NCBI GenBank assembly: GCA_033763315.1
Contig: JANRKS010000016.1
Location: forward strand, 160,001 to 224,000
Length of the DNA stretch: 64,000 nt
Source of the DNA: Deltaproteobacteria bacterium
GTDB taxonomy: Bacteria; Myxococcota_A; Polyangia; Fen-1088
Direction of reading: 5' to 3'
The position numbers and the translations under genes are program-made. Below, in pieces: positions 1 through 64,000 of this stretch (position 1 is its first letter; each line of letters starts with the position of its first letter). The notes beneath the pieces were generated by a model, which was not told where the DNA came from, searched no databases, and worked only from the letters and a program-made list of their open reading frames with translations.

Positions 1-580
1 CACTGAGAATGCGCGCGTCATTGGGCAAGGTAAAGGACCGACGCAACCACCGCTTCGCGGCCGGCGCCGCCACGGCGGGATCGCCTTCGGGGTACCAAAT
101 CCAAAACAAACCTTCCTTCTGCACGGGCAGGGGACCGTCGGTCGGCGGCGGGCCAGACACAAAGTCGCCCTGCCAATCCTTGGCGTCCAAAAGCCCCATC
201 TCCCACCACGCCGTGTGGCTCACGGCCGACCGGCCTTGGTTGTCCCACACCTGAACGCTCCAGTGAACGCGCTCGGCGGATCGCAGTTCTTTGCCTGCGT
301 AATCAACAAACACCGAATTGCTTTGAGATACCTTTCCTGAGTCCCAAAGGTTTCCGCGGGCACTCCACGCGCGCAGCCGGTATGCCACCTGCGTTACATC
401 GGGGGTTGCCGATCGCAACTGCCACGACAGGCGCGGCTTCGTGTTGTCGATGCCGAGTGGGTTGTTCTTGTAGTCGCAAGTTAACCGTACGACTTCAAGT
501 CGTCCGCGTGCGTGAGACTGGGGTGCGCGCACGAACGAAGACAAGATTACAGCGAGGAAGGTGAAGTGGAATGCTTTCAT
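1..580 (-). CDS. Alpha-L-rhamnosidase (GH78 family), secreted; 5' part only, runs off the window edge
   Basis: Not in the ORF track; translated by hand from ATG at 580 (GGAG upstream): MKAFHFTFLAVILSSFVRAPQSHA...LTCDYKNNPLGIDNTKPRLSWQL...LWDSGKV...YAGKELRS...WSVQVWD...WWEMGLL...WIWYPEG...LRRSFTLP, the typical GH78 N-terminal module. Confidence 0.85.
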   Translation of the reverse strand, partial: MKAFHFTFLAVILSSFVRAPQSHARGRLEVVRLTCDYKNNPLGIDNTKPRLSWQLRSATPDVTQVAYRLRAWSARGNLWDSGKVSQSNSVFVDYAGKELRSAERVHWSVQVWDNQGRSAVSHTAWWEMGLLDAKDWQGDFVSGPPPTDGPLPVQKEGLFWIWYPEGDPAVAAPAAKRWLRRSFTLPNDARILS

Positions 581-837
581 GTGGCGCTCCAACGCTAGCT
601 GGTGCAACCAACATCGCCCCTCGTCAATTTATGCAAATCGGTTCCGTCCGTGCGAGAGGCGTGACCTAGATTCCAGAAAATCGCGGCCGCAGGTTTTGCA
701 AAGCGTCTCGGTATTTCAGGCAAGTTCTTTGGTTCTTCTAGAGGACGGCGAAGGCAAGCAGGCAAGCTAAACTAGCAACTGCTTTGGCCCACGGCAGTTT
801 TGTGGGCTACCTGCCCTTTCGCCACGAGGTTGTTTGC

Positions 838-1788
838 ATGCAGTACGGCTCACACCAGGTGACGGTGGTTCCATTCCTTTGTTCGATGCTGATGGCATGC
901 CAAGCCCAATTGGCCACAACGGACGACGTCGAACCAAACGAAGACGACCCAGCGGGCGACGAAGAAAGGGAGGAGGATGCGTGGGAAGGCCAGGCGGTCG
1001 CCCCAAACGCCGCGGGAGGCGGGACGCCTATCGTCACACACGATGCCGGTTCGCCAACACCAAGGGAAGAGATACCTGCCTTGGATGCGGCGGCTCCGGA
1101 TGCGTTTTTGGCACCTGCCGGGTACGTAAGAACAGCGGTGGGCGTTGGCTACGGTGGCATTCGGATCACATCATTTGATGGCGGTCGCACGTGGTCTAAA
1201 ACGGGTGAAGTGGAGGCCAACGGGGGCGATGACACGAACCTCATCCGTGCCGTCACGTGGGGAAAGAACCTGTGGATTGCCGGCGGCTGGGGCAAGTGGT
1301 GGGTTTCGGCTACAGGACGCGATTGGCAAATGAAGCCGCATAAGTTCGGCATCATTCAAGGGATGGCATTCGGCAACGACATCTTCATGGCAACCGAGAT
1401 GGACGGCCGTGTCCATACATCACGTGACGGGGAAACATGGACAACCCTAGGTAACGTGGGCGTGGGCAACCACGCACGGCTTGTGTTCGGCAATGGGCTG
1501 TTCGCGGCCTCGGGTGATTCGGGGGCCACGATGACATCGAAGGACGGCGTGAGTTGGCAACGCCTTTCCGTACCGAACGTTGTCGCGTTCTGTGACGGCC
1601 AGTTCAAGAGCAACCGCGATTGTTATGGCGAAACGTACAACGCCGGGATCTGGACAGAAGGTCTGTGGCTGAAGATCGGCGGTGGCGGCGTGTTGTTTTC
1701 AGAAACGGGACAAAAGTGGGTTTTGGCGCACCGTCTCGTCGGAAACGCAATTGATGACCTAGCCGTGGGATGGTCTAGACAGCCGTAA
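838..1788 (+). CDS. Lipoprotein with Asp-box (BNR)-repeat beta-propeller
   Basis: GAGGT RBS before ATG 838; lipobox LMAC; acidic/Pro linker; repeats TSFDGGRTW, SATGRDW, TSRDGETW, TSKDGVSW, SETGQKW. Confidence 0.7.
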   Translation: MQYGSHQVTVVPFLCSMLMACQAQLATTDDVEPNEDDPAGDEEREEDAWEGQAVAPNAAGGGTPIVTHDAGSPTPREEIPALDAAAPDAFLAPAGYVRTAVGVGYGGIRITSFDGGRTWSKTGEVEANGGDDTNLIRAVTWGKNLWIAGGWGKWWVSATGRDWQMKPHKFGIIQGMAFGNDIFMATEMDGRVHTSRDGETWTTLGNVGVGNHARLVFGNGLFAASGDSGATMTSKDGVSWQRLSVPNVVAFCDGQFKSNRDCYGETYNAGIWTEGLWLKIGGGGVLFSETGQKWVLAHRLVGNAIDDLAVGWSRQP

Positions 1789-1961
1789 AAACGCGCGGGC
1801 GGAACACGTCGGGGCTCACAAACACCATCGAGCTCGCCCCCGCAAAGTAGGCGTGCGCGCACGCATCTGTGGGTGAGATACGTCTGCCTCCGCAATTCGC
1901 GCAGTAGATTGCGCGTGTAAGAAGCATTATCGCAACGGGGGAGGCGTGTTAGCTGCAAAGG

Positions 1962-2939
1962 ATGGCGAAGTGCAGTTCAGTAAGCGCAAATCCGATCGCA
2001 GTTTCCTTTAGCGTCCTCTTGGCAATGGCTTTGGCAACGGCCTGCCAATCGAGCTCCGATGAGGGCTCGTCCAAAGGGGGAGAAGGGGGTGAGTCCACGG
2101 GCGGCGGTGGCAAAGGAGGTGCTGGTGGAAAGCAAGGCTCGGGGGGAACGGGTGGCAAGGGTGGTGTCGGCGGCACCCCCGCGCAAGGTGGCTCGTCCGC
2201 GGGCGCCGCTGGTAGTTCTTCAGGAGGAAGCGGAGGGGGAGGAGGAAGCGCATCTGGCGGTTCTGGGGGCGTTGCGGGTACGGGCGGTGCCGCGGGCGCG
2301 CCTGCACAAGGGGGATCGGCAGGCACGCCGCCCGCCATCTCTGGGCCAGGTGTGTTCTTCTCCGGGCGCGACATGACAGTGACCAAACTGCAAGCCAGCG
2401 ATGCAGGGCCTGGCTACTTTTACGCCGTCCCGAACGTGCCGCTTGGTCCTCAGATCGTTGAGGTCAGCAGCCCCGAGTTGCCGATGGGCACCAAATATGC
2501 GGCGTCGTTTGCATTGATGGATCAAAGCGAAGGCAACTTCATTGTTGGGTGGAACTGGCGCCAGAACGACGGGCAAAAGTGGTCATGGTTTGACATGAGC
2601 GCTTACGCGGGCATCTCCATGTGGGTCAAGGCGGATAAGCTCATGGCGTTCAACTCGTTCTTGCTCTACGACCCATCGAACATTCTCACCACCGACGGCG
2701 GGGGCGGCACTTGCGCACAAGCGCCCTGTGCACCAATCCCCAACGGCACGCCGGTCGTTGTGCGGACGACGTGGACGCGCGTTGTACAGCGGTTCTCCGA
2801 GTTTGTGTCGGGCACGCCTGACCTAACAAAGCAAGGACGCGTTGACTTGCTTCAGTTGCGCTTGGGTGCAGGCCCAGGTGCAACCGTCTGGATCACCGGC
2901 ATTCAGCTTCTCAAGGAAAACGAACTGCCTCCTCTATAA
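1962..2939 (+). CDS. Lipoprotein with Gly-rich linker and CBM11/galactose-binding-like C-terminal domain
   Basis: Lipobox ATAC; long Gly/Ser linker; FDMSAYAGISMWVKA and TTWTRVVQRFSEF...VWITGIQL jelly-roll pattern. Confidence 0.6.
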   Translation: MAKCSSVSANPIAVSFSVLLAMALATACQSSSDEGSSKGGEGGESTGGGGKGGAGGKQGSGGTGGKGGVGGTPAQGGSSAGAAGSSSGGSGGGGGSASGGSGGVAGTGGAAGAPAQGGSAGTPPAISGPGVFFSGRDMTVTKLQASDAGPGYFYAVPNVPLGPQIVEVSSPELPMGTKYAASFALMDQSEGNFIVGWNWRQNDGQKWSWFDMSAYAGISMWVKADKLMAFNSFLLYDPSNILTTDGGGGTCAQAPCAPIPNGTPVVVRTTWTRVVQRFSEFVSGTPDLTKQGRVDLLQLRLGAGPGATVWITGIQLLKENELPPL

Positions 2940-2991
2940 GCGTGCGGCTTTCATCTCTTGGGCGTATTGAAGCGCCAACCAGGAGTTCACC

Positions 2992-4044
2992 ATGCGTCGT
3001 TCTTTGGTCCTGTGGTTGGCAGCCGGCGTCGCCATCTTCGCCTGCACCTCTTCTCCCCGCACAGATAGCGAAGCTACGGGCGAAGAAGAGGCGGCGGGCG
3101 ATGGCGGCGAGATGGCGGGTGGCAGGGTGGATGATCCAGATTTCGCGAGCGGCGGCGGCACGAACGCGGCCGGCTCGGGTGGAATCAGGACCGAGCCCCC
3201 TTCGGCAGGGGCTTCAGGCGGTGTGGCCGCAGGCGGCGGAACATCCACAACATCCACAGGCGGACGAATGGCCGCGGGTGGCGCGGGAGGGTCTGGTTTG
3301 AGCTGCGCGGAGCTGTCGAATTGCGACAGCTTCGAGGCCTACGCCTCAGGCAGCCGGCCAGCGGGACCATGGACAGCGTTTGAGGTGAGCGGTGGCAGCT
3401 TGTCTGTGGACGAAACGCGCTCGTTCGGCACTGGCAAGAAGTCGCTGAAAATCTCGGTGTCGCCGGGGGGCGAAATGCTCGCGCGCATGCAACACAAAGG
3501 CACGGGCGTTCTGCCTGCCGAAAGCCTCTACATGCGGATGATGGTTTACATGGACGAAGCGCCTAAGGGCAGCGGCCATTGGAACTGGATGGGCGCCGAG
3601 GGCACGGTGGCTGCGAAGAGCGGCGGACGCCTCAGCAACGCATATGTCGGCAACGGGGGTAACCTCACAGGTGGCTCAACGTGGATGATCTACGCCGCAG
3701 GCGCCAACGGTGGCTTTCAAGATTGTTTTAGCGCGGCCTCCACCAAGCTCCCCACCAAACAATGGGCGTGCTTCGAGCTTTACCTAGACGCGAAGACCGA
3801 CCGCGCTTTGGCGTGGGTCAATGGCAAACCAGATGATCTACTATCAGTGGACGCTGCTGTTCCCCTTGCGGGCAACTGTGTGCCGGGCTTCGACTACACA
3901 AACGGGAAGTGGTTCATTCCTCGCCTGGAGAAGCTCTATTTCGGCTGGCGCATGTACCACACTCTGGCGGCGCCGGCTGCCGCATGGCTGGACGACATCG
4001 CCATCGGCACGACGCGCATCGGTTGCCCTGCGGCCCCCCGCTAG
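2992..4044 (+). CDS. Lipoprotein with Cip1-like / polysaccharide-lyase-like beta-sandwich domain
   Basis: AGGAG RBS; lipobox IFAC; CDSFE...LYMRMMVY...QWACFE...WLDDIAIGTTRIGC motifs. Confidence 0.65.
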   Translation: MRRSLVLWLAAGVAIFACTSSPRTDSEATGEEEAAGDGGEMAGGRVDDPDFASGGGTNAAGSGGIRTEPPSAGASGGVAAGGGTSTTSTGGRMAAGGAGGSGLSCAELSNCDSFEAYASGSRPAGPWTAFEVSGGSLSVDETRSFGTGKKSLKISVSPGGEMLARMQHKGTGVLPAESLYMRMMVYMDEAPKGSGHWNWMGAEGTVAAKSGGRLSNAYVGNGGNLTGGSTWMIYAAGANGGFQDCFSAASTKLPTKQWACFELYLDAKTDRALAWVNGKPDDLLSVDAAVPLAGNCVPGFDYTNGKWFIPRLEKLYFGWRMYHTLAAPAAAWLDDIAIGTTRIGCPAAPR

Positions 4045-4095
4045 GCGATTCGCGCATTCGCTTTTGGGCACGTGACGCGAGCCGTACGTCGATCC

Positions 4096-4398
4096 TCAAG
4101 GTGTGCCTTGATCCAAGAGCGATCTGGTGTCTCGCATCAGCTGCTCCAGTCCTTCTTCAATCTTTCGCACCCGCAGAACAAGTGAAGATGTTGGTGCAGT
4201 GGGTTCAACGACATCCTCTTTGCTGGCCGGCAAATCAAGTTCGCGGCGCCAGCGGTAAAGCAAACTTACGGGAATGTCGTAAGCACGCCCCACCGCTGAA
4301 ACCGAACCGTGCTGCTTAACAGCATCCGTTAACAAGAAGCGCTTCTGCTCGTTTGAAAGACGCCGGCGGCGCCCCGGCTGCAGCTTCAAGATTTTCAT
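4096..4398 (-). CDS. Transposase-type (IS3/IS66 OrfA-like) helix-turn-helix protein, orphan
   Basis: RRRRLSNEQK...SVSAVGRAYDIPVSLLYRWRRE HTH_Tnp_1 pattern plus C-terminal coiled coil; GGGAG RBS; no DDE gene nearby. Confidence 0.6.
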   Translation of the reverse strand: MKILKLQPGRRRRLSNEQKRFLLTDAVKQHGSVSAVGRAYDIPVSLLYRWRRELDLPASKEDVVEPTAPTSSLVLRVRKIEEGLEQLMRDTRSLLDQGTP

Positions 4399-4510
4399 TT
4401 TGGTCTATCTCCCACACAAGAGATACCTTACCCGCGCGCGCCACGGGCTACGTCATTCGTTCGCAAACAATTGCGTGAAGTGCGCAGAGTCAGGTCGAAC
4501 GAGCGTCGGG

Positions 4511-5932
4511 CTAGACGACGATGTCAGGCAGCACCCGCTTAGGAAGCCCCGCATCGCCGAAGTCATCAACCGGCGCACCACCTGGCTTGGTGACATCCGC
4601 AGCGGCCAAAAGCGCATTCATCAATTGGTTGTGCGAGACGCCACCGGCATCCATGAAGCGTCCTGTTTTCAGGCGCCCGTTCGCCGCCCCCAGGATGACG
4701 TATGGCAAGCTGCGTCCGTCGTGTGCACCGTTGGCAATTTGGTTGGTCCACACGGCAAAGCCACGATCCAAGAGTGAACCGTCGGGCGATGTGCTCGCAG
4801 CCAACTTGTCGCCCAGGTATCCAAACTGATCCATCAACAAGCGGTCAATGCGTGCATGAGTTTCCACGGCGTTGGGGATGGGATCACCATCTGAGCCGTC
4901 GCTCATCACGCGATGGGAAATCATGTGAAAGCTTGGCAAAGTGACGCCGTCCAGAACGAAACTTATGCCATCGTTGTTGTCGCCGACTTTAAGCGACGCT
5001 GATCGCGTGATGTCGCCCGCAAACGCGAACGCAATCAGATCCATATGCAGCCGCACCAGCGCGTCTCGATGGGCGTCCACGTGCACCTTAAGCCGCATGT
5101 TGGCGTCTTTACCATCCATCGCTTCCATTTCCTTTAAGGTCGTGGAAGGCAGGCCGGCCGTCATTCCCAATTCGATGTCACGAATCGCAGTAAAGTGCGC
5201 GTCAAGGCGTCGCTTGTCTTCTGCGCTAAGGTCGGCGCGGCTCTGCAGGCGTTTGATCTGGGAACGAACGAAATCGTTCACGCTCTTACGACGCGTGGCC
5301 ACCAACTTGAGCGCATCGGCGTTGCCGCCGGCCAAACCCACGATGCGCGTGTAAGCGGCCCATGGGCTTGAGTCCGGGCTATGCGGCTGCATGGGACCCT
5401 TGTATGAAACGTAGCCCGGGTTGCCATAACCCTTGCCGCCTGTGGAATTGCGGCCGGCGTGCAACACCAGCGGCCCACGACCGTTGGCATTCTTCTCGCG
5501 CGCGATGCGATGATCGATCGATTCACCTTGCGCCAAGCTGCTGGCCGGGCCGTCCTTGTCTTCAGAGCCCGGGGTTGCCGTCAGACATTGGTTGTCGCCC
5601 CACGTGTGCGAACACGCGCGTGGGCTCAGAAATGATTGGTTCACACCGCGGACCAACAACAGCTTGCTGGCGAAACGCGATAACCGCCCCGTGGCGCGGC
5701 TCTTGGCATCAGCCTCCAACTTGGCGGTGGTCAAAGCGCCGGTGGTCGACGGCCAAAACATCTCGGGCTCTTCACCTAAGTTTTGAACCACGCCGTTGCA
5801 GCCCACAACGAAAACCGCATACGTGGGCTTCGTGGCAGCCTTGGCTTTACCCTCGAAAATGTCTAGCGCGGGCAATGCCAACGTTGCGCCGGCCCATCCC
5901 CGCAAGACTTTACGACGGCTCACGGCTTTCAT
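4511..5932 (-). CDS. DUF1552 family protein, Tat-exported
   Basis: SRRKVLRG Tat motif; RRKSVNDFV, DKRRLDAHFTAIRDIE, FHMISH, GAHDGRSLPYVILG; ATGA overlap with the upstream DUF1592 gene. Confidence 0.85.
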   Translation of the reverse strand: MKAVSRRKVLRGWAGATLALPALDIFEGKAKAATKPTYAVFVVGCNGVVQNLGEEPEMFWPSTTGALTTAKLEADAKSRATGRLSRFASKLLLVRGVNQSFLSPRACSHTWGDNQCLTATPGSEDKDGPASSLAQGESIDHRIAREKNANGRGPLVLHAGRNSTGGKGYGNPGYVSYKGPMQPHSPDSSPWAAYTRIVGLAGGNADALKLVATRRKSVNDFVRSQIKRLQSRADLSAEDKRRLDAHFTAIRDIELGMTAGLPSTTLKEMEAMDGKDANMRLKVHVDAHRDALVRLHMDLIAFAFAGDITRSASLKVGDNNDGISFVLDGVTLPSFHMISHRVMSDGSDGDPIPNAVETHARIDRLLMDQFGYLGDKLAASTSPDGSLLDRGFAVWTNQIANGAHDGRSLPYVILGAANGRLKTGRFMDAGGVSHNQLMNALLAAADVTKPGGAPVDDFGDAGLPKRVLPDIVV

Positions 5933-7632
5933 GGAAGGTACCTCCGAAATGCGGGGTTGGTGACCAGGCTTGTCAATGACTCCTGCACACTCGTGCCAGC
6001 CAACGAATCATCAACCAACCGCTCCAAGGCAAGGCCATCGTCATCGCGTGCGCCACGCGCAAAGAGGTATTGCAACCAATTGCTCAGGTAACAAGCGTGA
6101 TAGTCGCTGCTGCCCGCGAGCGCTTCAACAAGGTCGAGCCCGTTATCAAACGACACCTTGCCGCTTGCCAATTCTTCATACGCGCCCGAGGCATCCACAG
6201 GCGTGCCGCTGTCCGTGGTTCGCCAGCGCCCAATGGCGTCGTAGGACTCAAAGGCGTACCCCAAAGGGTTGATCAAGGTGGCGTGACAAGTGGCACCGCA
6301 GGTGCCTTTGCCGGTGTGTGCCTCAACGCGAGCTCGGTTGGTGCCACCGCCCATCGTGGGCACGGGCTTCACGTTGGCGGCAGGAGGCGGCAACGTCTTG
6401 CACAAAATCACCTCGCTTACGAACACACCTCGGTGAATTGGATCGGGATCTTTGGCGCCGGCGTTCTTCGCCAAAAAACCTAACTGTGTAAGCAGCCCCC
6501 GCCGTTGTTGTGGGTCTAGCGGTGCTTTTTGGAATGTGTTCGTAAACGTACCCGAAAGCCCGTAGATGGCCGCAAGCTTGGCGTTCACGAACGTCTCCGA
6601 CGAGGTGAGCAAATCCCGCGGCGTGCCTTGATTTGCGACGATGTGATCCAAGAACAGGCGCGCTTCCTCTTTCAGCAATGCAGGTGTTGCTGAGTCAAAC
6701 GCGGGGAAGGCCTTCACGTCCTTCTCGATTTGATCGAGGCCGGCGAGCCGGAAAAGCTGTTCGTGAAAGTGTGCCGCACTGGCCCTCGCCGCAGGGGTTT
6801 TCAAAAGTCGTTGGGCCTGCGTGCGGATGTGCTCGGCGTCCGTCAACTCTCCCGCACGCGCGGCGGCCAACAACTCATCGTCGGGCATCGTATCGGTCAG
6901 CGCAAAGGAAAGACGCGATGCCACTTCAAAGTTTGTGAGCGCGAAGCTGCCCGTGTTCTGGCCCTCTCCCAATTCCATTTTGTAAAGGAAAGCGGGCGAC
7001 TGCAGCACGGCACTGATCACAACCTCAAGGCCCGCATCAAATGCGTCGCGCCCTGTAATGAGGTTGGGTCCCTGCTTGAACAGGTTCCATAATTCGTCCA
7101 CCTCAGCGGCATCGACGGGCCGCCGGTAAGCCCGCTCTGCCAAGCTTCGAATCACCAAGCGCGCTTTCGCTTCGAGCGCTGTGGGTGAGTCTCGGGGCAT
7201 CAGCCGCATCTTTGCCACCGGATCGCCCACCACAAACGCAGCAATTGTTTCTGCGGCCCGTTCGTAGTCGCCTCTTAGGTCGAACGACACATCAAGCGCG
7301 CTGCCTGCGTTGTTATTGTCGAAACCCAAGACGGCGTCACGCTGCAAGGTCAAGCCTGCTGGTAACGCTTTCAACAGCAAAAGATCCTTCACAGCGTTTT
7401 GCCATTGAAAGTGCGTCAACCGCGCAAACCGCGCGCCAGACACAATCGCATCCGTTGAGCCCTCACTAGGCTCGAAGCTGGGGCTGCCCTTGCCAGCAGA
7501 ACCACCGCCACCGCCACCGCCACCATCGACCTGTTCGCCTCCACCGTGAGTGGTTATTTTTCCGGTGCACGCGGCTGCCGCCACGGCGATGGCAAACGAA
7601 CAAACAATCAATCGGAACTTTGGTGCTCGCAT
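5929..7632 (-). CDS. DUF1587/1595/1592/1588/1585 (PSD/PSCyt) domain lipoprotein
   Basis: GGAG RBS before ATG 7632; lipobox AAAC; RLTHFQWQNAVKDL, LQSPAFLY, EVASRLSF, DPIHRGVFV, CGATCH, NPLGYAFESYDAIGRWR. Confidence 0.85.
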   Translation of the reverse strand: MRAPKFRLIVCSFAIAVAAAACTGKITTHGGGEQVDGGGGGGGGSAGKGSPSFEPSEGSTDAIVSGARFARLTHFQWQNAVKDLLLLKALPAGLTLQRDAVLGFDNNNAGSALDVSFDLRGDYERAAETIAAFVVGDPVAKMRLMPRDSPTALEAKARLVIRSLAERAYRRPVDAAEVDELWNLFKQGPNLITGRDAFDAGLEVVISAVLQSPAFLYKMELGEGQNTGSFALTNFEVASRLSFALTDTMPDDELLAAARAGELTDAEHIRTQAQRLLKTPAARASAAHFHEQLFRLAGLDQIEKDVKAFPAFDSATPALLKEEARLFLDHIVANQGTPRDLLTSSETFVNAKLAAIYGLSGTFTNTFQKAPLDPQQRRGLLTQLGFLAKNAGAKDPDPIHRGVFVSEVILCKTLPPPAANVKPVPTMGGGTNRARVEAHTGKGTCGATCHATLINPLGYAFESYDAIGRWRTTDSGTPVDASGAYEELASGKVSFDNGLDLVEALAGSSDYHACYLSNWLQYLFARGARDDDGLALERLVDDSLAGTSVQESLTSLVTNPAFRRYLP

Positions 7633-7881
7633 CGCCTGAACTCCCTTGGCGGTAAGAACAAGGATTAACCATAGGTGCAATCACATGGCAAAGCACCGTC
7701 CTTACGAGCAAGTGTGCTTGCGTGAAATGCCTATCTCGAAGCGCACAAACATCCAAGGCTGCGCTCTTGCGATTAAGCAAAACCTGCAGCGGATGGCGCA
7801 CGAACAGACTAGCCGACCTTGTCGCACCGATGTGTGACGGTCGCTACAGTCAAGGTCGTGACTTACTTCCTAGGTAAAAAT

Positions 7882-8952
7882 GTGCGGTCGATTTTAGGTT
7901 CTTTCATTGTTGCAATCCTTTTGTTGGTTGCCGTGACCTGTGGCGGCCCGGACGAGCAACGCCCTGATGGCACAGAGGCGCCAGGCGCAGAGGCAGGCGC
8001 CCGAGGGGGCTCGTCGTCAACTGGGGGAACCACGCAGAACAGCGGCGGCAAAGGCGGCGCTTCGCAGACGGGCACGGGCGGAACCTCGATCGCAGGCAAT
8101 GCGGGTGCTTCCCAAGCTGGAGCTGGCGGCACGGGCACAGGTGGTACCTCCACGGCACCGGACGCAGGCGCATTGATCGACGCGCCTGCGCCGATGGACG
8201 CGGGCGCCCAGGCAGGAATAGGCGGCAGCACGAAGGTTGACGCGAGCGTGGTCGTGGATGCAGGCCTGCCACCACCCGATGCTGAGATCGTTCAAGATCC
8301 TCAGTTGGTGGCTTACTACCGCCTTGACGACGCCGTAGGTGCGGCCGGGCGCCCCGCGCAAGACTCATCGCTCACCGGCTCAGCTGGCTTATATACCGGC
8401 ATGACGTCCGGCCCCGTGCTCGTGCCAGGCCCCGCCAAGATCAAGTTTCCCAACGCCGGGGCGGCTCGGTTCACAAGCGCGCAACATCAGGCGGTCTTAG
8501 TGGCGCCCGCTCCCCTCGCCCTCCGTCCTGCCAAAAACATCACGGTATCTGCTTGGTACCGGACACTGTCATCGACCGAGGCCGAACTGTTTAGCATGGG
8601 CGACAGTTACGCTGTGAGGATCCAAGGCCAAGACGTTGTGTTCATCAAACGTGTTCCCGAGACCTGGGAGATCTGCACGGCCACAGCGGCAACGAACGAC
8701 GGCAACTGGCACCACGTGGCTGTGGCACAAAACGATTCAGCCATGTTTATTTTCATTGATGGCGCGCTTGCAGCGACTTGCGGGCAAGCGGCGCCCATCA
8801 CGTACGACTTAGGCATGGAATTTGTGATCGGTCGCCACGGAACAAGTGTGGGTCGCGCGCAATTCGAAGGCGATATTGATGACGTCCGGATCTACAACGC
8901 GGTCTTGTCGCCAGAGCGCATCGCCTCGCTCGCTTCGGGAAACGCCGAGTGA
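7882..8952 (+). CDS. LamG-like jellyroll lipoprotein
   Basis: Lipobox-like VTC; Gly/DAG linker; LVAYYRLDD, ITVSAW, WHHVAV, FEGDIDDVRIYNAVLS; start codon approximate. Confidence 0.8.
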   Translation: MRSILGSFIVAILLLVAVTCGGPDEQRPDGTEAPGAEAGARGGSSSTGGTTQNSGGKGGASQTGTGGTSIAGNAGASQAGAGGTGTGGTSTAPDAGALIDAPAPMDAGAQAGIGGSTKVDASVVVDAGLPPPDAEIVQDPQLVAYYRLDDAVGAAGRPAQDSSLTGSAGLYTGMTSGPVLVPGPAKIKFPNAGAARFTSAQHQAVLVAPAPLALRPAKNITVSAWYRTLSSTEAELFSMGDSYAVRIQGQDVVFIKRVPETWEICTATAATNDGNWHHVAVAQNDSAMFIFIDGALAATCGQAAPITYDLGMEFVIGRHGTSVGRAQFEGDIDDVRIYNAVLSPERIASLASGNAE

Positions 8953-8962
8953 ACGAGCGCCG

Positions 8963-9682
8963 CTAACGGTTGTTGCCACGATGACGGCCGCGGCCCGGGT
9001 GCCCATCACGACCACGGCCGGCGTCGCGGCGGGCGTCCAGGCCCCACAGCTCCAGCTGCGCGCGGGCGTTGGCCGCCAAGCTGCCATAGCGGAACGTGAC
9101 ACGGCGAACGAATCGAGCGCCGCCTGGCAAATCGATCACATAGTTGGTTGCCCCTGGGCGAAACGCGTAGCGCAGGTTGGGCGCGAATGACGTGCCATCC
9201 GTAAACTCAACCACCATATCGAAGATTTCGATGGGCGCGTGCTCGGCAACCATCGATAGCGCCACGTAAGCGCCGTCGTCACGTCCCACCGCGATGACGT
9301 CGCGATCAACCGAGCCGTCCACCCATCGTTCGCCAAGCTTGTCCCAATCGCTGTGTCGATCAAATTTGCGATCACGGCGGCTGTCTAGCCGGTCATCCGG
9401 ATAAGGCGCGGGTGCTGGTGCTGCCACCACAGGCGCAGGTGCGGGAGCAGGTGCCGCAGCCGCTGTGGCGGGAGAAGCCCGCCAAACGGTCGGAGCGGGG
9501 GCCGCAGGCTCAGAGGGCGTGCGGTGAACCAAAGGGGGCGGGGGCGGCGTATACGGCGCGGCCGGCGGCGCGGGCTGCGCCACCACCGGTTGCGGTTGAC
9601 CTGTGGCGGACGGAGTCGCGACCGCATGAAACGTACAACCTGCCACCACCCCACAACCCAACATCAGCAAAATCGGTTTCAT
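8963..9682 (-). CDS. Lipoprotein with Pro-rich linker and DUF2541/YaaI-like C-terminal domain
   Basis: Lipobox VAGC; WDKLGERWVDGSVDRDVIAVG...IDLPGGARFVRRVTFRY...LELWG. Confidence 0.6.
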   Translation of the reverse strand: MKPILLMLGCGVVAGCTFHAVATPSATGQPQPVVAQPAPPAAPYTPPPPPLVHRTPSEPAAPAPTVWRASPATAAAAPAPAPAPVVAAPAPAPYPDDRLDSRRDRKFDRHSDWDKLGERWVDGSVDRDVIAVGRDDGAYVALSMVAEHAPIEIFDMVVEFTDGTSFAPNLRYAFRPGATNYVIDLPGGARFVRRVTFRYGSLAANARAQLELWGLDARRDAGRGRDGHPGRGRHRGNNR

Positions 9683-9696
9683 GGCCCAGCCGCAAC

Positions 9697-9711
9697 GCAC
9701 ACGGCATGCCA
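9697..9711 (-). promoter_or_regulatory. Putative sigma54 (-24/-12) promoter
   Basis: Minus strand TGGCATG-CCGT-GTGC matches TGGCACG-N4-TTGC with correct GG-N10-GC spacing, 14 nt upstream of ATG 9682. Confidence 0.5.
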
Positions 9712-9927
9712 ACGACATCAGCGGCGGGTTGGCAACCTAGTCATTGTTGCCGTTACCAAAGTCGGGGCGCAGCCCAGATTGTCGTTACATGCTGGTACCC
9801 CCGAGGGCGATGATCACCCTCGTGCCTCCGGGTCAAAACCGGGTAAAGCTAGCCGACGCGCCGCCGTCCACACGAAGGAAGAAAGCGGCAGCAGCGGGCC
9901 TTTGTATGTAATCTTGCAGAAGCCGCT

Positions 9928-12069
9928 ATGACCCGAGCCGCAAACTTACACCCATCCACATTGCGCCTGGCTTTGACCTTAGTTCTGCTGGGTTGGGCCG
10001 CCGCCAGCGGTCAAGCGCACGCGAAGCCGCCGCTGAACAAGCACGCCCAAGTGGAACTGGTCACCAACAGCACGCACGTGGCGGCGGGTGGCAGCGTGCA
10101 GTTGGGCGTCAAATTCAAGCTTGAACCCGAGTGGCACATCTACTGGAAGAACCCCGGTGATTCCGGGCAAGCGCCCAAGGTGATTTGGACGCTGCCTGCC
10201 GGGTTCCAAGTGAGCGACCTTGTGTGGCCCACGCCCAAACGCATCGCCTCGGGCCCCTTGATGAATTACGGGTACGAGAACAGCGCGCTTTTGCGGGCCA
10301 CGCTCACCGCACCCAACCCGCTTCCGCCTGAACTCAAAGACGCCAAGTCGATCGATGTTAAAGGCGACGTACGCTTTCTAACGTGTCGTGAAGACTGCAT
10401 TCCTGGGGAAGCGGAGTTAACCCTGTCGCTGCCGCTACAACCGGGCGGCAGCGTGCCTGCGGAAACGGTGACGTTGTTCCAAGACGCAACCGTGGTTGCG
10501 CCTAAGGCTATCTCAAACGTGCGCGTGCTTGATCAAGGCACGCACGTGGCTGTGGAGTTCGCGCGCCCCGAGGGAGTGCCGATGGGCACCAAGGTGGCGC
10601 TGGTGCCTGAAACAACCTTGGTGGTGGCGAACGCCGTGCCACAAGTTTTTGAGGAGACTGAAGGCACGCTGCGTGTGCTGGCCGAAAAGAACGACCCTGC
10701 CACAGCCGTCTCTGACTTGGCGGGCCTTGTGATCACCGAAACGTCTCCGGCACAAGCTTTCGCCTTTGTATCAAGCGTGCAAGCCGCACCCGCAGCGGCC
10801 ACGGCACCGCCAGTTGTGACCAAAGACGCGGCCCCCACAGAGCCACCGACCACGCTATGGTTGGCGCTCGGTTTGGCATTTTTAGGCGGCATTTTGCTGA
10901 ACTTGATGCCGTGCGTGTTTCCCGTGCTGTCGCTTAAAATCTTGGGCTTCGTGTCACATGCACACGAGCCGCGTATGGCGCGTCTGCACGGCTGGGCATA
11001 CACCGCGGGTGTCTTTGCGTCGTTTTGGGCGCTGGCTTTGGTGCTTGTGATCGTGCGCGCCGGCAGCAGCCGATTGGGTTGGGGCTTTCAGCTGCAATCA
11101 CCCGTGTTCGTGGCGCTGCTGTGCGGGCTGATGGTTTTGGTTGGTTTGAATTTGTTGGGCGTGTTTGAAGTGGGGCTGTCACTCACGCAGGTGGGTGGTT
11201 CCACGCGCGGCGGTTATATGGGATCGTTTAACACCGGCATCTTGGCCACCGTGGTGGCCACGCCGTGCACAGCGCCGTTTATGGGCACCGCGCTTGGTTT
11301 TGCCCTCACCCGCCCCGCCTTCGAATCGCTGGCTGTGTTCACAGCCCTTGCTGCCGGGATGTCCTTTCCCTACGTCTGGTTAAGCCATGCACCTTCGGTG
11401 TTAAAGCGCTTGCCCCGGCCCGGCAAGTGGATGGAGATCTTGCGCCAGTTCTTAGCGTTTCCGATCTTGGCCACCGTGGTGTGGTTGTTGGCCGTGTTCA
11501 ATCAATTGACCGGCCCATTGGCCGTGTTTGAATTGTTGGGCGCGTTGTTGGTCGTGTCGATGGCCGCGTGGATCTATGGCGCCTTTCAGCGCAGCAGCGG
11601 CAGGCCTGGCCTCGCGGTGCTGCTGGCCTTGGCCAGCGCCGGCGCCGCCGTTTGGTTGGCCGTGGGCGCGGCACAAACGCCCGTGGCCGCTTCATCCAAC
11701 CGCGAAGCTTCCATGGAAAAGTTTTGGCAGCCGTGGAGCCCTGCGCGCGTCGAAGAGCTTCAAGCCAAAGGCCAAGCTGTTTTCGTGAATTTTACGGCCG
11801 CATGGTGCATTTCATGCAAAGCCAATGAGGTGTTGGTGTTCTCCACGCCCGAGATTCAAGACGCTTTCGCCAAGCACAAAGTGGTGCCGCTGAAAGCCGA
11901 TTGGACGAACCGCGATGAAGTGATCGCGCAAGCCCTTGAGGCACACGGCCGCGCGGGCGTGCCGCTTTACCTGTTTTACCCCGGGGGGGCCGGGCGCCAA
12001 CCAGCCACACTGCCGTCGGTTCTCACGAAGGGCATTGTGCTCGACGCGCTTGCCGACGTTACACGCTAG
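9928..12069 (+). CDS. dsbD: DsbD/ScsB-type thiol:disulfide interchange membrane protein
   Basis: WHIYWKNPGDSG, CREDC (alpha domain), LNLMPCVFPVLSLK and ATPCTAP (beta domain), FTAAWCISCK thioredoxin (gamma domain). Confidence 0.9.
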   Translation: MTRAANLHPSTLRLALTLVLLGWAAASGQAHAKPPLNKHAQVELVTNSTHVAAGGSVQLGVKFKLEPEWHIYWKNPGDSGQAPKVIWTLPAGFQVSDLVWPTPKRIASGPLMNYGYENSALLRATLTAPNPLPPELKDAKSIDVKGDVRFLTCREDCIPGEAELTLSLPLQPGGSVPAETVTLFQDATVVAPKAISNVRVLDQGTHVAVEFARPEGVPMGTKVALVPETTLVVANAVPQVFEETEGTLRVLAEKNDPATAVSDLAGLVITETSPAQAFAFVSSVQAAPAAATAPPVVTKDAAPTEPPTTLWLALGLAFLGGILLNLMPCVFPVLSLKILGFVSHAHEPRMARLHGWAYTAGVFASFWALALVLVIVRAGSSRLGWGFQLQSPVFVALLCGLMVLVGLNLLGVFEVGLSLTQVGGSTRGGYMGSFNTGILATVVATPCTAPFMGTALGFALTRPAFESLAVFTALAAGMSFPYVWLSHAPSVLKRLPRPGKWMEILRQFLAFPILATVVWLLAVFNQLTGPLAVFELLGALLVVSMAAWIYGAFQRSSGRPGLAVLLALASAGAAVWLAVGAAQTPVAASSNREASMEKFWQPWSPARVEELQAKGQAVFVNFTAAWCISCKANEVLVFSTPEIQDAFAKHKVVPLKADWTNRDEVIAQALEAHGRAGVPLYLFYPGGAGRQPATLPSVLTKGIVLDALADVTR

Positions 12070-12077
12070 GAGCCGCG

Positions 12078-12701
12078 ATGAAATACACGTTTACTTCGAT
12101 CTTTTCTGCATTGGCCGTGGGCGCGCTCATGCTCGGCAGCGCACAGGTATTCGCCGCGGGTGCGCGCGTGGGCACAACCGCACCGGCGTTCAGCGCCACA
12201 GACATCACGGGCAAAACGCACAAGCTGGCGGACTTCAAAGGCAAGTACGTGGTGCTTGAATGGTTCAACCACGGTTGCCCGTTTGTGCAGAAGCACTACG
12301 GCTCCAAGAACATGCAGACCTTGCAAAAGAAGTGGACCGGCAAGGGCGTGGTGTGGCTGTCGATCAATTCGGGTGCCAAAGGCAAAGAAGGCTTTGAAGA
12401 TGCTGCCGCCACCAGCAAAACAGCGCAGGCCAAGGGCACCGCTTCAACCGCGATCTTCGTGGACGAAGCCGGCACCTTGGGCAGGCTTTACGGCGCGTCG
12501 GCCACACCGCACATGTTCGTGATCGATCCTGCGGGCAAGGTCATTTATGCCGGCGCGATCGACAGTGTCGCCTCTACGGAGCAAGAGGATTTGGCCAAAG
12601 CCGAAAACTACGTGGAAGCGGCGTTGAGCGCGGCCCTGGCGGGCAAACCCGTGAAAGTAAAGGAAGCGCCGCCCTATGGCTGCGGCGTGAAATACAAGTA
12701 A
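12078..12701 (+). CDS. Exported redoxin (AhpC/TSA, PrxL-like)
   Basis: Signal peptide; VVLEWFNHGCPFVQKHY, TPHMFVID, PYGCGVKY; AGGAG RBS. Confidence 0.85.
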   Translation: MKYTFTSIFSALAVGALMLGSAQVFAAGARVGTTAPAFSATDITGKTHKLADFKGKYVVLEWFNHGCPFVQKHYGSKNMQTLQKKWTGKGVVWLSINSGAKGKEGFEDAAATSKTAQAKGTASTAIFVDEAGTLGRLYGASATPHMFVIDPAGKVIYAGAIDSVASTEQEDLAKAENYVEAALSAALAGKPVKVKEAPPYGCGVKYK

Positions 12702-12750
12702 CTGCCGCCGCCGGCTTGGAGCCGCGCACGCTTTCGGCCATGATGACACC

Positions 12751-13737
12751 ATGCCAAGGATATCGGCGTGGCTGTTGTTGTTTGCGCTGGCCGCCTGTGA
12801 CGGCGACGGCACCATGTTGGGGATGAGCGGCCCCGATGCGGGTGCCGACTCGAATGGCGCACCCACATTAACTGGACCACCCGCGCCCACGCTTTCAGCA
12901 TCGCCTGGTTACGCGGCGCCACCCAAGCTCGGGATCCGTGTGTTGGCAGGCCGGGGCGACGGCGCCGCGGTGTCGCCCGAAGCCATGTTGGCGGCGCTGC
13001 GCGCGGCTGACGCCGTTTGTTTGGGTGAGACCCACGATAGCTACGCTGTGCATTCGCTGCAGTTGTTGCTGATCGATCGCCTCCGCGCCGCGGGCAGCAC
13101 ACAAGATCCGGCGTTGGGCGTGGGGTTCGAGATGTTCGAGCGACCTTATCAGTTCGCCTTCGATGACCTGCAAAGCGGTCGCATTGCTGAGGGCACGTTC
13201 CGCACCAACAGCCAATACGATGCCCGGTGGGGCTTTCCCTGGGATCTATACCAACCGCTGGTGGCGCACGGACTTGCCCACGCCCATCCCATGCGCGCAA
13301 TGAATTTGGAGCGTGAGCTGGTCAAGCGCATCGCGGCCGTTGGATTGCCAATGCTCACGCCGCAAGAGCAAGCACTGCTGCCTGACCTGGTATTGACGAG
13401 TGAGGCCCACCGGGCCTGGTTCAGACCGCAGATCGAAGAGGGCCACGGCATCCTCAATGACGAGATGCTCGAACGCTTTTATGCAGCACAGGTGGCTCGG
13501 GACGAAACCATGGCCGACACGGCCACCACCTGGCAAAAGGCGACACCCGGCCGCCGCATCGCCATTGTTGCCGGCCGCGGTCACTGCGTGGATTGGGCAA
13601 TCCCTGATCGCATGCGTCGGCGTGGCGTTGCCAAAGTGGTGGGATTGCAGATGATGGACGACGCCCCGGGCGCGGTCGAGGCCGCTGTGTTGGCCGATCC
13701 CGCCGATTTTATCGTCGGCGTCACGATCTCGCCCTAA
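12751..13737 (+). CDS. ChaN family (heme-uptake, Tiki superfamily) lipoprotein
   Basis: Lipobox LAAC; LGETHD, GFEMFER, AQVARDETMA, AGRGH. Confidence 0.85.
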   Translation: MPRISAWLLLFALAACDGDGTMLGMSGPDAGADSNGAPTLTGPPAPTLSASPGYAAPPKLGIRVLAGRGDGAAVSPEAMLAALRAADAVCLGETHDSYAVHSLQLLLIDRLRAAGSTQDPALGVGFEMFERPYQFAFDDLQSGRIAEGTFRTNSQYDARWGFPWDLYQPLVAHGLAHAHPMRAMNLERELVKRIAAVGLPMLTPQEQALLPDLVLTSEAHRAWFRPQIEEGHGILNDEMLERFYAAQVARDETMADTATTWQKATPGRRIAIVAGRGHCVDWAIPDRMRRRGVAKVVGLQMMDDAPGAVEAAVLADPADFIVGVTISP

Positions 13738-13815
13738 CGCCGCGCTGGCCGGACTTCAAAGGTCCCTTTGCTCGCTTATCAAGCCGCTCGAAGCTTGGTA
13801 TGGTGCGGGCGCGAT

Positions 13816-15135
13816 ATGGGTAACCTTCTAGAGCGAATTTCAGGCAAACAAGCGTCTGTGGTGGTGGTGGGTGCAGGGTACGTTGGACTGCCCTTGGCCG
13901 TCGAAGTGGCCAAATCTGGTCTTCGAACCATTGCGTACGATAAGTCGCAAGGCAAAGTCGACGCCATCAACCGTGGCGAATCGTATATCGGTGACGTGCC
14001 CAGCGCGGCGCTCGCGCCTTTGGTCAAAGAAGGAAAGCTGCGGGCCAGCAGTGACGCCGATGTGCTCAGCCAGGCCGACGCGATCATTATTTGCGTGCCC
14101 ACGCCGCTCAACAAGACAAAAGATCCCGACAACTCATTCATCCTGGACGCGGCCGACATGATCGCGGCACGCATGCGGCCGCAACAGCTGATCGTGCTCG
14201 AAAGCACCACGTTTCCTGGCTTCACGCGCGAATTGCTGTTGCCCAAACTTTCAGCCAACGGGTTGCAAGCAGGCAAAGATTTCTTCTTGGCGTTTTCGCC
14301 CGAACGCGTGGATCCGGGCAACGCGAAATACCACACCAAGAACACACCCAAGGTCATCGGCGCTGACAGCGAGGAAGGGCTCAAGATGGCGGTGGCGCTT
14401 TACAGCCACTTCATCGACACGTTGGTGCCCGTATCCAACACCGACACGGCCGAGATGGTGAAGCTGCTGGAAAACACCTTCCGCGCCGTCAACATTGGCC
14501 TCGTCAATGAAGTGGCCATCATGTGCCAACACCTGGGCCTCAACACCTGGGAGGTCATCGAAGCCGCCTCCACCAAGCCATTTGGGTTTATGCCGTTTTT
14601 CCCGGGCCCGGGCCTGGGCGGGCACTGCATCCCGATCGATCCGCTGTATTTGTCGTGGAAGCTCAAAACACTCAAATACCAGGCCCGTTTTATCGAGCTG
14701 GCTGACAACATCAATTCGGGCATGCCAGCGTTTGTGGTCACGCGGGTGGCCGACGCGCTCAACGATCGCGGCAAAGCCATGCGTGGCGCGAAGGTGCTTG
14801 TGGCAGGTGTCACCTACAAGCGCGACATCGACGACGTGCGAGAGTCACCGGCGATCGACATCATCGAACTTTTGCGCCGCCGCGGTGCCGAGGTGTCTTA
14901 CCTTGATCCGCACGTGCCCGCCCTGACGCCTCACGCGACCCACGGCGCTTTGGCCGCCGACGTGCCGAAGGCCGAGGTGGAGGACGCCGGCAAATTCGAT
15001 TGCGTGTTGATCACCACCGATCACCGCGCCGTGGATTACGTCAAGCTGGTGCAGAACGCACAGTTGGTGGTGGACACACGCAACGCCACACGCGCCTCAC
15101 GCAAAGAACACGCCGCCAAGATTGTGTCGCTGTAA
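13816..15135 (+). CDS. UDP-N-acetylhexosamine 6-dehydrogenase (WbpA/TviB-like nucleotide sugar dehydrogenase)
   Basis: GAGYVGLP, ICVPTP, LESTTFPG, FSPERVDPGN, GGHCIPIDP, DVRESP. Confidence 0.92.
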   Translation: MGNLLERISGKQASVVVVGAGYVGLPLAVEVAKSGLRTIAYDKSQGKVDAINRGESYIGDVPSAALAPLVKEGKLRASSDADVLSQADAIIICVPTPLNKTKDPDNSFILDAADMIAARMRPQQLIVLESTTFPGFTRELLLPKLSANGLQAGKDFFLAFSPERVDPGNAKYHTKNTPKVIGADSEEGLKMAVALYSHFIDTLVPVSNTDTAEMVKLLENTFRAVNIGLVNEVAIMCQHLGLNTWEVIEAASTKPFGFMPFFPGPGLGGHCIPIDPLYLSWKLKTLKYQARFIELADNINSGMPAFVVTRVADALNDRGKAMRGAKVLVAGVTYKRDIDDVRESPAIDIIELLRRRGAEVSYLDPHVPALTPHATHGALAADVPKAEVEDAGKFDCVLITTDHRAVDYVKLVQNAQLVVDTRNATRASRKEHAAKIVSL

Positions 15136-15147
15136 GAAGGAGACGCC

Positions 15148-16086
15148 GTGAAGATCGAAGTTGCACCATACAAGGGTTGGTCGCGCGCGCTGCACATTAG
15201 CAATGGCGAAGTGGAACTGGTGATCACCTTGGAAGTGGGTCCACGCATTCTCCGTTACGCCTTTGTAGGTGGTCCCAACCTGCTTAAGGAAATCCCCGCG
15301 CAAATGGGCACCTCGGGGGAACCTGGGTGGGCGATGCGCGGGGGGCACCGGTTGTGGGCATCGCCCGAAGATCCTGCGTACACGTATTTTGCCGACAACC
15401 ACGCCGCGGTTTTTGGCACCGATGACGGCGGCGCCTGGGTCCGCAGCGCTGTGGATCCGAAATCGGGTTTGTCGTACGCGATGCGCGTCTCGCTTGATGC
15501 CTCGGGCAGCGGCGTTCGGATCGAGCACACGATCGCCAATGCTGGAAGCCACACGTTCAAGCTGGCCCCCTGGGCGCTCACGGTGTTTACCACGGGCGGA
15601 ACGGGGATCATTCCCTTGCCACCCTACGCGCCTCACCCCGGCGACGATGGCCGCAGCCCCGCTGATTTCGCGCCGCAAATGTCACTCATTTTGTGGCCGT
15701 ACTTCCGGTTTAACGACAAGCGCTTCACGTTCGGCGAAAACACGATCCGCATTGCCCAAGATCCACACGCCGCGGGTCCCGCAAAAATCGGCGCCCGATT
15801 GCCTGTGACATGGGCGGCCTATCACTTGAACGGCACGCTGTTTTGCAAGCGGTTCACGTTCGATGCAGACGCGACCTATCCCGATGGTGGTTGCAACTTT
15901 GAGTCGTACACAGACGCAGGTATTCTGGAGCTTGAGACGTTGTCGCCCCTACAAACGTTGGCACCCGGCCAAGTGGCGCAGCACACGGAAACATGGTCGT
16001 TGCACAAAGATGTGACGCTGCCTGCGAACGACGCTGACCTTGTGACAACCCTTGCCGCAATCGTGAGCGCCACCCCCGAACCTTGA
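15148..16086 (+). CDS. Galactose-mutarotase-like fold protein (DUF4380-like)
   Basis: AAGGAG RBS; VGPRILRY, GGHRLWASPE, APWALT, YPDGGCNFESYT, LELETLSPL. Confidence 0.65.
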   Translation: MKIEVAPYKGWSRALHISNGEVELVITLEVGPRILRYAFVGGPNLLKEIPAQMGTSGEPGWAMRGGHRLWASPEDPAYTYFADNHAAVFGTDDGGAWVRSAVDPKSGLSYAMRVSLDASGSGVRIEHTIANAGSHTFKLAPWALTVFTTGGTGIIPLPPYAPHPGDDGRSPADFAPQMSLILWPYFRFNDKRFTFGENTIRIAQDPHAAGPAKIGARLPVTWAAYHLNGTLFCKRFTFDADATYPDGGCNFESYTDAGILELETLSPLQTLAPGQVAQHTETWSLHKDVTLPANDADLVTTLAAIVSATPEP

Positions 16087-16283
16087 ATAAATACGGCAAA
16101 AACTGGCCATGAGCTGACCCTTTGCAAAGCGAATCTCACTCATGAAGGGAAAAGGCTTACCCGGTTTTGTCGAGAATTTGCGGTAAATAGCGCCGAAACA
16201 CCGTGTTTTTTTGCTTCCGTGGCGTGGGAATCAAGTAAAGTGGCCTCGATTTTTCCGTCTTTTCCCGCTGCAAAGGAGCCACG

Positions 16284-16598
16284 ATGGCCGCTACGACAAA
16301 AGGTCCGCTTTCTAAGTCCGCTTTGATTCAATCGATCGCCGACAAAACTGAACTCGCCCGCAAAGATGTCAAAGGCATTCTTGAGACGCTCGGGAGCGTG
16401 GGCCTGCAAGAGCTCAAGAAGAACGGTTTGTTTGTTGTTCCTGGCCTGGTTCGCATGCTGGTGCAAAAGAAGCCCGCCACCAAAGCTCGCAAAGGCGTGA
16501 ACCCTTTCACCGGCGAACCTGCCGTGTTCAAGGCGAAGCCCGCACGCAAGGTGATCAAGGCTCGCCCCGTCAAGGCTGCCAAAGACGCCATCGGCTAA
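16284..16598 (+). CDS. HU-like DNA-binding protein
   Basis: AAGGAG RBS; SKSALIQSIA, ARKGVNPFTGE...KAKPARK. Confidence 0.9.
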   Translation: MAATTKGPLSKSALIQSIADKTELARKDVKGILETLGSVGLQELKKNGLFVVPGLVRMLVQKKPATKARKGVNPFTGEPAVFKAKPARKVIKARPVKAAKDAIG

Positions 16599-16612
16599 TC
16601 ACCACACACATC

Positions 16613-16680
16613 GCGAAGCGGCCGCGCTTGCTTCGCCAAAGGGGCCACGGGAACACAAATCCGCGTGGCCCTTTGTGTTT
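16613..16680 (+). terminator. Two hairpins, the second a rho-independent terminator after the HU gene
   Basis: GCGAAGC/GCTTCGC (16613-16636), then GGGCCACG/CGTGGCCC (16642-16671) followed by TTTGTGTTT. Confidence 0.7.
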
Positions 16681-16707
16681 GCAGCACCTTTAGGCCAAGA
16701 TCCAACA

Positions 16708-17460
16708 GTGGTGTCTCCTGCCATTTTGTGCGACGACTTGCAGAAGCGATTCGGTGACGTGATCGCTGTGGCAGGGTTGTCGTTCACCGTGGCCGCTGGC
16801 GAAATCTATGGCCTGCTCGGCCCCAACGGCGCCGGCAAAACCACCACCATGCGGGTGCTGGCGGGTTTGTTGTTGCCCACGGCGGGCGTGGTGACGGTTG
16901 ATGGCGTCAATGTGAGCGCGGATCCCGATCGCGCCAAGCAGAAGCTGGGCTTCTTAAGCGGTGGCGCCGGGCTTTATGCGCGCCTGCGCCCACGCGAGAT
17001 CTTGACCTACACCGGCCGCGTGTATGGCATGAGCCACGATGCGATTTCCGCACGAACCACGGCTTTGACTGAACAGTTAGACATGGCTTCGTTTCTTGAT
17101 CGCCGGGCCGAAACGTTATCCACGGGGCAAAAGCAGCGCGTGTCTTTGGCGCGCGCCGTGTTTCACGATCCGCCCGTGTTGATTCTGGATGAACCCACCT
17201 CGGGCCTTGATGTATTCGCAAGCCTGGGGCTGCGCGCGTTCGTCATGGCCGAGCGCCAACGTGGCAAAGGCATCGTGATCTCAACGCACTACTTGGCCGA
17301 AGCCGAACTTATCTGCGATCGCGTGGGGTTTGTGCACCAAGGCCGCATCGTCGAAGAAGGCACGCCCACGCAGCTCAGGGCGGCCACGGGTGCCAGCAGC
17401 TTGGAGCAAGCGTTCTTGGCGGTGGTCACCCGAAAGCCGGCGGCCCCGGAGACCGTGTGA
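16708..17460 (+). CDS. ABC transporter ATP-binding protein (NatA-like)
   Basis: GPNGAGKTT, LSTGQKQR, ILDEPTSGLD, STH. Confidence 0.9.
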   Translation: MVSPAILCDDLQKRFGDVIAVAGLSFTVAAGEIYGLLGPNGAGKTTTMRVLAGLLLPTAGVVTVDGVNVSADPDRAKQKLGFLSGGAGLYARLRPREILTYTGRVYGMSHDAISARTTALTEQLDMASFLDRRAETLSTGQKQRVSLARAVFHDPPVLILDEPTSGLDVFASLGLRAFVMAERQRGKGIVISTHYLAEAELICDRVGFVHQGRIVEEGTPTQLRAATGASSLEQAFLAVVTRKPAAPETV

Positions 17461-19376
17461 AGCGACGCCTGCAACACATCCTGTTGGTCTACGCCAAGGA
17501 ACTCAAAGAGACCTTGCGCGATCGCCGCACCTTGGCGGTGATGGTGCTGTTTCCGGTGGTGGTATATCCCTTGCTCTCGCTGGTGGTGGGGCAAGTGATT
17601 GTCGATCGCGAGAGCCGCTACGAAGAGCGGCCGATCAATGTGGGCGCCACACCCGGCTCAGCCGCCAGCACTGAACTGCAATCGCCCACAGCCAAGGCCG
17701 CGCTGAAACTGAACTACCGTGCGGACGCCAACCACACCGATGTGGCCACGCGCAAAATTGATCTGTTCGTTGAGCAGCACACGGGACGTACAGCACCACC
17801 GCAACCGCTGCGGTTGGTGTTCGACGGCAGCCGCGAAGAGTCGCTGCGCGCGCAAACCCGCGTGGGCGAATACTTGCGAGAGCGGCTGGTGCCTGGCAGC
17901 GAACATCAATACAAGGTCAGCGAGCAAGACATCGGCACGGCCGTATCACGCGGCGGGTACTTGCTTTCAAAGGTGGTGCCGTTGCTCGTGGTGTTGATGG
18001 TGATCTTGGGCGCGTTTTATCCGGCGATCGATTGCACAGCGGGCGAGCGTGAGCGTGGCACCTTGGAAACCACGTTGGTCATGCCAATCAAACGTGTGGA
18101 TCTGCTGGCCGGCAAAGTGCTTTCTGTGGCCACGTTGGCTTTGCTCACGGGCCTGCTTAATTTGGCATCGCTGTCGCTTACGTTCGTGCAATTGGCCCGC
18201 AGCGCGGATGTGTCTTCGCTGCCTTTGCCGTGGGCGCGTCTCGGGGCCGCTGCCTTGGTGTTGGTACCAGGCGCTATCATGTTCGGTGCTGTCATGTTGA
18301 TGGCGGCCACCGCGGCGAAAAGTTTCAAGGAGGCACAAAATTTCCTCACGCCGATCTACTTTGCGTTCTTCGGGCCAGCCGTGGCCGCCAGCTTGGGCGA
18401 GTTCCCGCTGACCATCGGCTGGGCCTTCGTTCCTGGTTTGAACATCACGCTGCTCACACGCGATTTGATCTTGGGCGAAGCTCGTCTTTTGCCAGCCGTG
18501 TGTTTTTTCATTTCCACTGCGGCTGTCACCGCGTTGGCCCTGGCCATCGCCGCGCGCTTGTTTGATTCCGAACGTCTGCTGGCCATCGCCACCCGCGAGG
18601 GCACAAAACGCAGCTGGCTACTCAAAGGCCCGGCCGGCGAGGCGTTGGGCGCGGGTGACGCCGCGGTTGCCTTCTCTTTGGCCGTGGTTGTGTTTTGGAT
18701 CTTCGCACCGCTTGCACAAAAGCACCTGCTGCTCGGCACGTTGGTTTCGCAGTGGGGCGGCATGTTCGCGTTCGCTGGCCTTTACGTGTGGCTGCGACGC
18801 TTGCCCCCTGCCCAAACGTTGGGCTACGAACGGCCTTTGAAACGATATTGGCTTGCGGCGGTTCTGCTTGGTGCCGGAGGCTGGCTAATCGTGGGACTGC
18901 TCACGCAATGGGTGGCGCCACCAGGCCCCGAAGTGACGACGTCCCTGCGAACAATGCTGAATTCACTGTCGCCGCCGCTGGCGCTGTTCTTGTTCGCTTT
19001 GACTCCCGCCGTGTGCGAGGAGGCGCTGTTTCGGGGTCTGCTTCTGCGCGCGCTTTTGAACCGATTTCCACCAGCGCTCGCCATCGTCACGGTGAGCTTG
19101 CTGTTCGGCATCTTTCATTTCAGTGCGGATCGCCTGCTGCCCACCGCCACGCTGGGCATCCTGTTGGCGCTTTTGGCGTGGCGCTCAGGCTCCCTGTGGC
19201 CGTCGATGCTTGTTCATGCCTTAAACAACGGCATCCTCACGCTGTTGGCGGCGACAGGCCAAGATGAAGCCTTTGAACGGCTTTCGGGGCCAGGGCAAAC
19301 GGCGGCGGTGGCCGGGGCGTGCGTGTGTGTGCTCGCAGGGTTAGCCCTGCTCTGGCGCCCCCGCCCTTTTGTATGA
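17457..19376 (+). CDS. ABC-2 permease (NatB-like) fused to CPBP/CAAX intramembrane metalloprotease
   Basis: KELKETLRDRRTL, AGERERGTLETTL, KSFKEAQ; C-terminal EEALFRG, FGIFH, HALNN. Confidence 0.88.
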   Translation: MKRRLQHILLVYAKELKETLRDRRTLAVMVLFPVVVYPLLSLVVGQVIVDRESRYEERPINVGATPGSAASTELQSPTAKAALKLNYRADANHTDVATRKIDLFVEQHTGRTAPPQPLRLVFDGSREESLRAQTRVGEYLRERLVPGSEHQYKVSEQDIGTAVSRGGYLLSKVVPLLVVLMVILGAFYPAIDCTAGERERGTLETTLVMPIKRVDLLAGKVLSVATLALLTGLLNLASLSLTFVQLARSADVSSLPLPWARLGAAALVLVPGAIMFGAVMLMAATAAKSFKEAQNFLTPIYFAFFGPAVAASLGEFPLTIGWAFVPGLNITLLTRDLILGEARLLPAVCFFISTAAVTALALAIAARLFDSERLLAIATREGTKRSWLLKGPAGEALGAGDAAVAFSLAVVVFWIFAPLAQKHLLLGTLVSQWGGMFAFAGLYVWLRRLPPAQTLGYERPLKRYWLAAVLLGAGGWLIVGLLTQWVAPPGPEVTTSLRTMLNSLSPPLALFLFALTPAVCEEALFRGLLLRALLNRFPPALAIVTVSLLFGIFHFSADRLLPTATLGILLALLAWRSGSLWPSMLVHALNNGILTLLAATGQDEAFERLSGPGQTAAVAGACVCVLAGLALLWRPRPFV

Positions 19377-19426
19377 CACCTCACAAAGCCATTGTGTCCG
19401 GGTCAGCGTCGGTGTATGGAAATGTC

Positions 19427-20122
19427 ATGCTGAGCGCGGATCAGAAAAAGGTATTGGGATTGTTGCGGAAAGCGACTCTGCTCAGCGGCCTCACCACCGA
19501 GTCCTTCGAACGCCTCGCCACCACCAGCCGCGGCGAAACCTATCGGGCCCGGCAGGTGGTTTATCTGCCCGGTGATCGATCGTTCGGCGTTCACTTTTTG
19601 CTGTCAGGCCGCGTGAAAGTCTCGAAGGTAACCCGCGATGGGAAGGAGCTCACGCTGGCGTACCGCACCGCTGGCGACTTCTTTGGCGAGGCCTGTGTGT
19701 TGGACGGCAGCCCGCGCGAGGAGATGGTGGAAGCCATGGAAGCCACCCAAACGGTCGAGGTTGTGCGCGAAGAATTCGAGCGTTTGATGCAAGAAGCGCC
19801 TGATTTCACCCGCCGCCTGACCATGGCTTTGATGAACCGCCAGCGCGAACTGGAAGCCAAAGTCGAACAGCTCATTTTCAAAGATGTGGGCGCCAAGCTG
19901 GCCGAACTGCTCCTGCGCTTGGGCGAAGAGCACGGCGTGCCAGGCAAGCGGGGTCTATCGTTGACGGTAAAGATCACGCATCAGGAGATGGCAAACCTCA
20001 TCGGTTCCACGCGCGAAACCGTGTCGCTCACGTTGTCTCAGTTCAAGCGCAAGGGCCTAATCGAGACGGAGGGGCGCCGCGTGATCTTGGCGGATTCCGA
20101 AGCGCTCAAAGCCATGGCCTAG
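19427..20122 (+). CDS. Crp/Fnr family transcriptional regulator
   Basis: SGRVKV, GDFFGE cNMP-like domain; ITHQEMANLIGSTRETVSLTL HTH. Confidence 0.92.
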   Translation: MLSADQKKVLGLLRKATLLSGLTTESFERLATTSRGETYRARQVVYLPGDRSFGVHFLLSGRVKVSKVTRDGKELTLAYRTAGDFFGEACVLDGSPREEMVEAMEATQTVEVVREEFERLMQEAPDFTRRLTMALMNRQRELEAKVEQLIFKDVGAKLAELLLRLGEEHGVPGKRGLSLTVKITHQEMANLIGSTRETVSLTLSQFKRKGLIETEGRRVILADSEALKAMA

Positions 20123-20228
20123 CGCCACGGCACCTCGATGCGCCTGGGCCGCCAAGCAATTGACGCCCACAGCCCTAAAAAACTCAAGCGAAGCTTGCAT
20201 TCCTCCGATCCCCAAGCCGGAGCAGCGC

Positions 20229-21482
20229 TTGAGCACCCAAATACAAAAAAGAACGCGCATCATCAGCGTTGGCGGTGGAAAGGGCGGCGTCGGCAAAAGC
20301 ATCGTGTCGTGCAACATGGCCGTGGCCATGGCGCAGCTGGGACACAAAACCGTGCTTGCCGATTTGGATTTGGGGGCGGCCAACCAACATCTATTGCTGG
20401 GCATTGATCGCCCACTGCCGGGCATCGAAGCGTTGCTGTCGCGCACCGTGGACGACGCACGCACAGGCCTCACCCCCACAAAGATTCCGGGCCTAAGTTT
20501 GCTGGCTGGCACAGGCGCCGTGGTCGGCGCGGCGAACATCACGCACGGCCAAAAAGGCAAGATCATTCGGAAGCTGCGCGGCCTGGACGCCGACGTGGTG
20601 ATCATCGATTGCGGCGCGGGCGTGGGATACAACACGCTCGATTTCTTTGAGCTTGGCGCGCAGCGCCTGGTGGTCACCACGCCGCAAGTGACCGCCATCC
20701 ACGACGCGTATTCATTCTTGAAGGGCGCTGTGGTGCGCACGCTGCAACACCACGCCCAAAACGATCGCGAACGCAAACTGCTGCAAGAGGTGGAAGGCAG
20801 CGCCGAGGGCGAAAAGGTCATCGATTTGTTGACGCGCATTCGCCACACGAATCCTGGTTACGCAGAACGCATCGGCAAGGTGCTGGAAAATTTCGGTGCC
20901 CAGTTGGTGGGCAACCAAGTGACGAGCCCCAACCAAAACGGCATCTTCCACGCTGTATCGAAGATGATTCGCGACTACTTGGGCATCTCCGTGCCCATTG
21001 TTGGGTGGCTCAAAGATTCGAAAGAGATTGCCGACTCCGTAAACGATCGCTCTCCGTTGATTCTCAGCCGTGATGCCGAATACGGAAAAGCCCTGCGCAC
21101 GATGGCGGAAACCCTACTGGTCGAAGAGGTGCCCCTCGAAGAAGAGCTTCTGGAGCTCGATGAAGATCTCGATGAGGGAGCCGCCGGGGTAGAAGCTTCG
21201 ATGAGCCCCGACGCCTTACGCATCGACGGCAGCGACGACAGCGACGAATTCGATGACGGCCCCTTGCCGCCGAAAGCCGTGGGGCCCGCCGCAACAGAAG
21301 GTTACATGGGCAACGGCAAGGTGCGCGTGTACTTGCCCCCGCGCCGCAAAAAGCGCCCGCCCAAAAAAGCGCGCAACGACGACACCGGGGGCCGACGCCG
21401 CAGGCGCGTCACCTTGCCTGGCATGCCGCCTGAGCTTGTGCAGAAGGGGCCGCCACCTTTGCGCAAAGTGCAGTCGTCTTGA
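20229..21482 (+). CDS. MinD/FlhG-family P-loop ATPase with long disordered C-terminal tail
   Basis: GGAG then TTG start; GGGKGGVGKS deviant Walker A, DLDLGAAN, IIDCGAG, VVTTPQVTAIHDAY. Confidence 0.85.
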   Translation: MSTQIQKRTRIISVGGGKGGVGKSIVSCNMAVAMAQLGHKTVLADLDLGAANQHLLLGIDRPLPGIEALLSRTVDDARTGLTPTKIPGLSLLAGTGAVVGAANITHGQKGKIIRKLRGLDADVVIIDCGAGVGYNTLDFFELGAQRLVVTTPQVTAIHDAYSFLKGAVVRTLQHHAQNDRERKLLQEVEGSAEGEKVIDLLTRIRHTNPGYAERIGKVLENFGAQLVGNQVTSPNQNGIFHAVSKMIRDYLGISVPIVGWLKDSKEIADSVNDRSPLILSRDAEYGKALRTMAETLLVEEVPLEEELLELDEDLDEGAAGVEASMSPDALRIDGSDDSDEFDDGPLPPKAVGPAATEGYMGNGKVRVYLPPRRKKRPPKKARNDDTGGRRRRRVTLPGMPPELVQKGPPPLRKVQSS

Positions 21483-21519
21483 AGTAAGCCACACCACGCG
21501 TCACGGTGAAGCCACGTCG

Positions 21520-21957
21520 CTACGGCCTACAGTCGTCGCACAGCCCCTGCACCTGCACGACCACGTTATTGGTGGCCAGCGCTTTGGGCGAGCCGCGCAC
21601 TTTGCGCAGCGAGACGGCCCCCTCAGCCAAACACGTGACCGACCCGCAATCGGTACAAAGAAAGTGCGGGTGCTGTTCACGGTGTGATTTCACGCCATCG
21701 CCCCGCAACTCGAACCGCCACATGTGATCGCCTAGATCCGTTCGAGCCACAACGCCCACGTTGGCCAAGTCGTTCAGGTTTCGGAAAATCGTGGCGTGGT
21801 CAAAGCCGGACTCCTGCAGCTGCGCTGAAACCTCGGCGTGCGTCAGCGGTCGTTCAGCCTGGGCCAACGTGCGGTACACGGCGATGCGTGCGCCGGTGCT
21901 GCGCAGACCCAACGAGTGGAACAACGACTTGAGCGCCAGGGCGTCTTTGACAACCAT
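21520..21957 (-). CDS. Fur-family transcriptional regulator
   Basis: GLRSTGAR, ATIFRNL, HPHFLCTDCG, GLCDDC. Confidence 0.9.
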   Translation of the reverse strand: MVVKDALALKSLFHSLGLRSTGARIAVYRTLAQAERPLTHAEVSAQLQESGFDHATIFRNLNDLANVGVVARTDLGDHMWRFELRGDGVKSHREQHPHFLCTDCGSVTCLAEGAVSLRKVRGSPKALATNNVVVQVQGLCDDCRP

Positions 21958-22242
21958 CACACGATGGTAGGCGCCGCGGCCGCAATTGCAACTGCAATGC
22001 GATAGCGATTCGTGGTCCCCTGGCCCGGAAGGCCCCCCAGCCAACTCCGTTACATGCCAGCCGCCTGAGGTTTTCAAATAAGAAACATGGTCTTCCGCGA
22101 CCAGCATCCAAACACGACCGCAAGGTTGTCCTTGCCCCGTGTGGCTGGTAAAGGGTTAACGGGCCCGATAACAGCAGCGGCAATGTTTCCAGGGCAGGCC
22201 CCGTGGCAACGGGCTGCTCCTTCCAACATCCAACCATTGTTG

Positions 22243-23517
22243 ATGAACCACTGCACCATCATCCCGCGCCATTTCACGGCTTTGTTACCAATGCTCGTCA
22301 TTGGTGGCAAACTTGCCGTCGCCGCGCCGCTGCCGCCACAGCCCGCGCCCCAGGAGTTTCCTCCTTTGTCGTGGGTGCTCGAAACAGCACGTAAACGCGC
22401 GCCCGACGTTGTTAGCCAGCAAGGCGCCCTGCGCGTCGCCGAGGCCACCATGGTAGGGGCGCGGTTGATTCAGCTCGGCAACCCTTACCTTGAAGTCTTT
22501 GCTGACCGGCGGTCTTCGGGAGGCGCGGGTCTCAATTTGCAAGCGAACTTGTGGCTGCCTCTGGATCTGTCGGGGCAACGCGGCCGGCGCGTGTCTGAGT
22601 CTGAAGCGCTCACGTCTTGGCAGCGCACCGGCTTGCAAGCCAGCGTCGCCATTGCCGAAGGAAAGGCCCTTGCCACCTATGGGGCGATCATGGTCGCGAT
22701 GGAGCGGGCGCGTTTCCTCTCCGCGCTCGTGCGGGCGGCCAAAGATGAAGCCTCTTATTACGAGGGCCGATTCGAGCACGGTGACGCCACTGTGCGGGAG
22801 GCCAAGTTGGCCGCGGTGGAAGTGGTGCGCAACACGGTGGCGCTTGAGGAAGTGCGGGCCGACCTCACCCGGGCGTTGACGGAACTGGCAACGCTTCTAG
22901 GCGTTCCGCGTTTGCCTGATCCGACCGGCGCCCTACAAAGCCCTCCCTCCCAAGTGTGGGCCGATGTTGAAGCCACCGCCGCCGAGCTGGCGGCAAAGTC
23001 ACCGGCGGTGCTCGCGGCCGCGCAAGAGGCTGATTACTTTCACGCAGTCAGGCGCCGCCAAGCCGTGGAGGCACACGCGCCCGTGAACTTTATCTTGTCG
23101 GCAGGCCGGGGCGAGATGGGCGACGCCCTCATCGGTGGCGGTCTATCGTGGACGTTCCCAGCGTTGCGACGCAACCAAGGTGAACAAGCACAAGCGACGG
23201 CCCAACAGAACCGCGCCCTGGCCGAACGGCAAGTCAACGAAGTGCGCACGTACGCCACTTTGCGCGGCATTGCTGAAGAGCACACCGAGGTGCAAAAGGC
23301 GCTGCACGACATCCAACAAAACGGTGAACCCGCAGCCCAAGCGGCGCTCGACGCCTCAATCGCCCTTCATCGCGCAGGCAAAGGTGATCTTTTGTTCATC
23401 CTGTCTGCGCGCCGCGACCTTGCCCTTATGAACGCCAGCGCGTTGCTGCTCGTCCTGCGCGAGTGGAACTTGCTTGCAGATTTTGTTGCTTTGACGGGAA
23501 AGACACCACAGCCATGA
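22243..23517 (+). CDS. TolC/CzcC-family outer-membrane efflux protein
   Basis: Signal peptide, two OEP-like helical repeats, first gene of the RND operon; start approximate. Confidence 0.8.
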   Translation: MNHCTIIPRHFTALLPMLVIGGKLAVAAPLPPQPAPQEFPPLSWVLETARKRAPDVVSQQGALRVAEATMVGARLIQLGNPYLEVFADRRSSGGAGLNLQANLWLPLDLSGQRGRRVSESEALTSWQRTGLQASVAIAEGKALATYGAIMVAMERARFLSALVRAAKDEASYYEGRFEHGDATVREAKLAAVEVVRNTVALEEVRADLTRALTELATLLGVPRLPDPTGALQSPPSQVWADVEATAAELAAKSPAVLAAAQEADYFHAVRRRQAVEAHAPVNFILSAGRGEMGDALIGGGLSWTFPALRRNQGEQAQATAQQNRALAERQVNEVRTYATLRGIAEEHTEVQKALHDIQQNGEPAAQAALDASIALHRAGKGDLLFILSARRDLALMNASALLLVLREWNLLADFVALTGKTPQP

Positions 23518-24770
23518 TCACAGGCGAACAAGTAAGCAACGGCAACGCCGGAGCACACAGCGGCGCATTAACCACAGGCCTCGACCACAAAACCGGTGGT
23601 GTCACCATGAAGTCACGTTCGCGAAAGGTATGGGCCATCGTCGGGGGCGCGAGCGTGCTGACACTCGTTTGCTTATGGGGGTTCGCGCGGCCATCGGGCT
23701 CCCCCACTAGCGAAGGGCCCGTGGCCGACACTGGCCGCGACGTGCCGCGCATCGAAGGCAAAGCCGTCGTGTTTTCCGAGGCCTTCGCTCAACGCGCGGG
23801 CATCAAGCTGGCACCCGTGAAGCAGGCCCCACTGACGCCCGTGGTGAAGGTGGTGGGGGCCGTGGACTTTAACCCCCGCCAGGTGGCCGCCGTGGGCGCG
23901 CGCATTCAAGGGTTCGTGCGACGTGTGCTGCGGTTGCCAGGCGATGTGGTTAAAGCCGGCGAGGCGTTGGCAGAGATTGAAAGCGCCACGTTAGGGCAAG
24001 CTCAAGCCGATTTATCGGCCACGGTGGCGCACAAACAAGCGGCGCACGCCAATGCCGAACGCGAAAACGCGCTGTTGAAGCAGGGCCTCACAACCGCACG
24101 CGAGGCAGAGGTGGCCAACGCCACATTGGCTTCCCATGAAGCGTCGCTCGAAGCGGCACGGCAACGGGTGGTGGCGCTGGGCGGCGCCAGTGCCGGGGGC
24201 TTTGGCACATACACATTACGTTCGCCTCTCAACGGCACCGTGGTTGAAAGCCACATCTCCGTCGGGCAATCAGTGGAGGCAAACCTCGTCGCGTTCCGTG
24301 TGGCGAACCTCGACGACCTGTGGATCGACCTGTCGGTGTTCGAACGATCGATCGGGGCGGTACGGGTGGGTGATTACGTTGAAGTCACGCCGATGGCGGA
24401 TGTGAAAAAGATCATCAAAGGCAAAGTGGCGCATGTCAGCGAGATCTTGGATATGACCACCCGCAGCGGCACAGTGCGCGTGCAAGTGGACAACCGCAAC
24501 CGCCTGTTGCGGCCGGGCCAATCGGTGGCGGCTTTGATCCACACCGCCACACCCACCCGGAAGTCGCTCTTGGTGCCCTTCGATGCCATCACATATGTGG
24601 ATGGCGCGCCCACTGTGTTCGTGGCTCACACCACCACCAAGGTAATGCCCACAGTCGTGCAGCTGGGAATGTCAGACGGCGAACAGCAAGAGGTTGTGTC
24701 GGGCCTCACCGAAGGCCAGCAGGTTGTGGTCGAAGGCGTGTTCGCGCTTAAGAGCGAATTGTTTCGCTGA
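23514..24770 (+). CDS. RND periplasmic adaptor subunit (CzcB-like)
   Basis: ATGA overlap with czcC-like stop; PGDVVKAGEAL, LRSPLNGTV, LRPGQSV, SGLTEGQQVVVEG. Confidence 0.9.
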   Translation: MITGEQVSNGNAGAHSGALTTGLDHKTGGVTMKSRSRKVWAIVGGASVLTLVCLWGFARPSGSPTSEGPVADTGRDVPRIEGKAVVFSEAFAQRAGIKLAPVKQAPLTPVVKVVGAVDFNPRQVAAVGARIQGFVRRVLRLPGDVVKAGEALAEIESATLGQAQADLSATVAHKQAAHANAERENALLKQGLTTAREAEVANATLASHEASLEAARQRVVALGGASAGGFGTYTLRSPLNGTVVESHISVGQSVEANLVAFRVANLDDLWIDLSVFERSIGAVRVGDYVEVTPMADVKKIIKGKVAHVSEILDMTTRSGTVRVQVDNRNRLLRPGQSVAALIHTATPTRKSLLVPFDAITYVDGAPTVFVAHTTTKVMPTVVQLGMSDGEQQEVVSGLTEGQQVVVEGVFALKSELFR

Positions 24771-24777
24771 GCCCCTC

Positions 24778-27700
24778 ATGCTTGCTTCTTTGGTTCAATT
24801 TTCAATACGCGCCCGCGGTGCGGTGCTGGCGCTGTTCCTGATTTTGTTGATCGCTGGCGGTTGGGCCGCAGCCACGCTGCCGATTGATGCTTTGCCCGAC
24901 GTTTCCACGGTGCAGGTCTCGGTGCTAACGAAAGCGCCAGGCCTATCGCCCGTGGAAGTGGAACGCACCGTCACAGTGCCGATCGAAAACGGCCTCAATG
25001 GCGTGCCCAGAAACGTTGAGATCCGCAGCGTGTCGCGCTCGGGCCTGTCCGCGGTCACTGTGATCTTCGAGGACAGCGTGGATGTATGGTTCGCGCGCCA
25101 ATTGGTTCTTGAACGGCTGCGTGGTTTGGCCGGCGATCTGCCTCCCACCGCGGAAACCCCCGAGCTAGCGCCTGTGAGCACGGGATTAGGCGAAATCTAT
25201 CAGTTCGTCGTTCGGTCTGATTACCACTCGCCCATGCAGTTGCGCACGCTGCTCGATTGGGAAATCGTTCCGAAGTTGCGGGGCGTGCCAGGCGTGATCG
25301 AAGTGAACACGCAAGGCGGCGAACTCAAAGAATACCAAGTGGTCATCGACCCCGCGCGCCTCAAGTCCTATCAGCTGACCCTGGAGAAAGTGGTTGAAGC
25401 CCTCTCCGGTGCCAACCTGAACGTAGGCGGTGGTTACATCGAACGCAAAAGCGAGTCCTACACCATCCGTGGACAGGGCCTGCTTTCCAACGAACAGGAA
25501 ATTGGCGACGTGGTGGTGCGCGCCGAAGCGGATGGCCCGCCGATTCTGGTTCGACATTTAGGGCACGTGAAAGTGGGCGCGGCCCTGCGCTATGGCGTGA
25601 TCACTTACAACGGCCAAGGGGAAGCGGTCACGGGCACGGTGCTGATGTTGCTGGGCTCAAACAGCCGCGACGTGGTGCGCGCGGTGGCTGAAAAGGTCGA
25701 AGAGGTGCGCAAAGAGCTTCCCGCGGGCGTGAAGATCGAAGTGGTTTACGACCGCGCCGATTTCGTGGGCCGCACCATCTCAACCGTTTTGCACAACCTC
25801 ACCGAAGGCGTTTTGATCGTGGCTTTGGTGCTCACGTTGTTCTTGGGCACAGTGCGCGGCGCCTTGGCCGTGGTGTTGGGCATTCCGGCTTCGATGTCGG
25901 TGGCGATCTTGGGCATGCACGTGTTCAATGTCACAGGCGATCTGATGTCGTTGGGGGCGATCGATTTCGGGTTTCTTGTGGACGGGCCCATCGTCATGCT
26001 CGAAGCCGTGGTGGCGGGCGCGGCGGGTCGCACCCTGCTCGGTGAAGCGCGCAATGGCGAATACGCCAGTATCGCCGGCCGCGTGGCACGGCCCGTGGCG
26101 TTCGCCGTGGCGATCATCATGCTGGTTTACATCCCGCTGCTGGGTTTGCAGGGCGTCGAAGGCAAGATGTTTAGGCCAATGGCGCTGACGATGGCGTCAG
26201 CCTTGTTGGGGGCGCTGATCTATTCAGTGTTCTTCTTCCCTGCAATCTTGGCGTTGATGGTGCCGGTGCCGAAAGGCCACGGGCCACGCTGGGTTGGATA
26301 TTTGTCGCGCCAATACCGCAACATTGTGGCCCCCGTGGTGCATTGGCGCTGGCCTTTGCTCGCCGCCGTTTCGCTGGCCTTGATCTTGGCAGGATGGCGG
26401 TTCTCGAAATCAGGGGCCGATTTCGTGCCGCGCATCTTTGAAGGCGACGCCGTGGTCACCATTCGCCGGGCGCCCAGCATTTCATTGGACGAAGCCCGCG
26501 ATCTGGATCTGCGCGTGGAAAAGGTGCTGCACACCTTCCCTGAAGTGGTGAGTTCGTTGGCCATGACGGGTCGCGCGGAGGTGGCCACCGATCCGGTGGG
26601 CAACGACAACACCGATATCTTGATTCGCCTCACGCCCCAAGATGAGTGGAAAAGCGCCCACGATTTTGACGATCTTTCGGTGCTCTTCAAAGACCGCATC
26701 GAGTCTCAGGTGCCGGGAACGTTCGTATCGGTGTCGCAGCCCATCGAGGACAAAACCAATGAACTTATCAGTGGCTCGCGCGCGGATGTGCAGATCAACA
26801 TCAGTGGCAACGACCTTGAGGAGCTCTCGGCGCTCGCCAACGTCGTGGGCAAACGCGTGGCAAAGATCACGGGCTCCGGCGACGTGCGCATCGAGCGCAT
26901 CGTAGGCGCGCCGACGATCACGGCCAAAGCCGAGCGCGCGCAGATGGCCCGCTATGGCGTTAAAGTGGCGGATGCTTTCGCCGTCATTCAAGGCGCACGT
27001 GAAGGCGTGGAAGTGGGCACGATCTACGAAGGGGAACGGCGCTTCGATTTGCGCGTGCACATGCCCTTGGCAGAGCCCACTGCGGCGGCTTTGGGTGAGC
27101 TGTTCGTCGAAGGCAGCAATGGCGTCACGATCCCTTTACGCGAAGTTGTGGCGTTGTCAGAAGAAGACGGCGTGGCGGCCGTGCGGCGCGGTGACCGCAA
27201 ACGAACGGTGCGCGTGGATGTGAACCTGCGCGGCCGCGACTTGGTGTCTTGGGTGGCAGAGGCACAAGCCGCGGTGGCGGCTGACGTGCCGTTAAAGAGC
27301 GGGTACGCGATCGGCTGGGGCGGGCAATTCGAAAACTTTGAACGCGCGAAGAAACGCCTGGCGATCGTGGTCCCAGCCGCGGTCATGGTGATCTTCGGCA
27401 TGCTGCTGATGATGTTTCAGAACCTTCGCTTCGCCTTGGCGGTGTTCATCACCGTGCCGTTCGCTTTCACGGGTGGCCTTATCGGCTTGATGTTGCGCGA
27501 CTTTCCGTTCAGCTTGCCGGCCGCGGTGGGCTTCATCGCGTTGGGCGGCATCGCGGTTCTCAACGGCGTTGTGATCGCCACCGAAGTGCGGCAAGGCCTG
27601 GAAAAAGGCTTGAGCCTGGACGACGCCATCATCCGGGGCACGTCGGAAGTGATTCGCGCCGTGCTGACCACGGCAGCGGTGGCGGCCTTGGGCTTTTTAC

Positions 27701-27867
27701 CGATGGCTTATTCGAGCACCGCTGGCTCTGAAGTTCAAAAGCCGCTGGCCACCGTGGTCATCGTGGGGATCTTGTTCGGCACGGTGATCACGCTCACCGT
27801 GTTTCCGGGCTTGCTCAAAGTCATGCTGCGCGGGTATGTGCCTGCGGGCCGCATACCGGTGGAATGA
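24778..27867 (+). CDS. czcA: Heavy-metal efflux RND permease (CzcA type)
   Basis: LPIDALPDVS, GAIDFGFLVDGPIVMLE, EGKMFRPMA, GGQFENF, GSEVQKPLATVV. Confidence 0.92.
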   Translation: MLASLVQFSIRARGAVLALFLILLIAGGWAAATLPIDALPDVSTVQVSVLTKAPGLSPVEVERTVTVPIENGLNGVPRNVEIRSVSRSGLSAVTVIFEDSVDVWFARQLVLERLRGLAGDLPPTAETPELAPVSTGLGEIYQFVVRSDYHSPMQLRTLLDWEIVPKLRGVPGVIEVNTQGGELKEYQVVIDPARLKSYQLTLEKVVEALSGANLNVGGGYIERKSESYTIRGQGLLSNEQEIGDVVVRAEADGPPILVRHLGHVKVGAALRYGVITYNGQGEAVTGTVLMLLGSNSRDVVRAVAEKVEEVRKELPAGVKIEVVYDRADFVGRTISTVLHNLTEGVLIVALVLTLFLGTVRGALAVVLGIPASMSVAILGMHVFNVTGDLMSLGAIDFGFLVDGPIVMLEAVVAGAAGRTLLGEARNGEYASIAGRVARPVAFAVAIIMLVYIPLLGLQGVEGKMFRPMALTMASALLGALIYSVFFFPAILALMVPVPKGHGPRWVGYLSRQYRNIVAPVVHWRWPLLAAVSLALILAGWRFSKSGADFVPRIFEGDAVVTIRRAPSISLDEARDLDLRVEKVLHTFPEVVSSLAMTGRAEVATDPVGNDNTDILIRLTPQDEWKSAHDFDDLSVLFKDRIESQVPGTFVSVSQPIEDKTNELISGSRADVQINISGNDLEELSALANVVGKRVAKITGSGDVRIERIVGAPTITAKAERAQMARYGVKVADAFAVIQGAREGVEVGTIYEGERRFDLRVHMPLAEPTAAALGELFVEGSNGVTIPLREVVALSEEDGVAAVRRGDRKRTVRVDVNLRGRDLVSWVAEAQAAVAADVPLKSGYAIGWGGQFENFERAKKRLAIVVPAAVMVIFGMLLMMFQNLRFALAVFITVPFAFTGGLIGLMLRDFPFSLPAAVGFIALGGIAVLNGVVIATEVRQGLEKGLSLDDAIIRGTSEVIRAVLTTAAVAALGFLPMAYSSTAGSEVQKPLATVVIVGILFGTVITLTVFPGLLKVMLRGYVPAGRIPVE

Positions 27868-27884
27868 GAGCGGCGAACCGCACG

Positions 27885-29222
27885 CTAAGCCGGTTGCGTC
27901 TCTTCAAACTCCACAAGCTGCCCCACGGGCGCGCCCAGAAGTTGTTGCTCACGCATCACTTCATGGCCGCGCACGATTGTGCTCACCGGCCACCCCACCA
28001 CCCGCATGCCGTCGTAAGGAGTCCAGCCGCACGTTGACTTCATCATCGCGTGGGTCAACGTCACCTCGCGTTTGAGATCCACCAAAGTGAAGTCGGCGTC
28101 GTTGCCCAACACCAAACGCCCCTTGCGTGCCATGCCATAAACACGCGCAGGACCTGCGCACACAAGATCCACCAAGCGTTGCAGGGACAAGCGCCCGGCG
28201 TGAACGTGGTTCAACATGACCGGCAACAGCGTTTGCACACCCGGCATGCCCGAGGGTGACTGCGGGTAAGGTTTGGCTTTTTCTTCGCGCGTGTGAGGCG
28301 CGTGATCGGAAGCCACCACATCCACCAGGCCCTCTTGCACAGCTTTCCACAAGGCGTCTTGGTGGCGTTGCTCGCGGATGGGCGGGTTCATTTGTGCAAA
28401 CGTGCCGAGGCGCTCGTAACAATCAGGCGCGGCCAACGTCAGGTGCTGGGGTGTGACTTCAACCGTGGCAAGCGCGCGGTGCTGTGCGAGCTCTTGCATC
28501 TCCTCGGCGGTGGTGATGTGCAACACGTGAACGCGCCGCCCTGTTTCTTTGGCCACGCGCAAACAACGCTGCGTGGCCAACAAAGCCGTCATTTCGTCTC
28601 GCCACACGGGGTGGGCCAACGCGGTGTCCTTCGCAAACGCGTCCTTGCGTTCACGCAGGCGCGCTTCGTCTTCGGCGTGAATGGCCACACGCCGCGAGCC
28701 GTTGCGAAACACCAAACGCAAGAGCTCTTCGTCTTCCACCAGCAGGGTGCCGGTGGAGCTGCCCATAAACACTTTGACGCCGGCGCAGCCCGCGGCCCGT
28801 TCAAGCTCCCGCAACAACGGCGCGCTCTCAGGCGCGGCGCCTACGAAAAAACCGATGTCCACATGCACGCGTCCGCGCGTGCGCGCCACCTTGTCCGCCA
28901 ACGCCGCGGCGGTGGTGGTTGAGGGATTGGTGTTTGGCATTTCCAACACGCAGGTGACGCCACCAAATGCCGCCGCCAATGTGCCTGAAGCCAGATCTTC
29001 TTTGTGTGGAAACCCGGGCTCTCGAAAGTGCACCTGCGAATCAATCACGCCGGGCAACACGGTGAGGCCGGCCGCTTCAATCACGCGTTCGGCTTTGACG
29101 CTTGTCAACGTGCCCACGGCGGCGATGCGCCCGCCCTTGACGGCCACATCGGCGCGCTGCACGCCCCAGGGGAACGCGCAATCACCCCCGCGAATCAGCA
29201 GATCGAACGACTCAGAAGGCAT
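27885..29222 (-). CDS. pyrC: Dihydroorotase
   Basis: PGVIDSQVHFREPG, EMPNTNP, KVFMGSST, QMNPPIR, SDHAPH, PSGMPGVQT. Confidence 0.88.
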   Translation of the reverse strand: MPSESFDLLIRGGDCAFPWGVQRADVAVKGGRIAAVGTLTSVKAERVIEAAGLTVLPGVIDSQVHFREPGFPHKEDLASGTLAAAFGGVTCVLEMPNTNPSTTTAAALADKVARTRGRVHVDIGFFVGAAPESAPLLRELERAAGCAGVKVFMGSSTGTLLVEDEELLRLVFRNGSRRVAIHAEDEARLRERKDAFAKDTALAHPVWRDEMTALLATQRCLRVAKETGRRVHVLHITTAEEMQELAQHRALATVEVTPQHLTLAAPDCYERLGTFAQMNPPIREQRHQDALWKAVQEGLVDVVASDHAPHTREEKAKPYPQSPSGMPGVQTLLPVMLNHVHAGRLSLQRLVDLVCAGPARVYGMARKGRLVLGNDADFTLVDLKREVTLTHAMMKSTCGWTPYDGMRVVGWPVSTIVRGHEVMREQQLLGAPVGQLVEFEETQPA

Positions 29223-29256
29223 GGGCCGTACTTTAGGCGAAAGTTCGGCCCGTGCA

Positions 29257-31980
29257 CTATGGGCGTTCGGTATAACTTGGATGCTGCGGGTCGCCGCCCG
29301 CCACCAGGAAGGCCAGCAGATCGCGCAGTTCATCCCAGTTCAGGCTGTTGATGAGCCCGCCTGGCATCTGTGATTGCGTTGAAGGTTCAACCTTGGCAAC
29401 ATCCGCGCGCGGCACCGGCACCAGCGCTTGCGGGTTGAACATATTCGGCATCAAGACGATCTCCGTGTCGTCCTCGCGGATCAAGCGCCCGCCCAGGGTT
29501 TCGCCATTCTTCTTGGTGACGATCGCCGCTTGGTATTGATCTGAGATCACGGCACTGGGGTTGATGATCGAATCCAGCAGATCGCGCACCGAGAAGCGCG
29601 CCCCGAGGCCCGTCAGATCAGGCCCCACCGCCCCGCCCTCGTTGCCCACGCGGTGGCACAACACGCACGTGGCGGCCGAGAACATGCGGCGGCCGTTTTC
29701 AAAGTTGCGGCCCTTGAGCGCCTTCGGATCTGACTCCAGCCGCTCCCACACAGAAAACACAGTCCACAAAGATCCTGGGCCCACGGGCGACGGCAACTCG
29801 GCCGTCATGGCGTCATTGGATGGCGTTTCCACCAAGGCCGCCAACTTCTTTTTGTCTGCAGGCGATAGGTGCGAAACAAATTCTTCACGAATCATTTGCC
29901 AAGCGCCGTAGTACATATTGCCGCCACGCGAACTGGTCATCGCCGCATCGATCAGTTTGAGGTACTGTCGCTGCAGCTCCGTGGTCCAGCCGGCCTGCAC
30001 GTTGCGCAAAGTGGAGGCCAACAGCATGCGCTGCGTTTGCGGGCCCATCGCCACCATGTCTTTGACGGTGGCTCCATAGAATTGATTACGCTCGGCAAGC
30101 TCCGCCAAACCAGCCGTATTCGTCACCGCCGCGCTGGCCATCAACGCAACCGTTTTGGGCACCACGGTGGGTGCGTTCAGATACGCCAACACACGCGCCA
30201 GCTCCACGTTGGCGTGATCATCTTGGCTGGGCAAAAGCGGCTCAAGCTGTGCCACCACTTGTTTGGCTTGCGCAGGCGTTGGTTTGCCCAAACGCACAAA
30301 TATAAGCGCGTAGGCGCGCAGCAGCTCAACCAACACATCCGGTGTGGCCTTCGCGGGCTTGACCCGCAACAACGCGTTCACGGCCACAGCTTGATCGCCA
30401 AACACACCGTGACGTGCGAGCGCCAGCATACCCGTGGCAACGGCCTGCGGCTCGGTCAACTGCAACACGCGCTTGCGCCACTTTACCACGGGCTGCGCTT
30501 CAACGGCCAAGCGCGCGGCAGAGCGAAGGAAACGATCGCGGCTGCCAAAGTGAGGCAACGCGGCCTCAACGGCTTTCGGATCCACTTTGCCATGAAAGCC
30601 TTCAAGCGTACGGCGCAGCGTTTGCGCTGCGGTTAACGTATCTTGCGGCTTCACAGCGTCGGTTGCATCGGTGCCAACGTAAGTGATGCGGTAAAGGCCC
30701 GACTGCACCTTGCGACCACCCGTGATGAAATAAAACGCGCCATCAGGGTGAACCACCGCATCCGTCACAGGCAAAGGCGATCCCACAACGAAGGGCTCGG
30801 CTTTGGCCGCATACGCGCTGCCTTGAGGCTCCATAAACACCGCGTGAATCGTGCCGTACGTCCAATCGAGCGCGAACATCGCGTTTTGGTATCGTGCGGG
30901 AAAGCGCGCGCCATAACCAAACACCACACCAGTCGGAGAGGCGGGCCCGGTGTCTAAGATCGAACTTAAGCTGTCGGCGTTCCAGTCGGGCCAATTGGCC
31001 GTGCCAATGCGCCAACCAAAATCAGCGCCACTGGTCACCAAGCACACGCGTGGCGGGCGGTACCACGACGTGCCGAGATCCCATTCCATGTCCGAGTCAT
31101 AGGTCAGCAGATCGCCTTGGCTGTTAAACGCGATGTCGTAGGCATTGCGAAGGCCGTTGGCAAACAACTCCCACGTTTTGCCGTCGCGATCTGTGCGCAG
31201 CACCCAGCCGCCCGGTGAAGGCTTGGGCGTGCCGCCGCTTGGATCTTTGATCTGCGGCAACAACTGATCATCACCCCACACGGCAGGGCTGCGAAACGTG
31301 CTGATATCGGCGGGCAGTTTGGTGAAGTTGCCGCCCACGATGAACAACGATTCTTTATCGGGTCCCAACACCACGGCATGCGGGCCGTGTTCGCCCTGGC
31401 CGCGCAAAGGCTTTAGAAATTCAACCTTATCGAACTGGTCGTCGTTGTTGGTGTCGCGCAGCCGGTATAAGCCGTTGCGATCTTTGTCGTCGTCGGCGGA
31501 AACAACATAGAGGCTGTCAAACGCGTATAGCAAGCCATGCGCGTGGCCCACGTCCACCTTCAAGCGCTCCACCTTCACTTGCTGTTGAGGCCCGGCCGGC
31601 AAAGTTATGCGAAACAGGCCCCGGTGGTGTTGCGACGAGGTGATCAGGCGGCCCTTGTTGTCGACCGCCAAGCTGATCCATGAGCCATCCTTGTCGGGTT
31701 GCGCCGAGTAGAGCCGCTCGACCTTAAAACCCGGCGGCACCTTGATGTCTGCGGGCGACGTGGCGGCACCAGACATGCCCAGGCCAGCGCTCACCCGGGA
31801 CGTCACGGGGGCCAGCGCGGTGCCGCCCCTGGGAGGCACGACGGCAGCCACGGAAGGGCTGGCCTCGGCGGCTGGCCGGGGCGGTGGTGAAGAGGCCTGG
31901 CACCCTCCAAAACACCCGGCAAGACACAGGGCGACACAGGCCCCAGAAACCCTACGATGAAAACGCAATTGCACCGGCAT
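29257..31980 (-). CDS. PVC-type heme-binding protein: beta-propeller dehydrogenase-like, HEAT repeats, cytochrome c
   Basis: PPGFKVE, GEHGPH, GLRNAYD, DSDMEWDLG, WYRPPR, CVLCH, GGAVGPDLT, SQMPGGL. Confidence 0.85.
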   Translation of the reverse strand: MPVQLRFHRRVSGACVALCLAGCFGGCQASSPPPRPAAEASPSVAAVVPPRGGTALAPVTSRVSAGLGMSGAATSPADIKVPPGFKVERLYSAQPDKDGSWISLAVDNKGRLITSSQHHRGLFRITLPAGPQQQVKVERLKVDVGHAHGLLYAFDSLYVVSADDDKDRNGLYRLRDTNNDDQFDKVEFLKPLRGQGEHGPHAVVLGPDKESLFIVGGNFTKLPADISTFRSPAVWGDDQLLPQIKDPSGGTPKPSPGGWVLRTDRDGKTWELFANGLRNAYDIAFNSQGDLLTYDSDMEWDLGTSWYRPPRVCLVTSGADFGWRIGTANWPDWNADSLSSILDTGPASPTGVVFGYGARFPARYQNAMFALDWTYGTIHAVFMEPQGSAYAAKAEPFVVGSPLPVTDAVVHPDGAFYFITGGRKVQSGLYRITYVGTDATDAVKPQDTLTAAQTLRRTLEGFHGKVDPKAVEAALPHFGSRDRFLRSAARLAVEAQPVVKWRKRVLQLTEPQAVATGMLALARHGVFGDQAVAVNALLRVKPAKATPDVLVELLRAYALIFVRLGKPTPAQAKQVVAQLEPLLPSQDDHANVELARVLAYLNAPTVVPKTVALMASAAVTNTAGLAELAERNQFYGATVKDMVAMGPQTQRMLLASTLRNVQAGWTTELQRQYLKLIDAAMTSSRGGNMYYGAWQMIREEFVSHLSPADKKKLAALVETPSNDAMTAELPSPVGPGSLWTVFSVWERLESDPKALKGRNFENGRRMFSAATCVLCHRVGNEGGAVGPDLTGLGARFSVRDLLDSIINPSAVISDQYQAAIVTKKNGETLGGRLIREDDTEIVLMPNMFNPQALVPVPRADVAKVEPSTQSQMPGGLINSLNWDELRDLLAFLVAGGDPQHPSYTERP

Positions 31981-32123
31981 CTACTGGCACAGTCTGGGGC
32001 CACCCGCCGCCCAAACCAAAAACCACGCTTTTCCCTTTCCAGGGATTCCCCTGTACCCCGAAACACAGCCTGTGACATCGCACACGGCTTGACCCAACCC
32101 GCCCGAGAGCTGAAGCTACCCGG

Positions 32124-32939
32124 ATGTCCCTTTTAGCCCTTGTAGGTGGCGCACATGGTTTGTTGGGGGCGACGGCCCTTCGCCTCGGCGGCTTGTGCCT
32201 GCTCGTCCTGCCTTGGCTCGGCATGGTCGCCTGTTCGGACGCCCGCCAAGAAGGCCCGGAGGGCTACGTGGCCAACAAGTCCAAGTTCTGGGCCGAGAAC
32301 AAATTGCCCGAAGGGCAGTTGGTCGCCTTCGCCGGCAGCAACGTGCGCGCAAGCGCCGCCAGCGCCGCCGCGCCCACAGGGTCAAGCGTGCCGTTGGGAA
32401 CCATCTCCCCGAGCGGGGCCATCAAGCTCATGTTGCCCAAGGAGTTGCCCTTCTCGAACGACGCCGGTGGGCGGCGCAGCTACTGCTCGTCAGGCTTGGA
32501 TTTCGAGTTTCACGCCGGTTATGCGTGTTCAAGCACGGGGCAAGACGACACGCACCGCATGCGCAACGCCTGCACAAACGCACCAGAGGCCTCCCTGCAA
32601 AACATTCGTTTGGCGGCCGTGCCCAACGGCGGCGAAGCCAAGGCTGTGACCACCGTGGCTGCGTTGACCGATTCAACCAGCTTCCCCTACGCGCTGTTGG
32701 TTGCGAATCGTCCCACAAAGATCAACGGCTGCACTTATTGCTTCTACATTGACGAGAAGGCTGGCCTCACAACCGATCGCTACACATTCGTTTGCTACCA
32801 AAGCGATGTGCTGCCGGCCAACACGCTGCTTGGCGTGTTTCGCGCCAACACGCACGAAGCGGCTGATACGTTGGCCGTGCGCGTGCGCCCGGTTGAAGCC
32901 GCCGACTTGAAGTTCCTTTCGATCGAAGGCGCCCCCTAA
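32124..32939 (+). CDS. Hypothetical Cys-containing lipoprotein
   Basis: Lipobox MVAC; six further Cys; no family recognised. Confidence 0.6.
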   Translation: MSLLALVGGAHGLLGATALRLGGLCLLVLPWLGMVACSDARQEGPEGYVANKSKFWAENKLPEGQLVAFAGSNVRASAASAAAPTGSSVPLGTISPSGAIKLMLPKELPFSNDAGGRRSYCSSGLDFEFHAGYACSSTGQDDTHRMRNACTNAPEASLQNIRLAAVPNGGEAKAVTTVAALTDSTSFPYALLVANRPTKINGCTYCFYIDEKAGLTTDRYTFVCYQSDVLPANTLLGVFRANTHEAADTLAVRVRPVEAADLKFLSIEGAP

Positions 32940-32987
32940 ACGCGGTGGCCTTCGCACACACAAACGCAGCAAAGCCATGCGTTTGGC

Positions 32988-33005
32988 GGTAATCTCGTGA
33001 TTACC
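32988..33005. promoter_or_regulatory. Inverted repeat, candidate operator of the YoaK-family gene
   Basis: GGTAATC-TCGT-GATTACC perfect 7-4-7 repeat ending 1 nt before GTG 33007; contains a TAATCT -10-like hexamer. Confidence 0.45.
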
Positions 33006-33006
33006 T

Positions 33007-33810
33007 GTGCGCCGCTACCTGCGAAAAAACCGCAACGCGCTTGAATCAAACGTCCTTGCGCACGTTTTGCCATTCGTGGCGGGGACGGTAAACGCCAGCG
33101 GCTTCTTCATCGTGGGCACTTACACGTCACACGTTACGGGCAGTGTTGCGCGTGTGGGGGATGATCTGGCCCAAGGAGACCGCGCCGGGGCCACGCGTGC
33201 TGTGGTGTTGGTCATCAGCTTCTTTGCGGGCGCGTTGCTGGCCGCAGCGTTGGCGGAGCGCGCACGTAAGCACGACCGCAGCCCTTACTCGGGCACGTTG
33301 GAATGTGAAACGCTGACCTTGGCGGTGATCGCTGCGTTGGGCATCGCTGAACCCAAAGGCATCCCCTGGCTCAACGCGCTTACAACAGCACTCTTGTGCA
33401 TGGCGATGGGCATGCAGAACGCGCTCGTCACCAACCTATCGGGCGCCGTGGTGCGCACAACGCACCTCACAGGCATCGTTACAGATATGGGCATCGAAAC
33501 CGTGCGCGCCACGCAATGGTTGCTGCACGTGCGCCGCCAACCGAACGCACACGGCCTGCTGCGAACGTTGTTCCGCTACCGCACGTTTCCCGAACTCAGG
33601 ATGTTGCGCCTGCACACGGCCATCTTCTTGTCGTTTCTGGCAGGCGCCGTGGTGGGCCCCTTCTTATACGTCCGCCACGGCTATGTTTCGATGGCGCTGC
33701 CCATTGCGATCCTGGTGACGTTGATTCTGTTCGATCGCTTCATTGGCTTTCGCACACAGGCCAAGCCCGCGAACCAACACGCATCCTCATCACCCCAGTC
33801 GCCTGTTTAG
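33007..33810 (+). CDS. YoaK family (DUF1275) membrane protein
   Basis: FVAGTVNA, YTSHVTG, AMGMQNA, VRTTHLTGIVTD. Confidence 0.9.
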   Translation: MRRYLRKNRNALESNVLAHVLPFVAGTVNASGFFIVGTYTSHVTGSVARVGDDLAQGDRAGATRAVVLVISFFAGALLAAALAERARKHDRSPYSGTLECETLTLAVIAALGIAEPKGIPWLNALTTALLCMAMGMQNALVTNLSGAVVRTTHLTGIVTDMGIETVRATQWLLHVRRQPNAHGLLRTLFRYRTFPELRMLRLHTAIFLSFLAGAVVGPFLYVRHGYVSMALPIAILVTLILFDRFIGFRTQAKPANQHASSSPQSPV

Positions 33811-33824
33811 GCAGCCAACCCCAC

Positions 33825-34298
33825 TTACTCGTCGTTGATCTGTTGCGCCAAGTAGTTCGCCAGGCCCAGCTGGTTGATCAAGTTCTCTTGCGCTTCGATC
33901 CAGTCGAGGTGTTCCTCCTCGCTCACCAAAATGCTTTCAAGCAATGCGCGCGTGCCGTTGTCGCCTTTTTGCGTCGCCAGCAAGATGCCTCGGTTCAAAC
34001 GCTCGATGGCGTCGATCTCCAAAGCTTTGTCAGAAGCGATCTGCTCGGGAACGGTTTCACCGATGTTGATCTTGCCCAGGCGCTGCACGTTGGGCAGGCC
34101 TTCGAGATAAAGGATGCGCGTGATGATCTGATCGGCGTGCTTCATCTCGTCGATCGATTCGTGGCGCAAGAACTTCCACAATTTCTTGTAGCCCCAGCTC
34201 TCGCACATACGTCCGTGAAGGAAGTACTGGTTGATGCCGGTGAGCTCAGCAGTCAACACATCGTTCAGAACGTCGATAACCTCTTGCGTACCCTTCAT
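33825..34298 (-). CDS. bfr: Bacterioferritin
   Basis: MKG...ELTGINQYFLH, ESIDEMKHAD (heme Met), RILYLEGLPN, EEEHLDW. Confidence 0.96.
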   Translation of the reverse strand: MKGTQEVIDVLNDVLTAELTGINQYFLHGRMCESWGYKKLWKFLRHESIDEMKHADQIITRILYLEGLPNVQRLGKINIGETVPEQIASDKALEIDAIERLNRGILLATQKGDNGTRALLESILVSEEEHLDWIEAQENLINQLGLANYLAQQINDE

Positions 34299-34528
34299 CG
34301 TGGCGGGAACGGTAGCGCGCTCGCCACATTGTGGCAACGACCGGCCGACGATGAGGCGTTATTGCCAGACGAAGCTTCGTTCGCCATTTGCTCGATCATC
34401 TCGTGGCACGCGCCACAGCCTGTGCCCGCTCCACAAGCGGCGCTTACGTCAGGCAACGAACGCGCGCCCTGCATGACAGCAAGCCGAACACTTCGGTCAG
34501 AGACACCACGGCAGATACAAACGATCAT
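34295..34528 (-). CDS. bfd: Bacterioferritin-associated [2Fe-2S] ferredoxin
   Basis: MIVCICRGVS...GAGTGCGAC; overlaps the bfr start. Confidence 0.92.
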   Translation of the reverse strand: MIVCICRGVSDRSVRLAVMQGARSLPDVSAACGAGTGCGACHEMIEQMANEASSGNNASSSAGRCHNVASALPFPPR

Positions 34529-34534
34529 GGCTGA

Positions 34535-34555
34535 TATTGAGAGTGACTCTCAATA
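34535..34555. promoter_or_regulatory. Fur-box-like operator upstream of bfd-bfr
   Basis: TATTGAGAGT-G-ACTCTCAATA perfect 10-1-10 palindrome 6 nt upstream of the bfd ATG; resembles TGANAATNATTNTCA. Confidence 0.75.
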
Positions 34556-34698
34556 CGGAGAACGTCAAGAACAAGTTTTTGACGGTGCCGCTGCACCCCA
34601 TCGGGCTTTCCCGGCCCCGGTGCTAACCCGCCAAAATGCCTGGCAAAACTGACAAAAGGCGGCCCCCGCCCGCGAGCCTGCCGCGCTGACGGTTCAGC

Positions 34699-37098
34699 CT
34701 ATCCCTGCAAGTCGTCGGGCAAAAGCGGCGACGGGCGGCCCGTCATCGTGATCCACAGTTGGTGGGCGGCGCGGGTCATGGCCACGTGAAGCAGGCGGCG
34801 CGAAAGGTCGTTGTTGGGGTAAGACTCGTCGCTGACCTCAAGCAACACCACCACGTCGAACTCGAGGCCCTTGGTTTGCCGCACGTCGGTCACATCGATG
34901 CCGGGCGTGAACGGAAAATCTTGATTCGCCACCAAGCGCAAACGCGGCACTTCGGCGCGCTTGAGCACTTCGTAGTAAACGCGCGCTTGTTCTGGGTGGC
35001 GCGCCACCAAGGCCACAGACACCGAAGGATCCTCGCGCAAGAGGCCTTTGAGCGCGTGGCTTAAAAACTCGCTCGCTTCACCGGGTGAGCCGAAGCCAAA
35101 CGATTCCACGGGCGCGCCCGAGCGTGGGGCCACGGGCCGCTTATCACCCGCCAGGTGGCCCAGCACATGTTCAGCCACTTCCACGATTTGCCGCGTGGAA
35201 CGGTAACTCACGCGCAAAGGCTCGAGCTTGTCGTGCATGATACCGAGATCGTCCAACATCTCGGACCAGTTCGAGAATCCATGATCCGCTGAGATCGCCT
35301 GGGCCGTGTCACCCGCCAACGTGATCGAACGATCGGGCGTGGTGCTATCCAGCAGCACCGCCAATTCGATCGGCGCAAAGTCTTGCACTTCATCGACCAT
35401 CAAATGCTCATAAACCACGGGGCCTTGTTGGTTGGTCAATTGGCCTTTTTGACGCTGAAAAATCCGCAACAGCAAGGCGTCGTCTTCGGGATCCAGCGCG
35501 TATTCGATCCGCTCCTCAGGCTCGTCTCCGCCATCGTTCGGATCGTGGGTGTCGCGCATCTGTTTGCGCTCTTGCGCTTGTTCGTGCGCCTCGTGGCGCA
35601 AGCGTTCGCGATCCACGCACCATTTGTGGATGCTGTCGAGCTGCGCTTCGGTAAACACGCCTGGCGCGTGCTTGCCGAAGCCTTCGCCCAAAGCTTGGCG
35701 ATCCGTTAACAGATTGGCCCATTCGCCGATCACGTCGCGAGTGCGTCGACGGATGGCTTTGCCCGCGGCTTCCATCGCCATGCGATCGTTAGGCGCGATC
35801 TGAGCTTGCTGTACCCAACGCCCAAGCGCGCTCACACGCATGTCCACCGGCCCCGTGGATTTGTCCCACGCCGCCAAAACGTTCGCCAACAATGTATGCC
35901 GGCCTTCGAGCATCGCTTGCAGTTGCTCGCGACACCACGCCGCCATTTGCGTTTGGCGATCTTCAATCACCTTCAAGATGGCGCCGTGGCTCTTGAGCCG
36001 AATGACATTCGAAGGCGTGCTATCCGTCAGCGGCGCCTTGAGGTTCGGAAACACTTGATGGCGGATCTTTTCGGCCCAGTCCGCGAACGTCATCACGGGC
36101 ACGCCTGGCACTTCGAGCGCCGGCAGAACACGGGAGACGTACGTCGCAAGCGCCCGCTGGTAAACGAGAACCAACGTGGTTTCGGGGCGAAAACGGCGTG
36201 GATCTGAGAACGCCAAATAAGCAATGCGGTGCAGACCGATCGTGGTTTTGCCGCTGCCCGCCGAGCCTTGCACAACGATCAAACCCGAGCTTGGCCGGCT
36301 GATGAGCTCGAACTGGCGTGGGTCGATCAAGGCCGCGATCGCTGGCAATAATTTTTCAAGACGGCCATCACTGCCGTCGCCTGTGAGCCGGCCGCGCTCG
36401 GTGGGCACGTGGCCCGTCGTTGGCCCCACCACCGTGGCTGTGCCATCACGTTCAACTTGCAGCTTTGCGTGACGAACGGGCACCTGCCGCCATTGGCCCG
36501 TTTTGTAGTCGCGCGCAAACGTGCCATCAGGCGAGACCACACGCCGCAATTCCGCATCCACGATCGTGACGGTGCGGCGGGCCAGCACTTCACCTTCGAC
36601 CACACGGTTGCCAAGGCGCTCTTCGTAAGAATCGCCCTCTTCGTAACGGTAGAACAAGCGCGACACAGGCGCGTTTCGCCAATCGACGATTTGCACGCCG
36701 CCGCCTGGTTCTACGTAACCGCGTTGACCGATCAAGACGTCGCGGCGTTTGCCGCCTTCTTCCAAACGCAGGTGCCCGAAGTAAGGCGACTTGCGATCGA
36801 TGGGAATGTTCTCGCCCTTGCCGCGTTGACGTGACAGCGCCTCGATCCGATGCATTTGTTCGAGAAGCGAGGCCTGATCTTCAGGCTTGGCCTCCGCCAT
36901 GGCGTCGCGCAGCTCGATGAGCGCGCCCAGGTCATCCACCTGTTGTTTGGGCTTGCGACGGTCCTCGTTGGCTTTGTCGATCTTCGACAGCACCACCTTG
37001 AGCAGCTTGTCCTCTTCGGACACGACGGTTGGCAAGGCCCGCGCTTCTGTGGGCTCGGGCAGCGTGTCTGGTTGGGGCCTGGTTTCGGAGGTCTGCAC
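34699..37098 (-). CDS. HelD-like SF1 (UvrD family) ATPase, putative RNA polymerase recycling factor
   Basis: SPYFGHL, IVDWRNAPVSRLFY N-terminal domain; GSAGSGKTT, VDEVQD, GDTAQ, SYRST, KGLEFD, HVAMTRA. Confidence 0.82.
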   Translation of the reverse strand: MQTSETRPQPDTLPEPTEARALPTVVSEEDKLLKVVLSKIDKANEDRRKPKQQVDDLGALIELRDAMAEAKPEDQASLLEQMHRIEALSRQRGKGENIPIDRKSPYFGHLRLEEGGKRRDVLIGQRGYVEPGGGVQIVDWRNAPVSRLFYRYEEGDSYEERLGNRVVEGEVLARRTVTIVDAELRRVVSPDGTFARDYKTGQWRQVPVRHAKLQVERDGTATVVGPTTGHVPTERGRLTGDGSDGRLEKLLPAIAALIDPRQFELISRPSSGLIVVQGSAGSGKTTIGLHRIAYLAFSDPRRFRPETTLVLVYQRALATYVSRVLPALEVPGVPVMTFADWAEKIRHQVFPNLKAPLTDSTPSNVIRLKSHGAILKVIEDRQTQMAAWCREQLQAMLEGRHTLLANVLAAWDKSTGPVDMRVSALGRWVQQAQIAPNDRMAMEAAGKAIRRRTRDVIGEWANLLTDRQALGEGFGKHAPGVFTEAQLDSIHKWCVDRERLRHEAHEQAQERKQMRDTHDPNDGGDEPEERIEYALDPEDDALLLRIFQRQKGQLTNQQGPVVYEHLMVDEVQDFAPIELAVLLDSTTPDRSITLAGDTAQAISADHGFSNWSEMLDDLGIMHDKLEPLRVSYRSTRQIVEVAEHVLGHLAGDKRPVAPRSGAPVESFGFGSPGEASEFLSHALKGLLREDPSVSVALVARHPEQARVYYEVLKRAEVPRLRLVANQDFPFTPGIDVTDVRQTKGLEFDVVVLLEVSDESYPNNDLSRRLLHVAMTRAAHQLWITMTGRPSPLLPDDLQG

Positions 37099-37283
37099 GC
37101 AGTCTTTGGTCCGGCTAAAATTTAAGAATTGGCCAATTTACCACCCAAGACCCTGGGTGGGGCAAGCCTGTTAACACAAGCCCTTGCCTTCTGCACCACG
37201 GCACAAAACCCGCGATGCACAAGGCTAGGCACGGCTTGGGGCCGGCCCGGGGAAGTTGGCAAAAACCTGATAGATATTGCGGG

Positions 37284-38414
37284 GTGGATCCCCTTGCACA
37301 CACTTTGGTGGGCGCCAGCCTGGCTGAGACAGGCCTGCGGCAAAAGACGGCCTGGGCCACGTTAACCCTGGTGATTGGCGCCAACCTGCCCGACATCGAC
37401 GGGGTGTGTTTGCTGGGCGGTGCCGACGCCTCGATGGCCGGGCGCCGGGGCTGGACGCATGGCGTGGTGGCCTGGGTGGTCTTGCCTTTGGTGTTGGCGG
37501 GTGTGATGTACGCGCTTGCGCGGCGGGCCCAGCGGCGACAGCCAGCGAAGGAGCCTTTTGCTGGAACGGAGGCGCCACCACCTGTGTCGTGGTGGTGGTT
37601 GTTGGGGCTGGCGGCGCTGGGCGTGTGGACGCATCCCCTATTGGACTGGATGAACGCTTACGGCGTGCGTTTGCTGATGCCATTTTCGTCAACGTGGTTC
37701 TATGGCGATGCGCTGTTCATCATCGAACCCGTGCTGTGGCTGCTGTGTGGCGCGGCGGTGGTGTTTGCGCATGGCAAAACAAAAAAAGCAGCGGCGCTGT
37801 GGCTGCTCCTGCTGTTGACGACCACGTCAATCATCATCGTGCCCAAAACCGCACCGCCTGTGGGCAAGATGTTCTGGTGCATCGGCGCGGGGCTGTTGGT
37901 GTATCTGCGCATTCGCGGAAAACCTCCCTCGCCACGCATCACGGCGCGCGTCGGATTAGGCTTGGTGACGGTTTATATCGTTGCGATGTTGATCGGCACG
38001 GCGCACGCGAAGACGCAGGCCGAGGGGTGGTTGCGCAGCCAAAACATGGTGGCGACGAAACTCGTTGTCGTGCCGTTGCCCGCCACGCCATTGCAGCGTG
38101 AGGTAATCGCGTTGGTGGGCGACACCTATCATTTCTTCACCGTTGCCGCCTTCGGAGATGCCCCGCTGCGCCCCAGCGACGCGCCCATCAAGGTGGGCGA
38201 AATCACGCCCGCGGTGCATGCGGCGTTGGCCGCGTCGCAAGTGCAAGGCCTGGTGCGTTGGCTGCGGCTGCCAGCCTACGAGGTGCAAAGCACATCCGAT
38301 GGTGTGGTGGTGACGATCGCGGACGTGCGTTATTCGCGCACGCAGGGCAGCCGCGTGGGGCGCGCGAAGGTGTGGCTTGATCGCCAACTGCGGGTGTTGC
38401 AGGTGCAACACTAA
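37284..38414 (+). CDS. YdjM-family metal-dependent membrane hydrolase
   Basis: MDPLAHTLVG, NLPDID, RRGWTH, THPLLDWMNAYGVRLLMPF. Confidence 0.88.
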   Translation: MDPLAHTLVGASLAETGLRQKTAWATLTLVIGANLPDIDGVCLLGGADASMAGRRGWTHGVVAWVVLPLVLAGVMYALARRAQRRQPAKEPFAGTEAPPPVSWWWLLGLAALGVWTHPLLDWMNAYGVRLLMPFSSTWFYGDALFIIEPVLWLLCGAAVVFAHGKTKKAAALWLLLLLTTTSIIIVPKTAPPVGKMFWCIGAGLLVYLRIRGKPPSPRITARVGLGLVTVYIVAMLIGTAHAKTQAEGWLRSQNMVATKLVVVPLPATPLQREVIALVGDTYHFFTVAAFGDAPLRPSDAPIKVGEITPAVHAALAASQVQGLVRWLRLPAYEVQSTSDGVVVTIADVRYSRTQGSRVGRAKVWLDRQLRVLQVQH

Positions 38415-38418
38415 AGCG

Positions 38419-39393
38419 ATGGCAGTCACGTTGCCTTCCGCCGCGTGCCGCGATCGCAGCGCGCGCTTCGCGGCCCGCACCGCGGCTTTGCCCGGTGCTG
38501 TGCCGCAAGACAACCGTCGCCCGATGCACGTGCCCTTGCGACACGACGGCGTCTCGTTGCACGCGTTCTTGGCAGCGGCGCACCCGCACCTTTCCCAAGA
38601 GATGTGGCAGCAACGCGCCGGCGAAGGGCTGTTGTGGCTGAACAACAAAGTGGTGACCGATCTCGGTGTCACGGTGCGGGCCGGCAACACAGTGGTGCAC
38701 GTGATCCGCAACGACGTTGAGCCGTGGGTGAACACTGGCGTGGCGTTCCTTTACGAGGATGACGCGCTTGCTGTGGTGAGCAAGCCCGCACCTTTGGCCG
38801 TGCACCCGTGTGGCCGTTACAACCGCAATTCACTGTTGCCATTGCTGGTGCATGCGTTTGGCGAGACCTTTTGGCGCCCGGTTCATCGCTTGGACGTGGA
38901 CACCACCGGCCTGATGGTGTTGGCAAAAACCGCGACGGCCGCGCGTCACTTGGGCCAGCAATTCGAGCGGCGTGACGTGCGCAAGCTTTACCTCGCGCGC
39001 GTGCATGGCGTGCCGGCCGTGCCGCGCTTTACGTGCGAACTGCCGCTCGGTGATCGGCCCGGGCAGGCGGGAAAACGTCATACCGAAAGCGAAGCTCTGG
39101 GGCTGCCCGCACACACGCAGTTCGAGTGGATACACACCGATGGTTCGCAAAGTGTTGTAACGGCGAACCCACATTCGGGCCGCACGAATCAAATCCGTGT
39201 TCATTTGGCGGCGCTTGGCCTACCAATCGTTGGCGACCACGCTTATAGCGGCGACGAAGAATTCACAACGGGGCAACAACCCCTGTGTTTGCACGCATGG
39301 ACGCTGGCCTTCGCTCACCCCGATGACGGGCGCGCGATGGCATTCGAGGATGAAGCGCCTGCGTGGGCGCGTGAGCCACAGGCTCAGCGTTGA
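38419..39393 (+). CDS. RluA-family pseudouridine synthase
   Basis: VSKPAPLAVHP, HRLDVDTTG, KLYLA, GRTNQIRVHL, PIVGD, LCLHA. Confidence 0.92.
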   Translation: MAVTLPSAACRDRSARFAARTAALPGAVPQDNRRPMHVPLRHDGVSLHAFLAAAHPHLSQEMWQQRAGEGLLWLNNKVVTDLGVTVRAGNTVVHVIRNDVEPWVNTGVAFLYEDDALAVVSKPAPLAVHPCGRYNRNSLLPLLVHAFGETFWRPVHRLDVDTTGLMVLAKTATAARHLGQQFERRDVRKLYLARVHGVPAVPRFTCELPLGDRPGQAGKRHTESEALGLPAHTQFEWIHTDGSQSVVTANPHSGRTNQIRVHLAALGLPIVGDHAYSGDEEFTTGQQPLCLHAWTLAFAHPDDGRAMAFEDEAPAWAREPQAQR

Positions 39394-40016
39394 TTCCACG
39401 CGACGATCATCATCGGTTTTAGCTTCGCAAGCCGCTGTAGCTTTGCATGAACCAAAACACCCACCGACTTGTACTGCAGCTCTGATTCCCAAGCTTGGTA
39501 GCCTGGCGCTTCGACCCGTACGTGCACCATCCCGCCCGCGCTTGCGTAACCTTGCGCGAAAGGTGTGCGGCCCACGAGGTGGCCGTTGATGTAAACGCGC
39601 GCGGCAGGCGGATCAGAGCGCACGAACAACATAAGCGGTATCGCCCCTTCCACCGCCACCTCATCGGCGGCCGGTACCACCTGATGAAAGACGCCGCGCA
39701 AGCGCTCTAGATTGCTCACAACCGCAATCGCGAGCAGGCCGGTGATGACAAGGGCTGAAAAGCCACCGCTCCTCCACCGTCTGCGCGCTGGCTCTGCCAT
39801 CGTGCCATGCCGTGGCGGAAGTGGGGCGGGCAGTACGACGGCCGGCAAAGCACGCTCGGCCGGCGGCCGAAATCGATCATGGTCAGCCGCCGCCAACATC
39901 GGACCAGGCGCCACGGGCACGGGAGGGACCGCGGCGATCAAAGTCTCGTGTGGGCGCGACGCACCGTACACGCGGGTGACTGCGTTACGTGCACGTTTGC
40001 GTTGATCGTCATCCAT
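39384..40016 (-). CDS. Single-pass membrane protein with C-terminal PEGA domain
   Basis: One TM helix; VRSDPPAARVYINGHLVGRTP...APGYQAW. Confidence 0.8.
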   Translation of the reverse strand: MDDDQRKRARNAVTRVYGASRPHETLIAAVPPVPVAPGPMLAAADHDRFRPPAERALPAVVLPAPLPPRHGTMAEPARRRWRSGGFSALVITGLLAIAVVSNLERLRGVFHQVVPAADEVAVEGAIPLMLFVRSDPPAARVYINGHLVGRTPFAQGYASAGGMVHVRVEAPGYQAWESELQYKSVGVLVHAKLQRLAKLKPMMIVAWNQR

Positions 40017-40028
40017 GCTCAACAACAA

Positions 40029-40044
40029 TGCAGCCGGCGTGCCA
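40029..40044 (-). promoter_or_regulatory. Putative sigma54 promoter of the PEGA gene
   Basis: Minus strand TGGCACG-CCGG-CTGCA, near-consensus -24/-12, 12 nt before ATG 40016. Confidence 0.65.
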
Positions 40045-40171
40045 CTGCATGCAGTGAACGTAGCGCCGCCCACGAGGCCCAAAGGTGCGCGCGAAGGCCA
40101 CGGGCCACCTTCAGCGAGTGACCATTTTCAGCACCGCCACGCGCGTCGAACTGACGTTCTCGCGCCTGCCC

Positions 40172-41107
40172 TCAGGGCCGCCTGGGCAGCGGCAGCGCAC
40201 CGTCACCGATGTGACGCTGGCCGCGCGCCTTCGCCAATTCCACTTGGCGTGCGCGTTCGCGGCGGCTCTGCATCACGTCCTCGGAGAGGCCATCCCTACA
40301 AAAACCACAACATACGCCTTGTTCAAACCGTGGATCCTGCTTGTCGGCCGCCGACAGCGGTTGTTGGCAGCCATAACACAACGTGAAATGCCCCGGCGCC
40401 AGCGTGTGATCCACCGACACGCGGTGATCAAAGACGAAGCATTCACCCTGCCACTTGGAATAATCCTCAGGCACGTCTTCGAGGTACTTCAAGATGCCGC
40501 CTTGAAGGTGAAACACCTGCGCAAAGCCTTCTTGCAACATGAACGCCGATGCCTTTTCGCAACGAATGCCGCCCGTGCAAAACATGGCCACCTTCTTGTG
40601 GCGTGCGGGATCAAGGTTGCGGCGCACCCACGCAGGGAAATCCGTGAAGTTCTCGATGTGCGGATCAATCGCGTTCTCGAACGTGCCAAGCCGAGTCTCG
40701 TAGTCGTTGCGCGTATCAACCAACAGCACTTCAGGATCGGCCAGCAATTCGTTCCACTGTGAAGGCGGCACATAGGTGCCCACGCCTTTGGTGGGTGAGA
40801 TGGCTTTATCACCAATGGTGACGATCTCTTTTTTGAGCCGCACTTTGAGGCGATGAAACGGCTTGCGCTCACACAGCGACTCTTTGTGCTCCAGATCTGC
40901 AAACGGCGGCAGCGACCGCAAAAAGGCGAGAAGGGCATCGATGCCCTCGCGTGAGCCAGCCACGGTGGCGTTAATCCCTTCGTCCGCCAACAAGATGTTG
41001 CCTTCCACCTTGTGGCTGCGGCACACGTTTTCGATCGGCAACTGCAGCGCTGCAAAATCAGGAAGTTCAACGAACTTATAAAAAGCGGCAACAACCACGC
41101 TGGCCAT
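40172..41107 (-). CDS. trhO: tRNA uridine(34) hydroxylase (rhodanese domain, YceA family)
   Basis: AFYKFV, EGINAT, LKVRLKKEIVT, DTRNDYE, MFCTGGIRCEKA, GGILKYLE, WQGECFVFD. Confidence 0.9.
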   Translation of the reverse strand: MASVVVAAFYKFVELPDFAALQLPIENVCRSHKVEGNILLADEGINATVAGSREGIDALLAFLRSLPPFADLEHKESLCERKPFHRLKVRLKKEIVTIGDKAISPTKGVGTYVPPSQWNELLADPEVLLVDTRNDYETRLGTFENAIDPHIENFTDFPAWVRRNLDPARHKKVAMFCTGGIRCEKASAFMLQEGFAQVFHLQGGILKYLEDVPEDYSKWQGECFVFDHRVSVDHTLAPGHFTLCYGCQQPLSAADKQDPRFEQGVCCGFCRDGLSEDVMQSRRERARQVELAKARGQRHIGDGALPLPRRP

Positions 41108-41201
41108 GATCGCACTCACTGTAGCAGCACCGCTGCCAGGGGCCCGCCGAAAGCGGGCGCCACCCTCGACACCACCCCCCTTGGCCCCGTAGCCTCTTAC
41201 A

Positions 41202-42521
41202 ATGTCTAACGTGCTTCGGGGTGTTGCGTGCGCGGGGCTTGGCTGGTTCATGGCTTGTGCCACGGCGCCCAAGGCGCCGCCACCCACCGCGCCACCGCCG
41301 GCCAAAACGCAAGCGCCCGCCACGCCGATGCAAGAAGAGGGCGCGCCGAATTTGCGTGCCGCTTTGGCGGCGCTTGAAAAGGCGGAAGCTGATGCGTTGG
41401 TGGCGCCGAACGACGTGGCCGCGTGGAGCCACCTCACGGTGCTGCTGCGCCAGGCTTACCGCACGCAAGAAGCCGCGCGCGCCGCGTGGCACGCGGTGGA
41501 GCTTGAATCGTCGTTTGCCACATGGACGAACCTGGGCAACGTGTTGGCCCAGGGCGATGTTTTCATGTCGATGGGCGGCGCCATGGGTGCCTTCCAAGCG
41601 TTCAAGATGGCGGCGCGCGAGGCGAAGGCAAAGGAGCCCGCACGCGTCGACGCCGCGAGCCGCAACTTCTTGAACCTGTCATACCGCGATCTGCAAATGG
41701 GGCACGACGACCAGGCGCTTGAACTCATCGCCTTGGCAGAGGCGCTCACGCCGCAGATGCCGCTGGTTCATTACGATAAGGCACGCGTGTTGGCTGCCAG
41801 CGATCGGCAGGTTGACGCGAAGACAGCGGCGCAGAAGTCACTCGATCTGATTGCGGCGTTGACACCCAACCAAACGCCAACCGACGCCTCGTTGGCGCAG
41901 GTTCAAAAGGCTGCAAGCGAGTTGGTGCAGGGCAAGCCAGCCAGCCGGCCACCGCTTGACGACGCAGGCGAGACGTTGCCCGAGCGGTTTTGGGAGAAAC
42001 CTCCTGAGCGCGGCCAGGCTTTGAATCTGCAAATTGATCGTGCGTCCGCGCGTTTCATTCCTTTGGTGCCGGGCATCGCCATGCGATTGCAAACACCCAC
42101 GAATTGGGCCCACAGCTTCAGGGCCACAGACAAGGCGGTTCATCTGAGGATGGCATCACCGGCCGGCGAAGGGCGCTTCTTGGTGCAAATCACCTTGTTT
42201 CCCGTGGCGCGAGAGAATTTCAACCTCAAAGAAGCCGCCGTGGCGGGGCGTCACGGCGCCCAGGCGCCTGACACAGAGGTGGGACCCCTGCTCCCTCTCG
42301 AACGCAAAGACGGCTTGGCGTTCTATTTCGAAGCCGTGGACAACGGGCATGCCACACGAACAGCGACGGCCTCGCCATACAAACACTTGGTGCAGTTGTT
42401 CGCTTACGCGCGGCCGTTCGTGTTCTCGGCAACTTTGTTATCGAAGCGGCCAGATGACGAGGTTAAGGACGCGATGTTGGAGATGATTCGCTCGTTCGAA
42501 ATCTTCCGCGTGGAGCCCTAA
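41202..42521 (+). CDS. TPR-repeat lipoprotein with PsbP-like C-terminal domain
   Basis: Lipobox FMAC; TPR-like AWSHL, TWTNLGNVL, VHYDKARV; C-terminal TPTNW...MIRSFEI. Confidence 0.65.
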   Translation: MSNVLRGVACAGLGWFMACATAPKAPPPTAPPPAKTQAPATPMQEEGAPNLRAALAALEKAEADALVAPNDVAAWSHLTVLLRQAYRTQEAARAAWHAVELESSFATWTNLGNVLAQGDVFMSMGGAMGAFQAFKMAAREAKAKEPARVDAASRNFLNLSYRDLQMGHDDQALELIALAEALTPQMPLVHYDKARVLAASDRQVDAKTAAQKSLDLIAALTPNQTPTDASLAQVQKAASELVQGKPASRPPLDDAGETLPERFWEKPPERGQALNLQIDRASARFIPLVPGIAMRLQTPTNWAHSFRATDKAVHLRMASPAGEGRFLVQITLFPVARENFNLKEAAVAGRHGAQAPDTEVGPLLPLERKDGLAFYFEAVDNGHATRTATASPYKHLVQLFAYARPFVFSATLLSKRPDDEVKDAMLEMIRSFEIFRVEP

Positions 42522-43069
42522 GGGCGACAGTAACCGATGGTGGCGTAGCCTTGCAGTGGCACGCACGCGTTCACGCCGCCACACAAGAAGCCTTGCTGGC
42601 AGATGCTCACGCACACGGGAACCTCTTTGCCGCAGATGGAGCCGGCCGTGCAATCTGAATCGTTGTTGCAAAGCACGCCAGGCACAGCGTCTCCTTCGAT
42701 CGCACACTTGGAGCCGCCCTTGCCAAACGGATAACACCCTTGCGCCTTGGCTTGGTTGTTGGGGCAGTTCTGCGTAAGCAGGCTGCATAATTCCGGATCG
42801 CCTGTGCCGGCTTCGCCGAGCGCGTCGGTGGCGCTGCCGGTATCAACCTTGCCATCCAACTTCACGGCGGCGTCAAGGCTCGCATTGGTGTCCTTCCGCA
42901 CCGGCGCGTCGTAGCCCGCACCCAGCCCGCCATCGCTGCTAACGATCGGCCGATCGCTGCCACCCGCGGCACCTGTACCGCCAATCCCTGGCTCCACGGG
43001 CGCTTGGCTCGATGAGCAAGCCACCACGAACGTCACTGCCACCACGAGAAGATTCAGATGCCACCGCAC
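42518..43069 (-). CDS. Cys-rich lipoprotein (12-Cys C-terminal domain)
   Basis: Lipobox VVAC; DAG-type linker; CSLLTQNC...CNNDSDCTAGSIC...GYC. Confidence 0.7.
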   Translation of the reverse strand: MRWHLNLLVVAVTFVVACSSSQAPVEPGIGGTGAAGGSDRPIVSSDGGLGAGYDAPVRKDTNASLDAAVKLDGKVDTGSATDALGEAGTGDPELCSLLTQNCPNNQAKAQGCYPFGKGGSKCAIEGDAVPGVLCNNDSDCTAGSICGKEVPVCVSICQQGFLCGGVNACVPLQGYATIGYCRP

Positions 43070-43116
43070 GATGGTTCCAGTTTATGCCAAACCCACGCGG
43101 CTGGCCTGCACTAGTT

Positions 43117-43800
43117 CTAGTTCAAGGCGGCGCCGGGCCGCATTCGCGCCAGCAAGCTGGCCACCTCGCGGGACAGCCGATCCATGCGCAGCCACGGATT
43201 CAAGGTCTCAAGCAGCGCTTGGCGCGCGAAGCCATCTGTGACCAAAACCGAAGCCAACCGGTCAGTGAGTCGCGCCACCGACACGGGCTCTCGCACCGCT
43301 TTGCGCAAAGCCAAGGCGTCGTCATCCTCCAGCCGCAAAGCGACTTCTTCGATCAACGCGCGCAAGGCGGCTTCCGAGGATTCTTTGCGCGCCGGTGACG
43401 CGTCATCGCCAGGGTCATCGACCAGCTGTTCAACGCTGACGCTGCGGTAAGGCTTGCCCGTGTGTAACTCGCGCCCGACGCGGCCGCGCGCGCGACCTTC
43501 AAGCAAGATGTTGAACCGCCCTTCAGCCAGCGCTTCGGACGCCACGATCTCGCCAATGCCCACGATTTGTGCGATCGCCGGTGGCGGCCCACCAGGCACT
43601 TCATCTTCTTTTCGATACGCCATGGCAAGCAAACGATCGCCAGCCATCACGTCGCGGATCATCTCCTTGTAGCGCGGCTCGAAGATGTGGAGCGGCAACA
43701 TGGCGCCAGGAAACAAGACCATGTTGGGCAGCGGAAACACCGGCAAAGACGCCAAGGCGTCAGGTGCGAGTTTCGTTTGGCTATCGTCATCCGAAGACAT
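43117..43800 (-). CDS. Stand-alone Lon protease N-terminal (substrate-binding) domain protein
   Basis: LPVFPLPNMVLFPGAMLPLHIFEPRY, GRFNILLEG, RQALLE; no AAA or protease domain. Confidence 0.9.
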   Translation of the reverse strand: MSSDDDSQTKLAPDALASLPVFPLPNMVLFPGAMLPLHIFEPRYKEMIRDVMAGDRLLAMAYRKEDEVPGGPPPAIAQIVGIGEIVASEALAEGRFNILLEGRARGRVGRELHTGKPYRSVSVEQLVDDPGDDASPARKESSEAALRALIEEVALRLEDDDALALRKAVREPVSVARLTDRLASVLVTDGFARQALLETLNPWLRMDRLSREVASLLARMRPGAALN

Positions 43801-44500
43801 CGACGCACGACCCTGACAAAGCCGCCGGCGCCGACGAGGCGAGGTAGAGCACAACGTTCGCGATGTCAGCGGGCGACATATTTGGCGTGCCACCCGGCAT
43901 GCCGATTTGAAGCATCTCCGTGTCTACGGATCCCGGGCACACCGCGTTCACTTTGATGTCTGTGCCACGCAGCTCTTCGGCAAGCGCGCGCGTGAAGCCC
44001 ACAACCGCGTGCTTAGCCGTGCAATAGGAAACCAATTGTGCCGTGCCTTGCCGCCCCGCGATCGAAGAAAGGTTGATGATGCGCCCTGTGCCGCGCATTT
44101 TCATCGCGCGCAAAAACGCGCGGGTCATATAAAACACGCCCGACACATTCACATCCAGCATGCGCTGCCAGGTGGCGTCGTCCAGATCTTCAAGCGCGCC
44201 GCGCACCACGATGCCTGCGTTGTTCACCAACACGTCAGGCACACCGAACGATGTCACCAGTTGCCTCGCGAATCTTTCCACGTCTTCGCTGTCGGCCACA
44301 TCGCAACGGACAAAACGGCATCGCACACGCAGCGCTTCCGGCAAATCATCTAAGAAGGTGTGCGTGGACGCTTGCAGGCCACAGCCCACAACACGAGCGC
44401 CGTGTGTGGCAAGCAACGCCGCCGTGGCGCGACCGATGCCACGCGAAGCGCCCGTGACCACCACAACCTTGTCTTGCAGCACAGGTGCGGTCATCGTCAC
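43787..44500 (-). CDS. Short-chain dehydrogenase/reductase
   Basis: TGASRGIG, NNAG, SS, YCTAK, CPGSVDT. Confidence 0.92.
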   Translation of the reverse strand: MTMTAPVLQDKVVVVTGASRGIGRATAALLATHGARVVGCGLQASTHTFLDDLPEALRVRCRFVRCDVADSEDVERFARQLVTSFGVPDVLVNNAGIVVRGALEDLDDATWQRMLDVNVSGVFYMTRAFLRAMKMRGTGRIINLSSIAGRQGTAQLVSYCTAKHAVVGFTRALAEELRGTDIKVNAVCPGSVDTEMLQIGMPGGTPNMSPADIANVVLYLASSAPAALSGSCVDVFG

Positions 44501-45075
44501 CGGCTCCCCAAGTTGGCTGCCGCCAGCAAACGTGCTTTGAGATCGGGGCGTTGTTGCATCTGCCCCACAAACGCGCTGGTCACCACGCCTGATTGATCAT
44601 GCCGCTCGCCAGGCAAGGCCAAACACATCTGTTCCGCTTCGATCACGCAACCCGCGCCCGCGGCACCCAGGCCTTCCATCAATGACTGAGCGATCTGGTG
44701 CGTGGCGCGCTCTTGCAACGTCAGCCGCTTCGTAAAGCACTCGACCAGATCGGCAAGACGTCCAAAACCAATCAGCTTGCCGTTGGGAATGTAAGCCACG
44801 TGTGCCACGCCTCGGTAAGGCACCAAGTGATGCGGGCACATCGAGTGAAAGCGCAAACCGCCCACCACCACCACGTCGGGATCGGCTTCACCCAATACGG
44901 GGGAGCCCAAGATCTCCTGCGGGTTCATCGCATAACCAGCAAGGAATTCCTTCATCCACAAGCTGGTCACACGCGCGGCCGTTCCGGTGAGATCGCCGTC
45001 GCGATCGGGATCTAAGCCACACGCGCGGAGCCAAGCCGCCACCGCCACCGCCATATCCGCTTCATTCGCTGCCAC
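44497..45075 (-). CDS. GTP cyclohydrolase I (FolE)-like T-fold protein, atypical active site
   Basis: SMCPHHLVPYRG-AHVAYIP, RLTLQERAT, EAEQMC; several canonical residues substituted; start approximate. Confidence 0.85.
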   Translation of the reverse strand: MAANEADMAVAVAAWLRACGLDPDRDGDLTGTAARVTSLWMKEFLAGYAMNPQEILGSPVLGEADPDVVVVGGLRFHSMCPHHLVPYRGVAHVAYIPNGKLIGFGRLADLVECFTKRLTLQERATHQIAQSLMEGLGAAGAGCVIEAEQMCLALPGERHDQSGVVTSAFVGQMQQRPDLKARLLAAANLGSR

Positions 45076-45112
45076 GTGCTGCGTGCCTTCCTTCGAAGGG
45101 CTGATGCCCAAA

Positions 45113-45559
45113 CTAATCGAGCGCCGGCGTGTCCAGCGGCACCAAGCTATCAAGCGGGCGGCGACCGCCATAGCCCGTGTCCACGGGGTGCCAATGGCCG
45201 AGCTGCTTTTCGCCTAAACGCCAACACAAGTAGATGTCGTCCGTCCCGCGGCGGGCAGGAAAATCAACCAAGCCCGTTTCGAGATCTTTCACTTCGCCGC
45301 CGAGATCAGCAACTTGCCCTAAGGATTCGATGAGCATTTCATAGAACGCGCGAAACATGGCTTTGGCGCTCTTAATGGCAGGCGAGCCCGTTTCATCTTC
45401 ACCGGCCAAGATCTCTTTGCTTGGCTTGACGCCCAGGCGCGTGAGGTTCTCTTCTTCTCGGCGCAAAGACGCGTGGATTTGCAACACATCTGTGAAGATG
45501 CGTTCCAACTTAGGGATAAGGCGATTCACCTCACCTATGGTGAAAACCCGACGGGGCAT
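45113..45559 (-). CDS. DUF2203 family protein
   Basis: FTIGEVNRLIP, GGEVKDLETGLVDFP, YLCWRLGE, WH...GYGGRRPL. Confidence 0.88.
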   Translation of the reverse strand: MPRRVFTIGEVNRLIPKLERIFTDVLQIHASLRREEENLTRLGVKPSKEILAGEDETGSPAIKSAKAMFRAFYEMLIESLGQVADLGGEVKDLETGLVDFPARRGTDDIYLCWRLGEKQLGHWHPVDTGYGGRRPLDSLVPLDTPALD

Positions 45560-45588
45560 GGGGTAGGCTTATACCAAAGAAAGGCGCC

Positions 45589-46380
45589 ATGCCATCTGAA
45601 CCCAACAAACGTGACAAAACGAAAGCGCAGCCCAAAAGGGCCTTGACTGGCAAAACAGTTTTGGTCACAGGCGCAGCCGTGCGCGTAGGTCAGGCGATCG
45701 CTTTGTGCCTGGGCGAAGCGGGCGCGCGCGTGGCGGTGCACCACCACCAGTCGCACAAACCGGCCGCAAAATTCGTTGAAAAGCTGCAGTCTAAAGGCAT
45801 CGAGTCAGCCGCATTCGCTGCGGATCTAAGCGATGCCAAAGCCCCTGCAAACCTGGTGTCGCGCGTGCGGGCTTGGTCGGGGCAATTGGATGTTCTGGTT
45901 AACAGCGCAGCAATTTTTGGTAAGCAAGCGTTCGAGAAAGTTGAGCGATCCACGCTTGATCAGTTGTGGGCACTGAACTTCCGCGCACCCTATCTGTTAG
46001 CGCAGGCGGCCTTGCCTATGCTTAAACGCAGCGGCGGTTCGATCATCAACATCCTTGATGTTGCAGCCTTTTCCGCGTGGAACGGCTACAGCGCCTACTG
46101 CCCCACCAAGGCAGCGCTGGCGATGTTGACCCGCAACTTGGCCGTGGAACTGGCCCCCGAAGTCCGGGTCAATGCTGTGGCCCCCGGCGCGGTGATGTTT
46201 CCGAAGGATTACGATGAAAGCGCTCGCCAGCGGGTGGTTGAAAAGATACCGCTCGCACGTGAGGGCTCGCCGTTGGATGTGGCCAAGGCGGTGCTTTATT
46301 TGGCCACCGCCAGATATGTCACAGGTGCCGTGATTCCGGTTGATGGGGGGCGTTTGGCCGGCCAGCGCGGCCTGCTCTAG
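45589..46380 (+). CDS. Pteridine reductase (FolM/PTR1)-like SDR
   Basis: TGAAVRVG with the PTR-type Arg, VHHHQS, NSAAIF, INILD, YCPTK, LAPEVRVNAVAPG. Confidence 0.8.
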   Translation: MPSEPNKRDKTKAQPKRALTGKTVLVTGAAVRVGQAIALCLGEAGARVAVHHHQSHKPAAKFVEKLQSKGIESAAFAADLSDAKAPANLVSRVRAWSGQLDVLVNSAAIFGKQAFEKVERSTLDQLWALNFRAPYLLAQAALPMLKRSGGSIINILDVAAFSAWNGYSAYCPTKAALAMLTRNLAVELAPEVRVNAVAPGAVMFPKDYDESARQRVVEKIPLAREGSPLDVAKAVLYLATARYVTGAVIPVDGGRLAGQRGLL

Positions 46381-46431
46381 CCCGGGCGTCGTGGTCGGCG
46401 CGGCCGCACGCGTGTGCTACTTTGCAGCGCT

Positions 46432-47040
46432 ATGTCCGTTGATATCTCGTCGCTGACGTCTGTGGTTTTGCGGTTCGCCCACATTTCGTTCGGCATTTTG
46501 TGGCTGGGGACGCTCTATTTCTTCGCACTCGTAAACGCTCCGTTTCAAAAGGAGCTGGACGATGTGACAAAAGCCAAGGTCAACCCGGCCTTGCTTCTGC
46601 GCGGCTTGTATTGGGCCAAGCGGGCATCGCTTTACACGATGATCTTCGGGTGGGCGCTGTTTGGGCACAAGTACGGCAGCCAGGGTTTGCTGCGCGAAGG
46701 CGCCGGCCTTTCAAACCGCGCCGTGTGGATCTTGGCAGGGGGCATCTTGGCCACAGTGATGTGGTTCAACGTTTGGTTCTTGCTGTACCCACGTTATCGA
46801 GCTGTGCTCATGGGTTTGGCGAAAGGACAACCGCCTGCCGACGCCGTTGCGTTGTTGGCTTCAGCCAGCCAAGTGTCGAGCTTCAATTTTTACGCGTCTG
46901 GTCCCTTGTTGTTCGCCATGATTGTGCCCAACAATTTCCCAGGTCTATCGCCTGTGGCCATGGTGGCGGCGGTGGTCATCGGCTGCGGCTTCTGGTTCGG
47001 CCTCGGCAAGCGCGCGTTTAAGTTCAAACCATTGGCGTAA
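46432..47040 (+). CDS. Urate oxidase N-terminal (PuuD-like) membrane protein, no cytochrome c domain
   Basis: RFAHISFGILWLGTLYFF, VMWFNVWF; several TM helices. Confidence 0.65.
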   Translation: MSVDISSLTSVVLRFAHISFGILWLGTLYFFALVNAPFQKELDDVTKAKVNPALLLRGLYWAKRASLYTMIFGWALFGHKYGSQGLLREGAGLSNRAVWILAGGILATVMWFNVWFLLYPRYRAVLMGLAKGQPPADAVALLASASQVSSFNFYASGPLLFAMIVPNNFPGLSPVAMVAAVVIGCGFWFGLGKRAFKFKPLA

Positions 47041-47045
47041 CGTTC

Positions 47046-64000: not shown

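Follow-up and report, generated by a model that had tools for sequence, protein, structure and literature searches.

The window, the whole 64,000-nucleotide stretch of DNA that was analysed, carries a FolE-family gene, hereafter FolEv, at the locus laid out below; residues of its product are counted from the GTG start codon.

43117..43893, (-) strand: gene for a stand-alone Lon N-terminal (substrate-binding) domain (PF02190, 1.3e-33), the last of a co-directional run.
43787..44500, (-) strand: classical SDR, designated SDR_A (PF00106, 6.5e-60), whose start overlaps the FolEv stop.
44497..45075, (-) strand: FolEv, 192 aa from the GTG at 45075, with the stop TGA at 44499-44497.
44599..44631, (-) strand: remodelled loop Q149-M-C151-L-A-L-P155-G-E157-R158-H159 (canonical H179-x-C181-x-x-x-R185), from alignment and conservation.
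44710..44715, (-) strand: Q121-E122, the retained guanine-recognition pair, from alignment.
44749..44763, (-) strand: G105-R106-L-A-D109 (canonical S135-K136-x-x-R139), from alignment and conservation, with the roles of the Thermus equivalents from PMC4005822 (in excerpt).
44827..44838, (-) strand: Zn loop C80-P81-H82-H83 (canonical CEHH), from alignment to 1wm9, 1is7 and 1fb1.
45086..45094, (-) strand: Shine-Dalgarno-like GAAGGAAGG, read from the sequence, 10 nt before the FolEv GTG start.
45113..45559, (-) strand: DUF2203 gene (PF09969, 7e-29), 37 nt upstream of FolEv and co-directional with it.
45589..46380, (+) strand: divergent, pteridine-reductase-like SDR, whose best NCBIfam model is NF006598 'pteridine reductase' (258 bits, below the cut-off of 288).

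The longest open reading frame covering FolEv (44497-45171, (-) strand) would yield 224 aa from an ATG, and its frame is intact; the GTG at 45075 agrees with the upstream Shine-Dalgarno-like sequence and with the N-termini and lengths of the homologues, mostly 192-198 aa. The product matches PF01227 (GTP_cyclohydroI, E 7.4e-48, profile positions 3-176 of 179), the sole Pfam family found at E up to 0.01, FolE2 (PF02649) not being matched, and no QueF model appears among its Pfam or NCBIfam matches. Two NCBIfam FolE subfamily models are passed, NF006825 (182.9 bits, cut-off 174) and NF006826 (168.6, cut-off 162), and the equivalog cut-offs are missed, with 131.2 bits against 181.6 for TIGR00063 and 88.3 against 202 for NF006824. 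The AF2 model, built as a monomer, has a pLDDT of 94.9, and its top Foldseek matches are GTPCH I structures from Listeria, human, rat, Thermus and M. tuberculosis (TM 0.86-0.90); canonical FolE is a homodecamer in which three subunits contribute to each active site. Between 43000 and 47000, no RNA family was detected with Rfam at E up to 1, hence no THF or preQ1 riboswitch.

Among related loci with room for the neighbouring gene, the gene right after the FolEv homologue is an SDR in 48 of 54 and the gene right before it a DUF2203 gene in 29 of 55, and in many of them the Lon N-terminal domain gene follows the SDR. SDR_A gives generic FabG-like matches only, with no sepiapterin reductase among its best 60 PDB matches or best 25 NCBIfam models, and the DUF2203 protein has no PDB relative by sequence. 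The divergent SDR matches trypanosomatid PTR1 and FolM structures at 1e-27 to 1e-28, amid generic FabG matches at 1e-35, and its arrangement recurs in loci L036, L071 and L087-L091; no hydrolase gene is conserved beside FolEv in the related loci compared. FolEv may be co-transcribed with the DUF2203, SDR and Lon N-terminal domain genes while facing the pteridine-reductase-like SDR, which would make the locus a pterin-supply module.

The active site was mapped through HMMER alignments of FolEv to the solved T. thermophilus, rat and human enzymes (1wm9, 1is7, 1fb1), the E. coli number being the FolEv number plus 30 and the Thermus number plus 2; the latter offset agrees with the equivalence of E. 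coli His179 and Thermus His177 (PMC4005822, in excerpt). These alignments reproduce what a first-pass annotation had read by eye: CEHH becomes CPHH, the canonical G-L-S-K-x-x-R is G103-F-G105-R106-L-A-D109, the QE pair is retained, and H-x-C-x-x-x-R-G (HYCVKARG in E. coli) is Q149-M-C151-L-A-L-P155-G, so that the changes are, in E. coli numbering, E111P, S135G, K136R, R139D, H179Q and R185P. The roles it had assigned to the substituted positions also agree with the Thermus enzyme, in which, according to the excerpt of PMC4005822, C108/H111/C179 bind Zn, Glu150 contacts guanine and Ser133 the ribose OH, His177 and His110 serve catalysis, and K134/R137/R183/R64 contact the phosphates. Its statement that the Zn and guanine-recognition residues survive holds throughout the aligned homologues: C80, H83 and C151, aligned to Thermus C108, H111 and C179 (E. 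coli Cys110/His113/Cys181), as well as H82 (catalytic His112) and Q121-E122 (Gln151-Glu152), are present in 121 of 121 sequences. The claimed loss of the triphosphate-binding residues stands for two of the four, Thermus R137 and R183 (E. coli Arg139 and Arg185) being replaced by D and P, but K134 (Lys136) is conservatively exchanged for R and R64 (Arg65) is kept as R35; the set Arg65/Lys136/Arg139/Arg185 is thus incomplete, and the ribose-binding Ser135 and the catalytic His179 are replaced by Gly and by Gln149. The remodelled loop has, besides the C-terminal tail, the lowest pLDDT of the AF2 model (mean of 82 for block 151-160).

Conservation was assessed in 121 sequences, the FolEv query and 120 homologues of 72-99% identity. 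P81, G105, C151 and P155 are invariant, R106 occurs in 120, position 109 is acidic in 120 (D in 96, E in 24), and position 149 is Q in 119 and H in 2; in addition, R75, R88, E157, H159 and D160 are new residues fixed in the FolEv clade, D/E109, E157 and D160 each in 113-120 of the 120 homologues. Judging from these alignments, the substitution pattern is far beyond chance and conserved under selection. The possibility that the substitutions are unconserved decay, raised in the first-pass annotation, and with it a pseudogene, was rejected, the variant residues being shared by 119-121 of 121 sequences and the frame being intact.

On a 180-row tree (built quickly with FastTree and midpoint-rooted solely for display), the P155/H159 signature appears in 25 rows with 2 changes of state, and tests of correlated change between Pro155 and acidic 109 or His159 had only 1-2 independent pairs and thus no power. 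Canonical positions vary in the wider Pro111 lineage, 52 representatives of which have Q (26), H (14) or P (6) at position 179 and R (27) or P (13) at 185, and are near-invariant in 87 Glu111 representatives (H179 in 85, R185 in all 87); a change of function would likewise produce such relaxed constraint in the Pro111 lineage. Where CPHH occurs in the single FolE of other Polyangia (loci L136-L140 and L142), that enzyme retains S-K-R, His179 and Arg185, and E111P alone is therefore not disabling. In a related clade, the f11 type, the Pro185 pocket is as in FolEv and His179 is retained.

The genome of the window (7.6 Mb, 90.85% complete) was searched with profiles for the canonical folE or folE2 that the first-pass annotation had proposed to look for, and none was found: the single PF01227 match is FolEv itself and FolE2 is absent from the matches. 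FolP, HPPK (FolK), FolB, QueC and a single PTPS/QueD homologue are encoded there, RibA twice, and a creatininase-family (BrbF-type) formamidase was not found. FolB, FolP, QueC and PTPS/QueD all need the FolE product. The same holds across the window's family within the Polyangia (61 genomes), where PF01227 is matched in 60 genomes, in 59 of them by a single gene (88-171 bits), with G041 as the only genome with an extra copy at the canonical level (224.6 bits), FolE2 occurs in 2 and HPPK in 60. In the class sample of 151 genomes, PF01227 is matched in 126, and FolE2 was found in 18 of the 25 genomes without such a match but in 8 of the 126 matched ones; as FolE2 occurs mostly where the FolE type is absent, the two replace each other, with no sign of a third, unknown enzyme, and five of the six genomes with quality figures, among the seven that lack both, are 67-84% complete.

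This distribution bears directly on the suggestion, made in the first-pass annotation, that FolEv is an inactive or regulatory subunit modulating a canonical FolE. The loss of catalytic and binding residues speaks for it, but the strict conservation of the Zn ligands, His82 and Q121-E122 would be unexpected in a catalytically dead scaffold; because 59 of the 61 family genomes hold no canonical FolE to regulate, the idea was rejected and is scarcely credible. The broader verdict of that annotation, that FolEv is not a normal GTP cyclohydrolase I, is sustained by the conserved substitutions and by the score below the TIGR00063 cut-off, but not as far as it implies an enzyme that does not work, FolEv being the sole FolE/FolE2-type gene of its genome.

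An FolEv-clade gene (at least 55% identity) is present in 35 genomes, 26 of which have no other FolE or FolE2, the other nine holding a canonical copy or another FolE that retains the canonical residues. In two-form genomes the canonical copy can adjoin folate genes (FolB in L014, HPPK in L015), which hints at a division of labour. FolEv could accordingly be viewed as a paralogue specialised in making a secondary pterin or another guanine-derived metabolite, folate being obtained by uptake or through an unrecognised enzyme, and the coexistence in 9 of 35 genomes, the conserved SDR pairing and the relaxed constraint in the Pro111 lineage are in agreement with it; nevertheless, 60 of the 61 family genomes retain HPPK, with an FolEv-type gene as the sole FolE in 59, FolE type and FolE2 are complementary across the class, and the cultured Myxococcia (two of them complete genomes) have only a related form, all of which make such a specialisation improbable. 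The cultured strains concerned, Archangium minus Cbm 6 and Myxococcaceae GXIMD 01537 (both complete) and Myxococcus sp. RHSTA-1-4, have a single PF01227 gene each (P111, G135, R136, A/S139, Q179), with HPPK and without FolE2. Myxobacteria are presumably folate prototrophic.

The replacement of His179 raises the question of how far the reaction proceeds. The H179 mutants studied by Bracher et al. in 1999 reportedly halt at a formamidopyrimidine intermediate. FolEv might likewise open the ring only, halting at the 2-amino-5-formylamino-6-ribosylamino-pyrimidinone nucleotide like GTP cyclohydrolase III and leaving deformylation to another enzyme, as in the two-enzyme precedents of ArfA and ArfB in archaea and of the BrbF formamidase in bacteria (PMC9478397, in excerpt). 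The Gln found in 119 of 121 sequences and the loss of activity when His179 is replaced in E. coli (PMC4005822, in excerpt) would fit; against this, no BrbF-type gene was found in the genome and no conserved hydrolase gene beside FolEv, riboflavin synthesis needs no such enzyme with RibA present twice, the f11-type clade combines the shared Pro185 pocket with His179, and the genes for folate and queuosine synthesis would lack a pterin source. Such an early stop is decidedly improbable.

Alternatively, FolEv might be a cyclohydrolase that still forms pterin but starts from a guanine nucleotide with fewer phosphates or another 5' group (GMP, GDP or guanosine), completing ring opening, deformylation, Amadori rearrangement and closure and giving dihydroneopterin mono- or diphosphate directly, a shorter route to folate. 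A pocket without R139 and R185 that has gained D/E109, E157 and D160, next to intact guanine and Zn sites, together with FolB and HPPK, for which dephosphorylated dihydroneopterin suffices, would suit this proposal, but R35, R106 and R158 remain, Mg2+-bridged GTP binding explains the acidic residues equally well, and QueC with the single PTPS/QueD homologue implies a need for the triphosphate form. The QueC/PTPS route uses that form, eliminating triphosphate. A changed substrate is thus rather unlikely; both it and the ring-opening stop are the less likely because the downstream pathways need the dihydroneopterin product and no BrbF-type formamidase was found.

The best explanation is that FolEv is probably the housekeeping GTP cyclohydrolase I of its lineage, in which the phosphate pocket has been remodelled and the chemistry does without His179, in a predicted pterin module with two SDR genes. 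Being alone of its kind in its bacterial family, it probably still performs the first step from GTP towards folate and pterins, although residues regarded as indispensable are missing. It keeps the FolE fold, the Zn ligands C80/H83/C151, H82 as the His that protonates the ribose, the pair Q121-E122 that reads guanine, and the phosphate-binding R35. Its substrate would be GTP, probably in the form of Mg-GTP, and its product 7,8-dihydroneopterin triphosphate, which would feed the synthesis of folate, of queuosine and of a reduced pterin cofactor. Zn-bound water would still open the imidazole ring, with Gln149 only hydrogen-bonding N7, and the proton transfers made by His179 in E. coli may now fall to His82, to the Zn-water system or to some other residue. 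R35, R106 and R158/H159, perhaps with the clade-specific R75 and R88, would hold the triphosphate, and Mg2+ may bridge it to the new acidic residues D109, E157 and D160. Several observations weigh against the housekeeping role: E. coli FolE is inactivated by replacement of His179 (PMC4005822, in excerpt), FolEv lacks two of the four basic residues that bind phosphate, as well as the Ser that contacts the ribose, and has three acidic residues newly fixed in that pocket, canonical residues vary in the Pro111 lineage (n = 52), the canonical copy adjoins FolB or HPPK in two-form genomes (L014, L015), the NCBIfam FolE equivalog cut-offs are failed, and the window's genome is a 91%-complete assembly.

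Comparison with known systems places FolEv closest to canonical FolE (E. coli; T. thermophilus 1WM9/1WUR; human GCH1 1FB1), with which it shares Pfam family and fold (TM 0.86-0.90, 33-38% identity), the Zn ligands, His112, Gln151-Glu152 and Arg65, and the metabolic place, as the sole candidate for the first folate/queuosine step; it differs in E111P, S135G, K136R, R139D/E, H179Q and R185P and in the newly fixed R75, R88, E157, H159 and D160. The CPHH FolE of cultured Myxococcia (Archangium, Myxococcus, Pyxidicoccus, Corallococcus, Hyalangium), 42-51% identical to FolEv, has P111, G135, R136 and Q179 (20 of 23 loci), has A or S instead of R139, and is unaccompanied by any other FolE/FolE2-type gene in the three genomes tested, but it retains Arg185 (22 of 23 loci), lacks the P-x-x-[KR]-H loop, and has an SDR downstream in only 6 of 22 loci, usually replaced by an FAD-linked oxidase. 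The E. coli His179 mutants resemble FolEv in a non-His residue at 179 and an otherwise intact Zn site; they are laboratory mutants that lose activity (PMC4005822, in excerpt), whereas the Gln of FolEv occurs naturally, is fixed and comes together with many further changes. Clustering of FolE with SDR-type pterin reductases is also found in folM-folE-folX operons and in the GTPCH I/PTPS/sepiapterin reductase route to tetrahydrobiopterin (PMC9758184 and PMC5041015, both in excerpt), although the FolEv locus has no FolX, PTPS lies elsewhere in the genome, and the putatively co-transcribed SDR_A has no specific likeness to sepiapterin reductase or FolM. FolE2 (GTP cyclohydrolase IB) and GTP cyclohydrolase III with ArfB/BrbF are alternative openers of the guanine ring, of which FolE2 stands in in Polyangia families without the FolE type, but FolE2 and GTP cyclohydrolase III have no sequence relation to FolEv, and FolE2 and the creatininase-family formamidase were not found in this genome. 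Full-text literature searches, with subscription-only papers outside reach, gave no description of a FolEv-type variant or of any myxobacterial FolE.

A more far-reaching proposal, which we regard as speculative, is that the Pro111 lineage, with FolEv as its most altered branch, begins Myxococcota pterin synthesis with a mechanistically different cyclohydrolase, which would dispense with His179 and the Arg139/Arg185 clamp, take a metal-bridged or shortened phosphate substrate (Mg-GTP on the acidic residues, or GDP/GMP), and have a product or substrate range unlike that of every characterised FolE. Mechanistic work, annotation rules and inhibitor design all take the FolE active site to be invariant. 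FolEv represents a natural, strongly conserved lineage in which the His essential in E. coli, one half of the phosphate-binding clamp and the Ser that contacts the ribose are missing; this lineage nevertheless appears to sustain the synthesis of folate, queuosine and pterins on its own, and it offers a ready-made test of the residues truly needed by cyclohydrolase chemistry. Whole Myxococcota clades rest on this uncharacterised form of a central enzyme, and the automatic 'FolE' names given there are unverified.

FolEv, the FolE-family gene and protein of the window, is read here, with moderate confidence, as a functional GTP cyclohydrolase I whose active site has been remodelled and which serves folate, queuosine and reduced pterin; the basis for this lies in the fold, the preserved core of Zn ligands, His and Gln-Glu, the fixation of the substitutions, the sole-copy status alongside kept consumer enzymes, and the complementarity with FolE2 (GTP cyclohydrolase IB). 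Translation most likely begins at GTG 45075, since this start yields 192 aa, has GAAGGAAGG 10 nt ahead of it (read from the sequence), and agrees with the N-termini and lengths (mostly 192-198 aa) of the homologues; the 44497-45075 of the first-pass annotation are the coordinates of this GTG-started frame. FolEv lies in a head-to-tail run of four minus-strand genes, with a second SDR upstream:

45589-46380, divergent, upstream of the FolEv run: second SDR, pteridine-reductase-like
45113-45559, minus: DUF2203 gene, 37 nt ahead of FolEv
44497-45171, minus: longest FolEv open reading frame, 224 aa from ATG
44497-45075, minus: FolEv from the preferred GTG, 192 aa
43787-44500, minus: classical SDR, its start overlapping the FolEv stop
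minus, after the SDR in the run: gene for a stand-alone Lon N-terminal-domain protein

The sole Pfam family for FolEv is PF01227, GTP cyclohydrolase I (7.4e-48, profile positions 3-176 of 179); the NCBIfam subfamily cut-offs are passed (NF006825, 182.9 vs 174; NF006826, 168.6 vs 162), and those of the equivalogs are missed (TIGR00063, 131.2 vs 181.6; NF006824, 88.3 vs 202). The top Foldseek matches of its AlphaFold2 model (114-row input alignment; pLDDT 94.9, pTM 0.90) are solved GTP cyclohydrolases I from Listeria, human, rat, Thermus and M. tuberculosis, the top ten rows having TM 0.86-0.90 and rmsd 1.6-1.9 Å across 178-187 alignment columns; bar the last residues, the lowest confidence falls in block 151-160 (mean 82), the loop bearing the altered Arg185 position. 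A role of FolEv as a regulatory subunit is extremely improbable.

Active-site residues were placed by HMMER alignment to the T. thermophilus, rat and human enzymes (FolEv is numbered from the GTG; E. coli number = n+30):

canonical CEHH: C80-P81-H82-H83
canonical G-L-S-K-x-x-R: G103-F-G105-R106-L-A-D109
canonical Q-E: Q121-E122, retained
canonical H-x-C-x-x-x-R-G: Q149-M-C151-L-A-L-P155-G

The active-site passages of PMC4005822 give His111, Cys108 and Cys179 as the Thermus Zn ligands, Glu150 as the contact of guanine N1/N2, Ser133 as that of the ribose hydroxyl, His110 and His177 as protonating the ribose ring oxygen and N7, respectively, and Lys134, Arg137, Arg183 and Arg64 as the phosphate binders. 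Since the alignment and these roles agree, the residues that the first-pass annotation listed as kept or lost are right, whereas its statement that the triphosphate-binding residues are lost was too strong: of the four basic binders, two have given way to D109 and P155, a third has the conservative substitute R106, and the fourth is retained (R35).

A word-indexed protein search with FolEv gave 3549 proteins at E <= 1e-10, the best 120 of which (72-99% identity; the few that are source-named are Polyangia or Myxococcales metagenome bins) were used. Over FolEv and these 120 homologues, P81, G105, Q121-E122, C151, P155 and R/K158 are present in 121/121, R106 and D/E109 in 120/121, and Q149 in 119/121, the remaining two having His. 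Compared with 70 canonical representatives, the clade has its own fixed basic residues, R75 (120/120 homologues), R88 (118/120) and H159 (120/120), and fixed acidic ones near the lost arginines, E157 (113/120) and D160 (115/120). Decay is ruled out by a pattern held across 121 sequences; the substitutions are not the unconserved ones that had been considered, the variant residues occurring in 119-121 of 121.

Searched exhaustively with HMMER, the 50%-identity representatives yielded 8855 matches at E <= 0.001, and the best 150, which are those nearest FolEv and not a random family sample, were aligned. In the 87 with Glu111, S135 (83), K136 (82), R139 (84), H179 (85) and R185 (87) are near-invariant; the 52 of the Pro111 lineage (CPHH for CEHH, E. 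coli position 111) have Q (26), H (14) or P (6) at 179, R (27) or P (13) at 185, and R (21), A (10), Q (5) or K (5) at 136, a relaxed constraint on canonical residues that counts against a working GTP cyclohydrolase I. In a FastTree of 182 rows, 180 of them scored for state changes, Pro155 and His159 change state twice each and mark a single clade, that of FolEv, and His179 loss takes 16 changes. Polyangia loci hold intermediate forms, namely sole-copy CPHH enzymes retaining S-K-R, His179 and Arg185 (L136-L140, L142), S-K-R with Gln179 and Arg185 (L131, L132), and G-R-D/E with Pro185 and His179 retained (L125-L127, L129). Because such forms exist, E111P alone is compatible with an otherwise canonical site; the forms make up a graded series, in which the FolEv clade is the branch altered most. 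The PROSITE signature for the family presumably allows C-[EP]-H-H, in which case the Pro111 form in itself is nothing new. Already known, too, are the acceptance by NCBIfam subfamily models and the automatic naming of FolEv homologues as 'GTP cyclohydrolase I' (source names, best 120 of 3549); a full-text literature search found no paper on a FolE without His179, Arg139 and Arg185, nor on a myxobacterial FolE.

The FolEv genome (7.63 Mb, 40 contigs, 90.85% complete) has one PF01227 match, FolEv itself; FolE2 and a creatininase-family formamidase were searched for in it and not found. The canonical folE or folE2 that the first-pass annotation had considered is thus not seen there. FolP occurs in its usual ftsH-folP-glmM setting, together with HPPK, FolB, QueC, one PTPS/QueD homologue and two copies of RibA. 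A second GTP cyclohydrolase II match lies at C6:161571-162044 (101 bits, 409-aa open frame), the RibA-type on C7 scoring 214 bits. In the genome's own family within Polyangia (61 genomes), 60 have PF01227, 59 of them with a single match (88-171 bits), while G041 alone carries an additional canonical-level copy (224.6 bits); FolE2 is present in 2/61 and HPPK in 60/61. The class sample of 151 genomes includes 126 with a PF01227 match, 34 at canonical level (at least 221 bits) and 92 with only matches of at most 183 bits. FolE2 occurs in 26, that is, 18/25 without a PF01227 match and 8/126 with one, a complementary distribution in which FolE-type and FolE2 genes substitute for each other class-wide. 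At family level the two are near mutually exclusive (f13: FolE 0/11, FolE2 11/11; f1: 17/17 and 0/17). Seven of the 151 have neither, and of the six with quality figures five are 67-84% complete and the sixth is 2.3 Mb and 97%; the sample gave no sign of a third, non-FolE/FolE2 enzyme.

Of 35 sampled genomes with a FolE-type gene at least 55% identical to FolEv, 26 have it alone, six have an additional canonical-level copy, three a second copy at 155-172 bits, and none FolE2. In two-form genomes the canonical copy can adjoin FolB (L014) or HPPK (L015), which suggests some division of labour; that FolEv itself is specialised for a secondary pterin, folate having another source, is quite unlikely. 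Third-position GC around the canonical FolE of L015 (G090) and L017 (G106) is 0.54-0.64 vs 0.77-0.98 in the other canonical-copy loci examined, and either horizontal acquisition or a contaminating contig may account for these copies.

Relatives at 42-51% identity occur in Archangium, Myxococcus, Pyxidicoccus, Corallococcus, Hyalangium and Citreicoccus. In the three Myxococcia genomes tested (Archangium minus Cbm 6 and Myxococcaceae bacterium GXIMD 01537, both complete, and Myxococcus sp. RHSTA-1-4), the relative, with P111, G135, R136, A/S139, Q179 and R185, is the sole PF01227 match, HPPK is present, and FolE2, also sought, is absent. Myxococcus xanthus grows on folate-free defined medium. 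Behind the FolE-like gene of Myxococcia come a FAD-linked oxidase (GlcD-like) and then a sigma-70 factor (L106 of Archangium minus Cbm 6, 2696-8000); in Archangium a ZnuA zinc-uptake gene lies ~2.4 kb upstream.

Among related loci of at least 54% identity, counting only those with room, an SDR is directly downstream in 48/54 and DUF2203 directly upstream in 29/55; Myxococcia-like loci have the downstream SDR in 6/22. For the divergent SDR, 'pteridine reductase' ranks first among NCBIfam models (258 bits, short of the 288 cut-off), and PTR1 and FolM structures score 1e-27 to 1e-28 against it, amid generic FabG matches at 1e-35; its arrangement with FolEv recurs in L036, L071 and L087-L091. Similar clustering of FolE with SDR-type pterin reductases is described for folM-folE-folX operons (PMC9758184) and the GTPCH I/PTPS/sepiapterin reductase route (PMC5041015), and the neighbourhood therefore points to a putative pterin product rather than a ring-opened pyrimidine. 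An enzyme that stops at ring opening is improbable.

Other genes recur near FolEv homologues. At 46414-48224 (plus), a membrane protein of 208 aa that matches Urate_ox_N in part (3.7e-14) directly precedes a class I/II aminotransferase, a pair also found in L038, L039, L043, L045, L048 and L066, and at 48221-49249 (minus) lies a deoxyhypusine-synthase-like gene (PF01916, 1.5e-37) with homologues of 82% identity in L037, L053 and L083. The genome's only PTPS/QueD homologue is outside the window, on contig C32 (L035:1483-2013, region L035:473-2911), flanked by a 2OG-Fe(II) oxygenase gene and a fatty-acid-hydroxylase-family gene, with an AraC regulator adjoining. We take alkylglycerol monooxygenase to belong to that hydroxylase family; if so, L035 may hold a lipid oxygenase module that depends on pterin from FolEv. 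The animal enzyme is tetrahydrobiopterin-dependent, as worded in a reference title of PMC9131029.

The first-pass view of FolEv as not a normal GTP cyclohydrolase I holds insofar as the substitutions are conserved, but a sole copy beside HPPK, FolB, FolP, QueC and PTPS/QueD favours a working enzyme. Against such an enzyme stand the activity loss reported in PMC4005822 on replacement of E. coli His179, and the charge change in the phosphate pocket; a pterin-forming enzyme with a changed phosphate substrate is a possible, if unlikely, alternative. In the working GTP cyclohydrolase I, Zn-bound water, with His82, would open the ring, Gln149 would serve N7 as a hydrogen-bond partner instead of a proton donor, and the phosphates would be gripped by R35, R106, R158/H159 and possibly R75 and R88, perhaps bridged via Mg2+ to D109, E157 and D160. 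FolEv is a natural experiment on the residues truly needed by the FolE reaction.
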